Below the pieces are notes generated by a model, which worked only from the letters and a program-made list of their open reading frames with translations, had not been told where the DNA came from and made no database searches. 55,157 nucleotides of DNA. It comes from a virus (taxonomy: Duplodnaviria > Heunggongvirae > Uroviricota > Caudoviricetes). The stretch spans positions 1 to 55,157 of IMG/VR virus record IMGVR_UViG_2721755660_000006; one strand, 5' to 3'. The position numbers and the translations under genes were made by a program. Shown one piece after another: positions 1 to 55,157 of this stretch. Numbering within the stretch: position 1 is the stretch's first letter; each line of letters begins with the position of its first letter.

Positions 1-1446
1 ATGAGTATGTCATCCATACCGTCGTCCTCCCAATCCGGGAAGCTCTATGGCTGGGTCGAAAGAATTGGTAACAAGGTTCCCCATCCTTTTTTGCTCTTTA
101 TCTATTTGATAATCGTACTCATGGTGACGACGGCAATTTTGTCAGCCTTTGGCGTCAGTGCGAAAAACCCGACCGATGGTACGCCGGTGGTGGTGAAAAA
201 CCTGCTCAGTGTGGAAGGATTACACTGGTTTTTACCCAATGTGATTAAAAACTTTAGCGGTTTTGCTCCACTTGGAGCGATCCTGGCGCTGGTTTTAGGT
301 GCCGGCCTAGCGGAGCGCGTCGGCTTACTGCCAGCGCTAATGGTTAAAATGGCATCGCATGTTAATGCCCGCTACGCCAGTTATATGGTGCTGTTTATTG
401 CTTTTTTCAGCCACATTTCTTCCGATGCGGCGTTAGTGATCATGCCACCGATGGGTGCGCTGATTTTTCTGGCGGTGGGCAGGCATCCAGTTGCAGGTTT
501 ACTGGCCGCCATTGCAGGCGTAGGTTGCGGCTTCACGGCTAATTTACTGATTGTCACAACCGACGTGTTGCTGTCGGGGATCAGCACGGAAGCGGCGGCT
601 GCGTTCAATCCGCAAATGCACGTCAGTGTAATTGATAACTGGTATTTTATGGCCAGCTCCGTAGTCGTTCTGACGATTGTTGGCGGCCTGATAACCGACA
701 AAATCATCGAGCCACGGTTAGGTCAATGGCAGGGAAACAGCGATGAGAAACTGCAGACATTGACCGAAAGTCAGCGTTTTGGTTTACGCATAGCAGGTGT
801 CGTATCGCTACTTTTTATTGCTGCGATCGCGCTGATGGTGATCCCGGAAAACGGGATATTGCGCGATCCGATTAATCACACCGTGATGCCATCACCCTTT
901 ATTAAAGGTATCGTGCCACTAATCATTCTTTTTTTCTTTGTGGTTTCGCTGGCTTATGGCATCGCTACCCGCACAATTCGACGTCAGGCGGATTTACCGC
1001 ATTTAATGATTGAACCGATGAAAGAGATGGCGGGATTTATCGTGATGGTTTTTCCCCTCGCCCAGTTTGTCGCCATGTTTAACTGGAGCAACATGGGGAA
1101 ATTCATCGCCGTGGGGCTGACCGATATACTTGAAAGTTCAGGGCTTAGCGGCATCCCGGCGTTTGTCGGTCTGGCGTTGCTTTCCTCTTTCTTATGCATG
1201 TTTATTGCCAGCGGTTCCGCAATCTGGTCGATTCTGGCCCCCATTTTCGTACCAATGTTTATGCTACTTGGCTTTCACCCGGCATTTGCGCAAATCCTCT
1301 TTCGTATTGCCGACTCATCCGTATTGCCTTTAGCGCCGGTATCTCCTTTTGTTCCACTGTTTCTTGGATTCCTGCAACGCTACAAACCAGACGCAAAACT
1401 GGGTACTTACTATTCGTTAGTCTTGCCCTATCCGCTTATCTTTTGA
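1..1446 (+). CDS. abgT: AbgT-family p-aminobenzoyl-glutamate transporter (host gene, ORF starts at window position 1)
   Basis: 481-aa polytopic membrane protein; N-terminus MSMSSIPSSSQSGKLYGWVERIGNKVPHPF recognised as E. coli AbgT from memory; stop lies 70 bp before the attL core. Confidence 0.85.
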   Translation: MSMSSIPSSSQSGKLYGWVERIGNKVPHPFLLFIYLIIVLMVTTAILSAFGVSAKNPTDGTPVVVKNLLSVEGLHWFLPNVIKNFSGFAPLGAILALVLGAGLAERVGLLPALMVKMASHVNARYASYMVLFIAFFSHISSDAALVIMPPMGALIFLAVGRHPVAGLLAAIAGVGCGFTANLLIVTTDVLLSGISTEAAAAFNPQMHVSVIDNWYFMASSVVVLTIVGGLITDKIIEPRLGQWQGNSDEKLQTLTESQRFGLRIAGVVSLLFIAAIALMVIPENGILRDPINHTVMPSPFIKGIVPLIILFFFVVSLAYGIATRTIRRQADLPHLMIEPMKEMAGFIVMVFPLAQFVAMFNWSNMGKFIAVGLTDILESSGLSGIPAFVGLALLSSFLCMFIASGSAIWSILAPIFVPMFMLLGFHPAFAQILFRIADSSVLPLAPVSPFVPLFLGFLQRYKPDAKLGTYYSLVLPYPLIF

Positions 1447-1516
1447 ATGGATAACTTAATGAAATATTCATTTTTATTCAATGTGTTATGCTTTGTTTTT
1501 GTTTTTGATTTATCAT

Positions 1517-1538
1517 TTTGGTCACTATTTGGTACACA
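1517..1538. repeat. attL core: 22-bp direct repeat TTTGGTCACTATTTGGTACACA, identical copy at 55124..55145
   Basis: Exact 22/22 identity found by eye at both prophage ends; right copy abuts the integrase start. Confidence 0.8.
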
Positions 1539-1540
1539 AA

Positions 1541-1568
1541 AAGAAACGAGGCGTTAGCCTCGTTTCGC
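1541..1568 (-). terminator. Rho-independent terminator after the tail fibre gene
   Basis: Hairpin ACGAGGC-GTTA-GCCTCGT followed by a T-run on the minus strand, just past the tail fibre stop. Confidence 0.6.
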
Positions 1569-1595
1569 GCGGCGATGTTCTTCGCACATCACCTC

Positions 1596-4500
1596 TTATT
1601 TTTCGCTTCCGGTCAACTGCCGGACAAGCGCTTCAAGTTTAGTGATCCGCTCATCCATGACGGCAATGTTAGCTCGTAAGCTGGCGTTTTCTTCCTCCAG
1701 TTCGGTGACGCGGTTATCTGTTTCGCGTGCCACCTGAACAAGTAAACCAGTCACAGCCGCATAGTCAACATTAAGATAGCGCGTTTCTTCGCGTAGCTCG
1801 TTGCCGTCAATGGTCGGACCTTGTAACGCTTCACCGTAATGAGTAAACGATCCCACAGCTTCCGGAAGCGCCTCCATGACCTCCTGAGCGATAACGCCAG
1901 CGTAAGGCAGGCCGTTTTCCTTAAGCGTGTAGGTGTACCCGTTCATTTTACGGATTGCTTCAGTAGCATCGCCTATAACCTGAATGTTGTCCTTCAGGTC
2001 GCGGTCTGAAGACTGGTTTACTGTTACGCAGTTTACAGCACCATTAACCTGAAGTTGGCATGAATCATCAGTGTTTTGCTGTGCGTAAAAAAACCATGAA
2101 AGCGACGCGTTTGTGTCTGGATCTTTTATCTTGTACTCAAGTACAGTCGGACGGCTTGCTGCACCCCACAAATAAAGCTCGCCATTTCTTGCCGCTGAAT
2201 TTGCGACGGCTAAACTTACTTTTCTTGTGTAAGTATCAGCGAAAAACTCCGTAGATTTAAATTGCTGGTATCCAGTCCACCTTTGCGAAGATGCGTTAAG
2301 AGTAGCAATTTGACACCAGCCCTTATCTACTCCGGCCTCAAAACTTCTGGCATAGAATTTTGAATTACGTCCGGCGAATTGAGTTGCGTGGCTACCGCTA
2401 AATCCAACATGAAAACCACCATAAGTTAGGCTATTTTCAGGTGTATTAATGTTACCAGCAATAGGCTTAAATTTGCTTACGTTATCTGATTGTTGTGCGC
2501 TCCAGTCCTGATCTGAATATGTCGCAACCCCGTTTCCAGGCTGTATAGTTCCGTTTGATTGGATAACCTGGTAAGAATCACCATATTTATTGCGGTATGT
2601 ATCAGTGCAATAAAACCCTGTTGCACTCGATGTAAAATCAAGTAGGTTATTACTAATGCCGTAAGTGTCTAAATCAATACCATCAGAGGAATTAGTGATA
2701 CCCCATTTATAAGTCGGACTATCTGCTGTGTTAGCTGGCTTCCAGTCTGCTGTAGGTATTGTTACAGTACATCCAACCGTAACAGCGATGCGAATGGGGA
2801 AGGCATCACCGCGAACATAGATCGCGTTATGCTGATACTGCCCTTTATCAGTACCGCGAACGCAAAGTATCGCGTTTTCATTGTTTGCGTAACAGAAATA
2901 ATGACCAAATGCAGCCGCCCCCATATCTGACCAGCCACCATCACGTAACCATAAATGAATTGCGTTACAGTTAGGCTCTTCACTGCCAGATATTGACTTA
3001 GTTCTCATTGCAATTTCAACAAGGAAATCGCCGTTATAGTGTGAAGGATGGCTGACAATTACAGGGTAATATTTACCAGCTTCAGCACCAGTAGGGGCGT
3101 TGTAATCAACCCAATGCGCAATACCTGCAAACGGGATTTGCATATTGGTTTTAGTTTGTTCAAGGTTTGTAGGTACTGCAATTGCATTGACTTTCAGGTT
3201 AGGTACTTCTATTTCATCCCTTGCATAGTTGTAGCTCATTGAATTGCTTGTTTTCGTCCCGTCATATCCGTCTTTCTGAATACGCCAGTTACCACCATCA
3301 AAGACAAGGCTATAGTAAGGTGTATTTGATGGCCGATCCGTTTCGTTGAATCTGATGGTAGGATGAGCGCTTGATATTTCTACGGGATAATTAAAATTAG
3401 CTGTTAATCTTACACGCCTACCTATAAAATCACCGCTATTTAAAGAAAAGTCGCCGTCTTCGCTTAATCCTGCGTATTGGTTTTTATCTCCATTCTGTAG
3501 GTGAATTGTGGCCCATGATTTACCATCGCCACGGAATTCTGAATAAAAACGCGCTCGCGCTCTTTGTGCGCCTGATGCATCATTAAGGACGCTTTGTAAA
3601 ATACCGCCTGCCGTGGTTGCGACATCTGACGACCTAACAAGGTTAAGGTTTGTAAATTGCGGGCTATCAGTAAAATCAAGAGACTGAAATTTCTTCCATG
3701 CGGTCCACTCCCAACCAGAAGAGGAAGACTGAATGATGTGCTGGCGCATATAAAATGTACCAGTCGTGGCATTGTAAGGGAAATAAAGCTGCGTGCATCC
3801 TGCGTTACCGTTCGCATTATTTCTAATAACAAGCAATGCTCCCGCACTTGATACAGGATAACCGCGCGCAGTCGTGGCATTTGCGTTTAACCCCTGGTAA
3901 TAAAAACCGGAATACTCGCCTGTAAGCGTATTAATATCTGTGGAACCTAGATCTGATTTTTTCTCATACATAGCCTCAAGGTTAGTGCGAGCTTGTCCTG
4001 AATTAAGCCCGCCTGTACCACCATGTGCTACTTTTAACGGAACAAAAGCGCCTGCGGAATCATCATACACACCCCAATTAATAGTATCCCCTGTTCCACC
4101 ATCCCACAGAACAAATTTTTGTTTTCCTCCTGCGGCCCACAAAGCAGTCTCACTGCTACCCTGAACTAAGCGACTAACCTCATCTTTCCTTGCGTGGCGC
4201 GTCCATTGTGGGCCTGTTGATTCGCTCCACTTATAAGTGTAAGCACTTCCGGTCATCTGCCCTATAAAAAGGCCAGAAAATGCCGGGACACTGCCTAAAG
4301 TCGGGCAAATAAAGCCAGACAAATAGCGCTCACCTGAAGCAATAGAAGGCCACCCGGCAGCCCCTTCCATGATGCGCAGAAAGCCAAGATAACCTGATGG
4401 GTTTCCTGAAATATCCGGGCAATCTCTGGGGTTTGAGGAAAGACCAATGCTACTCCCGACAATACCTTGCGCCTGATTGCGATAGTTTAGCGCATCGGCT

Positions 4501-5078
4501 GCTGATTTTGCCGCATTGGTTTCACTGGTGGCAGCCGCCGTTTTGCTGTTGCTGGCTGATGTTTCGCTGGCTTTTGCTGCATCCTGTGACGCTTTCGCTG
4601 CGGTCGCTGAGTTTGCCGCTGCTGTTTTTGATGCCGCCGCCGCGTTTTTGTCTGATTCTGTTTTTTGAGCGTTGGCGGTTGATTGCGCTGTTTCTGCGCG
4701 AATGTTGGCAAGAAGCTGATCCATCTGACCATCTCCGCCGAAATCTTTCCACCACTCGACGGCTGCGGCGATCTCTGTTTCCTTGCCCTGGTAGTAACGC
4801 AGTGTTTCAGCTACGTCCTGAGCAAGACCATCAACTGAGATCGAGTCAGAAAGCAGAATGCTAAATTTTGTCCCTGCAGGAATGGCAGGATTAGCCGCAG
4901 GCGTTACTGATAATTCAGTACCGCTCTTAATTTCGGTGATAGTGAAAATCTGTACCGGATTTCCAATGGCAATGAGCGTGCACCCCACACGGATGAGAGA
5001 GAGCGGCGCGGAAAAGTTTGTTCCCGTGCCTGTAACAGTATTGCCGCTAATGGCAATTGTTCCCGTTGTATAAATCAT
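1596..5078 (-). CDS. Tail fibre protein with C-terminal intramolecular chaperone (peptidase S74-like) domain
   Basis: 1160 aa; Ala/Ser/Thr/Lys-rich repetitive N-proximal region as in lambdoid side tail fibres; C-terminal SSDRDLKDNIQVIGDATEAIRKMNGYTYT matches the conserved autoproteolytic chaperone motif. Confidence 0.8.
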   Translation of the reverse strand: MIYTTGTIAISGNTVTGTGTNFSAPLSLIRVGCTLIAIGNPVQIFTITEIKSGTELSVTPAANPAIPAGTKFSILLSDSISVDGLAQDVAETLRYYQGKETEIAAAVEWWKDFGGDGQMDQLLANIRAETAQSTANAQKTESDKNAAAASKTAAANSATAAKASQDAAKASETSASNSKTAAATSETNAAKSAADALNYRNQAQGIVGSSIGLSSNPRDCPDISGNPSGYLGFLRIMEGAAGWPSIASGERYLSGFICPTLGSVPAFSGLFIGQMTGSAYTYKWSESTGPQWTRHARKDEVSRLVQGSSETALWAAGGKQKFVLWDGGTGDTINWGVYDDSAGAFVPLKVAHGGTGGLNSGQARTNLEAMYEKKSDLGSTDINTLTGEYSGFYYQGLNANATTARGYPVSSAGALLVIRNNANGNAGCTQLYFPYNATTGTFYMRQHIIQSSSSGWEWTAWKKFQSLDFTDSPQFTNLNLVRSSDVATTAGGILQSVLNDASGAQRARARFYSEFRGDGKSWATIHLQNGDKNQYAGLSEDGDFSLNSGDFIGRRVRLTANFNYPVEISSAHPTIRFNETDRPSNTPYYSLVFDGGNWRIQKDGYDGTKTSNSMSYNYARDEIEVPNLKVNAIAVPTNLEQTKTNMQIPFAGIAHWVDYNAPTGAEAGKYYPVIVSHPSHYNGDFLVEIAMRTKSISGSEEPNCNAIHLWLRDGGWSDMGAAAFGHYFCYANNENAILCVRGTDKGQYQHNAIYVRGDAFPIRIAVTVGCTVTIPTADWKPANTADSPTYKWGITNSSDGIDLDTYGISNNLLDFTSSATGFYCTDTYRNKYGDSYQVIQSNGTIQPGNGVATYSDQDWSAQQSDNVSKFKPIAGNINTPENSLTYGGFHVGFSGSHATQFAGRNSKFYARSFEAGVDKGWCQIATLNASSQRWTGYQQFKSTEFFADTYTRKVSLAVANSAARNGELYLWGAASRPTVLEYKIKDPDTNASLSWFFYAQQNTDDSCQLQVNGAVNCVTVNQSSDRDLKDNIQVIGDATEAIRKMNGYTYTLKENGLPYAGVIAQEVMEALPEAVGSFTHYGEALQGPTIDGNELREETRYLNVDYAAVTGLLVQVARETDNRVTELEEENASLRANIAVMDERITKLEALVRQLTGSEK

Positions 5079-5255
5079 CGCAATGACTCCATTATGTTAA
5101 TTAACGGAATAATTCTACCATTTTGTGATCTGCGTTACATTTTTGACGCATACAAAATGTATTTATTGATTTATATCAATATACGAAATGTGGTTTTGTC
5201 GGATATTTAAGCCACCGGATGAACCGGACGAGCTAACAAGAATGAGGATTCAAAA

Positions 5256-5504
5256 ATGAAAAACATGTTCAAAGTGGTCTTATTCGCTGCGGCTGTAGCT
5301 CTTACTGGTTGCTCTGTTGACAAAGAGGCTGCATTGCACAACCTGCCAAATAGCGGAGTAATCCCACAAGAAATTGTCTATGATGCTGACGGTCATCTTG
5401 TATATGACACTGAAAAACTTCCGTATACTGGACAATGGTGTCATGAACTCGATCACAACATGCGCCGCATCGGTAGCCCGTCGAATTGCGTAGCTAACTA
5501 CTAA
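5256..5504 (+). CDS. Small lipoprotein moron, possibly Cor-like superinfection exclusion
   Basis: 82 aa with lipobox (LTGC) after a hydrophobic signal; sits between tail fibre and J on the opposite strand; own upstream element and terminator. Confidence 0.6.
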   Translation: MKNMFKVVLFAAAVALTGCSVDKEAALHNLPNSGVIPQEIVYDADGHLVYDTEKLPYTGQWCHELDHNMRRIGSPSNCVANY

Positions 5505-5511
5505 AAGAAAA

Positions 5512-5537
5512 CCCCGCGCGAAGCGGGGTTATTTTTT
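5512..5537. terminator. Bidirectional rho-independent terminator between lipoprotein gene and J
   Basis: CCCCGCGCGAAGCGGGG hairpin flanked by A-run and T-run, between convergent gene ends. Confidence 0.75.
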
Positions 5538-8500
5538 ATGCCCATGATCCTGAGCTTCTCGTAACAAGCGCAAGACCCGCCCTTCTTTCTGCGCCTGTGC
5601 TGGTGTTAGTGTATTCTTCCGTTATTTTTATAGTCACTTTTTGCGCCGTGATCCCTGCGACACAATGGGATACCGTAAATCCGAATTGAGGCGTTGATGC
5701 AGCCCTTACTACTGAATATGTTTTCTTATTGCCATTAATATCAATTGTTACTTTTATGGATGTTGATTGAGAATATTGATAGTAAGTCAGGTGATAAGGA
5801 ATCATCACAAAAACGGTTTTAGAAAGCGAACTCGAAGACGAATCTGTATAAGTTTTAGTAACAGAACGCGATGCACTGCCCGACTGGTCAGGGAATGATG
5901 CTTGAGGTATAAAGTTAGTTGACGCGACATCGCCTACAAAACTTGTAGCCTCTAGCGACCCTTTAAATTTACCGCTATTTGCATACACCGCCCCCCTTAC
6001 CGTTACGTTGTTAAGCTCCGCGCTACCGTTTTTATTAATCATCCAGCCAGCCGAACCGGCTTTATAGTTGGTTGACTGTATTTGCTGTGCAATTTTAGCT
6101 GTAGTGATTGCTGCATCTGCAATTTTAGCTGTCCCTATTGATGCGTCTTTAATAAACGCTTCGCGCACATACATTGCACCATTGGTGACATAGAAAGGCG
6201 TTTGATATGTGCCGTTTGCGGCGGTCATTAACACGAAGCGGTCAACAAGGAAAATACACTGCGATTGAACGTTAGTCCCGCTACCAGTCAGGCCAAGAGA
6301 CATGCCTGTTGCGTATTTTTTGCCGTTGTTGTCGGTGGCAATCTTGATTGACCATGACGCATCAACGTTACCTTTGAAGTCAGTTAACGCTTTCGATGTC
6401 GTCTCGATCGCCGTGGTGTTCCCGTTAACTGTTACTGTAAGCTGATCAATTTTGGTTGATAATGCCTCGTCCGCAGTTGTCATGGTCTGCGACCATTCCG
6501 TGATGCTTGAGTTTACAGCTTCGAAAGACGCTGAGATCTGGCTGAATTTTTCCGCGCTTGATGTTTCATGCGTAGAAAGTGCTGTTGACACTTCAGATAC
6601 TTTCGAATTAATCGTACTGGTAAGCGATGAGTTAAGACTACTTATTGCATCTGTGCGGGCCTTTGTCTCATCTGCAATAGCTTTGTCGATACGGGTCACA
6701 TTGCTTGTAACCTTGCTATCAAGCGTGCTGATGCTTGCATTCACTCCGCTGATAGCTTCGGTTCTTGCGCTCGTCTCATCTGCGATGGCTTTATCAAGAC
6801 GAGAAACACTTGCGTCTGTTTTGTTTTCAAGGCTGCTTATTGAGGCATTTACTCCGCTTATTGCTTCCGTTCTTGCCTGTGTTTCGTTTGCAATAGCTTT
6901 GTCTACTCGCGCTATCTCGCCTTTGATGTTTGAGTCCATCGTGTTCATCTCTGCGGTGATAGTTTCAAGCGCTTCTGCTGTTGCCTGTTTTTCGTCAGCA
7001 ATAACATTGTCTATACGGTCGATTTGCGCTTTAGTCTCACTGCGCCCTTTCTTGTATTGAGCGGTAAGAGTGACGCGCGTATTAGTTTGAGCAAGCGAAT
7101 TATTGATGAGCGCAAGCGATGCGTTTTGTAGGCTTGCTTTTGTCTGTGCCAGTTCGTTATCGACGTTTTCGCTTGATACCTCTAATGAGTCTATTCTTAC
7201 CTCATGTTTGCCTATTTCATCGGCGTTTTCTTCGACTTTTTTATAAAGGTCTTCAGTGTCTTTTTTAAGCGCGTCTGTGTCTGTTTTAAGGTTGTCTGTA
7301 GCTGTTTTAAGGTCGTCTGTAGCTGTTTTAAGGTCTTCAGTTGCACTTTCGATAATGTCTGCGCGGTCGCCAAGATCCTTAATGTCGCTTACCATTTCCT
7401 TGAACTGGTCTGAATTCAGCACGTCTTTAGTGACATAATCGCTGATTTCATCGAAGTTTTCTGTTGGCTGTCCTGATGCTTCTACGAAGTCAGAAACACC
7501 AAAAGCATTACGTGTGCGCACATAAACGTAATAAGTGTGGCCCGTATTCATGCCGCCGAAAGTCCACTGATACCCGCGCCCGGTAAACTGTGCCGCCGTG
7601 GTTATTTTTGCCGGATCTGTGATCTGGTTTTCCCCTGCATAGTAGAATTCGTACGCTGTATCAGTTGTTAGCGTTGTCTTGCTTATCGGGTACACTGTAG
7701 CCTGAAATACACCTGGAACCCAGTTAACGCCTACTGGCGCTGCTGGCGCACCGATAACAAGGTCAACGATACTTTCGGCACCCTTCATGCCAGTATCATT
7801 TCTTCCGCGAACCCCTAAAGAATACACGCCAGCGTCAATGCCATAAAAATCATAACTGTATTTCGTGGTTTCATAGCTTTTAACCACCGCACCATCTGCA
7901 TTATATATGCGGATCTCAAATGTCATACGATGCGTGGTTGTCTGTGTTTCCCATGTGGCGCGGCATTGAATTGTTTCCGATCCAATGTTTACCACCTTCA
8001 GATTTTCAATGTTCGGCACGCGGAAATGATTAAGCGTATCATTGTTGACCTCAAAGATTGCGCCTTCATCGACTATCGCTTGTTTGTTAGGGTCGTGCTG
8101 TGCGGCTTCGATAGTGTATACGCTGTTATTTTCTGTTTCTGCTACACTGGTGATCCGGCACAAAACGGGTTTTGCCACTTCAGTCGATACAGCAAAAACA
8201 GTGCCGTTTCTAATCCATGACGGGGCCGCCGCCAGTGTGATTTTGTTTCCGCTCACCCCGGTGATCTGATGTTTTTTAAACTTGCCATCGCTATCAAGAA
8301 GGCTGATTGTATCCCCAGCGGCAATATATTTAGCATCAACCTTGTCTACAGTTATTACTTTGCCGTTGTTCGCAACGATGCGACCGCCTAAGCGAGCGCC
8401 AGCGCGGTTATTATCGAGGATCTCGATGATATCCCCTGGCGTAAAGTGAATCGCGTCACGGGCCATTTTAAACGTGAATTTTGACGGCTCGCGTTTTGCT

Positions 8501-9864
8501 GTTTCTATCAGCCATTTGCCCGCGCGGTACGCTTGCCCGCGTGACGTGCACCCGAACGCCTCCAACGTGGTTTCGTTGTAACCATCACGGGCGATTAGCT
8601 CATCATCTGCTACATACTCTTTGGATTGCTCCCAGCCGTTTTCCGGGTCTGTCCATGACACAATCACGGCGTTGTAGCATTCTGCGCGGGCGATACTTGA
8701 ACGAGTAAACGCGCCATCAACGACATTTGCATTTGTAATGGTGGCGATCGGGTCTTGTGGTGCATCAATCATCACGGTAAGGCGTTGCCCGTCCCATAAC
8801 GCGATACCCCTGAACATCCCGGCGATATTGTCCAGTAAGTCGCGGGCGCTCATTTGCTCTGTGATGTAAGCGTTAAGCGTCATGCGAGGCTCAAGGCCGC
8901 CGTAGCCATCATCAACCAACTGGTCGCAGTATTGAGAAAGCGTATACAGTGCGCCGTCATCAACGTCAATATAGCCAGCATGACGGGCAAGGCCGAAACG
9001 CTCGTTTTTAACCAGGTAACGGAAGATCCACGCAGGGTTATTAGTGTAAGCCTGTTTCAAGCCGCCAAGCCATAAACCGGAATAAGTGCGCGTTTCCGGG
9101 TCGTAGTTATCAGGCACGTCGACAATAAGACCACGCAGGTGATAAGTGCGTGTAGGCGTGTCGGTGTACTGGTCGTGGTCAATTACCGCGCCTGCTACAG
9201 CGGTGTGAGGATAAGATAAATTATCGTCGATTATTTCGCTGTAGCTACTCCATCGCGTATCATTTCGCAATAGATCGCTTGTGCTATCAGCCGTTACGCG
9301 GCGAACGCGAATATCAAACGGTTTTTCATCCGGCGCGTTGATAATATGCGCTTCAAGATATTCTCCGCTGATCTTACCCGGACCTATAGTGACGTCTTTA
9401 ACAAGCGTCCACGTAGAAGAAGACGAAGGCTTCACGTCAATCATCATCATGACAGATGTATTATGTTGATTGCTTTGCTCGTCAGATTGTACAAGTGAAT
9501 CGACGCCGATATTCAGGCGCACGCGCGTAACGTTAGGATCTGATACAGTCCTGATTATTGGAGTATCGTGTTTCACCTGAGCGTTAACAATAACGGTTGA
9601 TTCGATGGCGCTAAAACCGTTAATAGGTGATTGATCTAGAGTACCATTGCGCCACGCCACGCTAACGCCAGGGATGCTGGTATTGCCGTTCGCGTCAGTT
9701 ACAGGGGTGTCATTAAGCATAACGCTGTTTAATGGCGCTTTCGTATTCACAGGTCCATAAATCGGACCTTCTGAAATAATATCCAGTACACGATAAAACT
9801 GTTTATGATACAGGTTGTCATTTATCAATGTTGGTGTTTTTGCTTTGCCGCCGCCGCTACTCAT
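5536..9864 (-). CDS. Host specificity / tail tip protein (lambda gpJ-like)
   Basis: 1442 aa; N-terminal region aligns by eye with lambda J (ISEGPI, LRGLIVDVP, FGCTSRGQAYRAGKWLIET); contains internal 36-aa and 7-aa tandem repeats. Confidence 0.9.
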   Translation of the reverse strand: MSSGGGKAKTPTLINDNLYHKQFYRVLDIISEGPIYGPVNTKAPLNSVMLNDTPVTDANGNTSIPGVSVAWRNGTLDQSPINGFSAIESTVIVNAQVKHDTPIIRTVSDPNVTRVRLNIGVDSLVQSDEQSNQHNTSVMMMIDVKPSSSSTWTLVKDVTIGPGKISGEYLEAHIINAPDEKPFDIRVRRVTADSTSDLLRNDTRWSSYSEIIDDNLSYPHTAVAGAVIDHDQYTDTPTRTYHLRGLIVDVPDNYDPETRTYSGLWLGGLKQAYTNNPAWIFRYLVKNERFGLARHAGYIDVDDGALYTLSQYCDQLVDDGYGGLEPRMTLNAYITEQMSARDLLDNIAGMFRGIALWDGQRLTVMIDAPQDPIATITNANVVDGAFTRSSIARAECYNAVIVSWTDPENGWEQSKEYVADDELIARDGYNETTLEAFGCTSRGQAYRAGKWLIETAKREPSKFTFKMARDAIHFTPGDIIEILDNNRAGARLGGRIVANNGKVITVDKVDAKYIAAGDTISLLDSDGKFKKHQITGVSGNKITLAAAPSWIRNGTVFAVSTEVAKPVLCRITSVAETENNSVYTIEAAQHDPNKQAIVDEGAIFEVNNDTLNHFRVPNIENLKVVNIGSETIQCRATWETQTTTHRMTFEIRIYNADGAVVKSYETTKYSYDFYGIDAGVYSLGVRGRNDTGMKGAESIVDLVIGAPAAPVGVNWVPGVFQATVYPISKTTLTTDTAYEFYYAGENQITDPAKITTAAQFTGRGYQWTFGGMNTGHTYYVYVRTRNAFGVSDFVEASGQPTENFDEISDYVTKDVLNSDQFKEMVSDIKDLGDRADIIESATEDLKTATDDLKTATDNLKTDTDALKKDTEDLYKKVEENADEIGKHEVRIDSLEVSSENVDNELAQTKASLQNASLALINNSLAQTNTRVTLTAQYKKGRSETKAQIDRIDNVIADEKQATAEALETITAEMNTMDSNIKGEIARVDKAIANETQARTEAISGVNASISSLENKTDASVSRLDKAIADETSARTEAISGVNASISTLDSKVTSNVTRIDKAIADETKARTDAISSLNSSLTSTINSKVSEVSTALSTHETSSAEKFSQISASFEAVNSSITEWSQTMTTADEALSTKIDQLTVTVNGNTTAIETTSKALTDFKGNVDASWSIKIATDNNGKKYATGMSLGLTGSGTNVQSQCIFLVDRFVLMTAANGTYQTPFYVTNGAMYVREAFIKDASIGTAKIADAAITTAKIAQQIQSTNYKAGSAGWMINKNGSAELNNVTVRGAVYANSGKFKGSLEATSFVGDVASTNFIPQASFPDQSGSASRSVTKTYTDSSSSSLSKTVFVMIPYHLTYYQYSQSTSIKVTIDINGNKKTYSVVRAASTPQFGFTVSHCVAGITAQKVTIKITEEYTNTSTGAERRAGLALVTRSSGSWA

Positions 9865-9878
9865 GGCTTTATCTCCTG

Positions 9879-10409
9879 TTAACTTACAACGTCTAAGGCG
9901 TCTTTATTGTTTGTTGTGTCTATGCCTAACGATCCTACATTTGAACCTACTTTCATTTCGCCCAATAAAATTGGCACTGGTCTACCCTGGCCCACCCTGT
10001 TTTCTATGCTGGTGTAACTGTTGTTTGTTATGGTGTTATCCTGTGCGCTTTCTGATGATGTTTTCACCTTCATGTTGCGAGACATGAAAATAGAAAATGC
10101 GACACTAACAACTGATATTCCGATCATAATCCAACCGACCACACCGATCCCTGCAATACCACCTTCCACTATTGGCGCAATAATTACCGTAGTCCCATCT
10201 GGATATTTGCTATTAACCGCAGCGGGCGCGGTCTTTTCGTCGTAATCTTTCCCGGCAATTCGTAAACGCAAAGGTGTATTTAAAAACTCCTTCTTGAATT
10301 CCTGATTCTGCGCGGTCAACAAGCGAAGTCCTTGCGCTGGCGTTTCAACGTTTAAATACACTTTGCTGTAATATCTTCGAAGATTGCCCGTAAATCTAAA
10401 TTTGAGCAT
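9879..10409 (-). CDS. Tail assembly protein (lambda gpI-like)
   Basis: 176 aa; pattern matches lambda I (RIAGKD, glycine-rich hydrophobic middle, PILLGEMKVGS); overlaps the K gene as in lambda. Confidence 0.8.
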   Translation of the reverse strand: MLKFRFTGNLRRYYSKVYLNVETPAQGLRLLTAQNQEFKKEFLNTPLRLRIAGKDYDEKTAPAAVNSKYPDGTTVIIAPIVEGGIAGIGVVGWIMIGISVVSVAFSIFMSRNMKVKTSSESAQDNTITNNSYTSIENRVGQGRPVPILLGEMKVGSNVGSLGIDTTNNKDALDVVS

Positions 10410-11083
10410 TTATCAGATCTCCATATTGAATGCGTTTGTCGAACATAAGCGGGCCGCATTTGCTCGCGGCGGCTTAGCAGTCCGGCATTGTCATGATGCA
10501 AAACAGTGTTATCTCCCAGGTAAATCATCGCGTGGCATGGGTCCGCGCCTTTAAACGGCTGCCGGATAATTACATCTCCAGGCTGGATGCTTTGCGCGTC
10601 AACCTGATAAAACCCGTTTAGCGGCAAGTTTTTTAAATACAGGTTTTCACCACGCAACCACCACCCATCAAGGCGCTCGAAGTCTGGCAGATCCACGCCG
10701 CAAAGGTGATAGGCGTCGCGGAAAAGCGCGTAGCAGTCTGTTTTCCCGTGTTCAAATTTTCTGCCTAACAGGTGCGCTACCGGACGGAATTTCCTGATCC
10801 TTCCGCCTGAATACAAAAGCCAGGGTAGGCCTGAAATAACTTGCTGTTGTCGATCCCGTGCAGACAATACCGGAATATCATCAACGTGAGAGTGAAAAAC
10901 GGCGGTTATAACGCCTAATTCGTCAGCTTTAATGTAATCGTCAGGCGAAATCTTGAAGCTGTTGTAAGGCGTTTCAGACACGTTAGCGCACGGGTAAAAA
11001 TATTCGTTATCTATTACCAGTCCGCAAACTTCTTCAAACGGATGCGCGGCGGCATAACGCAACATTTTGTCTTCCATCACCAT
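10352..11083 (-). CDS. Tail assembly protein (lambda gpK-like)
   Basis: Synteny between L and I; start refined to the internal Met (MVMEDKML) abutting the L stop. Confidence 0.75.
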   Translation of the reverse strand: MVMEDKMLRYAAAHPFEEVCGLVIDNEYFYPCANVSETPYNSFKISPDDYIKADELGVITAVFHSHVDDIPVLSARDRQQQVISGLPWLLYSGGRIRKFRPVAHLLGRKFEHGKTDCYALFRDAYHLCGVDLPDFERLDGWWLRGENLYLKNLPLNGFYQVDAQSIQPGDVIIRQPFKGADPCHAMIYLGDNTVLHHDNAGLLSRREQMRPAYVRQTHSIWRSDKCSNLDLRAIFEDITAKCI

Positions 11084-11085
11084 GA

Positions 11086-11790
11086 TTAACCTACCTTGCT
11101 GGAACCAGGGAAACAGGAAATTGGTAACGGATTTGGACGCGGGAAACGTAAACGACAACCGCTCAAGCGGTGGCTGCATCTGTCGGCTTTAGGATCGCTT
11201 GTCGGCTCGTCTTTATCGTTTGCCACTGGTCCGCCAGAGTACATACATCCGTCGCCTCTGTATTGCCACTGGCAAACGTCAGCAAGGATGGTGCGCCCAG
11301 GGATAACGGCCTTGTCAGCATCAATTGGGGTTGACAGTTCATATTGCACCTGATCCGCTGTTTCCTCGCTCATGGCCTCCACGACGTAAAAAGATACAGC
11401 CTCAATAGATGGATCTGCATCTGGATTGCCGTTTGGGAAGTTAACGGCGTCCAGGTATTTTACTTCCACCTGGCGGCGCGTAACCTTCATTCCTCGCAGG
11501 TCGTTGAAGTCGTTATTCATCCCTGTGATTAGCCCGCCGATATTGGCTACAACCATTTGAGGCCGCGAATAAACGCCCTCGTTTTTCATTTCGAAGCCAG
11601 TAGCCTCGATCGGGTAGCTGTTGTAAGTTAATCCCTTCCAGATAACCGGGCCGTAATAGCCATTCGCGCCGGAATGGAAGCGGATAACCTCGCCACCCAG
11701 GGGCGACAAGTCCAGTTCGAACAAGTCAATCACCGCTCCCACACCAGCGTCCACGGAATCAATAATCATCTCTGTAGGTATATTGCGCAT
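11086..11790 (-). CDS. Minor tail protein (lambda gpL-like)
   Basis: Aligns by eye with lambda L (FLDAVNF-NGN, DRCS-RLSGC); start refined to MRNIP, preceded by AGGTGA Shine-Dalgarno. Confidence 0.85.
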   Translation of the reverse strand: MRNIPTEMIIDSVDAGVGAVIDLFELDLSPLGGEVIRFHSGANGYYGPVIWKGLTYNSYPIEATGFEMKNEGVYSRPQMVVANIGGLITGMNNDFNDLRGMKVTRRQVEVKYLDAVNFPNGNPDADPSIEAVSFYVVEAMSEETADQVQYELSTPIDADKAVIPGRTILADVCQWQYRGDGCMYSGGPVANDKDEPTSDPKADRCSHRLSGCRLRFPRPNPLPISCFPGSSKVG

Positions 11791-11919
11791 TTTCTCACCT
11801 TCTGATTTTGTGATCTGCGTCACGCCAAATCATACCAAAATGGATTGATCGCGGTTTATACAATATGTATATTTTACTCAAACGGAAGCACAGTTAACAA
11901 AATGGCGCGGAGGTGTGAG

Positions 11920-12075
11920 ATGGCTGATAAGGTGTGGAGGTTGAAGGTATTTCTGACAGACGGAAGGGAAATGACTGTTGCCCTGTATAAAGATGAAGGC
12001 GATGCACTTACTGACGCGCTCTTACTCGCTGAAGACGAAAGAGTTTTGGGATACAGACTCGAACCTGTCAAATGA
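11920..12075 (+). CDS. Hypothetical small protein (moron island A, gene 1)
   Basis: 51-codon ORF with GGAGGTG Shine-Dalgarno; plus strand, antisense to the tail genes. Confidence 0.5.
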   Translation: MADKVWRLKVFLTDGREMTVALYKDEGDALTDALLLAEDERVLGYRLEPVK

Positions 12076-12087
12076 TGGTTTAACAAA

Positions 12088-12438
12088 ATGCAAAAATATA
12101 GTTTAGAAATATGGACTGATAAATGTGAATGGGAGCGCATGGGCCTGTTCGACACATACGTCGCAGCGCGTGATGAAGGTCGTGAGTTACTTCGCTGTTG
12201 GTCTAACGCTCGTGATTTTGATATTACTCCGGTGCAAGTGCCGGATAAGGTGGAAGAGATGAACCCGAAAGATATTAACTTTAACGTCAATGTTGAATTT
12301 GCAGACTCTATGGATCAGTCTTGCCCTGGTGAAATACACGCAAAAGGTTTCCCGGCAGACGATCCGCAAGCAAAACGCGAATACGAAAAAGCTGCGAAAG
12401 ACTTCTGCATAGATAACCTGGGCGCATTCGATAAATAA
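12088..12438 (+). CDS. Hypothetical protein (moron island A, gene 2)
   Basis: 116-aa ORF closely following gene 1 on the plus strand. Confidence 0.55.
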   Translation: MQKYSLEIWTDKCEWERMGLFDTYVAARDEGRELLRCWSNARDFDITPVQVPDKVEEMNPKDINFNVNVEFADSMDQSCPGEIHAKGFPADDPQAKREYEKAAKDFCIDNLGAFDK

Positions 12439-12447
12439 GGCGGCAAC

Positions 12448-12696
12448 ATGGGGCGGCGCAATCACGGTGATTATGTGTACACGTTGAAACAGGCCGCCCG
12501 CCTCATCGGTTATCATGAGCACGAATTTATTGATTTGCTGATTGAGCGCGGGATACTGTACCAGGTCTGTTTAACGCTGTACCCGAAAGCGAAATACCTA
12601 CAGGAAAAGTTATTCATCATCATGACGGATGAAAACCAGGTGAATCATTCATTCGTCACTGATAAGGGATTGACATACCTGAAGGGGGCGTTATGA
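12448..12696 (+). CDS. Hypothetical protein, possible HTH DNA-binding (moron island A, gene 3)
   Basis: 82-aa ORF 10 bp after gene 2; helix-turn-helix-like segment (TLKQAARLIGYHEHEFIDLLIERG); followed by a terminator. Confidence 0.5.
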   Translation: MGRRNHGDYVYTLKQAARLIGYHEHEFIDLLIERGILYQVCLTLYPKAKYLQEKLFIIMTDENQVNHSFVTDKGLTYLKGAL

Positions 12697-12767
12697 GATG
12701 TGCGAAAATTACGTTATGGAAGTGATTATTATCATCATTGGATTGTTATGTATTCTGCTATCGACAC

Positions 12768-12790
12768 TATAAACCCCGCTTCGCGCGGGG
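12768..12790. terminator. Bidirectional terminator hairpin between island A and a minus-strand small gene
   Basis: CCCCGCTTCGCGCGGGG hairpin between convergent ORF ends. Confidence 0.55.
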
Positions 12791-12796
12791 TCGTGT

Positions 12797-12997
12797 TTAT
12801 ACGCCATCAAGCAAAAATAATACTTCCCTACCCTCTCTCGATCTGCATCCGACATACCCGTCACCAACATCATGAAGATACCAGATCTCGCCATTATCAG
12901 CCTTTACAGTAAGATCGTTGATTTCATAGTCGTCAAACAATGTAAAAGCGCCAGTGCGGTCCACTACACAAATACCATACATATTAACCTCCATCAT
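12797..12997 (-). CDS. Hypothetical small protein downstream of gpM
   Basis: 66-aa ORF whose start overlaps the M stop region (coupling-like arrangement). Confidence 0.45.
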   Translation of the reverse strand: MMEVNMYGICVVDRTGAFTLFDDYEINDLTVKADNGEIWYLHDVGDGYVGCRSREGREVLFLLDGV

Positions 12998-13359
12998 CTG
13001 ACGACCTGCTCAAACGTTGCGTTTAGCGTGTACAAAGACCCGTCTTTAGTCATGCTCCATCGGCGGCAAACAAAAAGCCTTTGCACGTTATCCATCGACG
13101 GCGACCAGTAAAAAGCCTCGACAGCGCCGCGCGCCCTCAAGAATGCTTCCGCCTGGATCGCTACATTCCCACCATCGCCGCATCCTGCACTACTGCCTTT
13201 AAAAACCAGGGTGTAACTATCCAGTAATGTGTTAATCCCTTTCGCCTGGCGTTGTTCATACCCATCACCAAGTTTAATGACAGATACGTTTGGCTCCCTG
13301 GTCACGCTGTAGCTTCTTTGCGGCGTCCATCTGAAAACTTCCGGCATAAAACCCCCCAT
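12994..13359 (-). CDS. Minor tail protein (lambda gpM-like)
   Basis: 121 aa; aligns with lambda M (FRW, GDGY-QR, C-terminal FEQVV). Confidence 0.85.
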   Translation of the reverse strand: MGGFMPEVFRWTPQRSYSVTREPNVSVIKLGDGYEQRQAKGINTLLDSYTLVFKGSSAGCGDGGNVAIQAEAFLRARGAVEAFYWSPSMDNVQRLFVCRRWSMTKDGSLYTLNATFEQVVR

Positions 13360-13515
13360 AAGTTACATTTTGTATATATATTTACGCGCTTCTACGCGAA
13401 AAATGAGATCTTCATCACAATGATTATAGCTAGTTTACAAAATGGCTTCACATAGTACGAAACAAGATGTATACATAAAGCAAGAAGAAAGCAGTACCAA
13501 CGAAGGAGGCCCAAA

Positions 13516-13670
13516 ATGAAACGCTATGTAGTGGTAATGCTAAACAACGCATTCGAACAAGTGGAAATAGCAATCGTTAAGGGTTTCGACGACGCATTCA
13601 AATACGGTCAATTCATGATGAATGCAAAAGAAGATGAATACCGGGACTTCTTCCTGAAGGCACTTAACTA
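13516..13670 (+). CDS. Hypothetical small protein (moron island B, gene 1)
   Basis: 51-codon ORF (MKRYVVVMLNNAFEQ...DFFLKALN) with strong AAGGAGG Shine-Dalgarno; not in the supplied track (under 60 aa). Confidence 0.5.
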
Positions 13671-13688
13671 AGGATGATGGGGTGAGTT

Positions 13689-13943
13689 ATGAAACTGGTA
13701 GCGATTGACAAAAATCTGAAAGCACAGAAAAACGCGCCGGGACATGTAGTCAAAAAAGCAAAGGAACTTTTGAACGCGTTTTTAAACAAGAATGCGTCAC
13801 CCAAAAAATTGAAAGACGGTTACGGCTACGCCTTCCGCGCCAATTTAGACTGGCGAGTCTATAGCCAGGATCTGAAAGAGTGGGTGATTGTTGAACACCA
13901 TAAATTCAATGAATTGTCTGGCGTTCGCGGTTGCCATAAGTGA
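13689..13943 (+). CDS. Hypothetical protein, possibly RelE/ParE-like toxin fold (moron island B, gene 2)
   Basis: 84 aa; C-terminal KKLKDGYGYAFRANLDWRVYSQDLKEWVIVEHHK resembles the RelE/YafQ-type pattern by eye; unverified. Confidence 0.5.
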   Translation: MKLVAIDKNLKAQKNAPGHVVKKAKELLNAFLNKNASPKKLKDGYGYAFRANLDWRVYSQDLKEWVIVEHHKFNELSGVRGCHK

Positions 13944-14060
13944 GGTGGTATGGAGGACGATAAATTCACCTGGAGGGAGATCTGGAATATTTGGTTGGTG
14001 ATGTTTTCTCGCAGCTATATAGCCAGAAACGGAAGATTGTAATTTGCGGAGGAAAATAAA

Positions 14061-14237
14061 ATGAAAAACCAGGCAAATAAAAGCAATGTAAAACGTATAG
14101 CCTGGATCGTAAAATGGATGGATAGTAAAGGAGACACATATACTGAACCATTTTTCAAACATACTGATGCAGTATTTGCAAGAAGTGTAAGAGGCGGGAA
14201 AATTGAAAGAGGATATACAAGTTTTGAGAATAACTAA
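14061..14237 (+). CDS. Hypothetical small protein (moron island B, gene 3)
   Basis: 58-codon ORF with GGAGGA Shine-Dalgarno, followed by a terminator. Confidence 0.45.
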   Translation: MKNQANKSNVKRIAWIVKWMDSKGDTYTEPFFKHTDAVFARSVRGGKIERGYTSFENN

Positions 14238-14242
14238 AAGAT

Positions 14243-14266
14243 AACCCCGGCATTGTACCGGGGTTT
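14243..14266. terminator. Terminator hairpin ending moron island B
   Basis: CCCCGGCATTGTACCGGGG hairpin followed by a T-rich run; the tape measure gene begins beyond it. Confidence 0.6.
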
Positions 14267-14269
14267 CGT

Positions 14270-16618
14270 TTATTTGCGGCGCGGTTGCAATATTCCGCCT
14301 GGTCGTTGTGATTCCCTTGTTATCATTTTCATTGCTACACGTTCCATTGTCTGCTCAAGTCTGCGGCTGTCCTCGTCGCTAAATCCGTTTGTGGTCTGAA
14401 TGTTGATATTGACAGGCATACTAATGCCGCCGCCACCGCCAATGTCACGGCCAGGAATAACCCTGCCATTCTCGCCAGGGATCATATATTGATTTCCGTT
14501 AGATGTCTGGAATAGCTCCGGCCTGTTGTGTTCCCCTACACGGTACATATTGCCACCAATGACGCTACCACCATTAAAGCGACCGCCGCCAAAAATTGAC
14601 GTAGCCAGCGACATGATCGCAGTAAGTGCCGCAGAACCAGCCGCCGCCCAGCTACCGCCAGTTGCCGCCGCAGTTGCCGCCGCTGCCGGGGCCGCAGCCG
14701 CCGCAATGCTCCCCTGAGCGGCTACCGCGCTTGCCGTTGTGCTGGCCTGCGTGGCCTTGCTTTGTGTCTCCATCATGATCTGATCTGCTATCCAGTTGGC
14801 TGCTATGTCTGAGAGTCTGTTACCGATATTGCCGAGTATATTGCTTCCTAAGTTAGCAAAAACATCACTCAATGATTGAGTACCGTTTAACAGGCCAACA
14901 AGCGCATTGCTCATGCCACCTTTAAGGCCATTAACGCAATCACCGATCAGGCCGTTAGTGTCGCTTTGCGCTTGCCACTGCTCCCACTTCAGATCGCGGA
15001 TCTGTTGCTCATAGGCTAACAATTCCTGTTTCTGTTGCGCTTCAGTAACGCCCAGGTCGATAAGCATTTGCTTACGGACGGCCCATTCATTTTGTGCCTG
15101 CTGAATAGGGTCAACCTCGCCTTTAAGCTGATCCATCGGGCTTACTATTTGCGCCCATTTATCACGCAATTCATCTACCGGAATTTGCGCTAATTCTTCC
15201 TTCAGTTCCTTACCTATCCCTTTTTGCGCGGCGCGGTACTCAAGGAGAGTGATTTTACCCTGGGCGAATGCAGCATCAATGGCCTTGCCGTTCTCTAACG
15301 CTTTGCGCATAGCTGCGGCGTCTTTGTTGTACTGGTCGGATACTTTTATGCCTTCATCACCAAGCCGATCAGCTTCAGATTTCTTGTCTTTTTTCCCTTT
15401 TTTCCCTTTTTTCGGCTTGCCAACTGGCTGATCGAATCCGGTGATCTTGCCGTCATCAGCCTCGCCCTGTTTCTGCATAAACTCATCATAAACGGCGGTC
15501 GCATTTTTGATGTCATTTGCAAACGTCATGACCTTACCGACTGTAGGGCCGAATTTCTTTTCGTTGTTGCTGTTTAGCTCATTCTTGCGTTTATCAATGA
15601 TCTCCTTCATCCATTTGTAGCCATCCATTAGCGCTTTGATTGGCGTTACCATCCTGATAATCTCTTCCGCCACCTCACCAGCTTTAACAGCAACATCATC
15701 AAACATGTCGATAAACTCACTGCCAGCCGTTTTTAGTGTATTGAAACAGGTTGCGGCGAATTTTGCGCCTTTACCTAATCCCTCAACGCCACCAGTTATT
15801 AAGTCGATAGCTGACACAACGCCATCTGATATGCCGAAAAGATCATCAAGTTGTTCGACAAGTCCCATCACCTCGACTTTAAGCTCATTAAAAGCCATAC
15901 CGGACGTGCGCGGTAACTGTGCAAACTTCTCGTTTGTTTCCTGCGTAGCCGCCTGGATCGCGTTGAGCATCCTTTCAGCCGTGATCTTGCCGTCCAGCAT
16001 TTCGGCGCGGAACTGCCCCATAGATAACCCCATCTGTCGGGCCATTTCCTGTATGATTGTTGGGGTGTTATCACGTATTGAGTTGAACTCTTCCGCCTGC
16101 AACACGCCAGCATCAATAGCCTGGCGGAACTGAAGCATGGAGTTTGATAGTTGTTCCGCAGACACGCCGCCCAAGTTACCAAGTTTTTGCAGCGTGCTGA
16201 CCAGGTTGAGCACCTGGCCTTCTGTGGCGGATGTGTTTTTTAGCGATATAGCAAGACCTTGCCACAGGGCACCAGTATCCTTGAGGCTTTGGCCTGTTTC
16301 TTTTGATATTTCTTTCAGTCTGTTGAAAACCCGTTCCGTTGCCTCCGCTTCACCTGTAAGCAATTTGATTTTTACGCGAAGCATTTTTGCCTGTTCCGCC
16401 ATATCCATAAATTGGCGCACCGCTTCCGCAGCAAGTAGCAGATGGATGACCCTGGTCAGTGCTTTGATTGATGTCTTCAGCGTGTTTACCTGGCGGTCAG
16501 CACGTTTTGCGCCGCGCTCTATACGGTCAAAAGCCTGGTCGGCCTGGCGTTGTGCAACGAGAAGTTGACCAGTTTTAGCGTCAACCTCGTAATAAATTGT
16601 ACCTACACTGGTAGCCAT
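14270..16618 (-). CDS. Tail tape measure protein
   Basis: 782 aa, largely alpha-helical with Ala/Gly-rich hydrophobic C-terminal segment; positioned between chaperone and M as in lambda H. Confidence 0.8.
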   Translation of the reverse strand: MATSVGTIYYEVDAKTGQLLVAQRQADQAFDRIERGAKRADRQVNTLKTSIKALTRVIHLLLAAEAVRQFMDMAEQAKMLRVKIKLLTGEAEATERVFNRLKEISKETGQSLKDTGALWQGLAISLKNTSATEGQVLNLVSTLQKLGNLGGVSAEQLSNSMLQFRQAIDAGVLQAEEFNSIRDNTPTIIQEMARQMGLSMGQFRAEMLDGKITAERMLNAIQAATQETNEKFAQLPRTSGMAFNELKVEVMGLVEQLDDLFGISDGVVSAIDLITGGVEGLGKGAKFAATCFNTLKTAGSEFIDMFDDVAVKAGEVAEEIIRMVTPIKALMDGYKWMKEIIDKRKNELNSNNEKKFGPTVGKVMTFANDIKNATAVYDEFMQKQGEADDGKITGFDQPVGKPKKGKKGKKDKKSEADRLGDEGIKVSDQYNKDAAAMRKALENGKAIDAAFAQGKITLLEYRAAQKGIGKELKEELAQIPVDELRDKWAQIVSPMDQLKGEVDPIQQAQNEWAVRKQMLIDLGVTEAQQKQELLAYEQQIRDLKWEQWQAQSDTNGLIGDCVNGLKGGMSNALVGLLNGTQSLSDVFANLGSNILGNIGNRLSDIAANWIADQIMMETQSKATQASTTASAVAAQGSIAAAAAPAAAATAAATGGSWAAAGSAALTAIMSLATSIFGGGRFNGGSVIGGNMYRVGEHNRPELFQTSNGNQYMIPGENGRVIPGRDIGGGGGISMPVNINIQTTNGFSDEDSRRLEQTMERVAMKMITRESQRPGGILQPRRK

Positions 16619-16775
16619 GATTTAACCTCATACAAAATGTGATCTATGCCTCTATTTTATACAAAATGGCTTTACTGTAACGACTCCATTTTGTATAAAG
16701 AGGCTAAAGGAAAGGGATAGAGCAAAGGGATTTAAAAGGCCGGATTAACCGGGGGAAGCGAAGGAGGATAAGAAA

Positions 16776-16859
16776 ATGAAAAACGTAAACTACCGCCCCA
16801 ATGAACATGAACGCTATGCGGACTTCATCGAGGAAATGTTAAAAGCACTTAAAAAATAA
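16776..16859 (+). CDS. Hypothetical mini-protein (moron island C, 27 aa)
   Basis: GAAGGAGGA Shine-Dalgarno then ATG; sequence MKNVNYRPNEHERYADFIEEMLKALKK; C-terminus resembles island B gene 1. Confidence 0.35.
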   Translation: MKNVNYRPNEHERYADFIEEMLKALKK

Positions 16860-16927
16860 ACAATATGCGTGTATAACTAAGTTAAATGAAGCATTTAGCA
16901 AATTAGAATAAGCGGTAGGAGTTGATT

Positions 16928-17341
16928 ATGAAACGGTTAGCAAAAATGGCACTTACTGTGATTGCCGCACTCGCATTTAACGCGAACGCTAACGAGGCCA
17001 TAAGCATTAACTGTGAAGAAGTGGCAAACCATGTAGCCGCATATCACGACATGATCAAAAAAGAACCTGCCGCGCCAGCAATTCTTTTTAAGGCAATTGA
17101 TAAAAAATTTGAAGGTAAACCAGTTTATGCTCGTTGGTTTAATTATGGCCTTGTAAACGAGGCCGCTGTAGGCGTAGTCTTTGAAAATAATAGCGAAATA
17201 AAAAACAGGATAGCAAACGAGTGTAAGGCAAATAAAGTTGCTTTCGCGGAAAGAATTTTTAATGAAGGCGGCGCGGGTGCAAAAAATCACGCAATTGTAG
17301 ATTTGGGTAACGGTTTTATTGATATTGTTAGAATCAAATAA
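16928..17341 (+). CDS. Secreted/periplasmic hypothetical protein (moron island C)
   Basis: 137 aa with cleavable signal peptide (MKRLAKMALTVIAALAFNANA); TAGGAG Shine-Dalgarno; terminator follows. Confidence 0.65.
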   Translation: MKRLAKMALTVIAALAFNANANEAISINCEEVANHVAAYHDMIKKEPAAPAILFKAIDKKFEGKPVYARWFNYGLVNEAAVGVVFENNSEIKNRIANECKANKVAFAERIFNEGGAGAKNHAIVDLGNGFIDIVRIK

Positions 17342-17347
17342 GATGAA

Positions 17348-17372
17348 CGCCCGGATCTACCGGGCTTTTTCT
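17348..17372 (+). terminator. Rho-independent terminator after the secreted-protein gene
   Basis: CCCGGATCTACCGGG hairpin plus CTTTTTCTT. Confidence 0.65.
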
Positions 17373-18043
17373 TGCTTGCTATTTTTCATTCTTTCTAGTG
17401 CCTTTTTAGCGGCCTCCATTTGCTCGTCATAAGCACGTTTATTTATGTGAACGTTTGGCTTGCTTCTCTCGTTTCTTTCGTCTGGCGGCGTTTTAGCGCG
17501 TACAGCGGCCCTATATCCGGTCATTGTCATATTCCACGCTTCTGATTCAGATAATCCCAGGTGAGCTACGGCAGAATAAACGAATTCCAGCACGTTAAAA
17601 GTCGGCTTATATTCCCCTTCCCGGATCTCTCCGGCGTCTTCTTCTGGCCCGTCACCGATTAACCCGTGGTACATGCAATGTTGCGCCAGCGTGATAACGT
17701 CACTGGTCGGCATCAGTCCGGGTTTTAGTCGCAATTTGCCGGAAGGAGTAAACCTACATTCACCAAATAACGGGCCTATTTCGTCTTCTGAGCAACATTT
17801 CAGGATGTGTATTGACGTTTGCACTATCTCACCATAACACCGCGCCAGAATGCGATTGCGTAGGTCTGGATCTGCTGGCAATCGTGATGGATATTTGCCA
17901 CCGTGGATGGTTGCGAAGTATTCGACCAGTTCTCTGTCACTGCCGATCTTAGCCATTGCAGCGAAACAGGGATTAAACACATACCGCCTGCCGTCTACCA
18001 CCGCCGCAAATTGTCCTGTTCGAACATGAATCATAGTTTTCAC
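17357..18043 (-). CDS. Putative tail assembly chaperone
   Basis: 228-aa ORF in the position between major tail protein and tape measure; no family motif recognised. Confidence 0.4.
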   Translation of the reverse strand: MKTMIHVRTGQFAAVVDGRRYVFNPCFAAMAKIGSDRELVEYFATIHGGKYPSRLPADPDLRNRILARCYGEIVQTSIHILKCCSEDEIGPLFGECRFTPSGKLRLKPGLMPTSDVITLAQHCMYHGLIGDGPEEDAGEIREGEYKPTFNVLEFVYSAVAHLGLSESEAWNMTMTGYRAAVRAKTPPDERNERSKPNVHINKRAYDEQMEAAKKALERMKNSKQEKAR

Positions 18044-18051
18044 CCTAAAAG

Positions 18052-18072
18052 AAAGGGGCCAACGGCCCCGAT
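18052..18072 (-). terminator. Terminator after the major tail protein gene
   Basis: GGGGCCGTTGGCCCC hairpin followed by TTTCTTTT on the minus strand. Confidence 0.6.
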
Positions 18073-18087
18073 TATTAATATTGATTA

Positions 18088-18564
18088 TTATGCTGCTGGG
18101 ATGTCGCCAACCGTCACCTTACCAGCGCTTGAGCACTCAATAGACCAGGTGGAGACATCATCGTTCGGGTCTTCCTCTTTAAAGGAAGTGCAAAGGAATG
18201 GACCTTCAGTTACATCAACCGGAGAAACAAGTTTAAGCCACACATAAGGCTGAGATCCGGTTGTTTCACCAGGGTTAATAACGTGACGCTTCAGTTCTTT
18301 CTGATTATGGATTGCTTCAGTACGCGATACACCATCGCCGGAGAAAGAAACAGATTTGTAAGTAACCATTGATTCTTTCGTGTAGTCTGCTGATTTATCA
18401 GCGGTGGCGTCTGCGGTTTCCCATTCGACGGAAAGCGTTTTGCCGCGCATCATTCCTAACGCTTTGTAATCGTCATCTAACGGCTTCGCGTTAGGACAAG
18501 CGATAGCGTAGAATACAGCCACGTCGCGGCCCAAAAACGCGCCCTTTTCGCAAGTCTGAGACAT
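18088..18564 (-). CDS. Major tail tube protein
   Basis: 158 aa; position and size typical of siphovirus major tail protein; terminator downstream. Confidence 0.65.
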   Translation of the reverse strand: MSQTCEKGAFLGRDVAVFYAIACPNAKPLDDDYKALGMMRGKTLSVEWETADATADKSADYTKESMVTYKSVSFSGDGVSRTEAIHNQKELKRHVINPGETTGSQPYVWLKLVSPVDVTEGPFLCTSFKEEDPNDDVSTWSIECSSAGKVTVGDIPAA

Positions 18565-18576
18565 GTTTATTACCTC

Positions 18577-18963
18577 TTATCTAGATATGATGGTTTGAAA
18601 AGCTACGGTGAAAATAAAGCGCCCTTCTCTTGTCTGCATCGCAGGAATAGCGCCTACTGGCTTCATGTGTGTAATTTTATCAGTTTTATATTCTGTTAAC
18701 ATACTTTGACGGATGGCGTCGGCAAGGTCTTCCACTTCACTGATATTTGCGTCATTCCGCGCCGAAATAACCAGGATGCGGAAATAATCACGGGTTATTG
18801 CTTCCTCACCAGCCGCGCCGCCGTTTTGCTGGATAACAATGTATCGGTCGTTATTCGAATTGGATTTTTCATTCCAGAAACGGGCCTGCAAAATATAGCC
18901 TTTATCGTACCCGTGGGATTTAATCCAATCCCTTATTTCGTCGTATACTTCGCTGCGTTTCAT
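18577..18963 (-). CDS. Tail completion / tail terminator protein
   Basis: 128 aa; synteny between HK97 gp10-like gene and major tail gene. Confidence 0.55.
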   Translation of the reverse strand: MKRSEVYDEIRDWIKSHGYDKGYILQARFWNEKSNSNNDRYIVIQQNGGAAGEEAITRDYFRILVISARNDANISEVEDLADAIRQSMLTEYKTDKITHMKPVGAIPAMQTREGRFIFTVAFQTIISR

Positions 18964-19400
18964 GTTTTGTAACCTTCTACAATCTCTTTATAAATATCGT
19001 CAGCGTTGTTTGGATCTTCGAATGCCTTGCGCAAAAATTCCGGCTCCGCGTTTGGGTCCCAATATTTACCTTTTCCAGTACCGCCGCCGAATTCAACCCC
19101 TTCGCTAGTCTTGCCGAAATGTTCGCGCGGCTGTCCTTTTAATTTACCTGGCATATTGTGCACCCATTCAGCATACCGGGCCGTATATCCCAGCCGTAAC
19201 TGCATACCCTCCGCCGTGCTACCTATATACTGAAATTGGCTGTTAATTAAAAAACCCGTATCAACGGGGGTCATGTTCGCCGCGAAGCCACCAGCCAGCA
19301 TCCCTACACGCCATAACACTTCATGAGTTTTCTTATCTGTGATTTCCTTTAGCTCCTGCTTTAATCGCTCTCTGACACGTTTAACACCCTTGATAGGCAT
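18960..19400 (-). CDS. HK97 gp10-like head-tail joining protein
   Basis: 146 aa with PVDTGFLINS motif typical of the gp10 family. Confidence 0.65.
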   Translation of the reverse strand: MPIKGVKRVRERLKQELKEITDKKTHEVLWRVGMLAGGFAANMTPVDTGFLINSQFQYIGSTAEGMQLRLGYTARYAEWVHNMPGKLKGQPREHFGKTSEGVEFGGGTGKGKYWDPNAEPEFLRKAFEDPNNADDIYKEIVEGYKT

Positions 19401-19402
19401 AA

Positions 19403-19768
19403 TTAACCCCCTGTCACGATCTTATAATCCGGCGTGTCGTTAAACATGCTCATGTCCCATTCAACGATTCCTGTTATAACGTTCGCACCTGCCGCCAGCG
19501 GGTCGGAAATATCAGTGGTGTCACCAGTGGCAATCATCCAGCCTTTTTCCGGGCGCTGCACTGGCTGCATATTGTGAAGCAGTTCGGTAAATACGGTTAT
19601 TGTATTGCTAACCTCATTGCCGTTTGCGTCTGTTGCAGTGCCGTCTGTGCGTTCCCATGAGCAATCAATCAGGTATGGTGCACCGTATACATCGGAGTTT
19701 GTCCAGTCGTCACGCGTTACAGAGTAAATGGTTGCTAATGCCCTGTAGCTGAATCTCGCAATCTTACT
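19403..19768 (-). CDS. Head closure / head-tail adaptor protein
   Basis: Synteny and size; start set to the internal Met. Confidence 0.5.
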   Translation of the reverse strand, partial: SKIARFSYRALATIYSVTRDDWTNSDVYGAPYLIDCSWERTDGTATDANGNEVSNTITVFTELLHNMQPVQRPEKGWMIATGDTTDISDPLAAGANVITGIVEWDMSMFNDTPDYKIVTGG

Positions 19769-19949
19769 CATAGCCATAGCTCCATTTAACAATTTTCGGA
19801 TGGGTTTTCGCCACGCGCGGGCAAAGAATTACCCATTCGCCAGCATCATTGAGATAGGCGGCAACCTGTCGCCCGGTGTCAGTCTTCACCCATACGCGGG
19901 TGAATAGCTTCGGTAATACCGGGTCCGGTAACGTTAGGTCGTTCCACAT
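19764..19949 (-). CDS. Hypothetical small protein
   Basis: 61-aa ORF filling the gap between connector and adaptor genes. Confidence 0.4.
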   Translation of the reverse strand: MWNDLTLPDPVLPKLFTRVWVKTDTGRQVAAYLNDAGEWVILCPRVAKTHPKIVKWSYGYE

Positions 19950-19951
19950 GG

Positions 19952-20338
19952 TTACATCCTCCCACTCTTACCGATCCATAGTCCGGCATGTGCGGTGGCT
20001 TCAGGATCTGCGGGAATCAGTTCTGCTGTGCAATTATGCTTGTCAATCGAGCGTAGCAACGAGCAAGCCGCTCTCCATTTTTTATTGAAATCAACATAGC
20101 GGTAGGACTGGCTTGCACCGTTCGGACCTGTGTGTGAGGAAACGTATTTATTCGCCTGTGTGAGTCCTAACAGCCCGATCAGGTAAAGCTGAATTAATGT
20201 TGCAGTGGAGGCCTGATAGTTAGCATCAAGGCATTCATTAACGCTATTTGCCTGCTCCACCAGCAAAGATAAGATAACGTCTGGCAGGTCAATACCCTGG
20301 CTTTCAAGATATTCCCGCGCCTGTTCTGTAGTGACCAT
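19952..20338 (-). CDS. gp6-like head-tail connector protein
   Basis: Start set to MVTTEQAREYLESQGIDLPD, typical N-terminus of this family. Confidence 0.6.
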   Translation of the reverse strand: MVTTEQAREYLESQGIDLPDVILSLLVEQANSVNECLDANYQASTATLIQLYLIGLLGLTQANKYVSSHTGPNGASQSYRYVDFNKKWRAACSLLRSIDKHNCTAELIPADPEATAHAGLWIGKSGRM

Positions 20339-20361
20339 TTTGTTTGCTCCACATACAAAAA

Positions 20362-20392
20362 AAATCCCCGGCATCGCGCCGGGGAGTTACAG
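20362..20392 (-). terminator. Strong rho-independent terminator after the major capsid gene
   Basis: CCCCGGCGCGATGCCGGGG hairpin followed by ATTTTTTTT on the minus strand. Confidence 0.8.
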
Positions 20393-20403
20393 GAAATACG
20401 AAA

Positions 20404-21456
20404 TTATTTATGACCGTAAACTACGCCGGAACGGCCCAGCATGTCGCAGGTGATTTGTAAACCTTCGGCAGACATGATTTTGAAGTTATAGTTATCAGTC
20501 GGCATAAAGCGCGGTAACGGTACAACGCCAGTAGTCATACCAACCAGCGGGGTAATGACGTTGCGGCGGCGTTGGTAAGCAATGAACTCGTTTCCTTTCA
20601 GTGCAAAGGTCTGGCGGATTTCTTTAACCGGAATGAACGGTTTAACGATATTCAGCACAGTACCAACAACAGTACCGTTAGCAATGTGCGGCGCTGCCAT
20701 GTTAGCCATAATTTCAGGGGACACCCACATGATGTCATACTGATCAACACGGTTATTGCGGGCCATTACACCGAATGCACCAGTGGTGAAGAATTTGATG
20801 AGATCGTCAAATCCGTCAGTGGTGAGGTCTTCGGAGGTCATTACCAGCTGTTGGGTATTACGGTGATTTTTAATACCCTGGCCCGGTTTACCGTTGACGT
20901 TGATTTTTGCGTTACCGTTAAGGTAATAATCAACGCGGGCTTTGTTGAATTTTTGCAGTTTCAGGCGCTGGCTATCCAGTGCAAGGTCAATACCAACAGT
21001 TTTCAGACCTTCGGAATGACGCCAGTTGACACCGTAACCCGCTGCGAACATCGGGATCGGGTCGCCATCGCTACCGTATTCAGTGTGATCGAAGCCATGC
21101 GGAGCTTGACCATCAATACTAACTACGACTTCATCGTTAATATCACCGGATACGCTGTACATTTTCTCGGTTTTACCGATTGGTAATACGGTTTGCACAG
21201 CCATCAGGTCGTTTACAATTTCGATGCCAGTCTCTTCGGTGCTCATTTCGATAATCTGGTTATCGATAGCTTTCCAAAATTCCTGATCGAAGCCGCCAAC
21301 GGCATTACATGCCAGGATGTCAGCGGTCATGTTTGCCATATTTGCGGCAATAAGAGCGCCGTCACGATCATTGAACATGTTGCGCTGCGCCCAAAGGTGA
21401 TCCCACTGAGCACGAATGCGGCTGTTAGTAGCAAGGTTGTGTTTATTAAACAACAT
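20404..21456 (-). CDS. Major capsid protein (lambda E-type family)
   Basis: 350 aa; follows a lambda D-like decoration gene; strong terminator downstream. Confidence 0.8.
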   Translation of the reverse strand: MLFNKHNLATNSRIRAQWDHLWAQRNMFNDRDGALIAANMANMTADILACNAVGGFDQEFWKAIDNQIIEMSTEETGIEIVNDLMAVQTVLPIGKTEKMYSVSGDINDEVVVSIDGQAPHGFDHTEYGSDGDPIPMFAAGYGVNWRHSEGLKTVGIDLALDSQRLKLQKFNKARVDYYLNGNAKINVNGKPGQGIKNHRNTQQLVMTSEDLTTDGFDDLIKFFTTGAFGVMARNNRVDQYDIMWVSPEIMANMAAPHIANGTVVGTVLNIVKPFIPVKEIRQTFALKGNEFIAYQRRRNVITPLVGMTTGVVPLPRFMPTDNYNFKIMSAEGLQITCDMLGRSGVVYGHK

Positions 21457-21475
21457 AGTTTTTCACCTCTTATTA

Positions 21476-21877
21476 TTATGCAACGCGGACACGTACAAAA
21501 TCAGCCGCTTCAATGGTTACAGTTTCCTGGCAGAAAGCGAAAACCGGTTCTTCAGATGAGACTAATTTAAAACCACCTTCACCAATGGTGATGGCAGCGT
21601 CTTTGGTGTAAGTACCTTCAGGAAGCAGAATTGCGAATTCGCGTCCTTCTTCTGCGTAGTCAGCAACCACGGAATGACCAACCGGGATCGCATCTTCAAT
21701 GCCTAAACCTTCATGGTACGCCGGATTAACAACATAAATACGGCCTACGGTATCAGCGGCGGCAACGAATTTACCAGCCGTCATTTTTACCGGAGTACCC
21801 GGTTTAAGTGCTGCGGCAGATACTGCGGTTTCAGTAACGGATTTGCCGTCAATATTTACACGACGAAAACGGGACAT
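21476..21877 (-). CDS. Head decoration protein (lambda gpD-like)
   Basis: 133 aa immediately upstream of the capsid gene. Confidence 0.7.
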   Translation of the reverse strand: MSRFRRVNIDGKSVTETAVSAAALKPGTPVKMTAGKFVAAADTVGRIYVVNPAYHEGLGIEDAIPVGHSVVADYAEEGREFAILLPEGTYTKDAAITIGEGGFKLVSSEEPVFAFCQETVTIEAADFVRVRVA

Positions 21878-21887
21878 AATTCACCTC

Positions 21888-23198
21888 TTATGCGAAATAG
21901 TTGTTAATGTCAGGGGTAGCAGGTTTATTTCCACCAGCGGCTGAGTTTGCTGCCATTGGTGCTGCTTTACCCAGGGATTTAAACATTGCTTCTAACGCTT
22001 CACCGCTTAATGCGTTAGCAACAATTTCGCCGTGTACTTTCGCAACTGCGGCGCGTTTTTCTGCTTCTTCTTTATTTGCGTTTGCTGCGATCTCTTCTTT
22101 GATCGCTTTCTGATTGGTCTGTAATTCTTCAACGCTTGCCTGCACTGGTTTTAATGCCTCTGCTACTGCATTAGCGATATTAGCTGCTAAGCCTTCGTTA
22201 ATTTCTTTTACCAGTTCGGCGCGTTCTTCTTTGGTCAAAGGCATGGGATCGTCCTCCGATTTATTGGCCTTAATTTTTTCATTCAGGGAGAAAAGATTAG
22301 AAAGGTGTTCAGCGAACTGAGTAAACCAGGATTTACTTTCCTCGTTGGTTGCAAGCTCGCCATTATTGAGAATAATTTTATCAGCCTGTTTTTCATATGT
22401 GCAAACTTGAGCACTTTCAGTATTAGTGGCGATCGTCACTTCTTTATCAGTGAAGTCCACCACATACACATAATCGGCATCAGGGAATAATTCCCGCGCG
22501 GCGTCGGTTAATTGTTTCTCAAGTGTGCGGTAGCTGTTTTCTTTCATTGCCACCGCCATTAACGGTTTCGCCTGGTCAGTATTAACCATCAGGCCAACGC
22601 CTTGCTCTGGTGAGGCGGCTGGCGGCTCATGCAGCAAAATAGCGTCATGGTCGATAGACATGATTTTCACCACATGGTCGGCACCCTGGGCTTTCATCTC
22701 TTCAGTAGCTGGCATACGTTGACGATATACAGCGACGGATGACCAGATCGGATCTTTGCTTTCCCCTTTCTCCAGTGCTTCCAGTCTGCTTAATAATTCG
22801 CGGCCTTGCTCTGAATGGCTGGCGGTTTCCACATCCACCCATTTTTCCACATAAACACGGTTGCCGCGTAATTCAACGTTTCTATTCCACGCTCCACAAA
22901 AACCCGTGTTTAATCCTTCCGGGCTAAATGCGGAAACAAATTTACCGTCCACGGTAGGATGACCTAACGGGGCAAGTGTTCCCTCCAGCGACTGGTAATT
23001 AGCGATAATTTCAGCTTCCGGGTAATATTCCCGATTCATAACAATATTGAAGGGCAACGTATATGACGGAACTACAATGTGTTCACGCCCGTTATACGTT
23101 TCCCGGCGTATGGTATTAGCGGTTAATTTGGTATTAACCTGAATCAATTCTTTACTCACGGTTTTACTCCCAATCTTCGCCATATTTAGCGTGCGCAA
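21888..23198 (-). CDS. Putative prohead scaffold/protease
   Basis: 436 aa; N-terminal globular domain plus charged coiled-coil Ala/Glu/Lys-rich C-terminal half; position between head morphogenesis and decoration genes. Confidence 0.55.
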   Translation of the reverse strand: MRTLNMAKIGSKTVSKELIQVNTKLTANTIRRETYNGREHIVVPSYTLPFNIVMNREYYPEAEIIANYQSLEGTLAPLGHPTVDGKFVSAFSPEGLNTGFCGAWNRNVELRGNRVYVEKWVDVETASHSEQGRELLSRLEALEKGESKDPIWSSVAVYRQRMPATEEMKAQGADHVVKIMSIDHDAILLHEPPAASPEQGVGLMVNTDQAKPLMAVAMKENSYRTLEKQLTDAARELFPDADYVYVVDFTDKEVTIATNTESAQVCTYEKQADKIILNNGELATNEESKSWFTQFAEHLSNLFSLNEKIKANKSEDDPMPLTKEERAELVKEINEGLAANIANAVAEALKPVQASVEELQTNQKAIKEEIAANANKEEAEKRAAVAKVHGEIVANALSGEALEAMFKSLGKAAPMAANSAAGGNKPATPDINNYFA

Positions 23199-24060
23199 CC
23201 TTATAGTTTTCTTGCGCCCGATCTAATATTCGTTTGTTTAATATGTTACCGTCTTCGTCAACCAATACGGTAATCGTGCTACATTTGCAGTTAATTGAAT
23301 TTGGTGATCTGCTCCACCATTCGCGCTGCTCATCTATGGTGTATGTTTTCCCGTGCCGCTGCGCGTGCGATAGCCTGGTAGTCGGTGACAATGCCGAAAT
23401 GTGCATTTGCATGGTGCGCAGATTAAGCTCTTCTGTCGCCGCTTCTGCCTCATCCATACGCGCTGTGCGTAACGCTGTGCATATTTCAGTTCGGGCAATA
23501 CGTTTGCACCTGTATAGCGGCAATTGCGTTTCCTGCTGCAATGTGCGCGCTATTTCCAGTGGATTTAAACCACGGGCCATCCCTTCGGTTAATCGCCGGG
23601 CCATATCCTTCTTGATCTGTGCTGTTAGCCCGCGCATTTCCTCAAATACACGGGTACGAACAAGGGCAAGGCGCGTGCGGTAAGTCGTACTTGATAGCAC
23701 GGCGGATACATCAGGATAAGCGCTTGAGTAAGTAACAGACTGGTTGGCAAGGTTGGCGTATTCCTGTGCCGTGCCGCGCTGATATGCCACCTTCACGTAT
23801 TCCTGCCAAAACCAAAAACTTTCCGGGTCGGTTAGCTCGAATATCTCATCAATCATGTCGCTGGCGTCCTCCAGCATGTCGTGCAATTCATCCATGTAAA
23901 TCTGGAAGGTGTATTTTTTATTAACAGCCAGGCTATATTGTATTCTGTCCAGTATGGCGATATATGGATCGGCTATTTTCTTCAGGCAGGATTTGAAACG
24001 CTTAATAGCTCCCGACCGTAACTTACCTGTCATGGTCGGGTCTTCGGTGTTAGATGGCAT
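23164..24060 (-). CDS. Head morphogenesis protein (Mu F / SPP1 gp7-like)
   Basis: About 300 aa directly after the portal gene; start uncertain, internal Met chosen. Confidence 0.6.
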   Translation of the reverse strand: MPSNTEDPTMTGKLRSGAIKRFKSCLKKIADPYIAILDRIQYSLAVNKKYTFQIYMDELHDMLEDASDMIDEIFELTDPESFWFWQEYVKVAYQRGTAQEYANLANQSVTYSSAYPDVSAVLSSTTYRTRLALVRTRVFEEMRGLTAQIKKDMARRLTEGMARGLNPLEIARTLQQETQLPLYRCKRIARTEICTALRTARMDEAEAATEELNLRTMQMHISALSPTTRLSHAQRHGKTYTIDEQREWWSRSPNSINCKCSTITVLVDEDGNILNKRILDRAQENYKVAHAKYGEDWE

Positions 24061-25444
24061 TATCGCGGCGGGAGGTATTCGCCTGATTATTTTCTTCACC
24101 TTCATCATCGTTTTCCTCGTCTTCCAGTTCTACTTCACTAGCTGGGCCATCGTATCCGGCAGCTTCGCGGATCTCGTCACCGCTAAATATTTCCTCACCA
24201 GTAGCAAGACAAGCCTGATTGATTTGCGCCATTTTGTGTGCCGCTTCCAGTAGTTCGGCTTTTGTCATGGCGTTAAGGTCATCCCATAAAACTGATACAT
24301 CGACTGGCATACTGATAAGGCGGAGATCTGCCATCTTGCGGAATAGTTCCTCAAGCTCGCCTCCAATTTCCTCGCGGCGGGTCATACAGCGATTATTGAA
24401 GTAGCGTAGGTCTTCAGTTGATGCGCGTTCGCCCTGCTGATTCCCAACCAGGATACGCGTCGGGATGTCGATACCAGCGGCGGCAGTTTGCAGGTTGACG
24501 TCATAGGTTGCAGATGGATCGGCTACGGCAGTTACCAGCGGGCTAACACTTGCCCCTTGTAATGCCATCATCACATCATTACCCCTATTCATTTCTGCTG
24601 CTGCCTCGTTGAATTTCTCGCGTAGCTCTGTAACGTCGCAATCGTATGTTGCAGCCAGGGAACGGAAATCAATCTCTTTATCGAACGAGATAGCCAGTTG
24701 ACGAGCGGCATTTTTCAGGAATGACTCACCGCTACCGCCTTCCACTTTCTCCAGCGAAACGAAAGCGTTATAGGACGGCTCAAGGAAAGCGATAGCATCA
24801 TCAGAATAATCACCAAATATAAAGATCCTGTCTGGATGAATCTTTCTTGCTATGGTTTTACTGTTGATCCGCTCCTTGTATTCCCACCATGTCGGAAGGC
24901 CATAGTTTTCTTTATCCTGGTTTTCTTCGAAGTCCTTCGGCGTAAGAGCGCCAGCCCACACAGGGGTGAATTTGGCAATGCCTACGCCTTTTGTTACTGG
25001 CTGATCCCACGGCTGGTTATCTCTGACATGAATTAACAGGCCCGCATAACGACCGATGAGGCGGCGGCGATCGCATTCAGCTATGACGCGCCAGAAACGA
25101 TTATCAAATTGCTTTTTAATTTCTCTTTCCCACGGCGTTTCCGTTTCTGCTTTCTCGTCTTCCGTACCTTCAATCAGCGTTGGCCTGGTGCGCCAGCACG
25201 TAGTAACGATCTTCTCAATAGCACCGTGAGCGATACCACCGCGACGATACAGCTTGTAAAGATCTTCATAGGTGATTTCTTCTTTGAATCCGTATTCACT
25301 CCACGCAGCGTCACGTTTTGCATCAATACCCATTGAGAATGGGTTAGCGGCTGCATAGCGGGCAAAGGCCGCCTGGCGTTGTGACAAGGCAGCATTAACC
25401 GCCAATTCTAAATTGGATGGCATAATGTTTACTCCTGAATACAT
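24050..25444 (-). CDS. Portal protein
   Basis: 464 aa with acidic C-terminal tail, immediately downstream of the large terminase. Confidence 0.75.
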   Translation of the reverse strand: MYSGVNIMPSNLELAVNAALSQRQAAFARYAAANPFSMGIDAKRDAAWSEYGFKEEITYEDLYKLYRRGGIAHGAIEKIVTTCWRTRPTLIEGTEDEKAETETPWEREIKKQFDNRFWRVIAECDRRRLIGRYAGLLIHVRDNQPWDQPVTKGVGIAKFTPVWAGALTPKDFEENQDKENYGLPTWWEYKERINSKTIARKIHPDRIFIFGDYSDDAIAFLEPSYNAFVSLEKVEGGSGESFLKNAARQLAISFDKEIDFRSLAATYDCDVTELREKFNEAAAEMNRGNDVMMALQGASVSPLVTAVADPSATYDVNLQTAAAGIDIPTRILVGNQQGERASTEDLRYFNNRCMTRREEIGGELEELFRKMADLRLISMPVDVSVLWDDLNAMTKAELLEAAHKMAQINQACLATGEEIFSGDEIREAAGYDGPASEVELEDEENDDEGEENNQANTSRRDNAI

Positions 25445-25501
25445 GTTTACGCGTTGCTACGCGAAAAATAGAAAAATTCGTGAGGGGTTGTGAGGCAGAT
25501 T

Positions 25502-26986
25502 TTAAAATCCGCGCAGGCGCTTAGGTAACATGAGGCCTATTGCCTGTGGCTGGCTTAATTCAGTGATACCCCACACCATTGCGTCGAGGCGGTCCGGGGA
25601 TTTTTTAGCGGTAGCTGGCACGTATTCCATCATTTGATTTTCCAGCGTGTACAGGCTGCCTGTGTGGGCCACCCTTCCTTGTGCATACAGTGCCGATATT
25701 GGCTCGGCTCGGGCGAATTTACCCTTGCTTGCGTGCACCTTAACAATGCGGCCTTTGAATCCGGCATTACGTAGCGTGGCCTCCGCCATTTCGCCGCCCT
25801 GGTTGGTTTCGATAACTATCGCGTCAGCTTCATGGATGTTGTAGGCGTTCATTGATGCTTGCGCCCAGTCGTTAGGAGACATGCGGCCTGAGTAGTCACC
25901 GTCTACAGAATACTGAGCGTGCTTGCCGCCACCATAAGCGGAACATGCCACGATCCCGGTTTCGTCAGACTCATCAGATGATGTTGTTGCCGGGTCGATG
26001 GCTATCACCGTGCGGATCCTGTCCTGCGTTATCTGCATCCGGTGAGCGGCGGTTATCATCGCTTCAGTCCATAATGCGCCTTCTTCGTCGAATTTACGCG
26101 GGCGCTGCATGTACTGCGCCTCGAATGACCTGCGGTGTGCTTTCAGTCCGGCTTCATGGCTGTCATTGTGCTTTTTAGGCCATAGCCAGCCGTCCGGCAG
26201 GTTGTGAGCAATAGGAATAGCGAATTCGTTTTCCGGGTACAGATCCCAATAGTCGATGCTATTGTCGATCTTCACTGGCAGGTTAAGGTGATACCATTTC
26301 TCACCACTGCCACCGCGTAACAGGTAGCCGGACAAATCATCGTAGTGGATACGCTGCATAATGACGATAACAGGCGTCTCCTGTACGGCAAGACGTGAAG
26401 CGAGCGTGTCGTTGTAGTTGTTCTTTACCTTATCCCGCATCACATCAGAGTAAGCGTCAGCGGGCTTTAATGGGTCATCAATAATTAACGCGCCGTTGAA
26501 GCCTGGCTCCATGTAACCAGCACGAAAACCCGTGATCTGGCCGTGTGACGATGCGGCATATATCCCGCCGCCCTGTTCCGTCCACCACATTGATTTGGAG
26601 TTGGCATCATTGCGGATCCTCATAGGCCACATCGCTTGATACTCTGGCGAGCAAATCATATTTCTGACTGTCGATGAATTGAGTAATGCGAGGTTGTCGG
26701 AATAGGAGACATGAAGAAAACGCGTGCGGGGATTTATTGCGAGGGACCGCGCCATCATATTGATAGTTGCGATCATGGTCTTGCCGTACCCTGGGGGGAT
26801 GTTAATGATGAGGCGGGTAATCTCACCATTAATAACGCGTTGCAGTGCATCGCGGATAGCTATGTGATGGCCTGAGACAAACATCTTCGTACCGTTTGCT
26901 TGCTTGTAGAAATAGCGGTTGAAGAACAGGCCATCGTTTTCACATTTTGACTGAATAACCCTTTCTTTGATGGATAACATAATCAC
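25502..26986 (-). CDS. Terminase large subunit
   Basis: 494 aa; Walker A-like PPGYGKT, Walker B-like LIIDDP, C-terminal nuclease-like region. Confidence 0.9.
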   Translation of the reverse strand: MIMLSIKERVIQSKCENDGLFFNRYFYKQANGTKMFVSGHHIAIRDALQRVINGEITRLIINIPPGYGKTMIATINMMARSLAINPRTRFLHVSYSDNLALLNSSTVRNMICSPEYQAMWPMRIRNDANSKSMWWTEQGGGIYAASSHGQITGFRAGYMEPGFNGALIIDDPLKPADAYSDVMRDKVKNNYNDTLASRLAVQETPVIVIMQRIHYDDLSGYLLRGGSGEKWYHLNLPVKIDNSIDYWDLYPENEFAIPIAHNLPDGWLWPKKHNDSHEAGLKAHRRSFEAQYMQRPRKFDEEGALWTEAMITAAHRMQITQDRIRTVIAIDPATTSSDESDETGIVACSAYGGGKHAQYSVDGDYSGRMSPNDWAQASMNAYNIHEADAIVIETNQGGEMAEATLRNAGFKGRIVKVHASKGKFARAEPISALYAQGRVAHTGSLYTLENQMMEYVPATAKKSPDRLDAMVWGITELSQPQAIGLMLPKRLRGF

Positions 26987-27468
26987 ACCTCGTCTTCTAC
27001 TTCCTGGACGATACGGGCGATCTCTTCTTTCGTGACTTCAACCTGGACTGGCGCTTCTTCCTTGTTGCCAACGATCTCCTGTGTGACGCGTTCACCGTAT
27101 TTGCGCGGCTGAAGTTTTGCCAGTAGCCACTTGCGCGTTTCAATCATTAGTTGGTGGCGGCGTAGTTGGTCTTTATCAACGTTCTTAGCATCATCAGCTA
27201 TATCGAGGATCTCATCAGCTAATACCTCGAATCCTATTTCCTTCGCGCGCATGTACATGTCCGAGAATTCCGGCACGTCTCTAAACCATTTCAGGATTGT
27301 GGAACGGGTAGGCATACCAGGCATTTTCGAAATTTTGTTAACGCTCTGACCGTCCGCTACCAGTTCACAGATTTCTAACGCCTTTTCTTCGGTATAACCA
27401 TGCGGACGGCCCACCTTTTTAGCGGCTGGCTTTTTATCGTCAGCCTTTGCCTTTTTAGTGCGGGCCAT
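26983..27468 (-). CDS. Terminase small subunit
   Basis: 161 aa; GRPHGYTEEKALEICELVADGQSVNKISKMPGMPTRSTILKW matches the HTH-containing small terminase signature. Confidence 0.85.
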   Translation of the reverse strand: MARTKKAKADDKKPAAKKVGRPHGYTEEKALEICELVADGQSVNKISKMPGMPTRSTILKWFRDVPEFSDMYMRAKEIGFEVLADEILDIADDAKNVDKDQLRRHQLMIETRKWLLAKLQPRKYGERVTQEIVGNKEEAPVQVEVTKEEIARIVQEVEDEV

Positions 27469-27478
27469 ATTTCACCTC

Positions 27479-27562
27479 TCAATATTTATTGATGATATAT
27501 ACGCAAGCAACAAAACTTGCACAGTATGTTAATACTTCCAACCAGTCGAATAGCTCTTTCAT
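27479..27562 (-). CDS. Mini transmembrane peptide 11 of tandem array (27 aa)
   Basis: MKELFDWLEVLTYCASFVACVYIINKY; its ATG overlaps the stop of peptide 10 (ATGA). Confidence 0.5.
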   Translation of the reverse strand: MKELFDWLEVLTYCASFVACVYIINKY

Positions 27563-27702
27563 TGTTTACCCTTGAATCTCTGTTTTGATTCTCTGTAAAT
27601 AAGCCAGGTAATCATTACGATCACGTATACGCATAACATTAACGCAATAATAAGCACGCCAGAGCAAACTAAGAACATTAACAGATCTATAAACTCAAAC
27701 AT
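27559..27702 (-). CDS. Mini transmembrane peptide 10 of tandem array (47 aa)
   Basis: MFEFIDLLMFLVCSGVLIIALMLCVYVIVMITWLIYRESKQRFKGKQ; AAGAGG Shine-Dalgarno. Confidence 0.55.
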   Translation of the reverse strand: MFEFIDLLMFLVCSGVLIIALMLCVYVIVMITWLIYRESKQRFKGKQ

Positions 27703-27712
27703 GATTGCCTCT

Positions 27713-27784
27713 TTACATAATCGTAAGCGCCCAGGTAATAAGGACGATAGCTAAAACCATGTATATAAAATCTGACTCTCTCAT
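27713..27784 (-). CDS. Mini transmembrane peptide 9 (23 aa)
   Basis: MRESDFIYMVLAIVLITWALTIM; AAGGTGG Shine-Dalgarno. Confidence 0.5.
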   Translation of the reverse strand: MRESDFIYMVLAIVLITWALTIM

Positions 27785-27798
27785 ATTGTCCACCTTGT

Positions 27799-27867
27799 TT
27801 ACGTGAAGAAAACAATAACGACTAACAACGCGCTTATAGCCATGATTAAGAAATCACTGTTAGACAT
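27799..27867 (-). CDS. Mini transmembrane peptide 8 (22 aa)
   Basis: MSNSDFLIMAISALLVVIVFFT; start overlaps the stop of peptide 7; AGGGGTGA Shine-Dalgarno. Confidence 0.5.
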   Translation of the reverse strand: MSNSDFLIMAISALLVVIVFFT

Positions 27868-27934
27868 TGATAATCACCCCTACGATAATTAACGCGGCGA
27901 TACATACGAATAATACGGCTTCGATAACATCCAT
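27860..27934 (-). CDS. Mini transmembrane peptide 7 (24 aa)
   Basis: MDVIEAVLFVCIAALIIVGVIINV; AGGTGAG Shine-Dalgarno. Confidence 0.5.
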   Translation of the reverse strand: MDVIEAVLFVCIAALIIVGVIINV

Positions 27935-27942
27935 TCGCTCAC

Positions 27943-28011
27943 CTATTGAGTCAGTGCGGTCATGGTAAGAACAATCGCAACGATCAGGAAAAGGAAATCA
28001 AGCCATTTCAT
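27943..28011 (-). CDS. Mini transmembrane peptide 6 (22 aa)
   Basis: MKWLDFLFLIVAIVLTMTALTQ; ATG overlaps the stop of peptide 5 (ATGA). Confidence 0.5.
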   Translation of the reverse strand: MKWLDFLFLIVAIVLTMTALTQ

Positions 28012-28088
28012 TTTTTAATCTCCCGGTATACGTCCACGGCAATGACTGTAATAACAGCCACCAGCAATAGCATTTCATATGCGTTCAT
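28008..28088 (-). CDS. Mini transmembrane peptide 5 (26 aa)
   Basis: MNAYEMLLLVAVITVIAVDVYREIKK; AGGTGA Shine-Dalgarno; the track 61-aa ORF 28008..28193 is an upstream in-frame extension. Confidence 0.5.
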   Translation of the reverse strand: MNAYEMLLLVAVITVIAVDVYREIKK

Positions 28089-28096
28089 GCTTTCAC

Positions 28097-28171
28097 CTAT
28101 ACAACATTCTTCCACCAGAAATAGATAATGACAGCGACCAACGACCACCAGATGAGATCGTAAATATTCAT
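28097..28171 (-). CDS. Mini transmembrane peptide 4 (24 aa)
   Basis: MNIYDLIWWSLVAVIIYFWWKNVV; GAAGG Shine-Dalgarno. Confidence 0.5.
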   Translation of the reverse strand: MNIYDLIWWSLVAVIIYFWWKNVV

Positions 28172-28182
28172 GGTGAATACCT

Positions 28183-28269
28183 TCAGCTTTCAATGAATAT
28201 CATGATCGCCAGCCATACAGCGACGCAGGCAGAAAGGATAATGAGCGGGTCAATCATATTGTCACCCAT
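28183..28269 (-). CDS. Mini transmembrane peptide 3 (28 aa, or 24 aa from the internal Met)
   Basis: MGDNMIDPLIILSACVAVWLAIMIFIES; ATG directly follows the stop of peptide 2. Confidence 0.45.
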   Translation of the reverse strand: MGDNMIDPLIILSACVAVWLAIMIFIES

Positions 28270-28365
28270 CTAATATTTGCTCTTTACGGTTATCAGCACG
28301 GCGATAACAAAGCCAACCAGAAATATAGATATGCCTATTAATCCGGCGATGGTGCTGTCGTCCAT
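28270..28365 (-). CDS. Mini transmembrane peptide 2 (31 aa)
   Basis: MDDSTIAGLIGISIFLVGFVIAVLITVKSKY; TGA-TT-ATG junction with peptide 1. Confidence 0.5.
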   Translation of the reverse strand: MDDSTIAGLIGISIFLVGFVIAVLITVKSKY

Positions 28366-28367
28366 AA

Positions 28368-28451
28368 TCAACCTACGGGCCATTTTGGGGAAAACATTAC
28401 AATCGCAGTTCCAGCCGCGCCGATAAATACACCTAGCAGGAAAGTAAACAT
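28368..28451 (-). CDS. Mini transmembrane peptide 1 (27 aa)
   Basis: MFTFLLGVFIGAAGTAIVMFSPKWPVG; GGGGTGA Shine-Dalgarno; ATG two nt after the stop of the HExxH protein gene. Confidence 0.5.
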   Translation of the reverse strand: MFTFLLGVFIGAAGTAIVMFSPKWPVG

Positions 28452-28453
28452 AA

Positions 28454-28996
28454 TCACCCCCGTTTAAAGCTCATAACGCGCGGTACAAGCGCTTCTTTTG
28501 CTTTCGGCTTACGTTTGCCTTTCTTCGCGGTTTTTTCTTCTTCCTTCGGCTGTTCTGCCTGTTCTAATGCCTGCTCAACGACTTCAGCCGCCTGCATTGC
28601 TGCCACCTGTGATTCATTTGATTCTGCCAGGATGGGGAAGAAAGCATCAAAGATACGGCCCACCATGTAAGCGTAAGTCTCATTCGCCGGGTGAGTTTGA
28701 TCAGTTGTCGCTACGACGCCTACATCACTTAAAACGTGAAATGTCGTGTGAGCGCATTCATGCACCAGCGTTCCTAACTCATTGTCGAATACTGCGATCA
28801 CGTAGAAGTTACCGCCTTTCTCACCAGTGCAAGTAAGCGTCAATCCTCCTGCCAGTTCGAAATCAGGTTCTATTGGAATTCCTGCCTTCTCGCAAAATTC
28901 ATAAAACATCTCGCGGGTCGGGCAAAAGAAAACGGTTGTATGCTCAAAGAGCGGGATCTTGAATTGAGGCAACTTAATGCCTTTAGCCTTAGCCAT
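28454..28996 (-). CDS. Hypothetical protein with HExxH motif and lysine-rich C-terminal tail (possible zinc metallopeptidase-like)
   Basis: 180 aa; LVHECAHTTFHV contains HExxH; C-terminal KEEEKTAKKGKRKPKAKE; sits between the spanins and the peptide array. Confidence 0.6.
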   Translation of the reverse strand: MAKAKGIKLPQFKIPLFEHTTVFFCPTREMFYEFCEKAGIPIEPDFELAGGLTLTCTGEKGGNFYVIAVFDNELGTLVHECAHTTFHVLSDVGVVATTDQTHPANETYAYMVGRIFDAFFPILAESNESQVAAMQAAEVVEQALEQAEQPKEEEKTAKKGKRKPKAKEALVPRVMSFKRG

Positions 28997-29274
28997 CAGA
29001 ATATTCCTCTATCCTGAAAAATATAACCCCCGCAAAACTCGACACCGCAGGGAGTGAAAACAGCTATAAAACACTGAAAACGGCGCTTAATCAGTACCGT
29101 TTCCAGAATTTTATAAAATTGGTGAATGGCGCTTTCTTCTGCCCAGGTAGCGCCGACCTGTTAATGGGATGGATGATCCGGCATTACGTGTTTTTGACTA
29201 TTCCGCCGTCGCTCGCGGGAAGGATTGACCCGGTTATGGCTGGCTGGCGGAAACGGCGACACGTCCACGCGCTG

Positions 29275-29757
29275 TTATTCTTTGCGTATGCACTGCGTCT
29301 TGATGTAGTCCTGCAATCCGGTGATCTTCGCGTCTTTCTCTTTTAGTTGTTCTCTGAGGGATAGATAAGCCGATTCAGCGTCGGGAGTGAGTCTACAGGC
29401 GGCTCCATCAATGCGGCTGGCGGTTCCGGTGGCGTCTGGCACTCGCACGGGTATTGCGTTGACGTGCAACCTGATAGCACCGCTATCAATACCAGCACGC
29501 AGATCAGCAATGTCAGATCTGATAGCTTTAATCTCATCGTGATACCTCTTATCAAGTTTTGATAGTTCGGCGTTTCGCTCCTTCATCTGCTGAATAGTGT
29601 TACTTGCTGTTTTTAGTGCGCCCTGCGTAGTAGTTAGCTCGCTTTGCATTGTGTTTATCACTGACTGGCAGTGACTAAGCGCGGCAACAAGCCCAACAAC
29701 GACACAAACGATAGCGGCGATGATTAACGCCTTTATCTTGTCCACGTTTCCCCCCAT
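29275..29757 (-). CDS. i-spanin (Rz-like)
   Basis: 160 aa; N-terminal TM helix, coiled-coil body, C-terminal LQDYIKTQC resembling lambda Rz; embedded Rz1-like ORF. Confidence 0.8.
29343..29537 (-). CDS. o-spanin (Rz1-like lipoprotein) embedded in Rz in another frame
   Basis: [24 protein letters not shown] lipobox followed by proline-rich region ([12 protein letters not shown]), as in lambda Rz1. Confidence 0.75.
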   Translation of the reverse strand: MRLKLSDLTLLICVLVLIAVLSGCTSTQYPCECQTPPEPPAALMEPPVDSLPTLNRLIYPSENN

Positions 29758-30224
29758 TCACAAACGGCATATTCAACATCACGGCGGTTGATTAAACCTT
29801 GCCATTTTTGACCACCAGCATATATCCAGCGTTTAAGCTGGGCGCACGCTTCGGATTTCTTGCCGTCATTGAGTAGTTTTAACAGTGTGGATGTTTTGAA
29901 GTTGGTAGCGCCTACGTTATAGGCGAATGAATAAAGCGCAGCGCGGGTGAAATCTGATATTTCGACTTTAATATATGGGTCAATCGCTTTTGCGGTTTTG
30001 TGGAGATCCTTGTTTAACAAAGCATCGCATTCTGATTGCGTGTAAGTCTTACCAAGCATGATGTCTTTTCCGGTGTGACCATAGCAAACGGTCCATACGC
30101 CGATAACATCACGATAGGGATCGTACTCCACGCCCTCTAATGGTTTAACCATCACAGCCGCAATAGCGATCGCCCCACCAGCCGCCGCAGCAATAATCTT
30201 ATTCTTCAGCGATTGGCTAATCAT
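29733..30224 (-). CDS. SAR endolysin (phage lysozyme, P21 R-like)
   Basis: N-terminal signal-arrest-release helix ([15 protein letters not shown]) and lysozyme catalytic region [23 protein letters not shown] closely resembling P21 R; start set to MISQSL. Confidence 0.9.
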
Positions 30225-30225
30225 G

Positions 30226-30426
30226 TTACTTATTCCCCATTCGCGCGTCGTGTTCCTCTTGCGCTCGCTTGTTCTCCTGTGATTTGAAGTAATAATTAAC
30301 GGCAAATGTGCCTATGGTTGATAAGATACCCACAAAGACGGCAATATCATTGATGGTTATCGCGCCGAAAAAAGCAGTTACGGCCCCAGTCACATACGCG
30401 CACGCCTCCCGTATTCTGTCGAACAT
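30226..30426 (-). CDS. Class II holin (pinholin-like)
   Basis: 66 aa with two TM segments and charged C-terminus, directly upstream of and overlapping the SAR endolysin start. Confidence 0.8.
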
Positions 30427-30449
30427 AGATTTACCTCCAACAAAGCAAA

Positions 30450-30470
30450 AACCCGGCGCGGTGCCGGGTA
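30450..30470 (-). terminator. Rho-independent terminator immediately upstream of the holin (candidate tR-prime-like late antitermination target)
   Basis: Minus strand reads CCCGGCACCGCGCCGGG then TTTTTGCTTTGTT, followed by GGAGG Shine-Dalgarno and the holin ATG. Confidence 0.6.
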
Positions 30471-30531
30471 ATTACAATTTCGCATTGTTAGGAAATATTT
30501 TAATCTATTTGTTTTTTATGCGCGATTATGG

Positions 30532-30729
30532 TTACAAATCACCAACCTTGCGCCAGTATCTATGATTAACCATCGTGATAACTTCTTTCGCTGTCATAGG
30601 TAAAAATGGCTCATGCCACCGATCAAGACTACCGAGGCGCATCAAAACGTGCTCACCTTCGAGGCGGTAATAAGCTCGCGTAGCCAATGACTGATAAACT
30701 CCATCATATTCATGGTCGCTATTTCCCAT
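30532..30729 (-). CDS. Hypothetical protein
   Basis: 65 aa from the Met preceded by GGAGCG (MGNSDHEYDGVYQ...). Confidence 0.45.
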   Translation of the reverse strand: MGNSDHEYDGVYQSLATRAYYRLEGEHVLMRLGSLDRWHEPFLPMTAKEVITMVNHRYWRKVGDL

Positions 30730-30912
30730 TTTTACGCTCCTTAATGGCTCGCCTGATTTGCTCTGCCGTAGCGTCGAAGAAAGCAATAAAAACAGTCACA
30801 GGCCAAAAAGGAATCTCAAGTCCACCAGGTTCTGCACCGCTAAACTTAATAAAACATGACATCAGGATCGCGCCAGCGATATAAAGCAAAAACAATCACA
30901 GCTATAAGGCAT

Positions 30913-31044
30913 TCAATCATCTTCACCCCCAAGATCGTGATAAATATCGTTAGGGTCTTCACCATGTTCCTCGCAAAAACGCTCAAATAGCGCCCAATTT
31001 TCAGAAAGAAACATGATTAATAAATTTTTATACCACTCTTCCAT
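30913..31044 (-). CDS. Hypothetical small acidic protein (43 aa)
   Basis: ATG directly follows the stop of the upstream gene; MEEWYKNLLIMFLSENWALFERFCEEHGEDPNDIYHDLGGEDD. Confidence 0.35.
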   Translation of the reverse strand: MEEWYKNLLIMFLSENWALFERFCEEHGEDPNDIYHDLGGEDD

Positions 31045-31293
31045 TTAATCATCCTCATCGTCTTCATGTTCAGCCAGGAACTCATCAACCACGCGGTAAG
31101 TTACTGGCGGGATGTATTCGAAATCATCAGAATCAAGATCAAGCGTCCTGCTGTCGCCGTCGTCGTCCAGCGTATTCATCCCTAATTCACCGAAAGGGCC
31201 ATACCCAATGTGGCCCAGGTATTCGCAACCAGTCGTAAAGCCAGGGTATTCACCTTTACAACGGATTTTGTAAGGTCTATTTGATGCGCTCAA
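31045..31293 (-). CDS. Hypothetical highly acidic protein
   Basis: 82 aa; C-terminal half is Asp/Glu-rich (DDDGDSRTLDLDSDDFEY...EHEDDEDD). Confidence 0.5.
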   Translation of the reverse strand: MSASNRPYKIRCKGEYPGFTTGCEYLGHIGYGPFGELGMNTLDDDGDSRTLDLDSDDFEYIPPVTYRVVDEFLAEHEDDEDD

Positions 31294-31600
31294 TTTTCGA
31301 TCCCCCGTCTTCCGATTCTGTTATTTTGTATTCCGCGACCTTTTCCGCGCCAATTAATTCGACTTCGTTTTCCGGGAAAGGATTAAGCACCAGCGCAGCA
31401 AAAACAAAGCCCCTGACTTTATTTAGATCTTCAAGGTGTTTTGCATCAAAAGGCGGTTCAGATACGTGGAAGCATTTAACGTGCGCGTCGTCTTCAGTGG
31501 CTACACGGAAACATGCGCCAGGTTGTCCGGCGAATTGTCCATGTTTTTTATCTTCTGAAATAGTGCCACGGAAAACTTTAACGCTGATAAATTTACTCAT
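31277..31600 (-). CDS. Hypothetical protein
   Basis: 107-aa ORF in co-directional gene string. Confidence 0.5.
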   Translation of the reverse strand: MSKFISVKVFRGTISEDKKHGQFAGQPGACFRVATEDDAHVKCFHVSEPPFDAKHLEDLNKVRGFVFAALVLNPFPENEVELIGAEKVAEYKITESEDGGSKIERIK

Positions 31601-31603
31601 TGT

Positions 31604-31885
31604 TTATTCTCCTTCGTAAAGAGTCGTCACCAGTTCGGCGTCAATTAGCGTGTTATGATCTGTATAAAACCCGTGGCGCATTGCGAAAGCTATTTCACCA
31701 GCCATTTTCCGCCACATGGGTAAAGATTCATTCAAGTATGTTTTTTCCAATTCCTCATTGTATGCCAATTCATAAAACCGACCACGATTAACATCTTCAA
31801 TAACGCGGCTGTATTCGCCATCTAACTTGCTATTACCGCGCCATAGTCTGATAACAACCACTGTTTCACTCCTTATTGGGGCCAT
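31604..31885 (-). CDS. Hypothetical protein
   Basis: ORF; probable GTG start after AAGGAG at about 31861. Confidence 0.45.
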   Translation of the reverse strand: MAPIRSETVVVIRLWRGNSKLDGEYSRVIEDVNRGRFYELAYNEELEKTYLNESLPMWRKMAGEIAFAMRHGFYTDHNTLIDAELVTTLYEGE

Positions 31886-31898
31886 CCGGCCCCGTGTT

Positions 31899-32040
31899 TT
31901 ATTCTTCTTCGTCCCCCTTGAATCCTAAACACTCCGCGTATTCGTCAATGCTTAATGCTTCTTCACCTGGTGCCAGTTCTTCAAAATAGCGGGCGTATAG
32001 TTCAAAGACCCAGGCCGGATATTTAGCGTTAGCGTTCATT
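31899..32040 (-). CDS. Hypothetical small acidic protein
   Basis: 46 aa from MNANAKYPAWVFELY; acidic C-terminus. Confidence 0.4.
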
Positions 32041-32136
32041 TTCTTGTCTCCCCTTCCGTCTTTCCTTGACTTATATATAACAAAATGGCACTGCCTGAAC
32101 AATGCCATTTTGTAAACTTTGCGGGGTAGATCACGT

Positions 32137-32361
32137 TTATGTTTCTTCCGTAAAAGTAACCTTCATCGCCCCGTCCGAACTACGGACAACGTAGCGACCA
32201 ATCCCCCGGCGCGGCTCCGCATACCATAAGTGACCGTAAGTGTCAGTCACGACGATAAAAGGCAATTTAGGTGATAACCCCATTGGTTTTTCAGCCGTAT
32301 ACTGTGCGCCTTCCTCAAAACAGCCTAATTCCGACTCGTTACACGTTAAAATCATTTTCAT
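32137..32361 (-). CDS. Small paralog family member 1
   Basis: 74 aa from MKMILTCNESELGCFEEGAQY; shares an F-x-x-G-x-x-Y core and D-x-G-x-h-W pattern with its neighbours. Confidence 0.45.
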   Translation of the reverse strand: MKMILTCNESELGCFEEGAQYTAEKPMGLSPKLPFIVVTDTYGHLWYAEPRRGIGRYVVRSSDGAMKVTFTEET

Positions 32362-32606
32362 ACCCCTACATACGAAAACGCAGCAAAAGCACCACCACCA
32401 GCACGCGCATAAACAAGCGCCGTGCCGCACCCCATCTTATAAAAGCGCCATAACTGGCCTTGATCGTCAGTAATGGCGTGAATATATTCCTGATCCTTTG
32501 CGTCAACCAATGCCGCGCCGACTTCGTAGATCTTGCCATTCTTAAAAAACGCGCTGCATCGTGAATACGTGCATTGATATCTATGATTCCGACTCATAAC
32601 AACCAC
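32358..32606 (-). CDS. Small paralog family member 2
   Basis: 82-aa ORF; FKNGKIYEVGAALVDAKDQEYIHAITDDQGQLW. Confidence 0.45.
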   Translation of the reverse strand: MVVMSRNHRYQCTYSRCSAFFKNGKIYEVGAALVDAKDQEYIHAITDDQGQLWRFYKMGCGTALVYARAGGGAFAAFSYVGV

Positions 32607-32861
32607 CTATTCCGGTTTACTGCCTTCGCGTTCACAAAATACAGCCACTTCATGGAAGTCATACACAATGCGATAATACACCTTGTCTGTGTAATGGAAG
32701 CGGGTAACATAAGCGAAATAAACCTTATCATCATCACCAGTTATCGCCATAGCTCCATCGCCGCCAGGTGCGCCGTGAAGTTGAACGCCGCAATAAATCT
32801 TCCCTTCATCGAAGATATTGCGATCGCGCGTCTGCACTATCTCAAAATATAAATGTTTCAT
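32607..32861 (-). CDS. Small paralog family member 3
   Basis: 84-aa ORF; FDEGKIYCGVQLHGAP...ITGDDDKVYF. Confidence 0.45.
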   Translation of the reverse strand: MKHLYFEIVQTRDRNIFDEGKIYCGVQLHGAPGGDGAMAITGDDDKVYFAYVTRFHYTDKVYYRIVYDFHEVAVFCEREGSKPE

Positions 32862-32870
32862 GCTTGCCCC

Positions 32871-33083
32871 TTAATAACGCACAAAACTAGCGGAAAAATC
32901 AGTGCCTGATATTTCGCCACCCCGATAAGTTGGCATAAATCCCCACACATCCCCACAATCATCAATCAATACAAGCGCCACGCCAACATCACTAATACCA
33001 TTGCCATAAACGATGTGAACATCATAGATTCGCCCAATAGTGAAAACGCTGTCATTGCTTGAATATGAGCATTTAACTTGCAT
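32871..33083 (-). CDS. Small paralog family member 4
   Basis: 70-aa ORF; FTIGRIYDVHIVYG...LIDDCGDVWGF. Confidence 0.45.
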   Translation of the reverse strand: MQVKCSYSSNDSVFTIGRIYDVHIVYGNGISDVGVALVLIDDCGDVWGFMPTYRGGEISGTDFSASFVRY

Positions 33084-33360
33084 TGTCAGCCACCTTTAAA
33101 TAATTTTTCGTGTCAATATCTGCCGGATACCTGGAAAATTGCGCCAGCCATTGTCCGGTAATGTTTTTCACCAGTGCATAATCAAGATCGCCGCAGTAGA
33201 ATACCTGGTACATTGTCCCTTCGTTATCATCCATAACAAAGACCATCGGATCAGTAGTCGCATTGCGCAGCCTGTGAATCGTGTAGGCCTGGCCAGTAGT
33301 GAATTTGTACTCGTTACACGTTGTGCGGCAAAACATCCGGTCAAAATAGCTTTCCATCAA
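33073..33360 (-). CDS. Small paralog family member 5
   Basis: 95-aa ORF; FTTGQAYTIHRL...VMDDNEGTMYQVFY. Confidence 0.45.
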   Translation of the reverse strand: MMESYFDRMFCRTTCNEYKFTTGQAYTIHRLRNATTDPMVFVMDDNEGTMYQVFYCGDLDYALVKNITGQWLAQFSRYPADIDTKNYLKVADNAS

Positions 33361-33608
33361 AAAATCCCCTTATAATCGACCGTGTATTTTGCTATCAGCT
33401 TCCATTCACAATAGCTTTCCATGTCGCGCGGTTGCCAGCCTTTCATGCCTACAGCACCACGCACGCCGTGGCGACGATAATTATCGTTATAGTCAGCTAC
33501 GCACCACGGCTGAAGCACAAACATGTAATTGGCCTCGTTAACCAGGATCGCCACCTGCTTTCCTGTTGCCTTATCTTTCGCCCGGAAATAACTTACCCTG
33601 ATTTTCAT
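33357..33608 (-). CDS. Hypothetical protein
   Basis: 83-aa ORF with GAGGT Shine-Dalgarno. Confidence 0.45.
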   Translation of the reverse strand: MKIRVSYFRAKDKATGKQVAILVNEANYMFVLQPWCVADYNDNYRRHGVRGAVGMKGWQPRDMESYCEWKLIAKYTVDYKGIF

Positions 33609-33822
33609 TTTTAATTACCTCGATCAACATTTCTTCTTCCAGGTTAGCCGGACGTTTACGGAATATCCCGGCAAAAACCAGATCATCGAGTAGGTCTTTA
33701 CGCTTAAATAACCATTCCTTCATTATTACCCCGTCATCGCTGCGATATACGACGCCGTTTTTCAAAAAATAAAAAGTGTGGGTATTTGTCTGAAGGTATA
33801 GATCTTCGTAAACGTCCATGAT
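33571..33822 (-). CDS. Hypothetical protein
   Basis: 83 aa from MDVYEDLYLQ, start just after the upstream stop. Confidence 0.4.
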   Translation of the reverse strand: MMDVYEDLYLQTNTHTFYFLKNGVVYRSDDGVIMKEWLFKRKDLLDDLVFAGIFRKRPANLEEEMLIEVIKNENQGKLFPGER

Positions 33823-33823
33823 A

Positions 33824-34051
33824 TTAACCCTCGACCACTTGCAGCCCGCGCCCCTTGTCGCCAACGAAGTCGCCAAGACTGAACGTATACGACCACGCCG
33901 GATTGATATAATTATCATCAGCACCGTGAGCAATAAGATCCTTGCCCATAATGACGCAGGTCACATCATCAGAGTGAATAACGTCTACTGTTTCCCCTAC
34001 TACGCGTTTTAATGACGGGTAGCCGTGATCGTGCAAGAATTTAACTTTCAT
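33824..34051 (-). CDS. Hypothetical protein
   Basis: 75-aa ORF in co-directional string. Confidence 0.45.
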   Translation of the reverse strand: MKVKFLHDHGYPSLKRVVGETVDVIHSDDVTCVIMGKDLIAHGADDNYINPAWSYTFSLGDFVGDKGRGLQVVEG

Positions 34052-34287
34052 TCGTCTGCCTCCCAGCGGTCAATGCTGATTAAAAAATCCCGGATAGCGT
34101 GGCGTTCATCGCGTGATGGTTTGCGCTTCCGGTAAATTTTAAAATCAAACCATTCCTTTTCTTGTTCGAAGTCCAGATCGTAAGCAAGCGCCTCAATATA
34201 TCCGCATTCGTGATACTGGTACGCCACGCCAGCACGAACAAAAAAGCGGGTTTTATCCCGCTTGTGCTCATAGATTCGCATATTCAC
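34048..34287 (-). CDS. Hypothetical protein
   Basis: 79-aa ORF. Confidence 0.45.
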   Translation of the reverse strand: MNMRIYEHKRDKTRFFVRAGVAYQYHECGYIEALAYDLDFEQEKEWFDFKIYRKRKPSRDERHAIRDFLISIDRWEADE

Positions 34288-34291
34288 CCCG

Positions 34292-34522
34292 TTATGCTGT
34301 TGTGTAGCTGTCAGTCAGTATTTCATCTTTCATCCTGGCAAGCTGTGCGATGTTCATCGTGTAGCCGCCATCAGCGAAAAGCAATTCCGCCGCCGCGCGA
34401 CGAAAAGCAATATCATCATGGTTACGTGTCCATGTAGCGATCACAACGCGTTTCCCGTTAGTGGCGAACATAGACAATTCATTATCAACAACGTCGATAG
34501 CCTGCCAGATTTTTAATTCCAT
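34292..34522 (-). CDS. Hypothetical protein
   Basis: 76-aa ORF. Confidence 0.45.
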   Translation of the reverse strand: MELKIWQAIDVVDNELSMFATNGKRVVIATWTRNHDDIAFRRAAAELLFADGGYTMNIAQLARMKDEILTDSYTTA

Positions 34523-34890
34523 GATTTATCCCCGTAGATCTTGAATAGTTCGCGCTCTTCCTGGTCTTCAACTATCCCTATATGCAGATCACGCAGGCGG
34601 CGCATTGTGCGGAATCGTGGCCTGAACTCCTGACTGCGTTTAATGTATTTGCCGCCAATTGAATAAATATGACCGTATGAGTACCATCTATTCCCTACCC
34701 ATATTTCATATTCTTTGTCTTCGTAATTGAATTTTATCGTTAGCTCGCCGACTTCAACTATTAACCCTTTGTCAATAATGTCATTGAGCATTTCGTCCCA
34801 TTCTTTGAGGAATGGTTGTTGATAAAAACCAAAAAGCGTATTCACAGCATGGCAAAGATAATCAATGATTATTTGCATATTGTCACACAC
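34513..34890 (-). CDS. Hypothetical protein
   Basis: 125-aa ORF. Confidence 0.45.
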   Translation of the reverse strand: MCDNMQIIIDYLCHAVNTLFGFYQQPFLKEWDEMLNDIIDKGLIVEVGELTIKFNYEDKEYEIWVGNRWYSYGHIYSIGGKYIKRSQEFRPRFRTMRRLRDLHIGIVEDQEERELFKIYGDKSWN

Positions 34891-35102
34891 ATCATATAAT
34901 AAACGTTATCATCAGCTAATAAGTCGGCGTCATCCTGAGTCATGTGTCTGGCCTCAAGGAAAAAATCCTCATCATGCCATTCACTAACAAGTAATCGCGC
35001 CCATTTTCGGCGCTGGCGCTTATTGCGTCGCAGATCATCAAAAGCCTTTAACGCTTTGTCATACGCCCTTACCAGGCGTTTACGGTTACTTTTCATTTTC
35101 AC
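34869..35102 (-). CDS. Hypothetical basic protein
   Basis: 77-aa ORF, Arg/Lys-rich N-terminus. Confidence 0.4.
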   Translation of the reverse strand: MKMKSNRKRLVRAYDKALKAFDDLRRNKRQRRKWARLLVSEWHDEDFFLEARHMTQDDADLLADDNVYYMMCVTICK

Positions 35103-35433
35103 CTCTCAACATCCAATTTCTGTCACATTTAATTGCGAATACCTTAACAGGATCAGGGCCGAATAATGGATGAGTGATAGTTTTTACTTCGTACCCAAAA
35201 TAAGGAAGGTTAATAATCCTGTGTTTTTCGTGGTTGGCAGGGTATCCCCATTTAATAATCAGGCGTTCATATTCCCGCCCTTCCAGACGTTTACGCCAAT
35301 AGTCATTATAAAGCCGGTATTCCTCCACCTTCTTTCCAGTCCATATGGCGTGGAAATATTCCCCTTTCAGATTCAAATGCAGGTCTTTACTTGCCATCGC
35401 TATGATCCTGTAAACAGTCGTTATAGCCTTCAA
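35086..35433 (-). CDS. Hypothetical protein (possible ASCH/PUA-like fold)
   Basis: 115 aa; weak resemblance by eye to ASCH-domain proteins. Confidence 0.4.
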   Translation of the reverse strand: MKAITTVYRIIAMASKDLHLNLKGEYFHAIWTGKKVEEYRLYNDYWRKRLEGREYERLIIKWGYPANHEKHRIINLPYFGYEVKTITHPLFGPDPVKVFAIKCDRNWMLRGENEK

Positions 35434-35659
35434 TGTATCCGGTTAATCCCGTGTTACTCACTGACCAATCAGCCGAACGGCGCTTGATGGCATCATCCAT
35501 CGTTATTTCACCTTTGCGGTGACATCCTGCATCAATGTAACGGTTGACAACTGAAGACAACCGCCCGCGTAACTGTTGTGTTCCGGCGTAATGACGGGCC
35601 GTTTCCGTCAGATCGTTAACCAACTGGCGGTAAATATGCTCTTTTAATTTAGGCTTCAT
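35387..35659 (-). CDS. Hypothetical protein
   Basis: ORF from MKPKLKEHIYRQL. Confidence 0.4.
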   Translation of the reverse strand: MKPKLKEHIYRQLVNDLTETARHYAGTQQLRGRLSSVVNRYIDAGCHRKGEITMDDAIKRRSADWSVSNTGLTGYIEGYNDCLQDHSDGK

Positions 35660-35996
35660 TATCGTCACCCTCGAAATACTGCTCAATCGCACGCTTGACG
35701 TTCATTTCACGCTGATAATTGTTATCGCTATAGATTGCGGCTGCCGATACGTGATCGATAATTTGCTGCAATAAAGCAGGATGAATTTTTATTTTTTCGT
35801 CAAGGACAATACGCGATGGCTTAGGTGCGGTAGCAATATCATAAACGATTTCTATCTCACCACGACCACCGCATCGCGGGCAAACAAACTTATCGTCTTG
35901 ATACAGCATGAAGCCGCAACCTTTTTCAGTTTTTACTACCATGCCGTCATCGTCGCAGTTTTCGCAATACAGCCACCCAATATTAAGTATTTTCAT
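35649..35996 (-). CDS. Zinc-ribbon protein (CxxC...CxxC)
   Basis: MKILNIGWLYCENCDDDG...FVCPRCGGRGEIE gives two CxxC pairs. Confidence 0.45.
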   Translation of the reverse strand: MKILNIGWLYCENCDDDGMVVKTEKGCGFMLYQDDKFVCPRCGGRGEIEIVYDIATAPKPSRIVLDEKIKIHPALLQQIIDHVSAAAIYSDNNYQREMNVKRAIEQYFEGDDNEA

Positions 35997-36186
35997 TGTC
36001 GTTACTCCGCCCGTAAATATGAACCGGCTCAATTGGCACGGCTGGCAATTCACCTTCGTTTAATGCGCTCGCCATACCCAATACCAAACGCGCTTCAGCA
36101 CCAGTGACTTTCTTACACCATGCACCGCCTGTTTTATCTTCAAATAAGATAACGGCAAACTGATCGTTTATTTCCAGCTTATCCAT
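35983..36186 (-). CDS. Hypothetical protein
   Basis: 67-aa ORF. Confidence 0.4.
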   Translation of the reverse strand: MDKLEINDQFAVILFEDKTGGAWCKKVTGAEARLVLGMASALNEGELPAVPIEPVHIYGRSNDNENT

Positions 36187-36914
36187 TATTCACCCCGCGT
36201 CACTCGTTTAATTTCGTTGTCAGCCCGCGCCTCTTCTTTGAACAATTCAGCAATGGCGTCTTCATAGAAAGCCCGGTATTTCTTCCACCATGTTGATCGG
36301 CTTACCGGGAAAACAAGCTGATTAACCGCCTGCCGGACAAGATCTACAGGGAAACGCGAGTACCCACGCCCGCCGCAGTGCTGGCATGTTTTGAACACTG
36401 GCATTTCCGCCGCCTCGCTGGCTGCTTTATCCGGTACTTCGCCACGGCCCTTGCACCGCTGGCAATGGTTTTTAACGTAGCCTTTGCCGCCGCACCGTGC
36501 GCAAATTGTTGATGTGTATTTGCAATATGGATTTGGTAAATGCCCGTGACCGCCGCACTTAGGGCAAACTTTTTCGGTCGCTGCACTCTGGCAGTAATCC
36601 CGAAACGCGAAAACGGCAACAAGAATAATAAGTCCATTGCGCTGATCCTCGTTTAACTCCATCACGTATTCGTAATCTTTTGCCATCGATTTTAAGCGGT
36701 CTATAAGCAACGACACGGCTTTATTTTTTTCAGCTTGCGATAGCTCCATCTTTCCCAAAAAAGCGCTATATCCAAGCTCTACGCGCGATTGCGCCATACC
36801 CGCAGCGGTTAGCGCATCCGTCGTATTAAGAGCGCCCGGGGACGTGCCCCGGCTTTCGTCAGATAATCGCGGTGATTTAGGAAAGTGGAATTTTAGAATG
36901 GATTCTAAATTCAT
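36186..36914 (-). CDS. DnaJ-type zinc-finger protein; candidate late-gene antiterminator (Q-like)
   Basis: 242 aa with four CxxCxG(K/R/H)G repeats (CPKCGGHGH, CARCGGKGY, CQRCKGRGE, CQHCGGRGY); located after the NinG/RusA nin-like genes. Confidence 0.4.
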   Translation of the reverse strand: MNLESILKFHFPKSPRLSDESRGTSPGALNTTDALTAAGMAQSRVELGYSAFLGKMELSQAEKNKAVSLLIDRLKSMAKDYEYVMELNEDQRNGLIILVAVFAFRDYCQSAATEKVCPKCGGHGHLPNPYCKYTSTICARCGGKGYVKNHCQRCKGRGEVPDKAASEAAEMPVFKTCQHCGGRGYSRFPVDLVRQAVNQLVFPVSRSTWWKKYRAFYEDAIAELFKEEARADNEIKRVTRGE

Positions 36915-37096
36915 TATTTGCCCTCATAACGTGCCGCCAGCCGTTTACGATCAGAAATGGATTGCACCAGCTTTCTTTCGAACTCTTTCAGCGCAAGTAA
37001 TTCGCGCATGTGGAAAGCCTGGATTTGTCGGACCGTCTCTAAATCACGCTCGTCGCGCTGAATATCTATTTGCAGATCTTTAACTTCGTTTTTCAT
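36914..37096 (-). CDS. Hypothetical coiled-coil protein
   Basis: 60-aa ORF. Confidence 0.4.
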   Translation of the reverse strand: MKNEVKDLQIDIQRDERDLETVRQIQAFHMRELLALKEFERKLVQSISDRKRLAARYEGK

Positions 37097-37500
37097 TGCT
37101 CACCCCACATATTAGTCGCGTATTCGTCAATATCCGGTAGTAGGTCGCCGCGTTCGCGGATCTTAATAAACAAGCGTCCGCCTTTTACCTTCCGGCAGCG
37201 AACAATTTTTATTGAGTCGATTTGCCCGTCATCCTTCCAGAATCCGGCATAAGTAAGGCTGTCAAAAAGGCATTTAGGGATATTGTCCAGATCTCTGATC
37301 CGGTTATCCGGCGGCGCGGCGTAAATGGCAATTGCCAGTCGGCAAGGTAGGTTAATATTTAAATTTAATAGCTCGATGATGTCTCTTACCTGTTCCCTGT
37401 ATTCCTTCCCCACTTTGCTGATATAGTGAAAACCGCGCGAATGTCGGTAATAGCGATTATTCGATGGCGGGTAAGGCAGGCTAAAAGAATATTCATTCAT
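37093..37500 (-). CDS. rusA: Holliday junction resolvase RusA
   Basis: 135 aa; N-terminal LPYPPSNNRYYRH and downstream RDLDNIPKCLFDSL match the RusA signature. Confidence 0.85.
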   Translation of the reverse strand: MNEYSFSLPYPPSNNRYYRHSRGFHYISKVGKEYREQVRDIIELLNLNINLPCRLAIAIYAAPPDNRIRDLDNIPKCLFDSLTYAGFWKDDGQIDSIKIVRCRKVKGGRLFIKIRERGDLLPDIDEYATNMWGEQ

Positions 37501-38102
37501 GCTGCCTTTCTCCTTAAGGCGTCCAATTTAGCCTGATAGATGTTTATTAGCTCCTTACATTCTGCGATCGTCCATTTATGCGTATCATTGTTGTTTTCCA
37601 GTGCTACCACCCTTGCGAGGCCAATTTTTCGAATCAGTGCCGGGCGATACCCTCCTATGTTTCCGTCTAATGTCTGGTTGCAGTGCCTGCATTGTTTATG
37701 GCAATTATCCTCGTTAAAGCGAAGGTGTCCTGCGGCGGCAACCGTCCTGTAATGGCCCGCATCCCACCCGCATTGCTCACCGTAGTAAGTCCCGCAGGAT
37801 ATACACGGCAAGCGCGCGTCACGTTCGCGGATATAGGCGTTGAATACGTTTTGAACTTGCTTGATCCAGTAGCTGCGCGGATTTAACTGTTTCCGCTTCC
37901 GGTTGCGTTCTTCCCGCTGGCTATCGCGGCGTTTCTTCCGTTCCATCGCCTTCATAGCCTTTTCACGGTCGCGGCATAGCTGGTCAAACTTCAGTTCTTC
38001 CAGACATTCATCGCTGCACCACGTTTGATTATGATATTTAGGCTCAAAAAAAACGCCGCAGCACTTGCAACGGCGTCTTATGGGTTTTTTAGGGTTTTGC
38101 AT
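37497..38102 (-). CDS. ninG: NinG (Rap) recombination-associated protein
   Basis: Close match by eye to lambda NinG (RRRCK, PRSYWIKQ, RDLPCISCGT, DAGHYRT, LRFNE-N-HKQC); start refined to MQNPKK. Confidence 0.85.
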   Translation of the reverse strand: MQNPKKPIRRRCKCCGVFFEPKYHNQTWCSDECLEELKFDQLCRDREKAMKAMERKKRRDSQREERNRKRKQLNPRSYWIKQVQNVFNAYIRERDARLPCISCGTYYGEQCGWDAGHYRTVAAAGHLRFNEDNCHKQCRHCNQTLDGNIGGYRPALIRKIGLARVVALENNNDTHKWTIAECKELINIYQAKLDALRRKAA

Positions 38103-38113
38103 AAAAACCACCC

Positions 38114-38293
38114 CGATTATTTTTGATTCTCTGTTTCGTTCAGCCTTTCGGCGTGTCCGGCCATTAGCCAATGTTCTAAGCATTCGTTGCACTCGTTACA
38201 GCCTCCTTTCTTCGTGCTGCATACATTGCACATTGCACGCATAACGCTTTCTCGTTCATAGTCGTCATGCCATTGGTAATTATCAAAAGGCAT
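38114..38293 (-). CDS. Cys-rich small protein (zinc-finger-like)
   Basis: 59-codon ORF not in the track frame; AAGGAGAG Shine-Dalgarno; CNVCSTKKGGCNECNEC. Confidence 0.5.
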
Positions 38294-38452
38294 AATGCTC
38301 TCTCCTTTTCAGGTGATTTCTACGCATTTCAGCGCTGCCGGATTTTTAAAGAGCATTTTGTTTGCTTGAAGTATACAAAATGGATACGTGCTAACAAGGT
38401 GTAAAGCGCCATTATGTGACATTCATCACACAATGACGCCATTTTGTAAACT

Positions 38453-39217
38453 TCAGTCCGGCAAAACGCGGTTGAGCGTAGTACGATTGATGGCCCGGTC
38501 GTTAGCCAGGAATACAGCACGGGCGAAGCCACGCGGCGTTAGTGAGCGGATCATCTTTGTTCGCTTTGATTTTCCGCCTAACTTCGCGTGCTGCTTACTG
38601 TCTTCCCATTCATCTGGCATCGGCACAGGACGGAATAGCGGCTGCTTAAATCCATTCCCGCACCAAATACAAGTTTTCTTCGTGTAGGCGTCGCGGTCGG
38701 CAATGTATTCCGGGAAAGCGGGATGCTTATCATCTTCCGGCAGGTAGCCACCGTAAGCGCACGGATTGAAGATAAAATCCGGTTTACGCCATAACGTTGA
38801 CAGTGCGCCCACCGGATTTTCCACCATCCACGGCACGTTATGCATATTCGCCAGTTTTTCTACCAGTTTTGCGTTATGCGCCGCCTTCACCTGGAAGTCA
38901 GGGTCTTTTTTCCGTTTATCAGCGAACCAGCGAGCGCCTGAAACGGCGAGATTGTCGCATGGAGGAAAGCCCAGGATAATGTCAGGATCTGGATATACAG
39001 ACAATTCAGGGGAGAACATTACCAGAAAATGGCTATCAATCCAGACGTTAACATATTCAATATTTGGATGAATTATTTTTACCCCGTCATAATCACCGTG
39101 ATTAGCGCCGTCATAGTTGAAGCAATAACATTTATAACCAGCGTCCGCCCAATCTTTAACGGCGTACCCGCTGCCGTCATACAGCGACCACACCACCCAA
39201 TTTCTAATCCCGCTCAT
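38453..39217 (-). CDS. Putative DNA cytosine-5 methyltransferase-like protein (short form)
   Basis: 254 aa; motif-like segments YDGSGYA, GFPPCDNLAVSG (Pro-Cys) and MVENPVGA (ENV-like). Confidence 0.5.
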   Translation of the reverse strand: MSGIRNWVVWSLYDGSGYAVKDWADAGYKCYCFNYDGANHGDYDGVKIIHPNIEYVNVWIDSHFLVMFSPELSVYPDPDIILGFPPCDNLAVSGARWFADKRKKDPDFQVKAAHNAKLVEKLANMHNVPWMVENPVGALSTLWRKPDFIFNPCAYGGYLPEDDKHPAFPEYIADRDAYTKKTCIWCGNGFKQPLFRPVPMPDEWEDSKQHAKLGGKSKRTKMIRSLTPRGFARAVFLANDRAINRTTLNRVLPD

Positions 39218-39759
39218 TTCCTACCCTCAAACGTGAAGTAGCGGCGCATGATGATAGTAATCACCGTTACCGCTGCCATTTTTGAGATGAATTGCATAGC
39301 TGATATTTCCGGCATAAATGCCATAAACGATAGCGTCGGGAAAATTAACGCATCACCTATGGCGGACGCTATATTTGCAGGCCAACGTTTAGAATCAAAG
39401 TCACCAGGCAAAACCCGGTAAACGCCGCCAGAAATAAGCGCACCGGAAACAACCGCGACAAATGACGCGATCGCCACCATTCCGGCGTCGTAATTTATCA
39501 GCACAGTGATTGCGCCAGCGGCGGCGCATGTTGTAGCCGACCATTTCAGGCCGCCGTCATATAACAGGAGGTCACGGATCATCATATTGACACACACGGC
39601 GGCTACCGTGGTGATCGGAATTACCCACGGGCCGCAATGATTAACAATAAGATTGATGATCACAAAAACGGCGACATAAACGCAGGCTAATAACCTGTCA
39701 ATTGTCACCCTTTCCATTTGGATCGTACCTCTTATCATGAATACATTCTGATCTGTCAA
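39214..39759 (-). CDS. Integral membrane protein
   Basis: 181 aa with about five hydrophobic helices. Confidence 0.55.
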   Translation of the reverse strand: MTDQNVFMIRGTIQMERVTIDRLLACVYVAVFVIINLIVNHCGPWVIPITTVAAVCVNMMIRDLLLYDGGLKWSATTCAAAGAITVLINYDAGMVAIASFVAVVSGALISGGVYRVLPGDFDSKRWPANIASAIGDALIFPTLSFMAFMPEISAMQFISKMAAVTVITIIMRRYFTFEGRK

Positions 39760-40210
39760 ACCTCAAATCAAGCCGATTAGTGACCTCACCGTTAAACTTC
39801 ACAGTAGGAATTATTTTCCCCGGAATAATCGACGGGTCCGGCCCTAAAATATCAGAGTAAAGTTTTATCCCTCCGCTGATAGGGAGATCAAAAACAGCCT
39901 GTTTCTTTCTTTGTTCTTCCTCCCGCTCCGTTAATATTTGCTCCGCTTTTAGCGCGTTATAGCTAATCAAATCAATTAACGTGTCTGTCGGATCGCTGTT
40001 ATTGCTCAAAATGGCTTCTAATCGCGCCTCCTTGAGACAAATTAGCAGATCCCATACATCAAGCGGGGTTAAATCTGCCCCCTTCTTAGCGTTGTAAATA
40101 GTGGCTATTTTTGGCGCTGATTTTTCCTCTTTTTTGTCGTAGCCGTTTTGTTTACCTCTTTGCTCTATGGTTTCCGCTGCAAGCCTTAATAAGTCTGTTG
40201 CCTTAGTCAT
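39698..40210 (-). CDS. Hypothetical protein
   Basis: 170-aa ORF overlapping the downstream gene start by about 60 nt in another frame. Confidence 0.45.
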   Translation of the reverse strand: MTKATDLLRLAAETIEQRGKQNGYDKKEEKSAPKIATIYNAKKGADLTPLDVWDLLICLKEARLEAILSNNSDPTDTLIDLISYNALKAEQILTEREEEQRKKQAVFDLPISGGIKLYSDILGPDPSIIPGKIIPTVKFNGEVTNRLDLRFDRSECIHDKRYDPNGKGDN

Positions 40211-40743
40211 TGTTCTGAACCTCTCGCATATAGCTCTTTACGTGTTATTTGCGTGAAAATACATTCATGTCTGCAACGTGGATGCCAGATCAAGAACAAG
40301 CTCCCTTTATTGTTTCCACTTGCTGGTTTCCCTGTCGCAGCATTGATAAACGCCAGCCGCCCGCGCGTGATTAATCGGCATTCGTTTGCCGTCTCCACGC
40401 CGTTCATAAACCAGCTAACAGAAATGTCAGCGGGCAATAACATTACGCATCCGATATGGTTTCGGCTGTGTTCAAGCGCCGCTTTATCAACGAATGGCCC
40501 CGGATTAGAATATGGTGGATTAAGCCAGACATACTCACCAGGCATTGCCACCGCTCCCCACGGATAATGCAACGTGTCCATTTCTTCTGTTATATATCGC
40601 GGGATTAATGCGTTTGCCTTGTTTGCCGCCACGTCCGCGACGAATTCGAATTCCCGATCCATTCCTCTAAAAACGGGTTTTGGCGTTTGCCATAAGTCTT
40701 TTATTTCTTTCGGCGTATGGCTGCCGCCGTAATCATTTTTCAT
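40207..40743 (-). CDS. Phage-type DNA N6-adenine methyltransferase (Dam family)
   Basis: 178 aa; N-terminal WQTPKPVF and catalytic NPPY (LNPPYS) typical of small phage Dam methyltransferases. Confidence 0.8.
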   Translation of the reverse strand: MKNDYGGSHTPKEIKDLWQTPKPVFRGMDREFEFVADVAANKANALIPRYITEEMDTLHYPWGAVAMPGEYVWLNPPYSNPGPFVDKAALEHSRNHIGCVMLLPADISVSWFMNGVETANECRLITRGRLAFINAATGKPASGNNKGSLFLIWHPRCRHECIFTQITRKELYARGSEQ

Positions 40744-40752
40744 TACGCCCCC

Positions 40753-41037
40753 TTAGAAATAATCCTGATCTGTTCCCCAGCGGTTATTCAGATACCCCAC
40801 CAACCACACAAAACGCTCAATACTGATTAGCGGGGCGACCTTGCGATAATGCTTGTCGAGTATCAGACGCGTGGCTTTATCGCTGTAGCCGTTCTTTTCT
40901 ACCTCCGCTTTGCAGGCCGAAAGCGCGGCGCGGGCGGCAGTCTTTACGGCGTTAAATTGCGGCTCAGACATATTGAATAAAGCCATAGGATCACCATGTA
41001 TCATCCCAATCCGGCGCAGCAGTCCAGCAAAAACCAA
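40753..41037 (-). CDS. Hypothetical protein
   Basis: 94-aa ORF. Confidence 0.4.
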   Translation of the reverse strand: MVFAGLLRRIGMIHGDPMALFNMSEPQFNAVKTAARAALSACKAEVEKNGYSDKATRLILDKHYRKVAPLISIERFVWLVGYLNNRWGTDQDYF

Positions 41038-41242
41038 TGAATGCGCTCACAGCCAATAAAGCGCGGGCTGCAAAAAGAATATTCCCAATGTCGTTAAATT
41101 CAGGCAGCGACCACGTAATAAACATAGCCCCCAGCATGATAACACCGATAACAGTCAGGGCCGCAAGGAAAACAAAAAGCGTAGCCAAAAGCCACGCCCC
41201 AAACCAGTTAAAAAAGCTCTTAAGCATTTTAAACGTCCTCAA
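40991..41242 (-). CDS. Small membrane protein
   Basis: 83 aa with two hydrophobic helices. Confidence 0.45.
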   Translation of the reverse strand: MRTFKMLKSFFNWFGAWLLATLFVFLAALTVIGVIMLGAMFITWSLPEFNDIGNILFAARALLAVSAFIGFCWTAAPDWDDTW

Positions 41243-41432
41243 TTACCCCACCTTTCACGCGCTCTTTAATATCCCATACGTGAGGCTTGCATATTTCTTG
41301 ATAATAGTGATCCGGCCTGCTGCCGAAATACCATTTACCATCCATATAAAAATAAACGCCAGAAAAATTACCAGGTGCGGCCTTTGTTGCTGATTCTGGA
41401 ATTTTCCATTCTCTGTAATGTTTAAACCGCAT
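41229..41432 (-). CDS. Hypothetical protein
   Basis: 67-aa ORF; aromatic/Gly motif resembling the next gene. Confidence 0.4.
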   Translation of the reverse strand: MRFKHYREWKIPESATKAAPGNFSGVYFYMDGKWYFGSRPDHYYQEICKPHVWDIKERVKGGVIEDV

Positions 41433-41616
41433 GTAATGACACCTCCCGGATAAGTTTACTTAATTCAATGTCTGGTAGTCTGCGAAAATGCTGTACACCA
41501 TCGACAAAGCGCACGCAATAAATATCGCCTACATTGTTGTAGTAATAACAGCCGCTAAAACCAATTCCCGCCAATTTAGCGTTATCAGGCAACGTATAGC
41601 CGCCAACATTTTTCAT
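41422..41616 (-). CDS. Hypothetical protein
   Basis: 64-aa ORF. Confidence 0.4.
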   Translation of the reverse strand: MKNVGGYTLPDNAKLAGIGFSGCYYYNNVGDIYCVRFVDGVQHFRRLPDIELSKLIREVSLHAV

Positions 41617-41714
41617 AAATCACCTCATATGGTATTCAATAAACCACCTGATAAACAGGCATAAGGCAATAAAACCCCAGCAGCAGCACATATAAAACAA
41701 TGTATCGTCCATAA

Positions 41715-41933
41715 TTAAGCCTCAATAACACCGTAATCAAACGTGCCTAAATACCGTTCTATACTTACAACCTCAGCACCATCAATGCACCGTTTCCACA
41801 CAGACACCTGGCTTTCATTTTCTCTGAAGTGCATATTAGAAAGCACTTCATCGGCTGGATAGCCTTTCCCAGCGACGTAGGCATCGTGACCTACGCCACC
41901 TTCTACGCAATAAAGCATCAATTCGCGTTCCAT
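41715..41933 (-). CDS. Hypothetical protein
   Basis: 72 aa from MERELMLYCVEGG, preceded by GGAGGAAG Shine-Dalgarno. Confidence 0.45.
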   Translation of the reverse strand: MERELMLYCVEGGVGHDAYVAGKGYPADEVLSNMHFRENESQVSVWKRCIDGAEVVSIERYLGTFDYGVIEA

Positions 41934-42031
41934 TTTGCTTCCTCCGCACCGTAAACCTTTTGATTTTGGCTTACAAAACGGACATGCGATCACAATACAT
42001 AATGTATATTTATGTAATCGGAATCACTCGG

Positions 42032-42652
42032 TTAATGCAGTACACGTTTTTCCTGTTCAGGCATCGGCTGTGCGTTTTTCCGTGCATCATTAAGCACAGC
42101 GATAGCCGCCTGTACACCGAAATCATTTGCGCGCATATCATTGCCAACCATTTCACCGTAAAACAGCGGCATAAACGCTTTTACTTCTTCTTCTTTGTGG
42201 CCTTCCTCAATGCATTTCTGCAACATTTTAACTTCAAAGATGTTTTTCATCAGGCCGCGCATAGAATGCAGTGAAACACTACCAAACTGATCCTTGTTCA
42301 ACGGGAAAATAACAGCACTTCCGAACGCGAGCGGATCAACCTCTTCCGGCACTGGTACGCGTCCGAATTCTTCCTCCATGCGCTTCACAAAAGTAAGAGA
42401 GAATACATAACGCGCTACCGATGTTTTTTCTTCCATACTTAAAGACACGTAATCGCGGATTGACGCACCCATCACAATATCAACAACCTGCAGCGCCAGA
42501 TTCAAATCAGCGTCATACGCGCCAGCTTCCATATCTTTCAATACTTCGTGATAATCTTTAATTTCCACTTCGTGAAAGTTTGCATCATCTGTATAGCGAG
42601 TGATCAACATACCTTCATTACCGAGAGAGTAAGCTGTTTTGATGTCGTTCAT
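42032..42652 (-). CDS. Hypothetical protein
   Basis: 206-aa ORF. Confidence 0.5.
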   Translation of the reverse strand: MNDIKTAYSLGNEGMLITRYTDDANFHEVEIKDYHEVLKDMEAGAYDADLNLALQVVDIVMGASIRDYVSLSMEEKTSVARYVFSLTFVKRMEEEFGRVPVPEEVDPLAFGSAVIFPLNKDQFGSVSLHSMRGLMKNIFEVKMLQKCIEEGHKEEEVKAFMPLFYGEMVGNDMRANDFGVQAAIAVLNDARKNAQPMPEQEKRVLH

Positions 42653-42665
42653 GATATTTATCCTT

Positions 42666-42998
42666 TTATAGTGGGTGATGCCATTTCATTTCTGTTTCTG
42701 AATTAAACGGGTTTCCTTCGCTTGAAAGGAATAAATCACGCTCCCGTTTCAGTTCTTCCGGGCTTATTTCTATTTCATCAATCTGACCGAACGATCCCGG
42801 CATCATTCGTTTTAAATCAGATAGCGGACGCATAAGGCCGCAACCGCGTAACAGCATATCGACCGCGAATTGTCTACGTCCGGCGGCGTCATTAAAGCGC
42901 CGCGCCCAGGGCACAACCACGATCCGGCGTTCGAATTTGATAAATAGTGATAGCTTGTTTGTTTCGCTATCATATGCTTTATGGAATTTAATTTTCAT
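42666..42998 (-). CDS. Hypothetical protein
   Basis: 110-aa ORF. Confidence 0.45.
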   Translation of the reverse strand: MKIKFHKAYDSETNKLSLFIKFERRIVVVPWARRFNDAAGRRQFAVDMLLRGCGLMRPLSDLKRMMPGSFGQIDEIEISPEELKRERDLFLSSEGNPFNSETEMKWHHPL

Positions 42999-43179
42999 TT
43001 AACACCTCGACGTATTGCTCAAGATGCCATTTACCAACTTCATCCATGTTTTCGTCGTATATAATGACCTCTCCGCCTTGCCTGAATCTGAAAGCAGTGG
43101 CTGTAAATTCACGGCCCCACCACGCCTTTAAGCGCTCCCCACCTTTCAGGTGTTTAACCTTTACTTCTTTTATAGCCAT
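42988..43179 (-). CDS. Hypothetical protein
   Basis: 63-aa ORF. Confidence 0.4.
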   Translation of the reverse strand: MAIKEVKVKHLKGGERLKAWWGREFTATAFRFRQGGEVIIYDENMDEVGKWHLEQYVEVLNEN

Positions 43180-43442
43180 ACGCCGAACATCCCATTCAGT
43201 CCGGCGAACAATTTCCGCCAGTGGTTTTCAACATAAGCCCGGAACGGCTTAACGCGAACATTGCGGGCCTTCAGTTCAATCTTGTCGAAGAAACGCGGCT
43301 CTATAATTGTTCCGTCCAGATATTTAACTAGGATCGGGCGCTCAAGATCGTTATATGTCTTGTTCAGCACAACCAGACCAGGGTCTTTACGGTATTCCGG
43401 GAGCACAACAAGATCACCCGTTTTGATATTCATGAATGGCAT
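43170..43442 (-). CDS. Hypothetical protein
   Basis: 90 aa from the ATG overlapping the upstream mini-gene stop (TGATG). Confidence 0.45.
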   Translation of the reverse strand: MPFMNIKTGDLVVLPEYRKDPGLVVLNKTYNDLERPILVKYLDGTIIEPRFFDKIELKARNVRVKPFRAYVENHWRKLFAGLNGMFGVWL

Positions 43443-43558
43443 CACATCACCCCGCCGATATAGCTAATAATTGCCGCAGTCGCGCCAGCTATTACCACCA
43501 TGAAGACGAAAGCGACCACACAGAAAACAGCCTTGACAGTATTTTTGTCGACTCGCAT
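43442..43558 (-). CDS. Mini membrane peptide (38 aa)
   Basis: MRVDKNTVKAVFCVVAFVFMVVIAGATAAIISYIGGVM; GAGGT Shine-Dalgarno; coupled to flanking genes. Confidence 0.45.
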   Translation of the reverse strand: MRVDKNTVKAVFCVVAFVFMVVIAGATAAIISYIGGVM

Positions 43559-43565
43559 ATAAACC

Positions 43566-43673
43566 TCACATGTCAGTAATCAGCTTAACAATCGCCACAG
43601 TGATATAGAGTGACGCACTAAGGTAAACAGCCGCCACAGCAACGGCGGCGGATAACATTGCAATCTTTTTCAT
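43566..43673 (-). CDS. Mini membrane peptide (35 aa)
   Basis: MKKIAMLSAAVAVAAVYLSASLYITVAIVKLITDM; ATG overlaps the upstream stop (ATGA). Confidence 0.45.
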   Translation of the reverse strand: MKKIAMLSAAVAVAAVYLSASLYITVAIVKLITDM

Positions 43674-43894
43674 TTGCCACCCTCCGCAATGAACTTATCA
43701 AGCCATTTGTTATTAGCCAGCCGTTCGGCATCTTCGCCGAATGATTTACGTTCGCTTAATTCCTGTCGAGTAGGGAAAGGCCATTTATCAACCCAGCCCG
43801 CAGACGTCTCGAATTCGTACAGCCCGCCGCCGAAAGTGATAAGCTCATCAGCGCCGTCAGGAATTTCTCCGTCAACTTCTTTATCTTCGATCAT
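43670..43894 (-). CDS. Hypothetical protein
   Basis: 74-aa ORF. Confidence 0.45.
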   Translation of the reverse strand: MIEDKEVDGEIPDGADELITFGGGLYEFETSAGWVDKWPFPTRQELSERKSFGEDAERLANNKWLDKFIAEGGK

Positions 43895-43908
43895 GATTTA
43901 ATACCTCA

Positions 43909-44193
43909 TTAATCGTTAATAACCTGACCCATACGCCCGCGATATTTGCGCATACGTGGATCGACATATTCAGGCCAATGCATATCATCAGCTTTCTGTA
44001 GTGGGTAAAAACTTGCCTGCCAGTTGTCGAACCATATTTGCTTTGCGTACAGGTCACTAAATCTTTTCGCCATTCGATCCGCTGCCGTGCCGCATAAAAA
44101 AAGCCCGCGATCGATTTGATCACGGGCTTCTCTTAAAACTTGCTCTTTTGTTCGCGGCGGCGGCGGTGCTTTTAAATAATCACCCATCGCCAA
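43909..44193 (-). CDS. Hypothetical protein
   Basis: 94-aa ORF directly downstream of ssb. Confidence 0.45.
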   Translation of the reverse strand: MAMGDYLKAPPPPRTKEQVLREARDQIDRGLFLCGTAADRMAKRFSDLYAKQIWFDNWQASFYPLQKADDMHWPEYVDPRMRKYRGRMGQVIND

Positions 44194-44202
44194 CCTATTG
44201 AA

Positions 44203-44619
44203 TCAGAACGGAATATCATCGTCGAAGTCCATCGGCGGCGGATTATTCCCGTTATTATTTTGAGGCGGTGGCGCTTTCTGCTGCTGGCCTTGCTGCTGGC
44301 CTTGTTGGTTAACGTTCATGAATTCAAATTCGTTAACCGCCACTTCTACCGCCGTCCCCTTCGTGCCGTCGTTCCGGTCATATTGCCGAACATCTAGGCG
44401 ACCGCTTACCACTATTTTTCCACCCTTGCGGATATGTGGCGCTAATTTTTCCGCACGCTCACCAAATACCAGGCAAGTGACCCACATTGTCCGCTTATTA
44501 TCGCCGTAGCCATTCGTTACAGCTAACGGAAAACTACCAATCGCTTTCCCGTTTTGTGTGTAGCGAACCTCCATATCATTACCGATATTCCCGCCCAGCG
44601 TGATTGAATTTAAACTCAT
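44203..44619 (-). CDS. ssb: Single-stranded DNA-binding protein
   Basis: 138 aa; OB-fold-like N-terminus, Gln/Gly/Pro/Asn-rich linker and acidic tip MDFDDDIPF. Confidence 0.9.
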   Translation of the reverse strand: MSLNSITLGGNIGNDMEVRYTQNGKAIGSFPLAVTNGYGDNKRTMWVTCLVFGERAEKLAPHIRKGGKIVVSGRLDVRQYDRNDGTKGTAVEVAVNEFEFMNVNQQGQQQGQQQKAPPPQNNNGNNPPPMDFDDDIPF

Positions 44620-45260
44620 TAACCCATCTCCCCGTTAAGCTCTGCTACCCGGATGTCATAAACATCTTTTGCCTTGATTCGATGCTCCGATCCTTCCGGT
44701 AGTAATTTCCAGCATTTGCCAAATATTTCACGCAGCTTGTTAGCGTCCTGCGCTTTCGCTGCTGCATCACAGAAACGTGCTAATACTTCATCAGGATTTG
44801 GCGGCGCTTTATTCTGCTGCGGTTGTTGTTTTGGTGGGTTTTTCTGTTGTCGCGGCTGCTGGCCTGTCTGCTTCGCGTAAGCATCAGTATCAGGATCGCG
44901 AGCATCATCTATACAGAATAAACCGTTCAAAGCATATTTACGCGCGTAACTTGATGTTGCTCCTGTTAGCTGGCTGGCGTCCATACCCTTCTTGCTTTCT
45001 TCCTCCCTGGCATAAGCAGTTACCGCTATTACGTCTTCACCGTCGCTTAGCGTCGCCGTTGCTTTCACATAATAGCGATTGCCGATCAGGACAATTTCAT
45101 CACTAACAGTCAGCGTGATATTTTGAAGCAGTGGTTTAACCGCCTCTAAAATATCCTCCGCCGACCTGTAATTATATCCACCAAAATTATTACGCTGATT
45201 TTTCGGCGCGTTCAGCGTTTGCTGAATCGTCCATAGCTTTTTATGTAACTCTGTTTTCAC
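44619..45260 (-). CDS. erf: ERF-family single-strand annealing protein
   Basis: 213 aa; NFGGYNYRSAEDILEAVKPLL signature and Gln/Pro-rich C-terminal region; probable GTG start. Confidence 0.8.
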   Translation of the reverse strand: MKTELHKKLWTIQQTLNAPKNQRNNFGGYNYRSAEDILEAVKPLLQNITLTVSDEIVLIGNRYYVKATATLSDGEDVIAVTAYAREEESKKGMDASQLTGATSSYARKYALNGLFCIDDARDPDTDAYAKQTGQQPRQQKNPPKQQPQQNKAPPNPDEVLARFCDAAAKAQDANKLREIFGKCWKLLPEGSEHRIKAKDVYDIRVAELNGEMG

Positions 45261-45379
45261 TATTTAATCTCCCGTGCTGTTAACACTATGTATAAGGCTT
45301 TATTCGCGGCGCTCCACATTTCGGCATCGTGAAGCATTTCCGCTACTGCCAGTTTGAATTGAAGCGCCTGAATAACCAT
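45260..45379 (-). CDS. Hypothetical mini-protein (39 aa) upstream of erf
   Basis: MVIQALQFKLAVAEMLHDAEMWSAANKALYIVLTAREIK; its stop overlaps the erf GTG start. Confidence 0.35.
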   Translation of the reverse strand: MVIQALQFKLAVAEMLHDAEMWSAANKALYIVLTAREIK

Positions 45380-45409
45380 AATGTCATCTCCGGATGTTTA
45401 CATTTTGTA

Positions 45410-45661
45410 TTAATGATAGCGGACTTTATCCAGGGGTTTTTCCCCTAAATGTCGTGGTTGCGTTGCGTGGTAGTAGCTGCCGCTTTCATTTTCCGTATAC
45501 CATTTTACTGATCCTTTGCGACGTTCTTTAATGCTATTTGGTTTGCATCTTTCCTCGTTTGCAAATCGAATAGCTTTATCCACATTGTCTGTTTTATTGA
45601 TTGCAGGTGATGATTTTCTTTCGTTTTCTCTTTTTATCCTTCTGCGTTCCCTGGCATTCAT
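45410..45661 (-). CDS. N-like antitermination protein candidate (arginine-rich motif)
   Basis: MNARERRRIKRENERK resembles the lambda N arginine-rich motif (MDAQTRRRERRAEKQ); first gene leftward of the cI-like gene. Confidence 0.45.
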   Translation of the reverse strand: MNARERRRIKRENERKSSPAINKTDNVDKAIRFANEERCKPNSIKERRKGSVKWYTENESGSYYHATQPRHLGEKPLDKVRYH

Positions 45662-46200
45662 TTTGCTATCACATTTACCATATATAATTGTAACGCTCAT
45701 AATCTGATCTCCGTATATCCTTGATGATACTTAATAAAAAATCATCTTCGTTAATTGCCGCACTTCCAGCGGCTGACCAGATTGTTAATGAGCGGCTTAA
45801 CATCTTTCAACTAATCCCGCAATCATCGCCGTTCCCGGCGTGACCTTGCTCACTCCAAGCAAGCTGACTCGTCGCCTTGCGTGCGGTTTCGTGGGGGATG
45901 TAACGCTTTAAACACCCCATGCGCCTTGTTATCAGTGCCGCTTTCGGTCCCCAATCGGGGAGTTACTCCACGGTTGACAAGGTGTTAAGCCTGATTTTTA
46001 AAGTGCCAGGAAGTTGCTTTTGTTACCTGCGCCCTTCCTTTGACTCGCAATATACGCCCCGTAAAACATCGAGTCAATCCATTTTGTATACTTTTTTAAA
46101 ATATTTTATATGTCATTGATATTTAAATAATAAATAACGTTTTCTGTTTACGTTTTGGTGTTTTCCAGGCAAAGAAAAGCCGCCATTCGGCGGCTAATGT
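45662..46200 (-). promoter_or_regulatory. cI-to-N intergenic region (candidate pL/nutL-type region)
   Basis: About 540-bp non-coding gap between the repressor and the N-like gene; inferred from lambdoid organisation only. Confidence 0.3.
46170..46198 (-). terminator. Rho-independent terminator after the cI-like gene
   Basis: GCCGCCGAATGGCGGC hairpin followed by TTTTCTTTG on the minus strand. Confidence 0.65.
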
Positions 46201-46848
46201 TTATGGCAGGTTTACGATCTTCGCATCAACCACCACGCCTATAATTTTTGATTCTGGATTCATAGGGATTGGCGGATACAGCGGATTCAGCGAACGTAAA
46301 AGCCTTTGACCTCCATCAATAATCAACTGTTTAAACGTCGGTATCTGCCCTTCCTCAAGCTGGGCTATAACCAGTTTGCCGTCAATAGCTGGCGCGTGCG
46401 GGTCAACAAGTATCATCGTCCCCGCCGGGATGCTCAACCCCTGCGGCGCGTTCATTGATTCACCTTTGGCAACCAGCCAGTAACTATCATCTGAACAAAT
46501 AACGCTAGTCGTAACGTGTGGTAATGCTGATCGCCTTGTGTCATCCATATTGTTTACTGTGTCCTTCCAGTCAATAACCGGGTAACTACCTAAATCACGC
46601 GGCGGTGCGGCCTGAAGTGTATTAGAAACAGAATCATCAATGACCATACCATCATGTGTAACAGTGAACTGACGACGCCCAAGCGCCCGCATAATCCGCG
46701 CAATATCTTCAAGATTTGGCTCGCGGCGACCGTTAAGCCAGTGTGACAGGCCGCCTTTAGTTATCCCCATGAGATCTGCGAGTGAATCCTGACTCATGCC
46801 CTGCGCCCGCATGAGCTGCTTTGCTAAGTCATACCATTTTGTTTTCAT
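46201..46848 (-). CDS. CI-like repressor (HTH plus S24 LexA-type peptidase domain)
   Basis: 215 aa; N-terminal HTH (MSQDSLADLMGITKGGLSHWLNG) and C-terminal S24-like autocleavage region with GESM and DGKLVIAQL. Confidence 0.85.
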   Translation of the reverse strand: MKTKWYDLAKQLMRAQGMSQDSLADLMGITKGGLSHWLNGRREPNLEDIARIMRALGRRQFTVTHDGMVIDDSVSNTLQAAPPRDLGSYPVIDWKDTVNNMDDTRRSALPHVTTSVICSDDSYWLVAKGESMNAPQGLSIPAGTMILVDPHAPAIDGKLVIAQLEEGQIPTFKQLIIDGGQRLLRSLNPLYPPIPMNPESKIIGVVVDAKIVNLP

Positions 46849-46869
46849 GTCGCTACCCTATAACCTCAA

Positions 46870-46980
46870 AAAGTTTGATGCAAGTCACAAAACGTGTATT
46901 TTAAGCCTTGATCTTAAAATTCCATTTTGTAAACTTGCAGACAAGGTAAGGCCATACTTGCAAAGACGCAAGGAAAAAGA
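46870..46980. promoter_or_regulatory. Operator-like palindromes in the repressor/cro-position intergenic region
   Basis: Repeated half-site ACTTGC/GCAAGT: GCAAGTCAC near 46873, ACTTGCAGACAAGG near 46930, ACTTGCAAAGACGCAAGG near 46959. Confidence 0.4.
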
Positions 46981-47154
46981 TAACGGAAGGCACAAAAAGG
47001 CACTTACCTTAAGCTCTTTAAAAATCCGGTGTCGCTGCGAAGCGAAAAACAAATATCACGCAACGGCGGGATCTGTTGAGCGGTCAGTCACTGCTATCTA
47101 ATGCTAATGGGATGCCCGCCCGCGCGTTCACTCTAACCATAGGAGAAAAACAAG

Positions 47155-47409
47155 ATGAGTATGCACATGATGAATGAAGCATGGAACGTAAAACTTAACA
47201 GCCCGATCCAAAAACTTGTCTTAATTGCGTTTGCAGAAAAGGCAGACAACAAAGGCCGCGCACATGCTTCACGCGAAGAGATCGCAAAAGTGTGCGAACT
47301 GCCACTGCATACTACTGTTGACGCATTAAATTCATTGATCCGCAAAGGATTCATTAAACGCGCTGACGAATACGGCGACATTTATGACATTGCATTGCCG
47401 GAGGAATGA
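47155..47409 (+). CDS. HTH DNA-binding protein in the Cro position (replisome-organiser-type winged helix)
   Basis: 84 aa; KLVLIAFAEKADNKGRAHASREEIAKVCELPLHTTVDALNSLIRKGFI; stop 3 nt before the next gene. Confidence 0.55.
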   Translation: MSMHMMNEAWNVKLNSPIQKLVLIAFAEKADNKGRAHASREEIAKVCELPLHTTVDALNSLIRKGFIKRADEYGDIYDIALPEE

Positions 47410-47412
47410 TCT

Positions 47413-48471
47413 ATGAAGTGGTTTAAGCATGATAGCGATGCGAACCGCGATGAAAAACTTCAAAACGTTTTATTAGATTATGGCCTGGAAGGGTACGGGC
47501 TTTATTGGTATTGCCTAGAACTAATAACTTATGACGTAGATCAGCACAATCTAACTTTTGACCTACGACATGACGCAAGAATAATTGCGCGAAACGTCGG
47601 ATCTACTGAAAAACGTATAGAAGAAATGATGAAATACTTCATCGAAATTGGTTTGTTTGAATGTTCTCAAGGCCACATAACTTGTTTAAAGTTATTGAAA
47701 AGGCTGGACCAATCAATGACTTCTAAAAGCGCTTACAGGGCCGCCATAAACACAGCGAAGGAGCAATTAAAATTAGAAAAGTTAATCAATCCAACACAAA
47801 AAGGTCATGATAGGGTCATGACCGGGTCAGGAAAGGGTCATGAATTAGAATTAGAATTAGAAGTAGAAAAAGAAAGAGAAAAAGATATATACACTTCGTG
47901 TATTGTCGAAAATGAACAAAAAATGGTCAATCAGGATGGCGTAAACGAAGCGGCATTGCGTTGCCTTGCCTTCTACAACGACAAGGCAGGATGCAAATGT
48001 CGTGATGCTAAGCCATTCGTAGAACTACTGACAGAAACAAAAACACGTAAAGCGTATACGGAGGATGAGATCACATTAGTGATTGAGTGGGCTTTAACCC
48101 AATGGCGTAGCCGTGGTGGAGTACCTAAGCCTATCAACATTTGCCGGGTAACTAAGTTTGATGGGTATTTGGCTGATGCTGAACAATGGCGCAAGCTATC
48201 AGCTACTGTAAACGCTGCCGACGTGGTGGAAGCATTTAACAGCACGTTTGACGGCCTGTTACCACCTGCCGAACTGGATCGGGATCTTGAACGCAAGATC
48301 TATGCGTTCACTGACTACCTGAAAGACAAAAGCATTAACGGCTTTGTCGCCTACTTCGAAACGTTCAAAAACACGGCTTCAGATTTTTACTTCGGCAATG
48401 GCTTCACTGCGACACTTGATTTTCTGCTTAAACCAAAAACGCTACGTGATACGCGCGCTGGCGTTCTTTGA
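47413..48471 (+). CDS. Replication initiation protein / replisome organiser (lambda O-like role)
   Basis: 352 aa; N-terminal MKWFKHDSDANRDEKLQNV...GLEGYGLYWYCLELI typical of phage replisome-organiser N-domains; internal iteron block. Confidence 0.7.
   Translation: MKWFKHDSDANRDEKLQNVLLDYGLEGYGLYWYCLELITYDVDQHNLTFDLRHDARIIARNVGSTEKRIEEMMKYFIEIGLFECSQGHITCLKLLKRLDQSMTSKSAYRAAINTAKEQLKLEKLINPTQKGHDRVMTGSGKGHELELELEVEKEREKDIYTSCIVENEQKMVNQDGVNEAALRCLAFYNDKAGCKCRDAKPFVELLTETKTRKAYTEDEITLVIEWALTQWRSRGGVPKPINICRVTKFDGYLADAEQWRKLSATVNAADVVEAFNSTFDGLLPPAELDRDLERKIYAFTDYLKDKSINGFVAYFETFKNTASDFYFGNGFTATLDFLLKPKTLRDTRAGVL
47795..47895. promoter_or_regulatory. Candidate replication origin: four GGGTCATGA-type iterons plus AT-rich repeat tract inside the organiser gene
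   Basis: AAGGTCATGATAGGGTCATGACCGGGTCAGGAAAGGGTCATGA followed by ATTAGAATTAGAATTAGAAGTAGAAAAAGAAAGAGAAAAAG. Confidence 0.55.
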
Positions 48472-48603
48472 CCAATCACGATCCGCAAAAATCCAAAATT
48501 ACCCACAAAACAACCTCATCAGCGAGCTAAATCGCATGGGGGCTACACTTGCTTACCTTTTTGCGATTAGCTTGTTATGGAGCGTTTCAGAGAGGATTTA
48601 GCT

Positions 48604-48705
48604 ATGAACGGTAAACGCATGTTCGCCCTGGCTTTCGCGATCGCGATGGCTATCGCTGTTAACGTCGCCTTGTTCGGCGGCTTATATCTACTAGTTAATC
48701 CATAA
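48604..48705 (+). CDS. Mini hydrophobic peptide (33 aa)
   Basis: MNGKRMFALAFAIAMAIAVNVALFGGLYLLVNP; GAGAGGA Shine-Dalgarno. Confidence 0.4.
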   Translation: MNGKRMFALAFAIAMAIAVNVALFGGLYLLVNP

Positions 48706-48866
48706 CTACCCTTCTACCTTAAAAATCGAAAATTAGCCACCTGATTGCGCTTCTGGCGCAAAAAAGACACTGCACCCTTACAAGTGGGTTACGCGGTGGA
48801 TTTTTGCGTTGTAGCGCGTTTTACGGAAAATAAATATACATTCTGTAAACCGGAGGAATTAACGTT

Positions 48867-49985
48867 ATGTCACAAAGAAAGATCAGCGATGAACAGTTAA
48901 TCGCTGAACATAATAACGGTCTGACGTATAAACAGATCGCAGAAAAATATGGCATGGCAAAACGCAACGTCGAACGCCTGGGCGCACGGTTGGCGAAACG
49001 CGGTTTAATATCCACGCGCCGCGCACCGGGTTTTGGCGTCAATGCTGAGTCATTGCTCGTCGATAAGGATGGCAATGTGATTATGCGCTGGATTAAAACA
49101 GCCCGTGACCGCGATGAAATGGAAATGCTAATGCAATCTGCTTGTGACGCCTTCACGGAAGAAATACCCCGCGCGGAGGCCGTGCCAGTGCCGGAAATTG
49201 ATTTTCAAAAAAGCCTGGCCCTTTATCCGGTATTCGATCTGCATATCGGGGCGCTTGCTCATAAAGCTGAATGCGGTGAGAGCTACGACACCGGGATCGC
49301 TGAACGCGTGCTAAATGACTTCTTCGACTACGCGGTAGGCGCTGCGCCAATGTCTGAAAAGGCTGTTTTGCTTCTCGGCGGTGATGTGCTTCACACTGAC
49401 GGCCTGTTACCAGTGACGCCATCAAGTAATCACGTTTTAGATTGTGATTCACGCTACGCAAAACTGGTTTATGTGGCGATCCGGTCGGTCCGGCGTGCGG
49501 TCGGGAAGATGTTACTAAATCATAAGGATGTCGAGATCCAGGTATTATCCGGTAATCACGACCAATCAGGTATGATCTGGCTACGTGCTGCGCTGGCGGC
49601 TTTTTACGAAGATGAACCGCGTGTGACGGTTGATGTGTCACCTGCTATCGTCCATCACACACAGTACGGCAAAACATTTCTTGCTTACCACCACGGGCAC
49701 ACTATCAAAAAGCCAGAAAATTTACTTTCTGCCTGCGTTTCTGACTGGCGGGAGGATTTCGGCAAGTCGTCGTCTGTTTACGCTCATTGTGGACACTGGC
49801 ATCACCAACGGCTGATTGAATCATCGTTGGGCGTTGTTGAGTACCACGGCACGTTAGCTGGCAAAGACGCTTATTCAACGAATGGCGGCTGGCGGTCGCG
49901 GCGGCTGGCTGCGGTAATAATTTACAGTCCTGATCATGGGGAAATCGGGCGCTTTGTTTATTACCCTGAATATTCCATTTTGTAA
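48867..49985 (+). CDS. Calcineurin-like metallophosphoesterase with N-terminal HTH-like domain (Mre11/SbcD-like motifs)
   Basis: 372 aa; motifs DLHIG, GGDVLHTDG, GNHD, HHGH, GHWHH; N-terminus LTYKQIAEKYGMAKRNVERL. Confidence 0.65.
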   Translation: MSQRKISDEQLIAEHNNGLTYKQIAEKYGMAKRNVERLGARLAKRGLISTRRAPGFGVNAESLLVDKDGNVIMRWIKTARDRDEMEMLMQSACDAFTEEIPRAEAVPVPEIDFQKSLALYPVFDLHIGALAHKAECGESYDTGIAERVLNDFFDYAVGAAPMSEKAVLLLGGDVLHTDGLLPVTPSSNHVLDCDSRYAKLVYVAIRSVRRAVGKMLLNHKDVEIQVLSGNHDQSGMIWLRAALAAFYEDEPRVTVDVSPAIVHHTQYGKTFLAYHHGHTIKKPENLLSACVSDWREDFGKSSSVYAHCGHWHHQRLIESSLGVVEYHGTLAGKDAYSTNGGWRSRRLAAVIIYSPDHGEIGRFVYYPEYSIL

Positions 49986-50003
49986 ACCGGAGGCGATGCC
50001 ATA

Positions 50004-51425
50004 ATGATAACCGAACAAGTAAACTCATTGCGGCAAGAAAGAGAATCAGCGGTTATCGGTGGCCTGCTGTTAGGTGGGCTTACTCCTAACGCGCAAGATG
50101 TTCTCGCTACGCTTGATCCTGAAGTGTTCACTATTCCGCTGTATAAGCGGGCTTTTGAAATTATCCGGGCGCAAGCCAGAAACAGAAATCTTATCGACGC
50201 CTTGCTGGTTGGTGATGAGATTGGCAACGAAAATTTTGTACCGCTGATGCAAACGGCGCGATCGTGTCCTTCTGCTGCCAATCTGAAAGGATATGCGCGA
50301 CTACTACAGGAAGAACACCAGCGGCGGCAAATGCTGGAACTAATGGAAGACATTCGCTACAAACTGGAAACGGGGACGCTTGAAGTCGTCAGGGAGACGA
50401 TGAAAGATTTTGATTCCCGGTATTCAAAATTAAAGGTAACAAAAGATCAAATTATCCCGGTGCTGTTGCGCGATGCGGTCCAGGAATACACGGAAGTGTT
50501 AAGTAAACGCATGGAGTGTGGCGTGAACTCTGACAACATCAAAACAGGGATTGACCCACTCGACGAAATGTTAGGCGGCATTAACGCTACTGATCTGGTG
50601 CTTATCGCCGGACGCCCAGGGTCTGGTAAATCGGCGTTGGCGTTGGCAATTGCCCGCGCGGCGGCTGAACGTCCATACCCTGGCGGCGAAGGTCAGCGGG
50701 TCGGCGTTTTGCTGTTCACGCTTGAAATGTCGCTCGATCAGATGACTGAACGTGCTATCGCTGGCGCTGGGAACTTATCAACGGATTGCCTACGTAATCC
50801 GGTAAAACTGGATGACGAAGGTTGGGCGCACGTCGCCCAGGGAATGAGTGCCCTTGCCGATCTCGATGTGTGGATTGTTGACGCATCGCAGTTAACGGTC
50901 GAGGAAATACGCGCCACCGTCGAACGGATGAAACAGGACCATCCTAACCTGGGGATGGTAATGATTGACTACATCGGGTTAATGAAGCTGGCTAAGGCCG
51001 AACGTCATGATCTCGCCGTAGGGCAATTGTCGTGGTCATTGAAAATGATGGCGAAAGAGTTGCGCGTGCCAGTGGCGGCGCTGGCGCAATTATCCCGCCG
51101 CGTTGAGGAACGACCGAACAAGCGCCCGAACAATTCTGATCTGCGTGATTCCGGTAATCTTGAACAGGACGCAGACCGGATCATCATGGTCTACCGCGAC
51201 GGCTACTACAACGAACAATCGGTTGCCCGCGAATATATGGAGATCATCGTTTCAAAAAACCGTCACGGGAAAACGGGGACTGTTTACCAGCGGTTTGACG
51301 ATAACGGCAACATCATCCCATGCGACCAGGCCCGCGCGGCGTCCGCTTGCATTCAGTCAATGCAACAACGTCCGGCGGCAAGTCGATTCTCCACACGAAA
51401 CAGCCAGAACAACGCATCTTTTTAA
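50004..51425 (+). CDS. Replicative DNA helicase (DnaB-like)
   Basis: 473 aa; Walker A GRPGSGKS, then MIDYIGLM and SQLSRRVEER motifs. Confidence 0.85.
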   Translation: MITEQVNSLRQERESAVIGGLLLGGLTPNAQDVLATLDPEVFTIPLYKRAFEIIRAQARNRNLIDALLVGDEIGNENFVPLMQTARSCPSAANLKGYARLLQEEHQRRQMLELMEDIRYKLETGTLEVVRETMKDFDSRYSKLKVTKDQIIPVLLRDAVQEYTEVLSKRMECGVNSDNIKTGIDPLDEMLGGINATDLVLIAGRPGSGKSALALAIARAAAERPYPGGEGQRVGVLLFTLEMSLDQMTERAIAGAGNLSTDCLRNPVKLDDEGWAHVAQGMSALADLDVWIVDASQLTVEEIRATVERMKQDHPNLGMVMIDYIGLMKLAKAERHDLAVGQLSWSLKMMAKELRVPVAALAQLSRRVEERPNKRPNNSDLRDSGNLEQDADRIIMVYRDGYYNEQSVAREYMEIIVSKNRHGKTGTVYQRFDDNGNIIPCDQARAASACIQSMQQRPAASRFSTRNSQNNASF

Positions 51426-51503
51426 TTAACTTGAGCAAACGGCTTACCGGAAAGTTGACCGCTTTCTGGTGGCTGTTTTCGCGCTTAAAACGAGGCGAAA
51501 ACA

Positions 51504-52052
51504 ATGAGCATTGAACTTGAAGCAAAAATTATCAATATCCTTGAACTTGATGGCATCGCAACAATGCACCAGCTACGCCAGAAAACCGGATTATCAGCGG
51601 AATACGACGAAGCCGGATGCTTGCCGGAAACAGTTAAACACCTGATCGACACTAATCTGGTTGAGCGGGTGTATACATATTTTGGCCCGCGCCGCCGCTT
51701 GCTGGGCTATCGAATTAAATATTTATACGAACAACGACGCGAGCGTGTAGCCGCGTTATTTACTGACTACAACGTTAGAAAGCGAATGAGAGATATTAGC
51801 GCGGAAACTGGCATTCCGTGGAATTACCTTTCGCGCACGCTGCGTTTAATGGTGCTGGATGAAACGCTTTGCATAGATACCAATAAACACGGCCTTAATT
51901 TTTACTCACTGTTTAAACCTGGTCGCTTTGGTCACGCTAATGATCTCGCGTTTGATTTTGACAGCCGCCTGAACGAATACCGGAAAAATAACGGCCTGCT
52001 ACCGGATAAACCAGTATTTGAGATCGAAAAACTCAACGGGGAACGGGGTTAG
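51504..52052 (+). CDS. Hypothetical protein
   Basis: 182-aa ORF downstream of dnaB-like gene. Confidence 0.5.
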   Translation: MSIELEAKIINILELDGIATMHQLRQKTGLSAEYDEAGCLPETVKHLIDTNLVERVYTYFGPRRRLLGYRIKYLYEQRRERVAALFTDYNVRKRMRDISAETGIPWNYLSRTLRLMVLDETLCIDTNKHGLNFYSLFKPGRFGHANDLAFDFDSRLNEYRKNNGLLPDKPVFEIEKLNGERG

Positions 52053-52056
52053 AATT

Positions 52057-52263
52057 ATGAGACGGGTAATCTTTTATTCAGTTGAAACGTTTGTCGACGA
52101 TACGCGCATTTATTATCCGTGGGAAGTATACGACGCAAAGGTGTATACACCGCCACTGATGCGGAAATATAAACACGTAAAATTTAACCGGGTTTTCGTG
52201 CCAATGCGCGATGCATTACGGGCGCTGCGTGGGGAATTAAGAAACACAATGCGGATTGTGTAA
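52057..52263 (+). CDS. Hypothetical protein
   Basis: ORF from internal Met MRRVIFYSVETF. Confidence 0.4.
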   Translation: MRRVIFYSVETFVDDTRIYYPWEVYDAKVYTPPLMRKYKHVKFNRVFVPMRDALRALRGELRNTMRIV

Positions 52264-52272
52264 GGGGGAATT

Positions 52273-52500
52273 ATGAACAAGGATTTAGAATTGACCGTGG
52301 AGGATTTAAGCACGATCGCGGAATACAAGCGCGGCGGTGATCCTGATAAACCTGTTACGGTTGATATGAAATATTTAAAAGGCGCTTTTATGACTTCTTC
52401 AAGATTGATAAGTCTTAAAGCAATTATAAAGGCGCGCTGGGAAAGTTGGCAGGAATACAAAGCGAAAAATAAGGTGAAAAGAAATAATGCGGCAAATTAG
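52273..52500 (+). CDS. Hypothetical protein
   Basis: 75-aa ORF. Confidence 0.45.
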   Translation: MNKDLELTVEDLSTIAEYKRGGDPDKPVTVDMKYLKGAFMTSSRLISLKAIIKARWESWQEYKAKNKVKRNNAAN

Positions 52501-52915
52501 ATTTGAGATAGTCAACGACGCCGTGAAAGAAAACGCTATCAGGCAGATAAGAGAGATCCAGCCTGATAGCAAAAGCCCGCTGATAATTACCATCCAGGAG
52601 AAAACCCGCTCGCTAAGCCAAAACGCGTTGCTTTGGGCGCTGTTAACCGACATTAGCGATCAGGTTAATTGGTACGGTAAGAAGCTGTCGCCGGAAGACT
52701 GGAAAGCGGTATTTACTGCCGGGCTTAAGAAATATGGCGTCGTCCCTAACCTGGATAAATCCGGCTTTGTTGTATTGGGGACATCAACCAGCCGGATGAG
52801 TAAATCAGAATTCAGTGAACTAATCGAGCTGATCTACTCGTTCGGCGCTGAACATGATGTTCAATGGTCTGGCGATACGAAATTAAACGAGGAATTCATA
52901 AAACGCTGGGGGTAA
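52487..52915 (+). CDS. ninB: NinB (Orf-family recombination mediator)
   Basis: 142 aa; near-collinear with lambda NinB (ITIQE--RSL-QN--LWA-L-D-S-QV-W-G, VVPNL, GFVV-G-STSRM, KRWG). Confidence 0.85.
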   Translation: MRQIRFEIVNDAVKENAIRQIREIQPDSKSPLIITIQEKTRSLSQNALLWALLTDISDQVNWYGKKLSPEDWKAVFTAGLKKYGVVPNLDKSGFVVLGTSTSRMSKSEFSELIELIYSFGAEHDVQWSGDTKLNEEFIKRWG

Positions 52916-52917
52916 TA

Positions 52918-53094
52918 ATGGCGCGTTATTACATGGCTAAACCTACAGGAATTTTGTATAAGGTTGATGGCGAATATGTTTATTACTTCCACAACCAGGC
53001 GCGGGAGTGGCGATTGTGTCACGCGCACTTCAAGCACGAAATAGAAAATCACCCTGAATACTTTATCAAAGTTGACAATGTAACGGTGGCGTAA
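52918..53094 (+). CDS. Hypothetical small protein
   Basis: 58 aa from MARYYMAKPTG. Confidence 0.4.
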   Translation: MARYYMAKPTGILYKVDGEYVYYFHNQAREWRLCHAHFKHEIENHPEYFIKVDNVTVA

Positions 53095-53095
53095 T

Positions 53096-53746
53096 ATGGC
53101 AAATAAAACACCTCGTGCAATAGGCACAATGCTTCACAGGTTCCGCGTTGATATTCCGCCTTTCGAAGTGACAACGTTTTCGAGCTATTACGATTTTGGT
53201 ACGGAGTATTACGCAGGATCTAAGGTTGGCGGCGAATCTTATACGTTGATGGCTAATACGTGGCGCTTTATACGTTTCTCTGAAAAGGATGATGACGGTA
53301 TGAATAAAGAAAGTGAAATCATTGATGAATTAATCGAAGATGAGCGCCATGATTGCGATGCGCCGGAAGTTACGGAATGGAAACCAGGAGAAAAGCCGCC
53401 GTGCGGCGTGTGGCTTGATTGTATTGGATTAGCAAGTGATAGAGTGATTGATGTCGTTAAGTTTTTCTACCTGGGCGATAAGTGGTCTATTGCTCACAGT
53501 AAGTTAGAAACGGGTATAGAAACACCGATTGCATGGAAACAATACTCATACCGCATTCACATTGACCCGAAAGAAAAAGCAATGACACGAATTGCGTTTG
53601 CGCTGGCTGTTGAGGTTATTGGTGAAGATGCGGCAAAAGAGATTAACTTTAACCGCGACAACGAATTTTCGCGCGATTGGCGCAATATGGCAAAAGCCAT
53701 TATTAATGGCGATATTCCTTTTACTAATTACAATGGTGATGAGTAA
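53096..53746 (+). CDS. Hypothetical protein
   Basis: 216-aa ORF. Confidence 0.5.
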   Translation: MANKTPRAIGTMLHRFRVDIPPFEVTTFSSYYDFGTEYYAGSKVGGESYTLMANTWRFIRFSEKDDDGMNKESEIIDELIEDERHDCDAPEVTEWKPGEKPPCGVWLDCIGLASDRVIDVVKFFYLGDKWSIAHSKLETGIETPIAWKQYSYRIHIDPKEKAMTRIAFALAVEVIGEDAAKEINFNRDNEFSRDWRNMAKAIINGDIPFTNYNGDE

Positions 53747-53964
53747 TGGATAAGATCGGGACAATACTTATTAACCGTGAGCAAGTGCAAAAAATGTTAG
53801 GCGGGCTTAGCAAGTCCGCCTTTTTTAAGCTCGTTAAAAAATGGAAAGAAGCGGGAACTCCTTTCCCTGAACCTGTAAAGGGGATGCCAGCATTAAAGCG
53901 CGGGGGATCTCTTTACCGTTATCAGGACGTTATTTCATTTTGTAAATCTATGGGCTTCATGTAA
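53746..53964 (+). CDS. AlpA/Xis-like small DNA-binding protein (candidate excisionase)
   Basis: 72 aa; LINREQVQKMLGGLSKSAFFKLVKKWKEAGTPFPEPVK pattern; adjacent to integrase, 3-prime ends overlap convergently. Confidence 0.45.
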   Translation: MDKIGTILINREQVQKMLGGLSKSAFFKLVKKWKEAGTPFPEPVKGMPALKRGGSLYRYQDVISFCKSMGFM

Positions 53965-55121
53965 TAATCAGCCAGTTTATTCATCGCCTCGATTTGCTCC
54001 CTCACATAATCATACTGATCATATATAGCCATCATCCCCGCCAGTTTATGACCTAAAACCTTTTCGGCTACATGCGGCGCAACGCCAAGCGCTGAAAGGT
54101 TTGTCCTTACAGTGCGGCGCAAGTCGTGACACGACCACGGCTCGCCGCCCATCCTTAGCATCAAATCCCTTGCGGCTGTTTTCGGCACGCTCCTGTCTAC
54201 CGCTTCATCCCTTCCAGAAAGCACGGGAACGAAGATAAAATTAAAGCCGTGCAAATCCATAGCTTCACGCAATAAACCTACGCTAACGGCGGATAAACCG
54301 CGTTTAAACTCGTTTCTGTTCTTACTCAATGCACCCGGCACGGTCCACACACAGTTATCAAGATCGAAATGCTCGCGCCTTGCGTTTGTTAGTTCGCTTG
54401 TTCTGCATCCGGTGAATATAATCAGCTTCATCAATATCTGATTTAGCCGCGCCATTTTTGAACTGTCTATAATGCTGATTAGATGGTGAATCTCTTGTAT
54501 TGATAAGACGCGTTTTCTTTGCGCCGGGTTTTTGCCTACGTCTTTCACGCGTAGTAATGATATGTCGTCACGCTCCACGCGGCGGCGGCGCATGGCATAT
54601 TTTATCACCGCCTTCATCCTGTTTAAGACTATCCCGGCCTGAACCGGCGCGCCACCATTAGCTACCTTTCTAAAAATCCCCTCCCACATTATGGAGTCCA
54701 TATCATCGACGATATAGCTACCGCATGGTCTGACAATGTGCTTACTTAGCATCGCATCGACTTGCTTATAGTTGACCATGTTTCTTGCCTGCGGTGATTC
54801 CATGTACTCCCTAACAATATCTTCAATCGTTGCCCGTGTCGTAACGCGTGACAAGTTCATTCTTTTTACGATCGATGGATCTCGTCCTGAGTTTAAGACT
54901 TCCTTATGCTCCGCCACCGCCGCGCGGGCTTCTTTGAGTGTTATTTCTCCGTATGTGCCGATCTTCATCCGTCGAGGCTTGCCGTTGAATCGGTAGCGAT
55001 ACTGGAAAGATATAACTCCGCGCGGGCTTATCCTGGCAGACAATCCGCCCGCGTCCGGGACTTCTTCCGGGCCGTCATATGGCTTGCCGTGGATGTTTCG
55101 TAATTTGGTATCTGTAAGCAT
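53922..55121 (-). CDS. int: Tyrosine integrase (P4-type family)
   Basis: About 399 aa from MLTDTKLRNI; C-terminal catalytic region with HDLRRT and LGH motifs; attR core immediately upstream of the start. Confidence 0.9.
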   Translation of the reverse strand: MLTDTKLRNIHGKPYDGPEEVPDAGGLSARISPRGVISFQYRYRFNGKPRRMKIGTYGEITLKEARAAVAEHKEVLNSGRDPSIVKRMNLSRVTTRATIEDIVREYMESPQARNMVNYKQVDAMLSKHIVRPCGSYIVDDMDSIMWEGIFRKVANGGAPVQAGIVLNRMKAVIKYAMRRRRVERDDISLLRVKDVGKNPAQRKRVLSIQEIHHLISIIDSSKMARLNQILMKLIIFTGCRTSELTNARREHFDLDNCVWTVPGALSKNRNEFKRGLSAVSVGLLREAMDLHGFNFIFVPVLSGRDEAVDRSVPKTAARDLMLRMGGEPWSCHDLRRTVRTNLSALGVAPHVAEKVLGHKLAGMMAIYDQYDYVREQIEAMNKLADYYMKPIDLQNEITS

Positions 55122-55123
55122 AA

Positions 55124-55145
55124 TTTGGTCACTATTTGGTACACA
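55124..55145. repeat. attR core (second copy of the 22-bp direct repeat)
   Basis: Identical to 1517..1538; located 3 bp upstream of the likely integrase start codon (MLTDTKL at 55121). Confidence 0.8.
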
Positions 55146-55157
55146 CATTTTACGCAT

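Follow-up and report, generated by a model that had tools for sequence, protein, structure and literature searches.

A CRP-like palindrome at the t4/nutR2 locus of an mEpimmI prophage: a possible repressor-controlled duplicate of PL-nutL

The third nut site of phage mEp021, nutR2, was reportedly defined in a primary paper on this phage by Valencia-Toxqui et al. in 2023. Among human gut isolates, the mEpimmI (mEp021-like) phages reportedly match lambdoid phages in frequency, and having three nut sites has been presented as a distinguishing oddity of the group. According to the part of Negrete-Mendez et al. (2025, PMC11893012) on which we draw, the N-like antiterminator of mEp021, Gp17, acts on all three sites, the third, nutR2, lies downstream of a methyltransferase gene, nutL and nutR2 resemble each other most, and a terminator, t4, is listed as predicted. 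That part of the publication describes terminators and nut sites only, with no operators, internal promoter or recurrent 13-mer of the kind dealt with below, and its supplement holds no nut sequences.

The lambda N-nut system (nutL/nutR, boxA-boxB, tR1) resembles the locus described here in several respects: an arginine-rich N-like protein, a boxA near the rrn/lambda consensus, a short boxB with an A-rich loop, and a terminator downstream. It differs in that there are three nut sites here instead of two, in that the boxB loop is UGAAAU and not GAAAA, and in the placement of nutR2, which is mid-operon, about 7 kb from PR and just some 9 nt past a putative promoter start.

The window analysed here, a single stretch of 55,157 nucleotides, is the mEpimmI prophage of E. 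coli UMNK88, one of the 48 mEpimmI genomes covered by the same publication (PMC11893012). The locus of interest is a 159-bp gap (38294-38452) which is truly intergenic and has minus-strand genes on both sides, as an initial annotation of the window had proposed in placing it upstream of a Cys-rich gene within a leftward operon. The gap is 100% identical to the UMNK88 chromosome over a 281-nt query. By nucleotide comparison, the surrounding 3-kb region is 99.9% identical to Escherichia phage MagusPhagus and 86-91% identical to the Mexican E. coli phages mEp554, mEp013, mEp010, mEp044, mEp515 and mEp021. Past the gap, the minus-strand genes run from ninF-like through ninG and a rusA-type resolvase to the Q antiterminator. 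The orthologous locus in mEp021 has the same flanking genes (methyltransferase and ninF-like), the hairpin annotated there as TERM_4, and a boxA and boxB resembling those of nutL. The gap is the already published t4/nutR2 locus of mEpimmI phages, and, taking the main reading as a whole, we consider it rather probable that an mEpimmI/mEp021-type prophage has here the control region for its early-rightward operon, which runs leftward in the window. Apparently new are the putative assignment of operators, a predicted internal promoter, and a paralogy with PL-nutL that would account for the third nut site.

On the minus strand the order of elements is the methyltransferase stop codon, motif copy A, the hairpin, TTT with a variable stretch, TTGTTA, a 16-nt spacer, TATACT, boxA, boxB, a ribosome binding site and the ninF ATG (Table 1). 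Conservation was judged from 34 distinct orthologous sequences of the gap. A 37-residue 'hypothetical protein' annotated in MagusPhagus (38309-38422, minus strand) has its start codon in the hypervariable loop of the hairpin and loses its frame in orthologues, and is likely a gene-caller artefact. Comparison with Rfam gave no family at gathering score anywhere in the window, and only chance-level matches in the gap.

Table 1. Positions of features in and around the gap, and of related features elsewhere in the window
Feature	Position	Strand	Remarks
DNA methyltransferase gene	38453-39217	minus	phrog_757; upstream of the gap; UGA stop at 38455-38453
Motif copy A, TTACAAAATGGCG (within GTTTACAAAATGG, 38439-38451)	38437-38449	minus	2 nt past the methyltransferase stop; at about -86 to -74 relative to the predicted start of P_R2
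Hairpin GGCGUCAUUGUGUGAU-GAAU-GUCACAUAAUGGCGCU	38405-38440	minus	16-bp stem, 4-nt loop; predicted terminator t4
X2, TCACACAATGACG	38426-38438	plus	inverted partner of X1; other arm of the hairpin
CRP-consensus-like core TGTGA-N6-TCACA	38415-38430		apex of the hairpin
X1, TCACATAATGGCG	38407-38419	minus	degenerate operator-like 13-mer; 3' arm of the hairpin
-35-like hexamer of P_R2, TTGTTA	38392-38397	minus	TTGT invariant, flanking columns variable (34 orthologues)
Motif copy B, ATACAAAATGGAT	38373-38385	plus	about -22 to -10 of P_R2, in spacer and -10; conserved; placed as in PL
-10-like hexamer of P_R2, TATACT	38370-38375	minus	invariant in 34 orthologues; predicted start at about 38363
boxA of nutR2, UGCUCUUUAAAAA	38343-38355	minus	near-invariant in 34 orthologues
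boxB of nutR2, GCGC-UGAAAU-GCGU	38322-38335	minus	7 nt after boxA; near-invariant
ninF-like Cys-rich gene (58 residues)	38117-38293	minus	phrog_30170; 'putative NinF' in mEp021; first gene after the gap, ATG at 38293
Terminator-like hairpin, 7-bp stem and T8, tail TTTTTTTT	38046-38072	minus	within the 5' end of ninG, some 250 nt beyond nutR2; strong
N-like gene (arginine-rich protein)	45410-45700		phrog_271
nutR1	45757-45794	minus	upstream of the N-like gene
PR, TTGACT-17-TATATT	46049-46091	minus	10/12; downstream of the repressor gene and its terminator t1 (46171-46195)
PR operator-like TTACGGGGCGTAT	46052-46064		in spacer and -10; 25 bp from the first PR site; revealed by the degenerate pattern
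PR operator-like ATACAAAATGGAT	46077-46089		abuts -35
Paralogous module	46874-47045	plus	dyad, PL, motif in spacer, nutL
Dyad of the PL module, TTTGATGCAAGTCACA	46874-46889		9/10 CRP-like
PL, TTGATC-16-TAAACT	46908-46913 and 46930-46935	plus	motif in spacer
nutL	boxA 47012-47024, boxB 47032-47045	plus	

The consensus of boxA is YGCUCUUUA(ACA), and the boxA in the gap lies close to it; the boxB that follows has a purine/A-rich loop. From the published description of its location and from the similarity of boxA and boxB, we infer that 38322-38355 corresponds to nutR2. Both elements lie just outside the span marked by the initial annotation, which had missed this nut site, 20-50 bp further downstream on the transcribed strand, together with the 16-bp extension of the stem (38405-38440) and the PL/nutL paralogue (46874-47045). 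The closing pair of boxB shows compensatory change: in place of G.U, four sequences have C-G, with both sides altered, and another four have A-U. The nutR2 region forms a 78% complementary repeat with plus-strand 47013-47049, the nutL copy, and this related nut copy at nutL (47012-47045) agrees with the published view of nutL and nutR2 as the two sites most alike. The terminator-like hairpin inside ninG is a candidate for a terminator overcome by Gp17 loaded at nutR2; in mEp554, the ARNold terminator T7 falls within the same gene.

The hairpin between the methyltransferase stop and the nut site is real and biased towards the sense strand. Folded as RNA, the minus strand has a free energy of -23.3 kcal/mol (z -5.7) and the plus strand one of only -12; the base of the stem is GGCG/CGCC. 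The difference comes from three positions that form G.U in the sense RNA and A.C in its complement. The mEp021 GenBank record (MH706966) carries 'terminator TERM_4; score=79' directly after the methyltransferase gene, reading GCGTCATTGCGTGATGTGGATCACATAATGGCGC, and the hairpin in the window is its orthologue, since it has the same position and differs at 5 of 34 bases (a T/C in the stem and four bases in the loop region). Among the 34 orthologues all 16 base pairs of the stem are conserved and the 4-nt loop is hypervariable; a C.A mismatch is seen in 20 of the 34, at the position that turns TGTGA into CGTGA. The T-run on the 3' side of the stem amounts to TTT in the window, to four or five T in most orthologues and to the poor T-tract UAUUCACC in mEp021, and it is because of the short TTT tail that a terminator scan made no call in the window. 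That the hairpin acts as a terminator is a prediction. We found no two-sided compensatory changes in the stem among the 34 orthologues, so that selection at the RNA level can be taken only as a possibility. In distant relatives of the methyltransferase (45-61% identity) the downstream region is unrelated to the gap, so the covariation test could not be extended to them.

The palindrome at the apex of this hairpin had been described as bracketed by an inverted pair of a recurrent motif. Both members of the pair are present, the right-hand one, CCATTTTGTAAAC, at 38439-38451 as given, and the left-hand one, TACAAAATGG, at 38374-38383, one base away from the 38373-38382 first assigned to it. With at most one mismatch, TACAAAATGG is found 25 times in the window against 5.45 expected, a count reached by 0 of 100 shuffles; the 13-mer GTWTACAAAATGG has seven exact copies in the window against 0.01 expected, all of them intergenic. 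The motif matches a 13-bp pseudo-dyad, WTACR-N3-YGKNN, and in the window it is present at PL, PR and some eight further promoter regions; matches to this degenerate pattern number 63, compared with 29 +/- 6 in shuffles. Exact copies sit at junctions where transcription units begin, at positions conserved in mEp021, and two placements recur. First, a forward copy abuts the -35 at PR (GTATACAAAATGGA-TTGACT-17-TATATT) and at the 11.8k, 13.4k, 16.6k and 32.1k junctions. Second, a reverse copy fills the spacer to the -10 at PL, at P_R2 and at the 16.6k and 32.1k junctions. Within the gap, copies A and B have their centres at 38443 and 38379, 64 bp apart, and copy A is conserved in most of the 34 orthologues. 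The two arms of the hairpin, X1 and X2, have two to three mismatches to the 10-mer and are not significant alone.

What could bind such a motif? Rep021 is a CI-like repressor with an HTH_3 domain and an S24 peptidase domain. Homologues of Rep021 fall into five groups that are 38-55% identical to it, have the same or a similar recognition helix and are encoded in classical divergent cro/repressor arrangements. In each of the five groups the 92-124-bp cro-rep gap carries two to three matches to WTACR-N3-YGKNN, and in four of the five the spacing of the elements is about 33 and 26 bp. The elements of one group read ATACATTTTGTAT, ATACGTTATGTGT and ATACAGCTTGTAT, and in the gap of a Citrobacter-type prophage the element ATACAAAATGGAA is the very motif of the window. 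The sister phage L157 encodes a repressor with an identical recognition helix; there the motif abuts the -35 of PR and two perfect copies lie upstream of the ANT antirepressor gene. Given the presence of the motif in the cro-repressor gaps of Rep homologues, we read it as most likely the operator of Rep021. Against this we count that most of the evidence comes from phages which share ancestry at these positions, so that conservation could partly reflect descent. Literature searches, including searches with sequence strings, found no Rep021 footprint or relevant report of the motif; a scan of species-representative genomes with a Rep alignment found nothing, and a protein search with the Rep N-terminal domain alone returned fragments only.

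Two other sources of the motif were considered. A bare promoter element (an UP subsite or spacer) with no binding protein is less likely, given that the full 13-mer is conserved where A-richness would suffice and that other phages also have it in their repressor-cro gaps. In an informal comparison of consensus sequences, none of the host-factor sites for Fis, IHF, OmpR, PhoP, TyrR, DnaA or LexA fits.

The putative operators share a number of features with those of the CI repressors of lambda, 434 and P22: an HTH_3 plus S24 repressor, pseudo-dyads in which a strong half is paired with a weak one, spacings of 24-26 or 33 bp between neighbouring sites, which overlap a -35 or -10, and a rep gene that is apparently leaderless and read from a PRM-like promoter. 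In contrast, the element is 13 bp here against 14-18 bp, and the predicted sites, at least ten in number, are dispersed at promoters across the genome beyond the immunity region, which is reminiscent of the C1 operators of phage P1. As to the rep promoter itself, a PRM-like TTGCAT-17-TAGGGT on the minus strand (46855-46883) ends 7 nt before the rep ATG, where there is no Shine-Dalgarno sequence. The rep mRNA is probably leaderless, as that of lambda cI, and the 9/10 CRP-like dyad at 46874-46889 overlaps the PRM-like -35.

Between the hairpin and nutR2 lies a promoter-like element, which we call P_R2. Its hexamers, TTGTTA-16-TATACT, match the sigma-70 consensus at 9 of 12 positions, which alone is not significant (6 such matches found in 2 kb against 3.1 expected). 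The pattern of variation is another matter: five spacer columns beside the -35 vary freely and the spacer length of 16 is kept in 33 of the 34 orthologues, and hexamers conserved around a free spacer of fixed length are a stronger argument for a promoter than the consensus score. The 3' part of the 16-nt spacer is copy B read in reverse, CCATTTTG. The same arrangement is found at PL. Both modules have, in order, a dyad, 17-18 bp, a -35, a 16-nt spacer containing CCATTTTG, a -10 and boxA-boxB, and at PL too the hexamers are conserved and the spacer is variable in 24 relatives, the PL -35 being TTGATC in the window and TTGACC in relatives. We conclude that P_R2 is probably an internal sigma-70 promoter. 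A promoter directly upstream of nutR2 would also explain the third nut site, as transcripts from P_R2 never see nutR1.

Alternatively, the gap may consist of the terminator t4 and a nutR2 that serves only to re-load Gp17 on PR transcripts, with no internal promoter and with the motif copies as relics or in an unrelated role. The TERM_4 annotation is as expected under this scheme, as are the published model, which in the part we draw on has only terminators and nut sites (PMC11893012), and the sub-significant consensus match of P_R2. It nevertheless leaves unexplained the invariant TTGT and TATACT islands with a half-variable spacer between them, the paralogy with PL at the level of a whole module, and the presence here of two copies of a motif found otherwise at promoters (PL, PR and the 11.8k, 13.4k, 16.6k and 32.1k junctions). 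We regard it as unlikely.

We now return to the palindrome. The sequence TGTGACATTCATCACA is where the initial annotation had it, and its TGTGA-N6-TCACA core is perfect at 10 of 10 positions and the only exact one in the window, against 0.02 expected. A genuine CRP site, at which cAMP-CRP would activate (class I) an internal promoter or tie the early operon to carbon status, is suggested by more than the core. Six CRP-like sites with at most one mismatch are present in the window, against 1.43 expected. The centre of the palindrome, 38422.5, is 59.5-61.5 bp upstream of the predicted P_R2 start and hence class I-compatible, as in the lac P1 class I site of E. coli, which is centred at -61.5 and which the palindrome resembles in its core and in its distance of about 60 bp to the predicted start; the paralogous PL has its 9/10 CRP-like site at about -60.5, and a divergent subgroup of orthologues also keeps the perfect core. 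However, only 14 of the 34 orthologues have that core, the other 20 reading CGTGA (9/10), and the flanks are poor: by our own count 13 of 22 positions match the 22-bp textbook CRP consensus. Unlike the lac site, the core is embedded in a 36-nt hairpin-forming palindrome, whose complementarity and conservation reach 8 bp past any CRP footprint on each side, and the other CRP-like matches in the window lie at inconsistent distances from promoters.

There is also another source for the half-sites. The operator family admits TCACA or TCACG as its left half, as seen at the second PR site of relatives, TCACAGGGCGTAT, which has the same form as X1, and at the rep-proximal site of L157, CCATTTTGTGAC, which is TCACAAAATGGCG in reverse complement and again of the same form. 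The TGTGA/TCACA core may tentatively be viewed as two operator left halves placed back to back, tentatively because the matches in the hairpin arms are statistically weak. With the 16-bp complementarity, an outer GC-rich stem as well conserved as the core, four or five T after the stem in most orthologues, CGTGA in 20 of 34 orthologues and a TCACA that fits the operator family, CRP, to which the initial annotation had pointed, is not supported as the explanation of the palindrome; all features can be accounted for without it. The palindrome is probably a look-alike within lambda-style phage regulation, and CRP control at this site seems to us quite unlikely, though it would hardly surprise us if CRP bound this particular allele in vitro. 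The idea that a CRP-like dyad might be the general form of the Rep operator was also considered and set aside, there being no such dyad near PR. For scans of this kind, the lesson is that a perfect CRP core within a longer hairpin beside phage operators is poor evidence for CRP control.

The gap had further been proposed to act as an internal promoter or as an attenuation control point. An internal promoter or termination control point fits the TERM_4-type hairpin, the nutR2 region and the conserved sigma-70 promoter-like element, whereas classical attenuation does not hold up, the alternative RNA pairings being without covariation. In its most explicit form, an attenuation-type RNA switch would have copies A and B, and a third copy, C, beside boxA, pair in the read-through RNA so as to enclose or expose t4 and boxA. 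The minimum free energy fold of the 141-nt read-through RNA does pair A with B over 16-17 bp (-44.3 kcal/mol, z -4.6), and RNAalifold predicts a B-C helix in which all one-sided changes are G.U-compatible. Against these predictions, the A-B helix lacks covariation and scores the same as shuffles, and in 4-11 orthologues its outer pairs are lost with no compensating change; elsewhere the motif is found equally in untranscribed positions and in both orientations. We consider such a switch very improbable.

Returning to P_R2 as a repressor-controlled promoter, its part in the life cycle might be as follows. In a lysogen, Rep021 bound to its operators would keep P_R2 shut, as it would PL and PR. 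After induction, transcripts from PR, modified by Gp17 and Nus factors at nutR1, would read through t4, and transcripts from P_R2, which lack nutR1, would acquire Gp17 at nutR2, pass the ninG terminator and reach Q. That Rep binds the motif, that P_R2 fires and that t4 terminates we infer from the sequence. In its full form the proposal is tentative, if a serious possibility: Rep021 would run a dispersed regulon of at least ten operators, WTACA-AAA-TGKNN, at PL, at PR, at promoters of reverse-oriented accessory operons within the tail genes and at P_R2; P_R2 would be a duplicate of PL-nutL and the reason for the third nut site; and the palindrome would consist of back-to-back half-sites doubling as t4. 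If the gap does hold a repressor-controlled promoter copied from PL, the three nut sites would have a simple mechanistic explanation, and there would be a first operator consensus for Rep021 along with a testable map of its regulon.

Several minor observations were made elsewhere in the window. In the early-operon gap at 41960-42010 (minus strand) CCGTTTTGTAAG lies 24 bp from a perfect dyad, ATACATTATGTAT, and is arranged much as at PL and P_R2 (TTGTGA-16-TAAGCC); this is possibly a further repressor-controlled internal promoter. Within the PR leader (about 45800-46000, minus strand), a stretch of about 230 nt that is rich in GC and in hairpins separates a boxA-like sequence at 45993-46006 from nutR1 (45757-45794); it has no Rfam match. 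The stretch is present in most relatives and cleanly absent in others, where boxA reads TGCTCTTTAACAA.

A perfect FNR-type site, TTGAT-N4-ATCAA, lies at 5166-5179 (plus strand) upstream of a lipoprotein gene of the superinfection-exclusion type, and adjoins a perfect operator dyad, ATACAAAATGTAT, at 5150-5162. A 19-nt repeat with GATC, ATTTTGTGATCTGCGT(T/C)AC, occurs at 5120-5138 and 11805-11823, at two junctions between tail genes and reverse accessory operons, both copies being 9/10 CRP-like. A 34-nt repeat at 13371-13404 and 25436-25469, 85% identical between its copies and ending in TTTACGCG(C/T)T(T/G)CTACGCGAAAAAT, is a small hairpin-forming element. Finally, tandem repeats of 108 nt (four copies) and 21 nt (five copies) at 6641-7350 lie within the tail-fibre J gene, consistent with the C-terminal repeats mentioned in the part of PMC11893012 on which we draw.

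Follow-up and report, generated by a model that had tools for sequence, protein, structure and literature searches.

The characterized Dam enzymes of phages T1, HP1 and VT-2 target GATC, and E. coli hosts normally have a Dam and a Dcm of their own, which methylate GATC and CCWGG, respectively. Among the compact Dcm-like enzymes of coliphages, that of phage K42/KarlJaspers produces 5mC, as determined by LC-MS, and is the trigger of retron Ec86 (bioRxiv 10.1101/2023.08.16.553469). Phages also encode yhhQ, which occurs in 7-deazaguanine clusters such as those of CAjan and PEAT2, and DNA modification was not measurably altered when the gene was deleted from CAjan (PMC7544227). The temperate mEp021/mEpimmI phages, in whose deposited genomes a pair of genes discussed below is already annotated as methyltransferases, form a published group: in mEp021, the corresponding region is an early operon, nutR1-nutR2, antiterminated by the N-like protein Gp17, with nutR2 placed downstream of the cytosine methyltransferase gene (PMC11893012).

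We analyzed a stretch of 55,157 nucleotides (IMG/VR record IMGVR_UViG_2721755660_000006; hereafter, the window), which is a prophage, as evident from the host gene abgT at its left end and an integrase at its right end; the same two genes rule out a phage genome with circular permutation and terminal redundancy. The ORF list places four co-oriented, overlapping minus-strand ORFs at 38453-40743 (Table 1), with overlaps of 4 bases between the Dam and DUF6378 genes, 20 bases between the DUF6378 and VUT genes, and 4 bases between the VUT and C5 genes. Over its 2.3 kb, the region matches Escherichia phage MagusPhagus at 99.9% identity and six mEp phages at 86-88%, and, of 5426 complete E. coli genomes, 34 carry the block. 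Prophages and a relative whose proteins are just 53-65% identical retain the order Dam, DUF6378, VUT, C5. All four genes have family matches far beyond chance, and all four are under purifying selection relative to mEp021 (dN/dS of 0.06 for Dam, 0.20 for DUF6378, 0.035 for VUT and 0.09 for the C5-like gene). We consider it likely that the block is a lineage-conserved part of the early operon of a temperate coliphage of the mEp021/mEpimmI type, integrated here as a prophage, and that its four genes form a mosaic in which each is useful on its own, not one machine.

Table 1. Predicted features of the block and of the element that follows it (positions in the window).
Feature	Position	Strand	Matches and remarks
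Phage Dam-family DNA N6-adenine methyltransferase, 178 aa	40207..40743	-	PF05869, TIGR01712, phrog_111
DUF6378 protein, 170 aa	39698..40210	-	PF19905, phrog_9871
Divergent VUT/YhhQ-family polytopic membrane protein, 167 aa	39214..39717	-	phrog_4899; relatives match PF02592
Compact "Dcm-like" DNA C5-cytosine methyltransferase, 254 aa	38453..39217	-	phrog_757; C5 motifs
nutR2-like element	38310..38360	-	Directly downstream of the cassette; boxA-like TGCTCTTTAAAAA at 38355-38343, then an invariant A-rich segment

A 60-nt segment at the nutR2-like element is identical across the window, mEp021 and three prophages, in which the flanking genes differ by 3-25% in nucleotides. The sequence TGCTCTTTAAAAA is what we take to be a boxA, from its likeness to the rrn/lambda boxA consensus. 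Scanning the cassette for promoters returned seven sites against 6.1 expected from shuffled controls, i.e., no excess, and terminator-like sites were somewhat commoner than in shuffles (10 versus 4.1 +/- 1.8). Upon induction or infection, the block would probably be transcribed as a single unit whose genes are translationally coupled. The preliminary description had assigned these genes to an early leftward operon: the early operon agrees with what is published for mEp021 (PMC11893012), but "leftward" reflects only the orientation of the window.

The first gene of the block encodes a protein that matches PF05869 over its full length (E = 7.2e-51; 172.7 bits against a cutoff of 28.1), the TIGR01712 equivalog (140.1 bits against a cutoff of 97.05) and phrog_111 (E = 1.3e-63). 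Both motifs on which its initial recognition as a Dam-family N6-adenine methyltransferase had been based are present, WQTPKPVF at aa 18-25 and the catalytic NPPY at aa 75-78, and, with both profiles above their cutoffs, that recognition holds. With the phage Dam family (T1, HP1 and VT-2/933W-type) it shares the full-length profile match above curated cutoffs, the small size, the NPPY motif, the solitary status and the early-gene location, and nothing notable sets it apart. Judged by these matches, it is a genuine member of the phage Dam family and would methylate adenine at N6, with GATC, by analogy to its characterized relatives, as the likeliest target.

The last gene of the block encodes a protein matching phrog_757 (E = 1.1e-87), in which we located motif I (YDGSG, aa 13-17), motif IV (FPPC, with Cys87), motif VI (ENP, with Glu133), a KK pair at 180-181 and motif IX (RSLTPRG, aa 224-230). 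The preliminary description of a short C5-methyltransferase-like protein with Pro-Cys and ENP segments was borne out by alignment: Cys87 and Glu133 are intact, FPPC and ENP are invariant across 33 homologues, Cys87 is in register with the cysteine of DNMT3B and M.HhaI, and YDGSG (family consensus FDGSG) is matched in the alignment by DLFAGLGG in M.HhaI and by SLFDG in DNMT3B. The protein has the catalytic-domain fold of C5-methyltransferases in a compact, DNMT3-like form. Compared with the canonical enzymes of PF00145 (M.HhaI, M.HaeIII and E. coli Dcm), it is shorter by about 70-220 residues and shows neither a sizeable target-recognition domain, motifs VIII and IX being separated by only about 40 residues where one would sit, nor a clear motif X (GN[AS]V), for which the candidate is an invariant "AN" near the C-terminus, its Asn239 a putative counterpart of HhaI Asn304. 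It falls below the Pfam threshold, with no match to PF00145 even at E = 10, and 12 of its 33 relatives match that profile at E <= 1 (best, 1.3e-6).

Its closest known kin are the Dcm-like enzymes of Drexlerviridae and other coliphages (e.g., that of K42/KarlJaspers), which have the same compact DNMT3-like fold, whereas the copy in the window resides in a temperate phage of the mEp021 type. It is 58% identical to the product of a 711-bp gene of Warwickvirus tonijn, whose C82, E128, K175 and K176, the catalytic and binding positions found necessary in K42 Dcm, correspond to C87, E133, K180 and K181 here. The variable loop, however, reads DSKQHAKLGGKS in the window and DNPGWAKTGG in tonijn (K42-like) and mEp021, such that target specificity is not simply transferable: because QHAKLGGKS stands between motifs VIII and IX in place of NPGWAKTGG, and because of a 13-residue C-terminal extension, the target sequence may differ from that of K42-type Dcm. 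On the strength of its motifs, we regard the protein as a real compact C5-cytosine methyltransferase with intact catalytic residues, from a family of which one member has been assayed biochemically; it would methylate cytosine at C5 via Cys87, its target being probably, although not certainly, CCWGG-like. A carboxymethyltransferase of the CmoX type (PMC12783734) is disfavored by FPPC in place of SPPC, by the invariant Asn in place of the Cx-SAM-binding Arg, by the lack of a CmoA or amide ligase among the genes inspected, and by the tested relative that makes 5mC.

Neither methyltransferase has a cognate endonuclease gene beside it, as the preliminary description held and as would be required for type II restriction-modification: the only nuclease-like ORFs within about 3 kb of the block, by the ORF list and profile searches, are NinG and RusA, and the neighbors are small hypothetical ORFs, NinF, NinG, RusA and Q. 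Target sites of both presumed specificities are over-represented in the window, not avoided: GATC occurs 265 times (186 +/- 13 expected) and CCWGG 123 times (62 +/- 7 expected), a pattern that fits methyl-protection without deciding the matter. The most probable role of the two solitary enzymes would be to keep fast-replicating phage DNA fully methylated, which would protect it from methylation-sensitive restriction enzymes irrespective of the Dam and Dcm status of the host, and anti-restriction self-methylation, as proposed initially, would be plausible. The Dcm-like enzyme may come at a known cost, in that the tested K42 member of its family sets off retron Ec86.

Because E. coli hosts normally already carry Dam and Dcm, the protective benefit is not obvious, and the two enzymes might instead serve the physiology of the phage, through avoidance of mismatch repair or SeqA, the timing of replication or packaging, or the control of gene expression. 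In favor of this, additional protection would be needed only in unusual hosts when the host itself methylates GATC and CCWGG, and the excess of both sites in the phage resembles that in its host. However, no sequence feature separates a physiological role from anti-restriction, the two being non-exclusive, and the widespread occurrence of the Dcm-like family in virulent phages of many enterobacteria fits general defense evasion; we hold it unlikely that physiology takes precedence over anti-restriction.

Between the two methyltransferases lies a polytopic membrane protein, as originally described, but its length is 167 aa and not 181: the longer reading requires a TTG at 39759, whereas the ATG at 39717 is the start annotated in GenBank for the near-identical phage and used by the 167-aa homologues. 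A hydropathy scan found hydrophobic segments along the whole 167 aa, and the mEp021 record notes six transmembrane segments. The identity of this protein had gone unnoticed: it is a VUT/YhhQ homologue, the usual phage partner of which, the 7-deazaguanine transglycosylase DpdA, is absent here. It matches phrog_4899 (E = 5.4e-47) and is 30-35% identical to phage genes annotated as "VUT family protein"; its direct match to Vut_1 is weak (E = 0.17; 12.7 bits against a threshold of 27.2), yet full length, and in an exhaustive HMMER search 43 of its 47 relatives matched PF02592. In addition, the profile of its family aligns with E. coli YhhQ (hhalign E = 1.1e-5), and family-conserved residues are kept (N22, G29, R48-D49, A82/A84/S85, N115, D122 and F126-P127). 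These relationships identify the protein as a divergent homologue of VUT/YhhQ, the queuosine-precursor transporter, which is the new point of this analysis. Relative to E. coli YhhQ (COG1738, Vut_1), it is a homologous polytopic membrane protein that is about 55 residues shorter and, taken alone, below the Pfam cutoff. No other gene of the four is as strongly constrained (dN/dS 0.035-0.046), with 96-99% amino-acid identity across phages in which neighboring genes are far more divergent.

As in CAjan and PEAT2, the yhhQ-like gene is phage-encoded and situated among genes of DNA metabolism, but its neighbor here is a C5-methyltransferase and no DpdA, FolE, QueD, QueE or QueC was found in the window. 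Searches for DpdA in the window by tblastn with two phage DpdA-like proteins (best E = 0.065) and by an HMM built from six such proteins against all 430 ORFs (best E = 2.4) were negative, and a Pfam scan covering the other large ORFs found no TGT, QueC, QueD, QueE or FolE; these searches turned up no DpdA elsewhere in the window that would explain VUT. Nor does the annotation of the near-identical phage list any preQ0 pathway gene. From its homology and its usual phage context, the protein would most probably import a 7-deazaguanine base, e.g., preQ0, preQ1 or queuine. Because the phage has neither DpdA nor preQ0 pathway genes, VUT probably does not feed modification of the phage DNA, and a more probable, if speculative, role would be that of an auxiliary gene, for example one feeding the Tgt/queuosine-tRNA pathway of the host during infection.

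The other intervening gene, described at first as a 170-aa unknown, has the position and length given then, but its DUF6378 domain had been overlooked: it matches PF19905 at aa 7-90 (E = 1.9e-7) and phrog_9871 (E = 7.5e-19). Its N-terminal domain, about 100 aa long, is conserved and helical, its C-terminal tail is hypervariable and overlaps the VUT start, and in relatives the protein can be shorter (135 aa and 99 aa). The alignment of close E. coli homologues was too shallow, the AF2 model was of low quality (pLDDT 47, with four predicted helices), and a profile search of the PDB returned only noise. The protein is a small helical domain with no recognizable catalytic signature and no assignable function, and the PHROG label "phosphofructokinase" on related families is unsupported here.

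The absence of DpdA is at odds with the company that VUT genes keep elsewhere. A DpdA-like transglycosylase gene abuts VUT in 11 of the 13 other lineages examined, and a DpdA-like gene (phrog_887) adjoins VUT in all nine non-mEp phage genomes inspected as well as in two metagenomic contigs. VUT could accordingly be viewed as the leftover of a former VUT-DpdA module in which DpdA was replaced by the Dcm-like gene, with no present role in 7-deazaguanine metabolism and perhaps co-opted for some other membrane function, such as the modulation of lysis timing or superinfection. Such a history would agree with the divergence of the mEp-type protein below the Pfam Vut_1 threshold and with the dispensability of yhhQ in CAjan; nevertheless, the low dN/dS and high amino-acid identity given above are those of an actively maintained protein, and the retained family residues argue for a preserved transporter architecture, so that we find this history improbable.

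Alternatively, the block might constitute one DNA-hypermodification module, in which VUT imports a base or cofactor precursor that the C5-like protein, DUF6378 or both install or process on the phage DNA, in replacement of VUT-DpdA chemistry. In the mEp-type lineage, the C5-like gene lies directly downstream of VUT and overlaps it, which is the place of DpdA in most other phages, and in the nearest non-mEp VUT lineage, VUT is two genes from a PF01555 DNA methyltransferase and not beside DpdA. The four-gene order kept down to about 53-65% protein identity, the constraint on VUT, and the precedent of CmoX, a C5-methyltransferase homologue with a non-methyl cofactor (PMC12783734), point in the same direction. 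However, 1516 phage records contain a member of the C5-like family and almost all of them (about 1500 genomes) have no VUT gene, indicating that the C5-like enzyme works without the transporter; the 58%-identical relative has the catalytic residues described for K42 Dcm, a maker of plain 5mC; Asn239, and not the Arg of Cx-SAM users, is invariant at the putatively equivalent position; and DUF6378 is small, helical and devoid of a recognizable catalytic signature, all of which renders a single module very improbable. Equally hard to credit is an undescribed DNA- or tRNA-modification strategy that ties VUT to the adjacent DNA-modifying genes in the absence of DpdA, for example with an imported 7-deazaguanine or other base being used by an unrecognized enzyme (with DUF6378 as a candidate) or by Tgt/Dpd machinery of the host.

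The mosaic reading of a conserved early operon is the one that we prefer, although the tight linkage, the translational coupling and the strongest constraint on VUT could instead denote some functional link still to be understood. Because solitary Dam- and Dcm-like enzymes are common in phages, and because both genes were already annotated in this phage group, the main finding adds little: most of the biology of the region is already known, the one modest puzzle being a constrained YhhQ-like transporter without DpdA. There are consequences for the biology of these phages all the same. Since the K42 Dcm-like family triggers retron Ec86, strains that carry this retron, such as BL21, should sense induction of the prophage or infection by the phage, and the exchange of the loop among members of a single phage group may be a sign that target specificity is diversifying or that retron sensing is being evaded. 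If VUT imports queuosine precursors, temperate coliphages may manipulate the queuosine-tRNA status of their hosts; should its function be another, what phage VUT genes do in general would have to be reconsidered, the deletion of yhhQ from CAjan having already been without effect on DNA modification.

All four co-oriented open reading frames that the preliminary description had placed at 38453-40743 are present on the minus strand, with no endonuclease at the block, as it also held. Neighboring genes overlap by 4 bases at the Dam/DUF6378 and VUT/C5 junctions and by 20 bases at the DUF6378/VUT junction, which suggests translational coupling; for the membrane protein, GenBank and the homologues use the ATG start. 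The window itself holds an integrated prophage together with some flanking chromosome: its left end carries a near-full-length gene for the host's AbgT transporter (PF03806, 3e-197), a tyrosine integrase is its last gene, and the remainder is colinear with a permuted genome of Escherichia phage MagusPhagus.

Features of the methyltransferase block and its surroundings in the window
Feature	Coordinates	Strand	Remarks
Host AbgT transporter	1-1446	+	near full length
Q-like late antiterminator	36186-36914	-	
nutR2-like element	38310-38360	-	
boxA-like TGCTCTTTAAAAA	38355-38343	-	within nutR2-like element
C5-like protein	38453-39217	-	254 aa
Variable loop of C5-like protein	38570-38650	-	aa ~190-215
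VUT/YhhQ-like membrane protein	39214-39759	-	181 aa from TTG; 167 aa from ATG at 39717
DUF6378 protein	39698-40210	-	170 aa
C-terminal tail of DUF6378 protein	39698-39910	-	aa ~100-170
Dam	40207-40743	-	178 aa
Tyrosine integrase	53922-55157	-	last gene

Across its 2.3 kb the block shares 99.9% identity with MagusPhagus and 86-88% with mEp021 and a further five mEp phages, members of the Nus-dependent, non-lambdoid 'mEpimmI' group (PMC11893012). Among 5426 complete E. coli genomes it turns up in 34, chromosomally in every case. In E. coli N921 (NZ_CP176484.1, 2620737-2623354) the cassette copy has ~330 bp extra and contains an annotated 'HNH endonuclease signature motif containing protein'. The block is part of the early operon antiterminated by the N-like Gp17 (gp17, erf, ssb, abc2, block, ninF, ninG, rusA, Q); its 'leftward' direction reflects only the orientation of the window. 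The Q-like protein matches PF03589 (1e-30) and also has a zinc-finger segment of DnaJ type, CXXCXGXG, whose PF00684 match (1e-6) does not reach the cutoff. The published nutR2 is immediately downstream of the cytosine methyltransferase gene (PMC11893012), a position matched by the boxA-like TGCTCTTTAAAAA, which together with the next ~45 nt shows no difference between the window, mEp021 and three prophages (100% identity), whereas the flanking genes differ among these by 3-25% of nucleotides. Gene order within the block is kept down to about 53-65% protein identity, and dN/dS indicates purifying selection on all four genes.

Judged by its sequence, the first gene encodes a textbook phage Dam: the motifs ascribed to it are found at aa 18-25 (WQTPKPVF) and aa 75-78 (NPPY), and it matches PF05869 over its full length (7e-51), the NCBIfam equivalog TIGR01712 (140 bits; cutoff, 97) and phrog_111 (1e-63), with no related solved structure detectable by sequence. 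Characterised phage members of the family, those of T1, HP1 and VT-2, are specific for GATC, which by analogy would also be the target here.

The C5-like protein itself has no match in Pfam, NCBIfam or PDB sequences; it matches phrog_757 (1e-87) and belongs to a family of 2371 clusters and 1516 phage records, mostly of about 225-260 aa. PF00145 matches 12 of 33 aligned members (best, 1.3e-6), and across this alignment motif I (FDGSG; YDGSG in the window protein), motif IV (FPPC, Cys87), motif VI (ENP, Glu133), a KKTC segment (Lys180-181), motif IX (RSLTPRG) and the C-terminal Asn239 are invariant, so that the catalytic residues, whose absence would have spoken against a methyltransferase, are in place. 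Motifs I and IV fall in register with DNMT3B in a profile search of the family, and with M.HhaI in hhalign. The AlphaFold model is confident (pLDDT 86), and its top Foldseek matches are DNMT3A, DNMT3B and DNMT1 (E 2e-6). In Escherichia phage LHE71 (187-920), the phrog_757-type gene shows up as two overlapping ORFs, which may represent a frameshift or a sequencing error; this T1-like phage also carries a VUT-DpdA pair.

According to a preprint (10.1101/2023.08.16.553469), retron Ec86 responds to a 711-bp 'Dcm-like C5 cytosine methyltransferase' from the Drexlerviridae phage K42, which yields 5mC on msDNA as detected by LC-MS; its activity required a CCTGG site, and its C82A/E128A/K175A/K176A mutant is inactive. 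A homologue in Warwickvirus tonijn is exactly 711 bp long and keeps Cys, Glu, Lys and Lys where the mutant was altered. It shares 58% identity with the window protein (E 3e-97), which thus belongs to an experimentally supported family. Its only strongly variable internal segment lies between KKTC and motif IX, where the target-recognition domain is expected: the window, MagusPhagus and 22 of 32 other family members have the loop type 'DSKQHAKLGGKS', whereas mEp021, other prophages and the K42-like tonijn enzyme have 'DNPGWAKTGG'. This difference amounts to an exchange, inside one phage group, of the putative target-recognition segment, and K42-like specificity is therefore not confidently transferable to the window protein, whose C-terminus is also 13 residues longer.

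PF19905 matches aa 7-90 of the DUF6378 protein. Its C-terminal 70 residues are hypervariable, overlap the VUT start and are missing from 135-aa and 99-aa relatives; this tail may contribute nothing to the protein's function. Structure prediction gave a low-quality model (pLDDT 47, with four helices), and profile searching against the PDB returned only noise. In a Faecalibacterium phage, a DUF6378 gene clusters with a 225-aa cytosine methyltransferase, a PF05869 Dam and ThyX (PMC13432834), hinting that DUF6378 is recurrently linked to nucleotide- or DNA-modification genes.

The membrane protein matches Pfam Vut_1 over its full length only below threshold (E 0.17). However, an exhaustive HMMER search with its family profile recovered 259 cluster representatives, of which 47 were sampled and 43 of these match PF02592; the broader family profile aligns over 121 columns (E 1.1e-5) with YhhQ, the queuosine-precursor transporter of E. 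coli. By tblastn, 14 non-mEp phage records contain relatives of 28-36% identity, and several of these carry the annotation 'VUT family protein'. Within the block, constraint is strongest on VUT: its dN/dS is 0.035 when compared with mEp021 and 0.046 with a prophage, while the remaining genes range over 0.06-0.23.

VUT directly abuts a DpdA-like gene (phrog_887, 'queuine tRNA-ribosyltransferase') in each of the nine distinct non-mEp phage genomes that were inspected (PEAT2, Opt-719, LHE71, RCIP0319, Phc, AB3P2, Lg3, Tbat1_6 and ECO111 5-P) and in two metagenomic contigs; phage yhhQ genes within 7-deazaguanine clusters are known (PMC6884629, PMC7544227). Two lineages lack this neighbor: in one, on a 128-kb contig, VUT adjoins a DNA ligase, and in the other, the P0133 lineage, a PF01555 N6/N4 DNA methyltransferase follows two genes downstream of VUT but is missing from one of three metagenomic contigs. 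The P0133 lineage, the closest non-mEp VUT relative, is a second instance of VUT near a DNA methyltransferase. The window contains no DpdA-like ORF (best E 0.065 by tblastn, 2.4 with a six-member HMM), nor TGT, QueC, QueD, QueE or FolE among its annotated genes or other large ORFs. VUT in the window is a functional gene under active maintenance that lacks its customary partner.

As far as sequence can tell, the earlier picture of two orphan methyltransferases flanking a membrane protein is largely right, its functional side, an anti-restriction role, being what we infer. As stated, the finding is already known from a characterised family and deposited annotation: the records of mEp021 and MagusPhagus label the two end genes adenine and cytosine methyltransferases, and that of mEp021 labels the third a 'putative membrane protein'. 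Both GATC (265 sites, against 186 +/- 13 expected from dinucleotide-preserving shuffles) and CCWGG (123 against 62 +/- 7) are over-represented in the window. Early in lytic growth, the two enzymes would add methyl groups to adenine N6 and cytosine C5 of phage DNA, so that a genome in rapid replication stays fully modified and withstands methylation-sensitive restriction, at the cost that the Dcm-like enzyme could make the phage detectable by retron Ec86.

A real functional coupling among the block genes is very unlikely. About 1500 phage genomes have the Dcm-like family without VUT, and the usual partner of VUT is DpdA; the four genes are therefore best seen as a mosaic and not as a single machine. 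VUT most probably imports a 7-deazaguanine base; without DpdA, it might, speculatively, be an auxiliary gene, perhaps serving host queuosine-tRNA rather than supplying DNA modification, and this orphan YhhQ-like transporter is the one point that merits a follow-up experiment.

Follow-up and report, generated by a model that had tools for sequence, protein, structure and literature searches.

Gene organisation of the locus

Two mini-genes, here called A and B, lie one behind the other on the minus strand of the 55,157-nt stretch of viral DNA analysed (hereafter the window), filling the 232-nt gap between a gene coding for a 74-aa protein and another coding for a 90-aa protein (Table 1). The initial annotation had described them, with no strand given, as two mini-ORFs of 35 and 38 codons encoding single hydrophobic helices, located in the early region and wedged between larger genes by ATGA and TGATG stop/start overlaps, with GAGGT ribosome-binding sites. 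Both ORFs and both overlaps were confirmed, the latter base by base, as was the position in the early region, downstream of genes for an N-like gp17, a Kil-like ORF, erf, ssb and abc2. The ribosome-binding site is literally GAGGT for B, whereas A has GGAGGG.

Table 1 Features of the A/B region and other features of the window mentioned in the text
Feature	Position	Strand	Description
Mini-gene A	43566..43673	minus	35 codons + stop; MKKIAMLSAAVAVAAVYLSASLYITVAIVKLITDM; from the ORF listing
Mini-gene B	43442..43558	minus	38 codons + stop; MRVDKNTVKAVFCVVAFVFMVVIAGATAAIISYIGGVM; from the ORF listing
ATGA overlap	43670..43673	minus	stop of the 74-aa gene (43672-43670) with ATG of A (43673-43671); checked base by base
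TGATG overlap	43440..43444	minus	stop of B (43444-43442) with ATG of the 90-aa gene (43442-43440); checked base by base
Shine-Dalgarno of A	43681..43685	minus	GGAGG, 7 nt before the ATG, in the 3' end of the 74-aa gene
Shine-Dalgarno of B	43564..43567	minus	GAGG, 5 nt before the ATG, overlapping the TGA stop of A (TGAGG)
Upstream coupled gene	43670..43894	minus	74 aa, acidic, soluble, weakly DUF2737-like (E=0.098, below cutoff); phrog_28542
Downstream coupled gene	43170..43442	minus	90 aa, orphan, conserved hydrophobic C-terminal tail WRKLFAGLNGMFGVWL
Hairpin inside A	43620..43649	minus	GC-rich hairpin GCCGCCGTTGCTGTGGCGGC (43649-43630) and weak T-rich tail; positional match to mEp021 TERM_2
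Hairpin inside abc2	44094..44128	minus	intrinsic-terminator-like, with U7; dG -30.3 kcal/mol, z -6.6
Kil-like ORF	45260-45379		39 aa; same early operon as A/B
Array of tiny ORFs	~27479-28457	minus	22-47 codons, one hydrophobic helix each, closely packed; ORF level
Holin	30226-30426		lysis cassette, other operon
Endolysin	29733-30305		lysis cassette, other operon
Rz	29275-29757		lysis cassette, other operon

The ATGA and TGATG overlaps are predicted to couple translation of the 74-aa gene to that of A, and translation of B to that of the 90-aa gene, in a coupled chain that comprises the 74-aa gene, A, B, the 90-aa gene, a 63-aa gene and a 110-aa gene. The same 1-nt overlap of B with the 90-aa gene appears in the annotation of Escherichia phage MagusPhagus. 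The motif GCGGAGG at the Shine-Dalgarno of A is kept, with few exceptions, in the 19 loci compared, and the spacer separating A from B, 7 nt in the window, varies from 2 to 9 nt in relatives.

The window phage is a temperate coliphage of the mEpimmI group. The 2.1 kb surrounding the two mini-genes are 99.9% identical to MagusPhagus and 83-88% identical to the Mexican coliphages mEp010, 013, 021, 044, 515 and 554. This group consists of Nus-dependent, non-lambdoid temperate siphophages for which a new family has been proposed (PMC11893012). On the coding strand the gene order is gp17 (N-like antiterminator), the 39-aa Kil-like ORF, erf, ssb, abc2, the 74-aa gene, A, B, the 90-aa gene and then genes of 63, 110 and 206 aa. 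The early operon of the group is read via Gp17-mediated antitermination, as published (PMC11893012). The abc2 gene contains, some 420 nt before A and in the same orientation, a very stable hairpin followed by a U-tract that corresponds to a terminator predicted by ARNold in the records of mEp010, 013, 044 and 554. Transcripts reaching A and B must therefore read through it, and from this arrangement both genes are expected to be delayed-early and dependent on antitermination. Their products should thus be made after infection or induction and be absent from the repressed lysogen. Promoter-like sites from which A and B might be transcribed independently were about as frequent as in shuffled sequence (3 found, 2.4 expected).

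As to the neighbours, the relatives of the 74-aa gene were found in the mEpimmI group only, and one homolog has been named 'DUF2737 family protein' by PGAP. For the 90-aa gene the genome-contig scan gave no relative and the IMG/VR scan returned members of the group only. The label 'toxin-antitoxin system toxin subunit' given by PGAP to the 90-aa protein is unsupported, with no family match, and its AlphaFold2 model (pLDDT 43) was too poor to interpret.

Conservation and coding character

We compared 57 loci, namely the window, 7 phage records, 12 E. coli prophages (taken from 34 genomes with a match) and 37 full-length IMG/VR contigs, a 38th contig being a fragment that was left out. A and B are both intact in all of them; in two cases the ORFs seemed absent owing to single amino-acid substitutions that broke the search pattern. 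All the indels are in frame, giving lengths of 35, 37 or 39 aa for A and 38-40 aa for B, and none of the other frames of the two strands stays free of stops in all the genomes. When the 232 nt were shuffled 20,000 times with dinucleotides preserved, 6 of the shuffles produced two ORFs in tandem on the same strand, each with 35 codons or more, but the conservation is far stronger evidence than these shuffle figures that A and B are genes.

The substitution pattern is that of protein-coding sequence. Among 17 distinct nucleotide versions, from 19 GenBank and RefSeq loci, the minimum numbers of substitutions at the three codon positions were 28/18/61 for A (chi-square p=7e-7) and 26/22/47 for B (p=0.003). 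Pairwise dN/dS was mostly ~0.2 for both genes, with synonymous sites near saturation in the comparison of the window type with the other types (pS 0.70-0.86). The relatives all belong to one closely related phage group, and shared ancestry explains part of the conservation, but the codon-position bias and the dN/dS values argue against it as the whole explanation.

The prophage of STEC308 provides a further indication. A gene coding for a 237-aa KilA-N protein has been inserted exactly in the spacer between A and B, and both have been retained. The newcomer uses the original ribosome-binding site of B, while B sits behind a new one. Their survival around this insertion indicates that A and B behave as discrete gene units at a mosaic boundary. 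Taken together, A and B are almost certainly two separate, real genes. Frameshift or deletion variants of A or B that read into the next gene were found in 3 of ~142 protein clusters (P0071, P0141 and P0142). The existence of such damaged variants, however rare, suggests that the two genes are probably not essential, and they may be dispensable.

In each of the loci A and B are found along with the 90-aa gene. The window type of A is always found with the window type of B and with one type of 90-aa gene, while the type of the 74-aa gene upstream varies. The most divergent type of A pairs with the most divergent type of B in 9 of 9 loci in spite of three different types of upstream gene, and the other subtypes of A and B reassort freely. 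The strict pairing may be taken as a weak hint of co-adaptation, most of which would be explained by linkage over 7 nt.

Distribution and annotation

Neither peptide matched any family in Pfam, PHROGs, NCBIfam, PADLOC, the PDB or Rfam. At the permissive threshold of E<=1, the Pfam-A scan yielded 0 families for A and 0 for B, and NCBIfam likewise 0. The sole PDB match, PsbI (E=0.27), was judged to be due to chance. A word-indexed search of 5.8 billion proteins retrieved 71 clusters for each of the two peptides, all of them belonging to their own family and coming from E. coli or from phage contigs of ~54 kb. Sizes were essentially always 35-40 aa; the 71 clusters of A were essentially all of 35-39 aa, apart from a pair of shorter variants and a frameshift form of 49 aa. 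An exhaustive HMMER search with a profile of B over 1.84 billion representatives also found only its own family (3 representatives). Comparison of the peptides with the phage collection by tblastn hit MagusPhagus only, in a search whose sensitivity was curtailed by the low-complexity filter. A and B are thus orphan families confined to the mEpimmI phage group.

Annotation of the two genes is uneven. Records based on PHANOTATE (MagusPhagus and five mEp phages) carry both as 'hypothetical protein', whereas the mEp021 reference record lacks them and has a 'TERM_2' placed inside A. PGAP left A unannotated in every RefSeq prophage inspected, with a gap of 237 nt left empty; the exception is UMNK88, in which B alone was annotated. 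The paper describing the mEpimmI group and its supplements make no mention of the peptides (PMC11893012). Both merit annotation as small membrane proteins in this group of coliphages and prophages, which is prevalent in the gut.

Properties of the predicted peptides

Both peptides share a very simple architecture, with 5-6 N-terminal residues that include 1-2 Lys/Arg, 26-28 uncharged hydrophobic residues and a tail of 3-6 residues. A is essentially one transmembrane helix between a short N-terminus that is basic (MKK) and a tail, KLITDM, at the C-terminal end, and in B the N-terminus MRVDKN is followed by a hydrophobic helix of ~28 residues. The single hydrophobic helices of the initial annotation are borne out by Kyte-Doolittle values of 2.2-3.0 over 19 residues; the best windows of this length had means of 2.2-2.5 in A and 2.8-3.0 in B, the peptides of the window phage scoring 2.19 and 2.76, respectively. 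AlphaFold2 modelled B as one continuous helix from residue 5 to 37 (pLDDT 89.8, from an alignment of 39 sequences). A and B are thus very probably membrane helices. By hhalign the two were not recognisable as paralogs of each other (probability 1%).

No charged residue is found inside the helix of A or inside that of B, and nearly all the replacements exchange one hydrophobic residue for another. The alignment columns have a mean identity of 76-81%. In A, Y17, S21, Y23 and T25 are invariant or nearly so, and F12, C13, F17, F19, G25, A28 and A29 of B are invariant. Conservation of this kind, including polar and small residues (Y, S and T in A; C, G and A in B), exceeds the needs of a generic membrane anchor, and by far those of hydrophobicity alone. 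A conserved helical face that could act as interaction surface was considered and rejected, the 100-degree periodicity of conservation being non-significant in both peptides (p=0.49 and 0.22).

The initial annotation had also tied the pair to an 11-gene array of tiny membrane peptides located elsewhere in the window, as signs of one heavy investment. Many tiny hydrophobic ORFs do exist there at the ORF level, but the link turned out to be thematic only. No sequence relationship was seen between A and B and the array peptides, and the N-termini are acidic in the array peptides and basic in A and B. The array belongs to another operon, between the lysis side and the gene of the small terminase subunit, while A and B are in the early operon. 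Furthermore, the content of the array varies between relatives, whereas A and B were present in every relative examined. A and B are a conserved pair distinct from the array.

A proposed role at the inner membrane

The reading that we prefer, although we regard it as evenly poised between right and wrong, is that A and B are translated as delayed-early micro-proteins of the inner membrane that act on a larger membrane protein. After infection or induction, RNA polymerase modified by Gp17 would read through the terminator in abc2. Ribosomes ending the 74-aa gene would then reinitiate on A, and those ending A would do so on B, so that the amounts of both peptides would be roughly linked. The products would insert into the inner membrane of E. 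coli, where small membrane proteins are known to use YidC, SecYEG and SRP (PMC12648545). As A and B have no soluble domain, any specific function would have to be exerted within the bilayer, presumably by binding a larger membrane protein of the host or of the phage. Their purpose would be host takeover or an accessory function, and they would be the phage counterparts of the small membrane proteins that regulate larger membrane targets (reviewed in PMC12648545) and not lysis proteins or pore-forming toxins.

The sequence shows the coding status, the conservation, the single hydrophobic helices, the coupling signals and the place in the operon, and from there on we infer translation in vivo, insertion in the membrane and action as modulators. 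The specific mode of action, helix-helix binding to a larger host or phage membrane protein, is the one with the best precedent, and we hold it to be slightly less likely than not. What favours a modulator over a generic helix is the high identity, with invariant polar and small residues, together with the helices being free of charged residues. Counted against a modulator is the fact that conservation lacks periodicity on one face, hence there is no interaction surface to point to.

A bolder version, which we consider rather improbable, is that A and B, maybe with the 90-aa protein and its hydrophobic tail, form a heteromeric intramembrane module that seizes or disables a specific inner-membrane machine of E. 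coli early in the cycle. A transporter, a protease or a division or defence component would be the candidate targets. The pairing of A and B types in all nine loci and the high conservation for what are bare transmembrane helices are compatible with such a module, without amounting to a demonstration. If true, this would be a phage inhibitor made of two micro-proteins, of an undescribed kind, used across the proposed mEpimmI family.

Alternative functions

Membrane damage is the first alternative to this modulator role. A and/or B could resemble type I toxins or pinholins, oligomerising and dissipating the proton-motive force for early host shutdown or lysis timing. Size and architecture (<60 aa, one transmembrane helix and very short tails) are those of type I toxins, as reviewed in PMC12648545, the same operon has the Kil-like ORF and Ipe, lethal on overexpression (PMC11893012), and many single-pass peptides are simply toxic when overexpressed. 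However, A and B matched no toxin or holin family of Pfam and no holin of PHROGs, their helices carry no charged residues, and they are coupled within a polycistronic operon, not organised as a stand-alone unit. No known antitoxin sRNA was identified either: Rfam recognised no family in the whole window at the gathering score, and at E<=1 the stretch 43000-44200 gave nothing save a chance match to Thr_leader inside abc2, which leaves room for an undescribed sRNA. In addition, a holin-endolysin-Rz cassette is already present in this phage at a distance of 13 kb (29275-30426), and the location of the pair outside it led us to reject A and B as holins or pinholins. We consider membrane damage unlikely.

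Small inner-membrane proteins for exclusion are common in phages, and A and B could block DNA entry or superinfection during lytic growth, in a role like that of Imm of T4, or inhibit a membrane-bound host defence. The pair is early by its position in the operon, predicted to be embedded in the membrane and specific to this phage group, and the mEpimmI group is known to invest in exclusion by means of its Lpp lipoproteins (PMC11893012). On the other hand, known exclusion proteins are larger or multi-spanning, and an early operon that is repressed would provide no protection to lysogens. No defence-related match was obtained, PADLOC having recognised 0 families among A, B and five of their neighbours. 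A and B were also rejected as exclusion lipoproteins of the Lpp/Cor/Llp type. Neither contains the lipobox motif [LVI][ASTVI][GAS]C (PMC11893012); A has no Cys, and in B the position -1 to the Cys is always F, I or V. Exclusion or defence inhibition is, in our opinion, quite unlikely.

A and B could instead anchor or assemble a phage protein, such as their 90-aa neighbour or the recombination/replication machinery, as p16.7 does in phi29. The close coupling of their translation to that of the 74-aa and 90-aa genes would fit this role, as would the conserved hydrophobic tail of the 90-aa protein (WRKLFAGLNGMFGVWL), the presence of A, B and the 90-aa gene together in all the loci and the strict pairing of the window types. 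Nevertheless, linkage over 7 nt predicts co-inheritance by itself, the other A and B subtypes reassort freely, and the KilA-N insertion has parted A from B with neither being lost. The model of the 90-aa protein is too poor to be of help here. We regard this anchoring role as very unlikely.

A hairpin within mini-gene A

The weakest alternative is that the A and B ORFs are untranslated and incidental, and that the region is an RNA element, the intrinsic terminator TERM_2 that the mEp021 record puts at the start of A. In the window there is indeed a GC-rich hairpin at this place, GCCGCCGTTGCTGTGGCGGC. Furthermore, the terminators t1, t2 and t5 have been demonstrated experimentally (PMC11893012), t2 being a candidate for TERM_2. 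The features of a terminator are best seen in the 'ALSIAVL' subtype, which includes mEp021 and is the only one with the hairpin followed by UUUGUCU or UUUAUCU; in it the hairpin is also somewhat more stable than in synonymous recodings (z down to -2.6).

Actually, four of the five core base pairs of the hairpin follow automatically from the codons of the Ala-Ala...Ala-Ala motif (GCNGC...GCNGC). The stability of the window type was no greater than the peptide dictates (z=+0.2 against 300 synonymous recodings). Over 30 versions the mean z of synonymous recoding was -0.81, falling below -2 in some subtypes only, and dinucleotide shuffles gave z values from -0.2 to -1.3. The tail of the window hairpin is UGUUUACCUU, a poor U-tract, that of the 'AVAVAVL' subtype is GGUAGCGG, which contains 1 T, and in several subtypes a U-tract is lacking altogether. 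A conserved terminator inside A was accordingly rejected for the window type on account of the shuffles, the synonymous recoding and the lack of conservation of the U-tract, and its hairpin probably arises as a side effect of the Ala-Ala...Ala-Ala codons. Some phages may carry a terminator within A, which would be compatible with A also being a gene. The codon-position bias and the low dN/dS span the whole of both ORFs and not merely 20 nt, and a terminator would leave B unexplained; that the pair is nothing but an RNA element is thus extremely improbable.

Comparison with known small membrane proteins

The closest functional parallel to the modulator role proposed for A and B is found in the small inner-membrane regulators of bacteria, such as AcrZ, MgtS, MgrB, PmrR, KdpF, CydX and YohP, which we take as a functional class and not as a homologous family. 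Like them, A and B have at most 50 aa, a single transmembrane helix and almost no soluble part, and are of a kind often missed by annotation. Where their action is known, these regulators bind larger membrane proteins (PMC12648545). Unlike A and B, they are encoded by the host and have their own regulation, and no sequence similarity to them was detected with Pfam and NCBIfam. A and B belong to a phage and are coupled in translation within an antiterminated early operon.

Type I toxins (Hok/Gef, Ldr, TisB, IbsC, ShoB, DinQ and ZorO) have the same size and single helix, and some of them are found in prophages (PMC12648545). A and B differ from them in that they have no HMM match and no antisense sRNA family, do not form a transcription unit of their own and are free of charged residues in the helix. 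Charge-zipper toxins such as TisB carry charged residues within the helix.

Kil of lambda and the Kil-like ORF of the window are also tiny accessory early genes in an operon antiterminated by N, beside the recombination module. The Kil protein acts on FtsZ and is soluble; A and B, by contrast, are hydrophobic throughout and share no sequence relationship with it.

A and B join a well-known kind, the small single-pass membrane proteins of phages and bacteria, which is common in phages, and they overturn no expectation. They strengthen the case that conserved micro-proteins made of a single helix are encoded by temperate phages in the operons that would serve for host takeover. Making and testing both peptides would cost little, and they could lead to a membrane target in the host.

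The A and B mini-genes and their surroundings

In the E. coli STEC308 prophage a gene coding for a KilA-N domain protein is inserted exactly between A and B, the mini-genes of 35 and 38 codons that each encode about one hydrophobic helix. The original Shine-Dalgarno (SD) sequence of B now serves the KilA-N gene, while B itself starts 11 nt past this gene and is preceded by a different SD. This insertion at the A-B spacer is a clean case of gene-boundary mosaicism.

The coupled gene directly downstream of B was restricted to the mEpimmI phage group. Its 90-aa product gave no matches in Pfam, NCBIfam or PADLOC and its AlphaFold2 model was poor (pLDDT 43); the hydrophobic C-terminal tail (WRKLFAGLNGMFGVWL) was conserved. 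The name that RefSeq gives to this gene, a toxin subunit, appears to be unsupported. Three protein database clusters (P0071, P0141 and P0142) are rare variants with a frameshift or a deletion in A or B; their reading continues to '...CCDENMGCKVW', which is encoded over the beginning of the 90-aa gene in a different frame. These variants either stem from errors in assembly or, if natural, represent loss-of-function alleles.

Positions of the features described (in the window unless another record is named)
Feature	Position	Strand	Context
90-aa gene	43170-43442	minus	downstream of B; RefSeq 'toxin-antitoxin system toxin subunit'
Intrinsic-terminator-like hairpin	44094-44128	minus	within abc2 (43909-44193), coding strand
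TERM_2	L003 3030-3046 = mEp021 MH706966 14882-14898		inside ORF A, unannotated there
237-aa KilA-N domain gene	L011 2844-3557		E. coli STEC308 prophage, NZ_CP091020; exactly in A-B spacer
39-aa Kil-like ORF	45260-45379	minus	immediately upstream of erf
30-aa hydrophobic ORF	41620-41712	minus	SD-like sequence present
39-aa hydrophobic ORF	30846-30965	minus	SD-like sequence present
~9-11 tiny ORFs, 22-47 codons	27479-28457	minus	flanked by 180-aa gene and small terminase subunit

Putative terminators

The hairpin inside abc2 (GCCCGUGAUC...GAUCGCGGGC, followed by U7) is very strong (dG -30.3 kcal/mol, z -6.6) and is annotated in the mEp records as an ARNold-predicted terminator; a simple terminator scan did not pick it up. 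A weak match to the Rfam family Thr_leader at the same place (E=0.068) is probably just the hairpin. In the mEp021 subtype, whose reference record carries TERM_2, a candidate for the terminator 't2' known from experiment, a hairpin (GCCGCA-UUGCU-UGCGGC) followed by UUUGUCU is located inside ORF A, so that a weak terminator may overlap the coding sequence of this mini-gene.

Other small ORFs

The tiny ORFs predicted next to the small terminase subunit would encode a single hydrophobic helix apiece, in most cases with an acidic N-terminus. Only 63% of this region could be aligned to mEp010, mEp554 and mEp044, and 35% to mEp021 and mEp515, indicating that it differs among relatives. Two further hydrophobic ORFs, of 30 and 39 aa, had no PHROG match, and the former was called by PHANOTATE in six relatives. 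Finally, the ORF upstream of erf resembled Lambda_Kil of Pfam (E=2e-4; 21 bits, under the 27.6 cutoff) and phrog_2055, 'Kil protein' (E=1.4e-3), and is probably the 'Kil-like protein' named in the paper on the mEpimmI group (PMC11893012).

Follow-up and report, generated by a model that had tools for sequence, protein, structure and literature searches.

The window analyzed here, a stretch of 55,157 nucleotides from a temperate coliphage, probably contains a replication origin inside the gene of the phage's own replication initiator. By analogy with lambda and P22, this origin would be formed by four 8-bp iteron cores, spaced by one turn of the helix, and the A+T-rich purine tract that follows them. 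A narrower claim can be made with near certainty: the array acts in cis as DNA and is linked to the Lin1244_N/DUF4373 domain of the initiator.

The phage belongs to the mEpimmI group; over 47100-48500, identity is 99.6% with Escherichia phage MagusPhagus and 93% with mEp515, and 27 of 5426 complete E. coli genomes hold the origin/initiator module as a prophage. The genome paper on the mEpimmI group mentions neither iterons nor the replication origin (PMC11893012), and literature searches on DUF4373, Lin1244, and the mEp021 origin returned no description of this origin. The locus comprises the following features:

46201-46848, minus strand: cI-type repressor (Peptidase_S24 and HTH_3)
between the cI-type repressor and the 84-aa HTH_36 gene: control region of 300 bp
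47155-47409, plus strand: small HTH_36 gene of 84 aa (Pfam HTH_36, 1.8e-7), the first gene of the rightward early operon
47413-48471, plus strand: replication initiator gene of 352 aa (from the ORF list, Pfam, and PHROG), with the probable origin inside it
47413-47739, plus strand: Lin1244_N/DUF4373 N-terminal domain of the initiator (aa 1-109), a predicted winged-helix iteron binder
47803-47843, plus strand: iteron array, four cores with a period of exactly 11 bp
47803-47810, plus strand: iteron 1, GGTCATGA
47814-47821, plus strand: iteron 2, GGTCATGA
47825-47832, plus strand: iteron 3, GGTCAGGA, with one mismatch
47836-47843, plus strand: iteron 4, GGTCATGA
47843-47888, plus strand: A+T-rich purine-strand tract of seven nnnAGA hexamers, a candidate DNA-unwinding element
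47889-47905, plus strand: 17-nt island ATACAC-TTC-GTGTAT-TG with a 6-bp dyad, directly after the tract
48208-48468, plus strand: C-terminal 87 aa of the initiator, homologous to the P22 gp18 C-terminus, the predicted helicase-recruiting end
between the initiator gene and the 372-aa gene: small ORFs
48867-49985: gene of 372 aa, HTH/exonuclease-like or HTH/metallophosphatase-like, between the initiator and helicase genes
50004-51425, plus strand: phage DnaB-type replicative helicase (Pfam DnaB_C, 1.1e-75, with a DnaB N-terminal domain)

The DnaB-type helicase is presumed to be the client of the origin complex, and Pfam and PHROG profile scans of the window genes detected no separate P- or DnaC-type loader. 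There are no DnaA boxes near the array, the nearest perfect box lying at 45576. A scan of 45000-50000 against Rfam gave zero RNA families, and a promoter and terminator scan gave no signal above chance. A terminator-like match on the minus strand (47823-47803) was rejected as a by-product of the TCATGA cores, because these are palindromic.

An earlier note on this DNA had proposed four repeats within the initiator coding sequence. They are present inside the ORF at 47413-48471, 11 bp apart with starts at 47803, 47814, 47825, and 47836, and the array region reads aaaGGTCATGAtagGGTCATGAccgGGTCAGGAaagGGTCATGAattaga. Tandem Repeats Finder reports 4.2 copies of period 11 at 47799-47844, and a second repeat search gave the same 11-bp register. 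The exact sequence GGTCATGA occurs four times on the plus strand of the window, three times within the array and once elsewhere. No other iteron-like arrays were found in the window, and this is its sole phased array of four 8-mers whose period is not a multiple of 3; the only other phased array of four 8-mers is a 21-bp peptide repeat (7263-7335) in an ORF of 1442 aa. When periods of 8-24 were scanned, none of 300 Markov-simulated windows held such an array. The 11-bp spacing is unchanged in 35 E. coli-type copies. The same note had called the encoded linker Gly-rich and acidic; the peptide (KGHDRVMTGSGKGH-ELELELEVEKEREKD) is acidic, but only moderately rich in Gly (4 of 14 residues).

On sequence evidence, the array is an element that has been selected as DNA and not as peptide, because its unit is read in three frames, its synonymous sites are fixed, and its motifs are phased on the helix. 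The 11-bp unit is translated successively as G-H-D, (R)-V-M-T, and G-S-G, and then again as G-H-E. Codon usage was compared in 62 distinct genes, with positions chosen by amino acid only and the N-domain of the same genes as background. The linker His of ‘HD’ is encoded by CAT in 61 of 61 cases (background 56%), Val before Met by GTC in 63 of 63 (background 18%), Ile before Met by ATC in 15 of 15 (background 25%), and the linker Ser by TCA in 48 of 53 (background 26%), these counts being phylogenetically non-independent and drawn from genes whose domains are approximately 60-70% identical. Since the domains are only that similar, unconstrained synonymous sites should be scrambled. TCATG reaches a density of 18.2 per kb within the 150 nt that follow the domain, vs 1.4 per kb elsewhere, a 13-fold difference. 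Distances between motifs in the relatives correspond to whole helical turns, namely 11 bp (57 pairs), 21-22 bp (43), and 32-33 bp (42), and also 42-44 and 53 bp.

An AT-rich tract with ATTAGA repeats had likewise been reported after the iterons, and it is readily seen. It is composed of the hexamers ATTAGA (three times), AGTAGA, AAAAGA, AAGAGA, and AAAAGA, and over about 47 nt (47843-47890) it is 81% A+T and, on the top strand, 79% purine. Tandem Repeats Finder describes it as (GAATTA)x4.5 at 47842-47868, followed by AGAAAA-type repeats up to 47889. The tract ranks second to third among the least stable 40-60-bp duplex stretches of the 55-kb window (top 0.07%). The least stable stretch is not the tract but 46077-46136, a repeat-free region that overlaps with a promoter-like site beside the cI terminator. 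In E. coli copies the length of the tract varies in frame (33, 39, 42, or 45 nt), and nearly all relatives carry an equivalent purine tract after the iterons. Its period is 6 nt in E. coli and 5 nt outside E. coli, where the autocorrelation is 0.62 at lag 5 and 0.59 at lag 10, compared with 0.28-0.44 at the remaining lags up to 12. This 5- or 6-nt periodicity suggests, from the letters of the tracts, a second repeated element that is more than plain AT-richness.

The 17-nt island is also found in mEp021, mEp013, and mEp044. Its loop is changed in mEp010 and mEp515, and in mEp554 the island is replaced by a TACCCCCTT-like sequence that recalls P22. Within 45 nt on each side of the island, the window is unrelated to mEp021, mEp013, and mEp044, and the island is read in codon phase 2 (IYTSCIV) in the window vs phase 1 (NTLRVLE) in these three phages. 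An island that is read in different frames between unrelated flanks provides a further local argument for a DNA element. A stable hairpin was considered for this island and rejected, as the folding energy of -2.7 kcal/mol (z-score -1.0) is not significant. The interval 47795-47895, assigned to the origin in the earlier note, omits the conserved palindromic island at 47889-47905.

The DNA-binding part of the initiator is predicted to be its N-terminal domain. A Pfam scan of the 352-aa protein gives only Lin1244_N (aa 3-87, 43.2 bits against a gathering cut-off of 25) and no Phage_rep_O (PF04492), and the E. coli prophage copies are named ‘Lin1244/Lin1753 domain-containing protein’ in RefSeq. 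The protein matches PHROG ‘replication initiation O-like’ families, and its match to a PHROG ‘replisome organizer’ is weak (8.5e-5). The gene had been labelled a replisome organiser; its protein, however, has no match to the Pfam replisome-organiser model (Phage_rep_org_N type) and instead combines Lin1244_N/DUF4373 with a gp18-like C-terminus. A single-sequence AlphaFold model of the whole initiator was unusable (mean pLDDT 36.6). A usable model was obtained only for the N-domain with an alignment and shows a winged helix at moderate confidence, with AF2 confidence dropping beyond residue 128. Foldseek with this model gave a best E of 0.05, the winged helix being a very common fold. A PDB sequence search and an NCBIfam scan with the initiator gave no match, and no published function for DUF4373 was found in literature searches on DUF4373 and Lin1244.

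Relatives of the N-domain were collected from phage records, IMG/VR (333 confirmed hits, of which 80 were fetched), and GTDB genomes (32 loci). The domain is present on more than 330 viral contigs and at 32 bacterial genome loci, and nearly all those inspected share the layout; array and N-domain co-occur and co-vary in a set of over 80 distinct loci that spans many phyla. Of 58 distinct IMG/VR segments, 54 have the domain followed by TCATGA repeats, phased at 11 bp, and by an AGA-rich purine tract, and the array with its fixed synonymous sites is kept in phages from groups that include Vibrio, Bacteroidales, and Spirochaetes. Identity to the window protein over residues 1-109 is 71-75% in phages of Vibrio, Pantoea, Pseudoalteromonas, and Pseudomonas; beyond these residues the protein is unrelated, and the next gene is, depending on the phage, a P-like loader, a DnaC-like ATPase, or a DnaB helicase. 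The gene upstream in marine and Pantoea phages encodes Cro/HTH_3, KilA-N, Rha-ANT, or T5orf172, and never HTH_36.

Where the domain has diverged, the repeats differ as follows:

L048/L049: five CCATGG with a period of 11; 81% identity in the N-domain, whose predicted recognition helix and wing carry substitutions
L102-L105, L110, and L111, a monophyletic clade: GTCCCGACA with a period of 11
L101, sister to L100: GGAGTGAGTCA
L113, L123, and L125/L126: CCGGA- or CCCGA-type repeats; the N-domain is 30-49% identical

Tracts resembling AGAAGAGAATAGA come after the repeats in all of these variant-repeat loci. Three loci (L114-L116) have the domain and no obvious array, and in two others (L082 and L099) a T5orf172-like insertion occupies the expected position of the array. 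Divergence of the domain changes the repeat sequence and the layout persists; as far as comparison of sequences can tell, the DUF4373 domain is therefore the part of the protein that goes with the array.

Replication-specificity modules of lambdoid phages are known to behave as exchanged cassettes, and the mEp phages offer a close example. The C-terminal 180 residues of the initiator are common to six sequenced mEp relatives. In five phages (mEp021, mEp554, mEp013, mEp010, and mEp044) the N-domain is HTH_36, and the equivalent position holds four 22-23-bp dyad iterons (GGTAGTGTCACnGTGACACC) with their own AT tract. These initiators resemble that of the window in genome position, in a C-terminal domain that is more than 90% identical (approximately 72% in mEp013), and in the order of N-domain, four iterons, AT tract, and 17-nt island (the last replaced in mEp554), whereas they differ in the family of the N-domain, the length and dyad form of the iterons, and the frame of the island. 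DNA homology between the window and mEp021-type phages stops at 47148, just ahead of the small HTH_36 gene, and resumes at 47914/47950 (48157 for mEp013). What is exchanged is therefore a block that comprises the small HTH_36 gene, N-domain, iterons, and AT tract. The small HTH_36 gene exists in two versions of about 40% identity, and the idea that it is conserved between cassette types was refuted by the stop of homology at 47148.

The nearest characterized counterpart of the C-terminal part is P22 gene 18/12, in which, as in the window, a gp18-type C-terminus is combined with a gp12-type helicase. The C-terminal 87 aa of the initiator are 35% identical to residues 181-271 of P22 gp18 (E 7e-14), tblastn with the initiator C-terminus places its matches in P22-like phages where genes 18 and 12 meet, and between the window helicase and P22 gp12 the identity is 56% over 453 aa. 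In the middle of P22 gene 18, TCGGTAAAAC-type repeats are followed by an A-rich tract and then by a palindrome (CCCCCTAAAGGGGG), the order seen in the window. Unlike in the window, the repeats of P22 are about 24 bp apart rather than 8-bp cores every 11 bp, and the N-domain of gp18 is Phage_rep_O (PF04492, 6.9e-38 with the same Pfam library) rather than Lin1244_N/DUF4373. Also in contrast to P22, the window helicase gene lies 1.5 kb downstream of the initiator, with the HTH/metallophosphatase-like gene between them. Phage_rep_O, HTH_36, and Lin1244_N each come with their own iterons; thus, three unrelated DNA-binding domains are joined to one type of helicase-partner domain.

An origin inside the gene of its binding protein, formed by direct repeats, occurs in SPP1 (gene 38, oriL) and in lactococcal P335-type phages. 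These replisome-organiser origins of Gram-positive systems differ from that of the window in protein families and repeat types. In lambda, experiments have established the iterons and AT tract midway through gene O, the O-some, and the unwinding of the AT tract; binding specificity is assigned to the N-terminal domain of O and partner recruitment to its C-terminal domain, and the number of iterons alters the length of the O linker (PMC7466680, PMC3349717). Like the lambda ori, the site in the window has four repeats and an AT-rich tract of about 40 bp, lies centrally in the initiator gene, and is covered by the rightward early transcript, downstream of the region controlled by cI. The differences are that the lambda iterons are 18 bp long with spacers, and that O recruits the host DnaB via P whereas the window phage has its own DnaB-type helicase; a Pfam scan also found no sequence similarity to the lambda O N-domain in the window initiator. 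The likeness to the lambda ori within O that the earlier note had drawn holds in its sequence-level predictions, namely DNA-level selection, co-variation, cassette exchange, and homology to P22.

The locus shows these sequence features of this class of origins: at least three direct repeats in the initiator linker, an adjacent AT-rich tract, conservation of the repeats at the DNA level, and their co-variation with the DNA-binding domain of the initiator. A possible course of initiation can be outlined on the lambda and P22 models. The initiator would be made from the rightward early transcript, and its N-domains, bound to all four sites along a single face of the helix, would assemble into an oligomeric complex like the lambda O-some. 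Strain from this complex would melt the adjacent AT tract, and the gp18-like C-terminus would bring in the phage's gp12-like DnaB helicase, as in P22 gene 18/12. Transcription through the site may aid opening, as in lambda.

Other explanations of the array have been considered. It is very improbable that the repeats are a slippage by-product of a flexible, low-complexity Gly/Glu/Lys-rich linker with no DNA function. The repeat region does encode an inter-domain linker, the model loses confidence after residue 128, and the ELELEL/EKEREK part has in-frame length indels among E. coli copies. However, an 11-bp period read in three frames is unable to yield a peptide repeat, and the true peptide repeat of the window (7263-7335) has a 21-bp period. 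Synonymous positions of the motif are also invariant in the 62 diverged relatives, the CCATGG loci (L048/L049) keep the period with a different peptide (PWHNHDAAMAQPWHNH), and the 5-nt period of the purine tract outside E. coli argues against slippage as well. Equally remote is a role of the repeats and the 17-nt island as recombination joints for module exchange, with no function as sites. Mosaic boundaries do lie nearby (47148, 47914/47950, and, for mEp013, 48157), and the island is common to otherwise unrelated flanks, so joints could account for the island; they do not account for a four-fold, helically phased array, nor for its conservation with fixed synonymous sites across phages of Vibrio, Bacteroidales, and Spirochaetes.

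Two further explanations accept the array as binding sites. The origin could be real, with the small HTH_36 protein (47155-47409) and not the DUF4373 domain binding its sites, a possibility that we regard as quite unlikely. The small protein does match PHROG ‘replication initiation’ families at their N-termini, the large protein of mEp021-type phages has its own HTH_36-type N-domain, and the small gene lies inside the exchanged cassette (break at 47148). As this gene is swapped with the cassette, the mEp group alone leaves its product as a possible binder, and the case against it rests on the marine phages. In these and in the Pantoea phages, the same DUF4373 domain and TCATGA arrays occur with an upstream gene that is never HTH_36; moreover, changes in the iterons follow changes in the DUF4373 domain. 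Somewhat less improbable, but still unlikely, is that the array is a binding site for autoregulation, a transcriptional roadblock, copy control, or partition, and that replication starts elsewhere. Plasmid iterons also act in autoregulation and handcuffing. Lambda iterons cause a replication-silencing phenotype that is independent of the AT tract (PMC3349717), and an AT-rich region of lower stability exists in the window (46077-46136). That region, however, is without repeats and overlaps the promoter-like site beside the cI terminator, and the window has no second iteron-like array. The array, in turn, lies in the middle of a gene and not at a promoter, its initiator has a gp18-type helicase-partner end, and across phyla it stands nearly always directly before an AT/purine tract, the signature of iterons plus an unwinding element. 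An origin bound by the DUF4373 domain is thus the reading that we favor.

A broader proposal, which goes beyond the window and is put forward as a tentative idea that may well not hold, is that Lin1244_N/DUF4373 is the origin-recognition domain of a large family of phage initiators in Proteobacteria, Bacteroidota, Spirochaetes, Firmicutes, and candidate phyla. Its sites would be unusually short and one helical turn apart, and they would be accompanied by a separately conserved purine-strand tract (AGAnn pentamers, hexamers in E. coli) that is perhaps bound single-stranded by an initiator filament, by analogy with DnaA on DnaA-trios. Domain, iterons, and tract would then constitute a portable cassette that recombines with many helicase-recruiting C-termini and repeatedly switches specificity. 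Literature searches found no published description of a Lin1244_N/DUF4373 initiator family. That an origin can lie inside the initiator gene is a textbook principle; what is new is the DNA-binding family (a domain of unknown function), the compact one-turn spacing of the iterons, and the breadth of the family.

For the mEpimmI coliphages, a prevalent group of gut phages, the probable origin is placed within about 100 bp. DUF4373 gains a testable function as a candidate iteron-binding, origin-recognition domain. If this is confirmed, sequence alone would suffice to annotate origins in many genomes of uncultured phages, and the matched variants of domain and iteron (TCATGA, CCATGG, and GTCCCGACA, among others) would provide a natural series with which to study the evolution of initiator specificity.

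Features noted in the window and in the loci collected for comparison:

Window 47155-47409: gene for an 84-aa HTH_36 protein, the first gene past the immunity control region.
Window 47889-47905 (4731-4747 in L002): 17-nt island, ATACACTTCGTGTATTG.
Window 48867-49985: gene between those of the initiator and the helicase; its 372-aa product has an HTH at the N-terminus.
Window 7263-7335: 21-bp tandem repeat, 3.5 copies, inside a 1442-aa ORF (5536-9864, minus strand).
L082 ~2330-2530 and L099 ~920-1150: T5orf172/GIY-YIG-like segment within the DUF4373 gene (proteins P0055 and P0101).

The island after the A+T tract is common to cassette types with unrelated flanks, and its codon phase differs between them. 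Its 6-bp arms are constant and its loop bases are variable (TTC, TAC, or TCC). In mEp554, its place is taken by a TACCCCCTT-like sequence, which resembles the TACCCCCT repeats of P22. Outside E. coli (loci L051-L126), the purine-rich tract, in the ~60 nt that follow the last iteron, is composed of pentamers (AAGAT, TAGAT, or AGAAT) with clear autocorrelation at 5 and 10 nt. Since this 5-nt period, like that of the iterons, is not in register with the codons, the tract may serve as a second binding element instead of being simply AT-rich.

In L082 and L099, the T5orf172/GIY-YIG-like segment occupies the exact usual site of the iteron array, and PF10544 and PF14297 are joined in some database proteins; the segment may represent a mobile endonuclease-type insertion at the predicted origin. 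Three loci from Lachnospiraceae and Treponema MAGs (L114-L116) are an exception to the family pattern: their DUF4373 domain is 49% identical, but neither a repeat array nor a purine tract can be recognised after it.

On the minus strand (47803-47823), the first two iterons make up an 8-bp inverted repeat with a T-run after it, which the scan scored as terminator-like, and the 51-nt array as single-stranded DNA folds far better than its shuffles (-9.2 kcal/mol, z-score -6.9). The palindromic TCATGA cores probably account for both as a side effect. Unlike the 11-bp iterons, with which it usefully contrasts, the 21-bp repeat has a period equal to seven codons, and it is therefore a peptide heptad repeat, in what is probably the tape-measure protein.

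Of two matches to the DnaA-box consensus, the only exact one (TTATCCACA), at 45576-45584, is 2.2 kb to the left of the predicted origin. It falls within a minus-strand ORF (45410-45700), the product of which is likened to N-type antiterminators by an arginine-rich stretch, NARERRRIKRENERK. The least stable duplex of the whole window (46062-46160, G+C 13-25%) lies just past the cI terminator (46178-46195) and has no repeats within it; a promoter-like site (46077-46049, minus strand) overlaps it.

Of the genes flanking the initiator, that of the 372-aa protein, which matches the PHROG 'DNA repair exonuclease' (phrog_704, 5e-138), is kept across the mEp group; an HNH or homing endonuclease gene is present in this region in mEp021, mEp515, and mEp010 and absent from the window. 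The HTH_36 gene, in two versions that are ~40% identical, is exchanged along with the origin cassette. Because this occurs despite a single immunity type common to all mEp-group phages compared, a Cro-like role is disfavoured, and the pattern of exchange argues for a replication-linked role of the HTH_36 protein.

Follow-up and report, generated by a model that had tools for sequence, protein, structure and literature searches.

Comparative evidence for a 33-codon gene predicted to encode a single-pass membrane peptide in the early region of mEp021-like coliphages

Several groups of very small proteins are the closest described counterparts of the peptide analyzed herein. The toxins of type I toxin-antitoxin systems (Hok/Gef, Ldr, TisB, Ibs, ShoB, DinQ, and ZorO) consist, like this peptide, of one hydrophobic helix with basic residues near one end; they are 19–50 residues long, are often borne on prophages or plasmids, and, as with the peptide, are often missed by annotation. 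MgtR, MgrB, AcrZ, KdpF, PmrR, and CydX are likewise single-pass proteins of about 30–50 residues, which pack against a larger membrane protein, and MgtR uses an Ala-coil face. Lambda Kil and CIII and T4 Imm resemble the peptide as short products of early operons, encoded beside replication/recombination genes and serving as dispensable accessory factors; of these, T4 Imm is larger, and the two lambda proteins are soluble or amphipathic. In TnaC-type leader peptides, a short ORF ending in Pro-stop is followed, as at this locus, by a C-rich spacer and a terminator. Holins and pinholins are also small hydrophobic phage membrane proteins; holins typically have at least 60 residues, one to three helices, and a charged C-terminal tail, and are encoded in the late lysis cassette.

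The ORF studied here lies in a tailed-phage sequence of 55,157 nucleotides (IMG/VR record IMGVR_UViG_2721755660_000006), the whole of which is referred to below as the window. Its product is probably a translated, early-expressed, single-pass inner-membrane peptide, which would act through helix packing in the membrane. The gap region that holds the ORF was 100% identical to that of Escherichia phage MagusPhagus and 83–87% identical to those of mEp010, mEp013, mEp044, mEp515, mEp554, and mEp021, which constitute the “mEpimmI” group of Nus-dependent, non-lambdoid temperate coliphages (PMC11893012). As summarized in Table 1, the gap measured 395 bp from the stop of an O-like replication initiator gene to the start of an exonuclease gene, the latter being followed by a DnaB-type helicase gene. 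These values agreed with the initial annotation, which had placed the ORF in a gap of about 400 bp between an “organiser” and a “metallophosphoesterase” gene.

Table 1. Positions of the features of the peptide locus in the window.
Feature	Position	Strand	Remarks
S24/LexA-type repressor	46201-46848		divergently transcribed
O-like replication initiator, 352 aa	stop at 48471	+	Pfam Lin1244_N; PHROG replication initiation O-like
C-rich, G-poor untranslated spacer	48472..48524	+	after initiator stop; GC skew -0.52 at 48460-48519
Direct repeat R1 (AAAAATCCAAAATTACCCAC)	48487..48506	.	putative left cassette boundary, 20 nt
Leader inverted repeat, probable RNA hairpin	48516..48580	+	core AGCGAGCUAA / UUAGCUUGUU; between initiator stop and Shine-Dalgarno sequence
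Shine-Dalgarno sequence GAGAGGA	48590..48596	+	7 nt 5' of ATG 48604
33-codon ORF + TAA	48604..48705	+	encodes MNGKRMFALAFAIAMAIAVNVALFGGLYLLVNP; predicted single transmembrane helix
Second C-rich, G-poor spacer	48706-48750	+	after peptide stop; GC skew -0.58 at 48680-48739
Direct repeat R2 (AAAAATCGAAAATTAGCCAC)	48721..48740	.	putative right cassette boundary, 20 nt, 234 nt from R1
Intrinsic-terminator-like element	48755..48811	+	A-tract, hairpin 48768-48798 (CACUGCACCC...GGGU..GCGGUG), U-tract 48801-48805
PHROG “DNA repair exonuclease”, 372 aa	start 48867	+	3' of ORF gap

The ORF is already listed as a “hypothetical protein” in MagusPhagus and in five PHANOTATE-annotated mEp genomes. It is missing from the mEp021 record, and at the match RefSeq (PGAP) shows no annotation in any of the 32 E. 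coli prophages containing the greater part of the gap. In the protein collection, the intact 33-aa product was found on more than 700 contigs, and a profile search returned 42 protein clusters (the three largest comprising 456, 152, and 103 contigs), all of which represented the same 33-aa peptide or leader-extended calls thereof; the source names were all E. coli, with the designation “hypothetical” or “putative membrane protein”. Some phage records, as well as nr, contain a call for the peptide, with no family, name, or function attached. Very small membrane proteins are systematically overlooked, and this one has been left unannotated by RefSeq despite its presence on more than 700 contigs. 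The peptide sequence gave no full-text match in a literature search, and neither the locus tags of the ORF nor the peptide sequence was found in the supplements of the mEpimmI paper. Ipe, the hemolysis-inducing protein of mEp021, was ruled out as the identity of the peptide, being the 77-aa product of ORF-4 (PMC6379469).

The borders of the ORF were read from the window sequence as ATG at 48604–48606, 33 sense codons, and TAA at 48703–48705, so that the initial description of a 33-codon ORF with a GAGAGGA ribosome-binding site was borne out exactly. In the program-made ORF list, MNGKRMFALAFAIAMAIAVNVALFGGLYLLVNP was embedded in a 42-aa ORF beginning at an upstream ATG (48577). The longer version was dropped, since this codon is ATA or AGA in most relatives, leaving 48604 as the conserved start. 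The Shine-Dalgarno sequence was retained as AGAGAGGAT in nearly all relatives. As a chance background, the six frames of the window contained 247 ATG-initiated ORFs of 25–60 aa, 7 of which were equally hydrophobic. A hydrophobic ORF of 33 codons is by itself unremarkable, and it is the comparative data that raise this one above chance.

To collect copies of the locus, IMG/VR was scanned twice, with one pattern within the ORF and a second in the upstream non-coding leader, the latter placing no bias on the ORF, and copies from the protein search were added. The resulting 81 copies represented 31 distinct DNA versions and 21 peptides, all of exactly 33 codons with zero indels, while the leader and trailer flanks differed by 1-nt indels among relatives. 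The alleles deviated from the consensus by 51 synonymous and 32 non-synonymous changes, against an expected synonymous fraction of 26% (binomial p = 2e-11). The other two sense frames displayed no synonymous excess, and the smaller excess seen in one of the antisense frames (36 vs 47) matches what third positions shared with the ORF frame would produce. Variable sites were distributed over the three codon positions as 17/14/30. The dN/dS values were 0.05 between the window and L052, a copy in which a second gene adjoins the ORF, and 0.15 between the window and the consensus; against L050, a copy from the second phage context described below, pS reached 0.76, at which synonymous sites are saturated, with a pN of 0.16. 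The Shine-Dalgarno sequence and the start codon were conserved except in one lineage (L009, L014, and L021; IMG/VR sample 3300045988), in which the Shine-Dalgarno sequence is intact, ATT replaces ATG, and Thr8 and Gln9 occur in the hydrophobic stretch; this copy may be an ATT-initiated variant or may be decaying.

The constant length of 33 codons, the frame-specific synonymous excess, and the occurrence in a second phage context thus indicated, at the level of sequence comparison, that the ORF is a real coding gene under protein-level purifying selection, as was also suggested by the low dN/dS, the absence of indels, and the conserved Shine-Dalgarno sequence. Alternatively, the frame could go untranslated and simply accompany a conserved element of the DNA or RNA, for example part of an origin, protein-binding sites, or an RNA structure. 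The mean column identity of the non-coding flanks was 87%, about equal to that of the ORF, so part of the ORF conservation is regional; in addition, the ORF contains a short TCGCGA-type repeat and a weak hairpin (48664–48681), and PGAP makes no call here. Nucleic-acid constraint, however, would not be expected to leave 30 of the 32 third positions variable in one frame with a synonymous excess, nor to preserve the length and the peptide at 70% DNA identity in wholly different flanks, and the likely origin lies elsewhere, inside the initiator gene (47799–47889). We therefore consider this explanation exceedingly improbable. The initial proposal that the replication module contains a genuine mini-gene, which encodes a hydrophobic peptide and has a ribosome-binding site of its own, was, by contrast, well supported by the conserved Shine-Dalgarno sequence, the substitution pattern, and the predicted helix.

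The second context was provided by homologues 70–79% identical to the peptide, found in an unrelated type of phage from three independent metagenome samples. One of the proteins retrieved (P0022) is a 70% identical homologue, and another (P0039) is a close relative of P0022; HMMER, run exhaustively over 1.84 billion cluster representatives, returned 3 hits, all from the peptide's own family. In the second phage type, the gene is embedded in long series of small genes on one strand, as is usual for early regions. The contigs were distantly similar to virulent myoviruses of about 140–155 kb, with about 70% DNA identity to rV5-like phages over a few hundred bases, and a nucleotidase-like gene showed 33–35% protein identity to those of large virulent myoviruses. 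Here the Shine-Dalgarno sequence differs (AAGAGG or AAGAGGAG), the flanks are unrelated, and a strong terminator of its own follows the ORF at about 30 nt (L050, 5103–5165; L053, 10103–10160). The two virulent-phage copies differ from one another mostly at synonymous sites. As the ORF is kept amid a different Shine-Dalgarno sequence, different flanks, and a different terminator, the inherited or exchanged unit appears to be the reading frame itself. This portability is the strongest argument that the peptide would be the functional product, with a role not tied to replication, and its occurrence in different phage types suggests an early role of broad use at the host membrane. When 185,579 species genomes were scanned with a degenerate back-translated pattern to look past the phages of E. 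coli, only 3 chance hits in unrelated reading frames were obtained.

AlphaFold2, run with a 22-sequence alignment, predicted one helix spanning residues 3–31 with a pLDDT of 94.6, and the best 19-residue Kyte-Doolittle stretch scored 2.44–2.74 (2.44 for the peptide encoded here). Residues M1, K4, F11, I17, V19, N20, L23, F24, G25, L27, and P33 were invariant, and F7, A12, V21, G26, L29, L30, V31, and N32 were nearly so. With the basic residues K4/R5 at the N-terminus and Asn-Pro at the C-terminus, the prediction is that of a bilayer-spanning hydrophobic helix with flanking positive charge, of which the N-terminus with K4/R5 would probably be cytoplasmic. A8, A12, and A16, followed by N20 and F24, are spaced at i+4 and thus occupy one helical face, beside G25-G26. 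Small-xxx-small stripes and a mid-bilayer Asn favor tight helix–helix association in membrane proteins, and the conserved A8/A12/A16/N20/F24 face would be typical of such packing. The A8/A12/A16 stripe is comparable to the Ala-coil face of MgtR; the peptide nevertheless differs from MgtR, MgrB, AcrZ, KdpF, PmrR, and CydX in showing no homology to them, in being phage-encoded, and in its conserved mid-membrane Asn. Unlike holins, it is the product of an early gene, has 33 residues, and ends in Asn-Pro, and it is unrelated in sequence to Kil, CIII, and T4 Imm, PHROGs having no family for it. Indeed, none of the Pfam, NCBIfam, PHROGs, or PADLOC models matched the peptide at E ≤ 10. With its length of 99 nt and its clearly conserved residues K4, N20, G25, and P33, the gene offers a clean small genetic target.

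The initial annotation had likened the peptide to type I toxins, in which case it would be a membrane-depolarizing toxin, its mRNA being inactivated by structure and by a cis- or trans-acting antisense RNA, possibly through a hok-like fold-back. The resemblance in size and composition stood: the peptide falls below 60 aa (33 aa), has a hydropathy of 2.44 and a helix predicted by AlphaFold2, and its single hydrophobic helix with N-terminal basic residues fits such toxins. The leader is also conserved and structured, RNAalifold paired 48516–48524 with 48791–48798, and a perfect 12-nt inverted repeat (I6) occupies 48484–48495 and 48797–48808. The hok-like fold-back was nonetheless rejected, as neither I6 nor the long-range RNAalifold helix showed compensatory change and, in relatives, only CGCAAAAA/UUUUUGCG is left of the repeat. 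Regarding an antisense RNA, a consensus promoter scan of 48300–49000 on both strands found no promoter-like site. With a matrix calibrated on the repressor-proximal early promoters, which score 9–10, the plus strand near the ORF reached a maximum of 6, and the best minus-strand site, TTAATT-18-TATATT at 48862–48833, scored 8.0. The latter sequence is limited to window-type phages, and a transcript from it would hit the probably bidirectional terminator before reaching the ORF. Across 36 relatives, no conserved promoter-like site was detected on the antisense strand or ahead of the ORF by these simple scans, which covered sigma-70-type sites close to the consensus, and an Rfam search of the locus matched no RNA family; the expected antisense RNA accordingly did not emerge.

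Moreover, partition-function folding of a 340-nt segment from all relatives gave a paired probability of 0.63 for the Shine-Dalgarno sequence, compared with 0.54 overall, with no consistent partner. The Shine-Dalgarno sequence lies outside the leader hairpin, and no 5' structure blocking ribosome binding was recognized. Simple consensus scans revealed neither a promoter for the peptide mRNA itself nor one for an antisense RNA, and the toxin models of Pfam and NCBIfam (Hok, Ldr, TisB, Ibs, ShoB, Fst, etc.) gave no match at E ≤ 10. Of the four defining features of type I systems that were checked, three were thus not found. Together with the lack of sequence relation to known toxins, the position in line within an early operon, and the homologue in a virulent phage, these observations made the type I toxin interpretation quite improbable.

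With the O-like initiator before it and the conserved terminator after it, the gene is in line with its neighbors. Given this position and the absence of an own promoter in the sigma-70-type scans, it would be an ordinary cistron that most likely shares a transcript with the other early-operon genes. Antitermination in the mEpimmI group involves Gp17, an N-like protein, and nut sites, one of which, nutL, adjoins the repressor gene (PMC11893012). In-operon terminators such as that downstream of the ORF would suit this Gp17/nut antitermination design. A nut-like site at the initiator stop was considered and rejected: the last initiator codons (48459–48472) read CGCTCTTTGAC in most relatives, a boxA-like sequence, with no convincing boxB stem after it; the window has CGTTCTTTGAC at this site, and the rrn boxA is GCTCTTTAAC.

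The terminator-like element folded to −25.6 kcal/mol (z −3.9), a stability that none of 200 shuffles reached. Of 36 relatives, 35 carried its bulged 10-bp hairpin, which came in 18 versions ranging from −8.3 to −16.3 kcal/mol and showed compensatory exchange of C-G for A-U pairs in the inner stem; a simple terminator scan missed the element because of a 3-nt bulge. With a GC-rich hairpin directly before a U-tract and conservation through compensatory changes, the element has the features of a predicted intrinsic terminator, which is probably bidirectional, the A and U tracts being symmetric. On the minus strand, another hairpin, of 12 bp and with a T-rich run after it, occupies 48883–48907, just inside the exonuclease gene; in mEp010, mEp013, and mEp044, the corresponding position bears the annotation ARNold terminator T1. 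Upstream of the ORF, the leader inverted repeat folded to −28.6 kcal/mol (z −2.2). Its 10-bp core was almost invariant; pair 64:100 flips from U-A to A-U in 9 sequences, and another pair is mostly C-G, mismatched in seven sequences, and A-U in L052 through a double change (GAGAUAAAC/GUUUAUCUC). Overall, 80% of cells paired, versus 34–47% in slid controls. The repeat is a probable RNA hairpin, with modest covariation support since the structure was derived from the window sequence. PHANOTATE calls at 48446–48601 and 48745–48900 (“hypothetical protein” in MagusPhagus), which lie over the leader hairpin and the terminator, carry 1-nt indels in relatives and are most likely not genes. Both C-rich spacers may be regarded as rut-like in composition, which would hint at a link to Rho; such a composition is as expected of Rho-utilization sites in an antitermination-controlled operon.

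This arrangement raised the possibility of a cis-acting leader or arrest peptide, in which slow termination at Pro-stop would hold the ribosome on the C-rich spacer and modulate Rho loading or the terminator in a TnaC-like manner, thereby tuning how strongly the exonuclease and helicase are expressed. The C-terminal Pro-stop hardly varies, even in the distant homologues and in an LAHP variant, the C-rich, G-poor spacer begins directly after the stop, with the conserved terminator next, and in one virulent-phage copy (L050) an upstream hairpin overlaps the 5' arm of the terminator by 4 nt. Constraint, however, extends over the whole helix rather than merely the last 10–15 residues; in contrast to TnaC, the whole transmembrane-like sequence is conserved, and the family persists with unrelated downstream sequence. 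The terminator stem begins 63 nt past the stop codon, beyond the direct reach of a terminating ribosome, and the candidate anti-terminator hairpin of L050 is absent from the other virulent-phage copy (L053), so that no alternative terminator/anti-terminator pair within ribosome reach was found and an attenuator in the virulent-phage copy was rejected. Furthermore, a chain of 33 residues would still be within the exit tunnel at termination, and its hydrophobicity would thus escape the insertion machinery. On these grounds a leader-peptide role appeared very improbable.

The locus also displayed signs of modular exchange. The R1/R2 motif had only two matches in the whole window, with 0.37 expected. 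In one relative (L014, 6872–7208), the R-to-R unit is tandemly duplicated with a period of 235, the junction consisting of R2 followed by the post-R1 sequence. Homology begins at R2 in two E. coli prophages, and it runs from R1 onward in two phages with a different upstream gene (L029 and L036). In E. coli KKa019 (L048, 3159–3530), a 77-aa MarR-like HTH ORF occupies the peptide slot behind a related leader, and in L052 (690–1200) the peptide gene and a 77-aa HTH gene stand in tandem, joined at the leader motif GCTACACTTGC. The gene following the terminator differs between phages. From these rearrangements, the peptide gene appears to be a near-core yet exchangeable module, a mobile cassette between two 20-nt direct repeats. 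The ATT-bearing lineage, together with the replacement of the peptide gene by the HTH gene in 2 of 34 prophages, suggested that the peptide gene is dispensable. The locus is an example of an essential operon in which short direct repeats serve as sites where mini-genes are exchanged, duplicated, or substituted.

For the single-pass inner-membrane peptide favored here, the following course can be proposed. Its mRNA would be part of a repressor-controlled early operon comprising the HTH protein, the O-like initiator, the peptide, the terminator, the exonuclease, and the DnaB helicase, which in mEp021 relatives would be subject to antitermination by Gp17. The peptide would thus be made at infection or induction, alongside the replication proteins, and the hairpin and U-tract located 50–100 nt 3' of the gene would limit read-through unless RNA polymerase is antitermination-modified. 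Once inserted in the membrane, the peptide may act as a modulator, either by binding an inner-membrane protein of the host or the phage or by self-association, as its sequence motifs alone would suggest; we do not regard it as an addiction-type toxin countered by an RNA antitoxin. We have a weak preference for a modulator, exclusion, or anti-defense role over that of a depolarizing toxin, because the co-expressed replication functions need an energized cell and a virulent phage keeps the gene. A more far-reaching interpretation, which we put forward tentatively and regard as possible though doubtful, is that the peptide represents a new family of early membrane effectors in temperate mEp021-like phages and large virulent myoviruses, moving as a repeat-bounded mini-cassette and either self-associating through the Ala stripe and Asn20 or clamping a host inner-membrane protein. 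If such effectors exist, they may exclude superinfecting DNA, disable a membrane-bound defense system or protease, or partly depolarize the cell. The finding of the peptide alone leaves the established picture unchanged.

With respect to replication, an origin within the ORF gap was rejected. Four 11-bp iterons (GGGTCATGA, period 11) and AT-rich GAATTA/AGAAAA repeats were instead located within the initiator gene at 47799–47889, where the phage origin probably resides, an arrangement like that of the lambda ori inside O. Inspected by eye as DnaA boxes or IHF sites, R1 and R2 gave only 7–8/9 or out-of-register matches, and these assignments were likewise dropped.

Other small hydrophobic ORFs were noted elsewhere in the window. 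On the minus strand, 27479–28457 contains packed short hydrophobic ORFs of 27, 47, 28, 37, and 29 aa, possible mini membrane proteins, upstream of a 161-aa ORF (26983–27468) with a basic N-terminus. In addition, isolated ATG-initiated ORFs of 38–44 aa with a hydrophobic 19-residue stretch (Kyte-Doolittle of at least 2.5) begin on the minus strand at 30965, 43558, and 14469.
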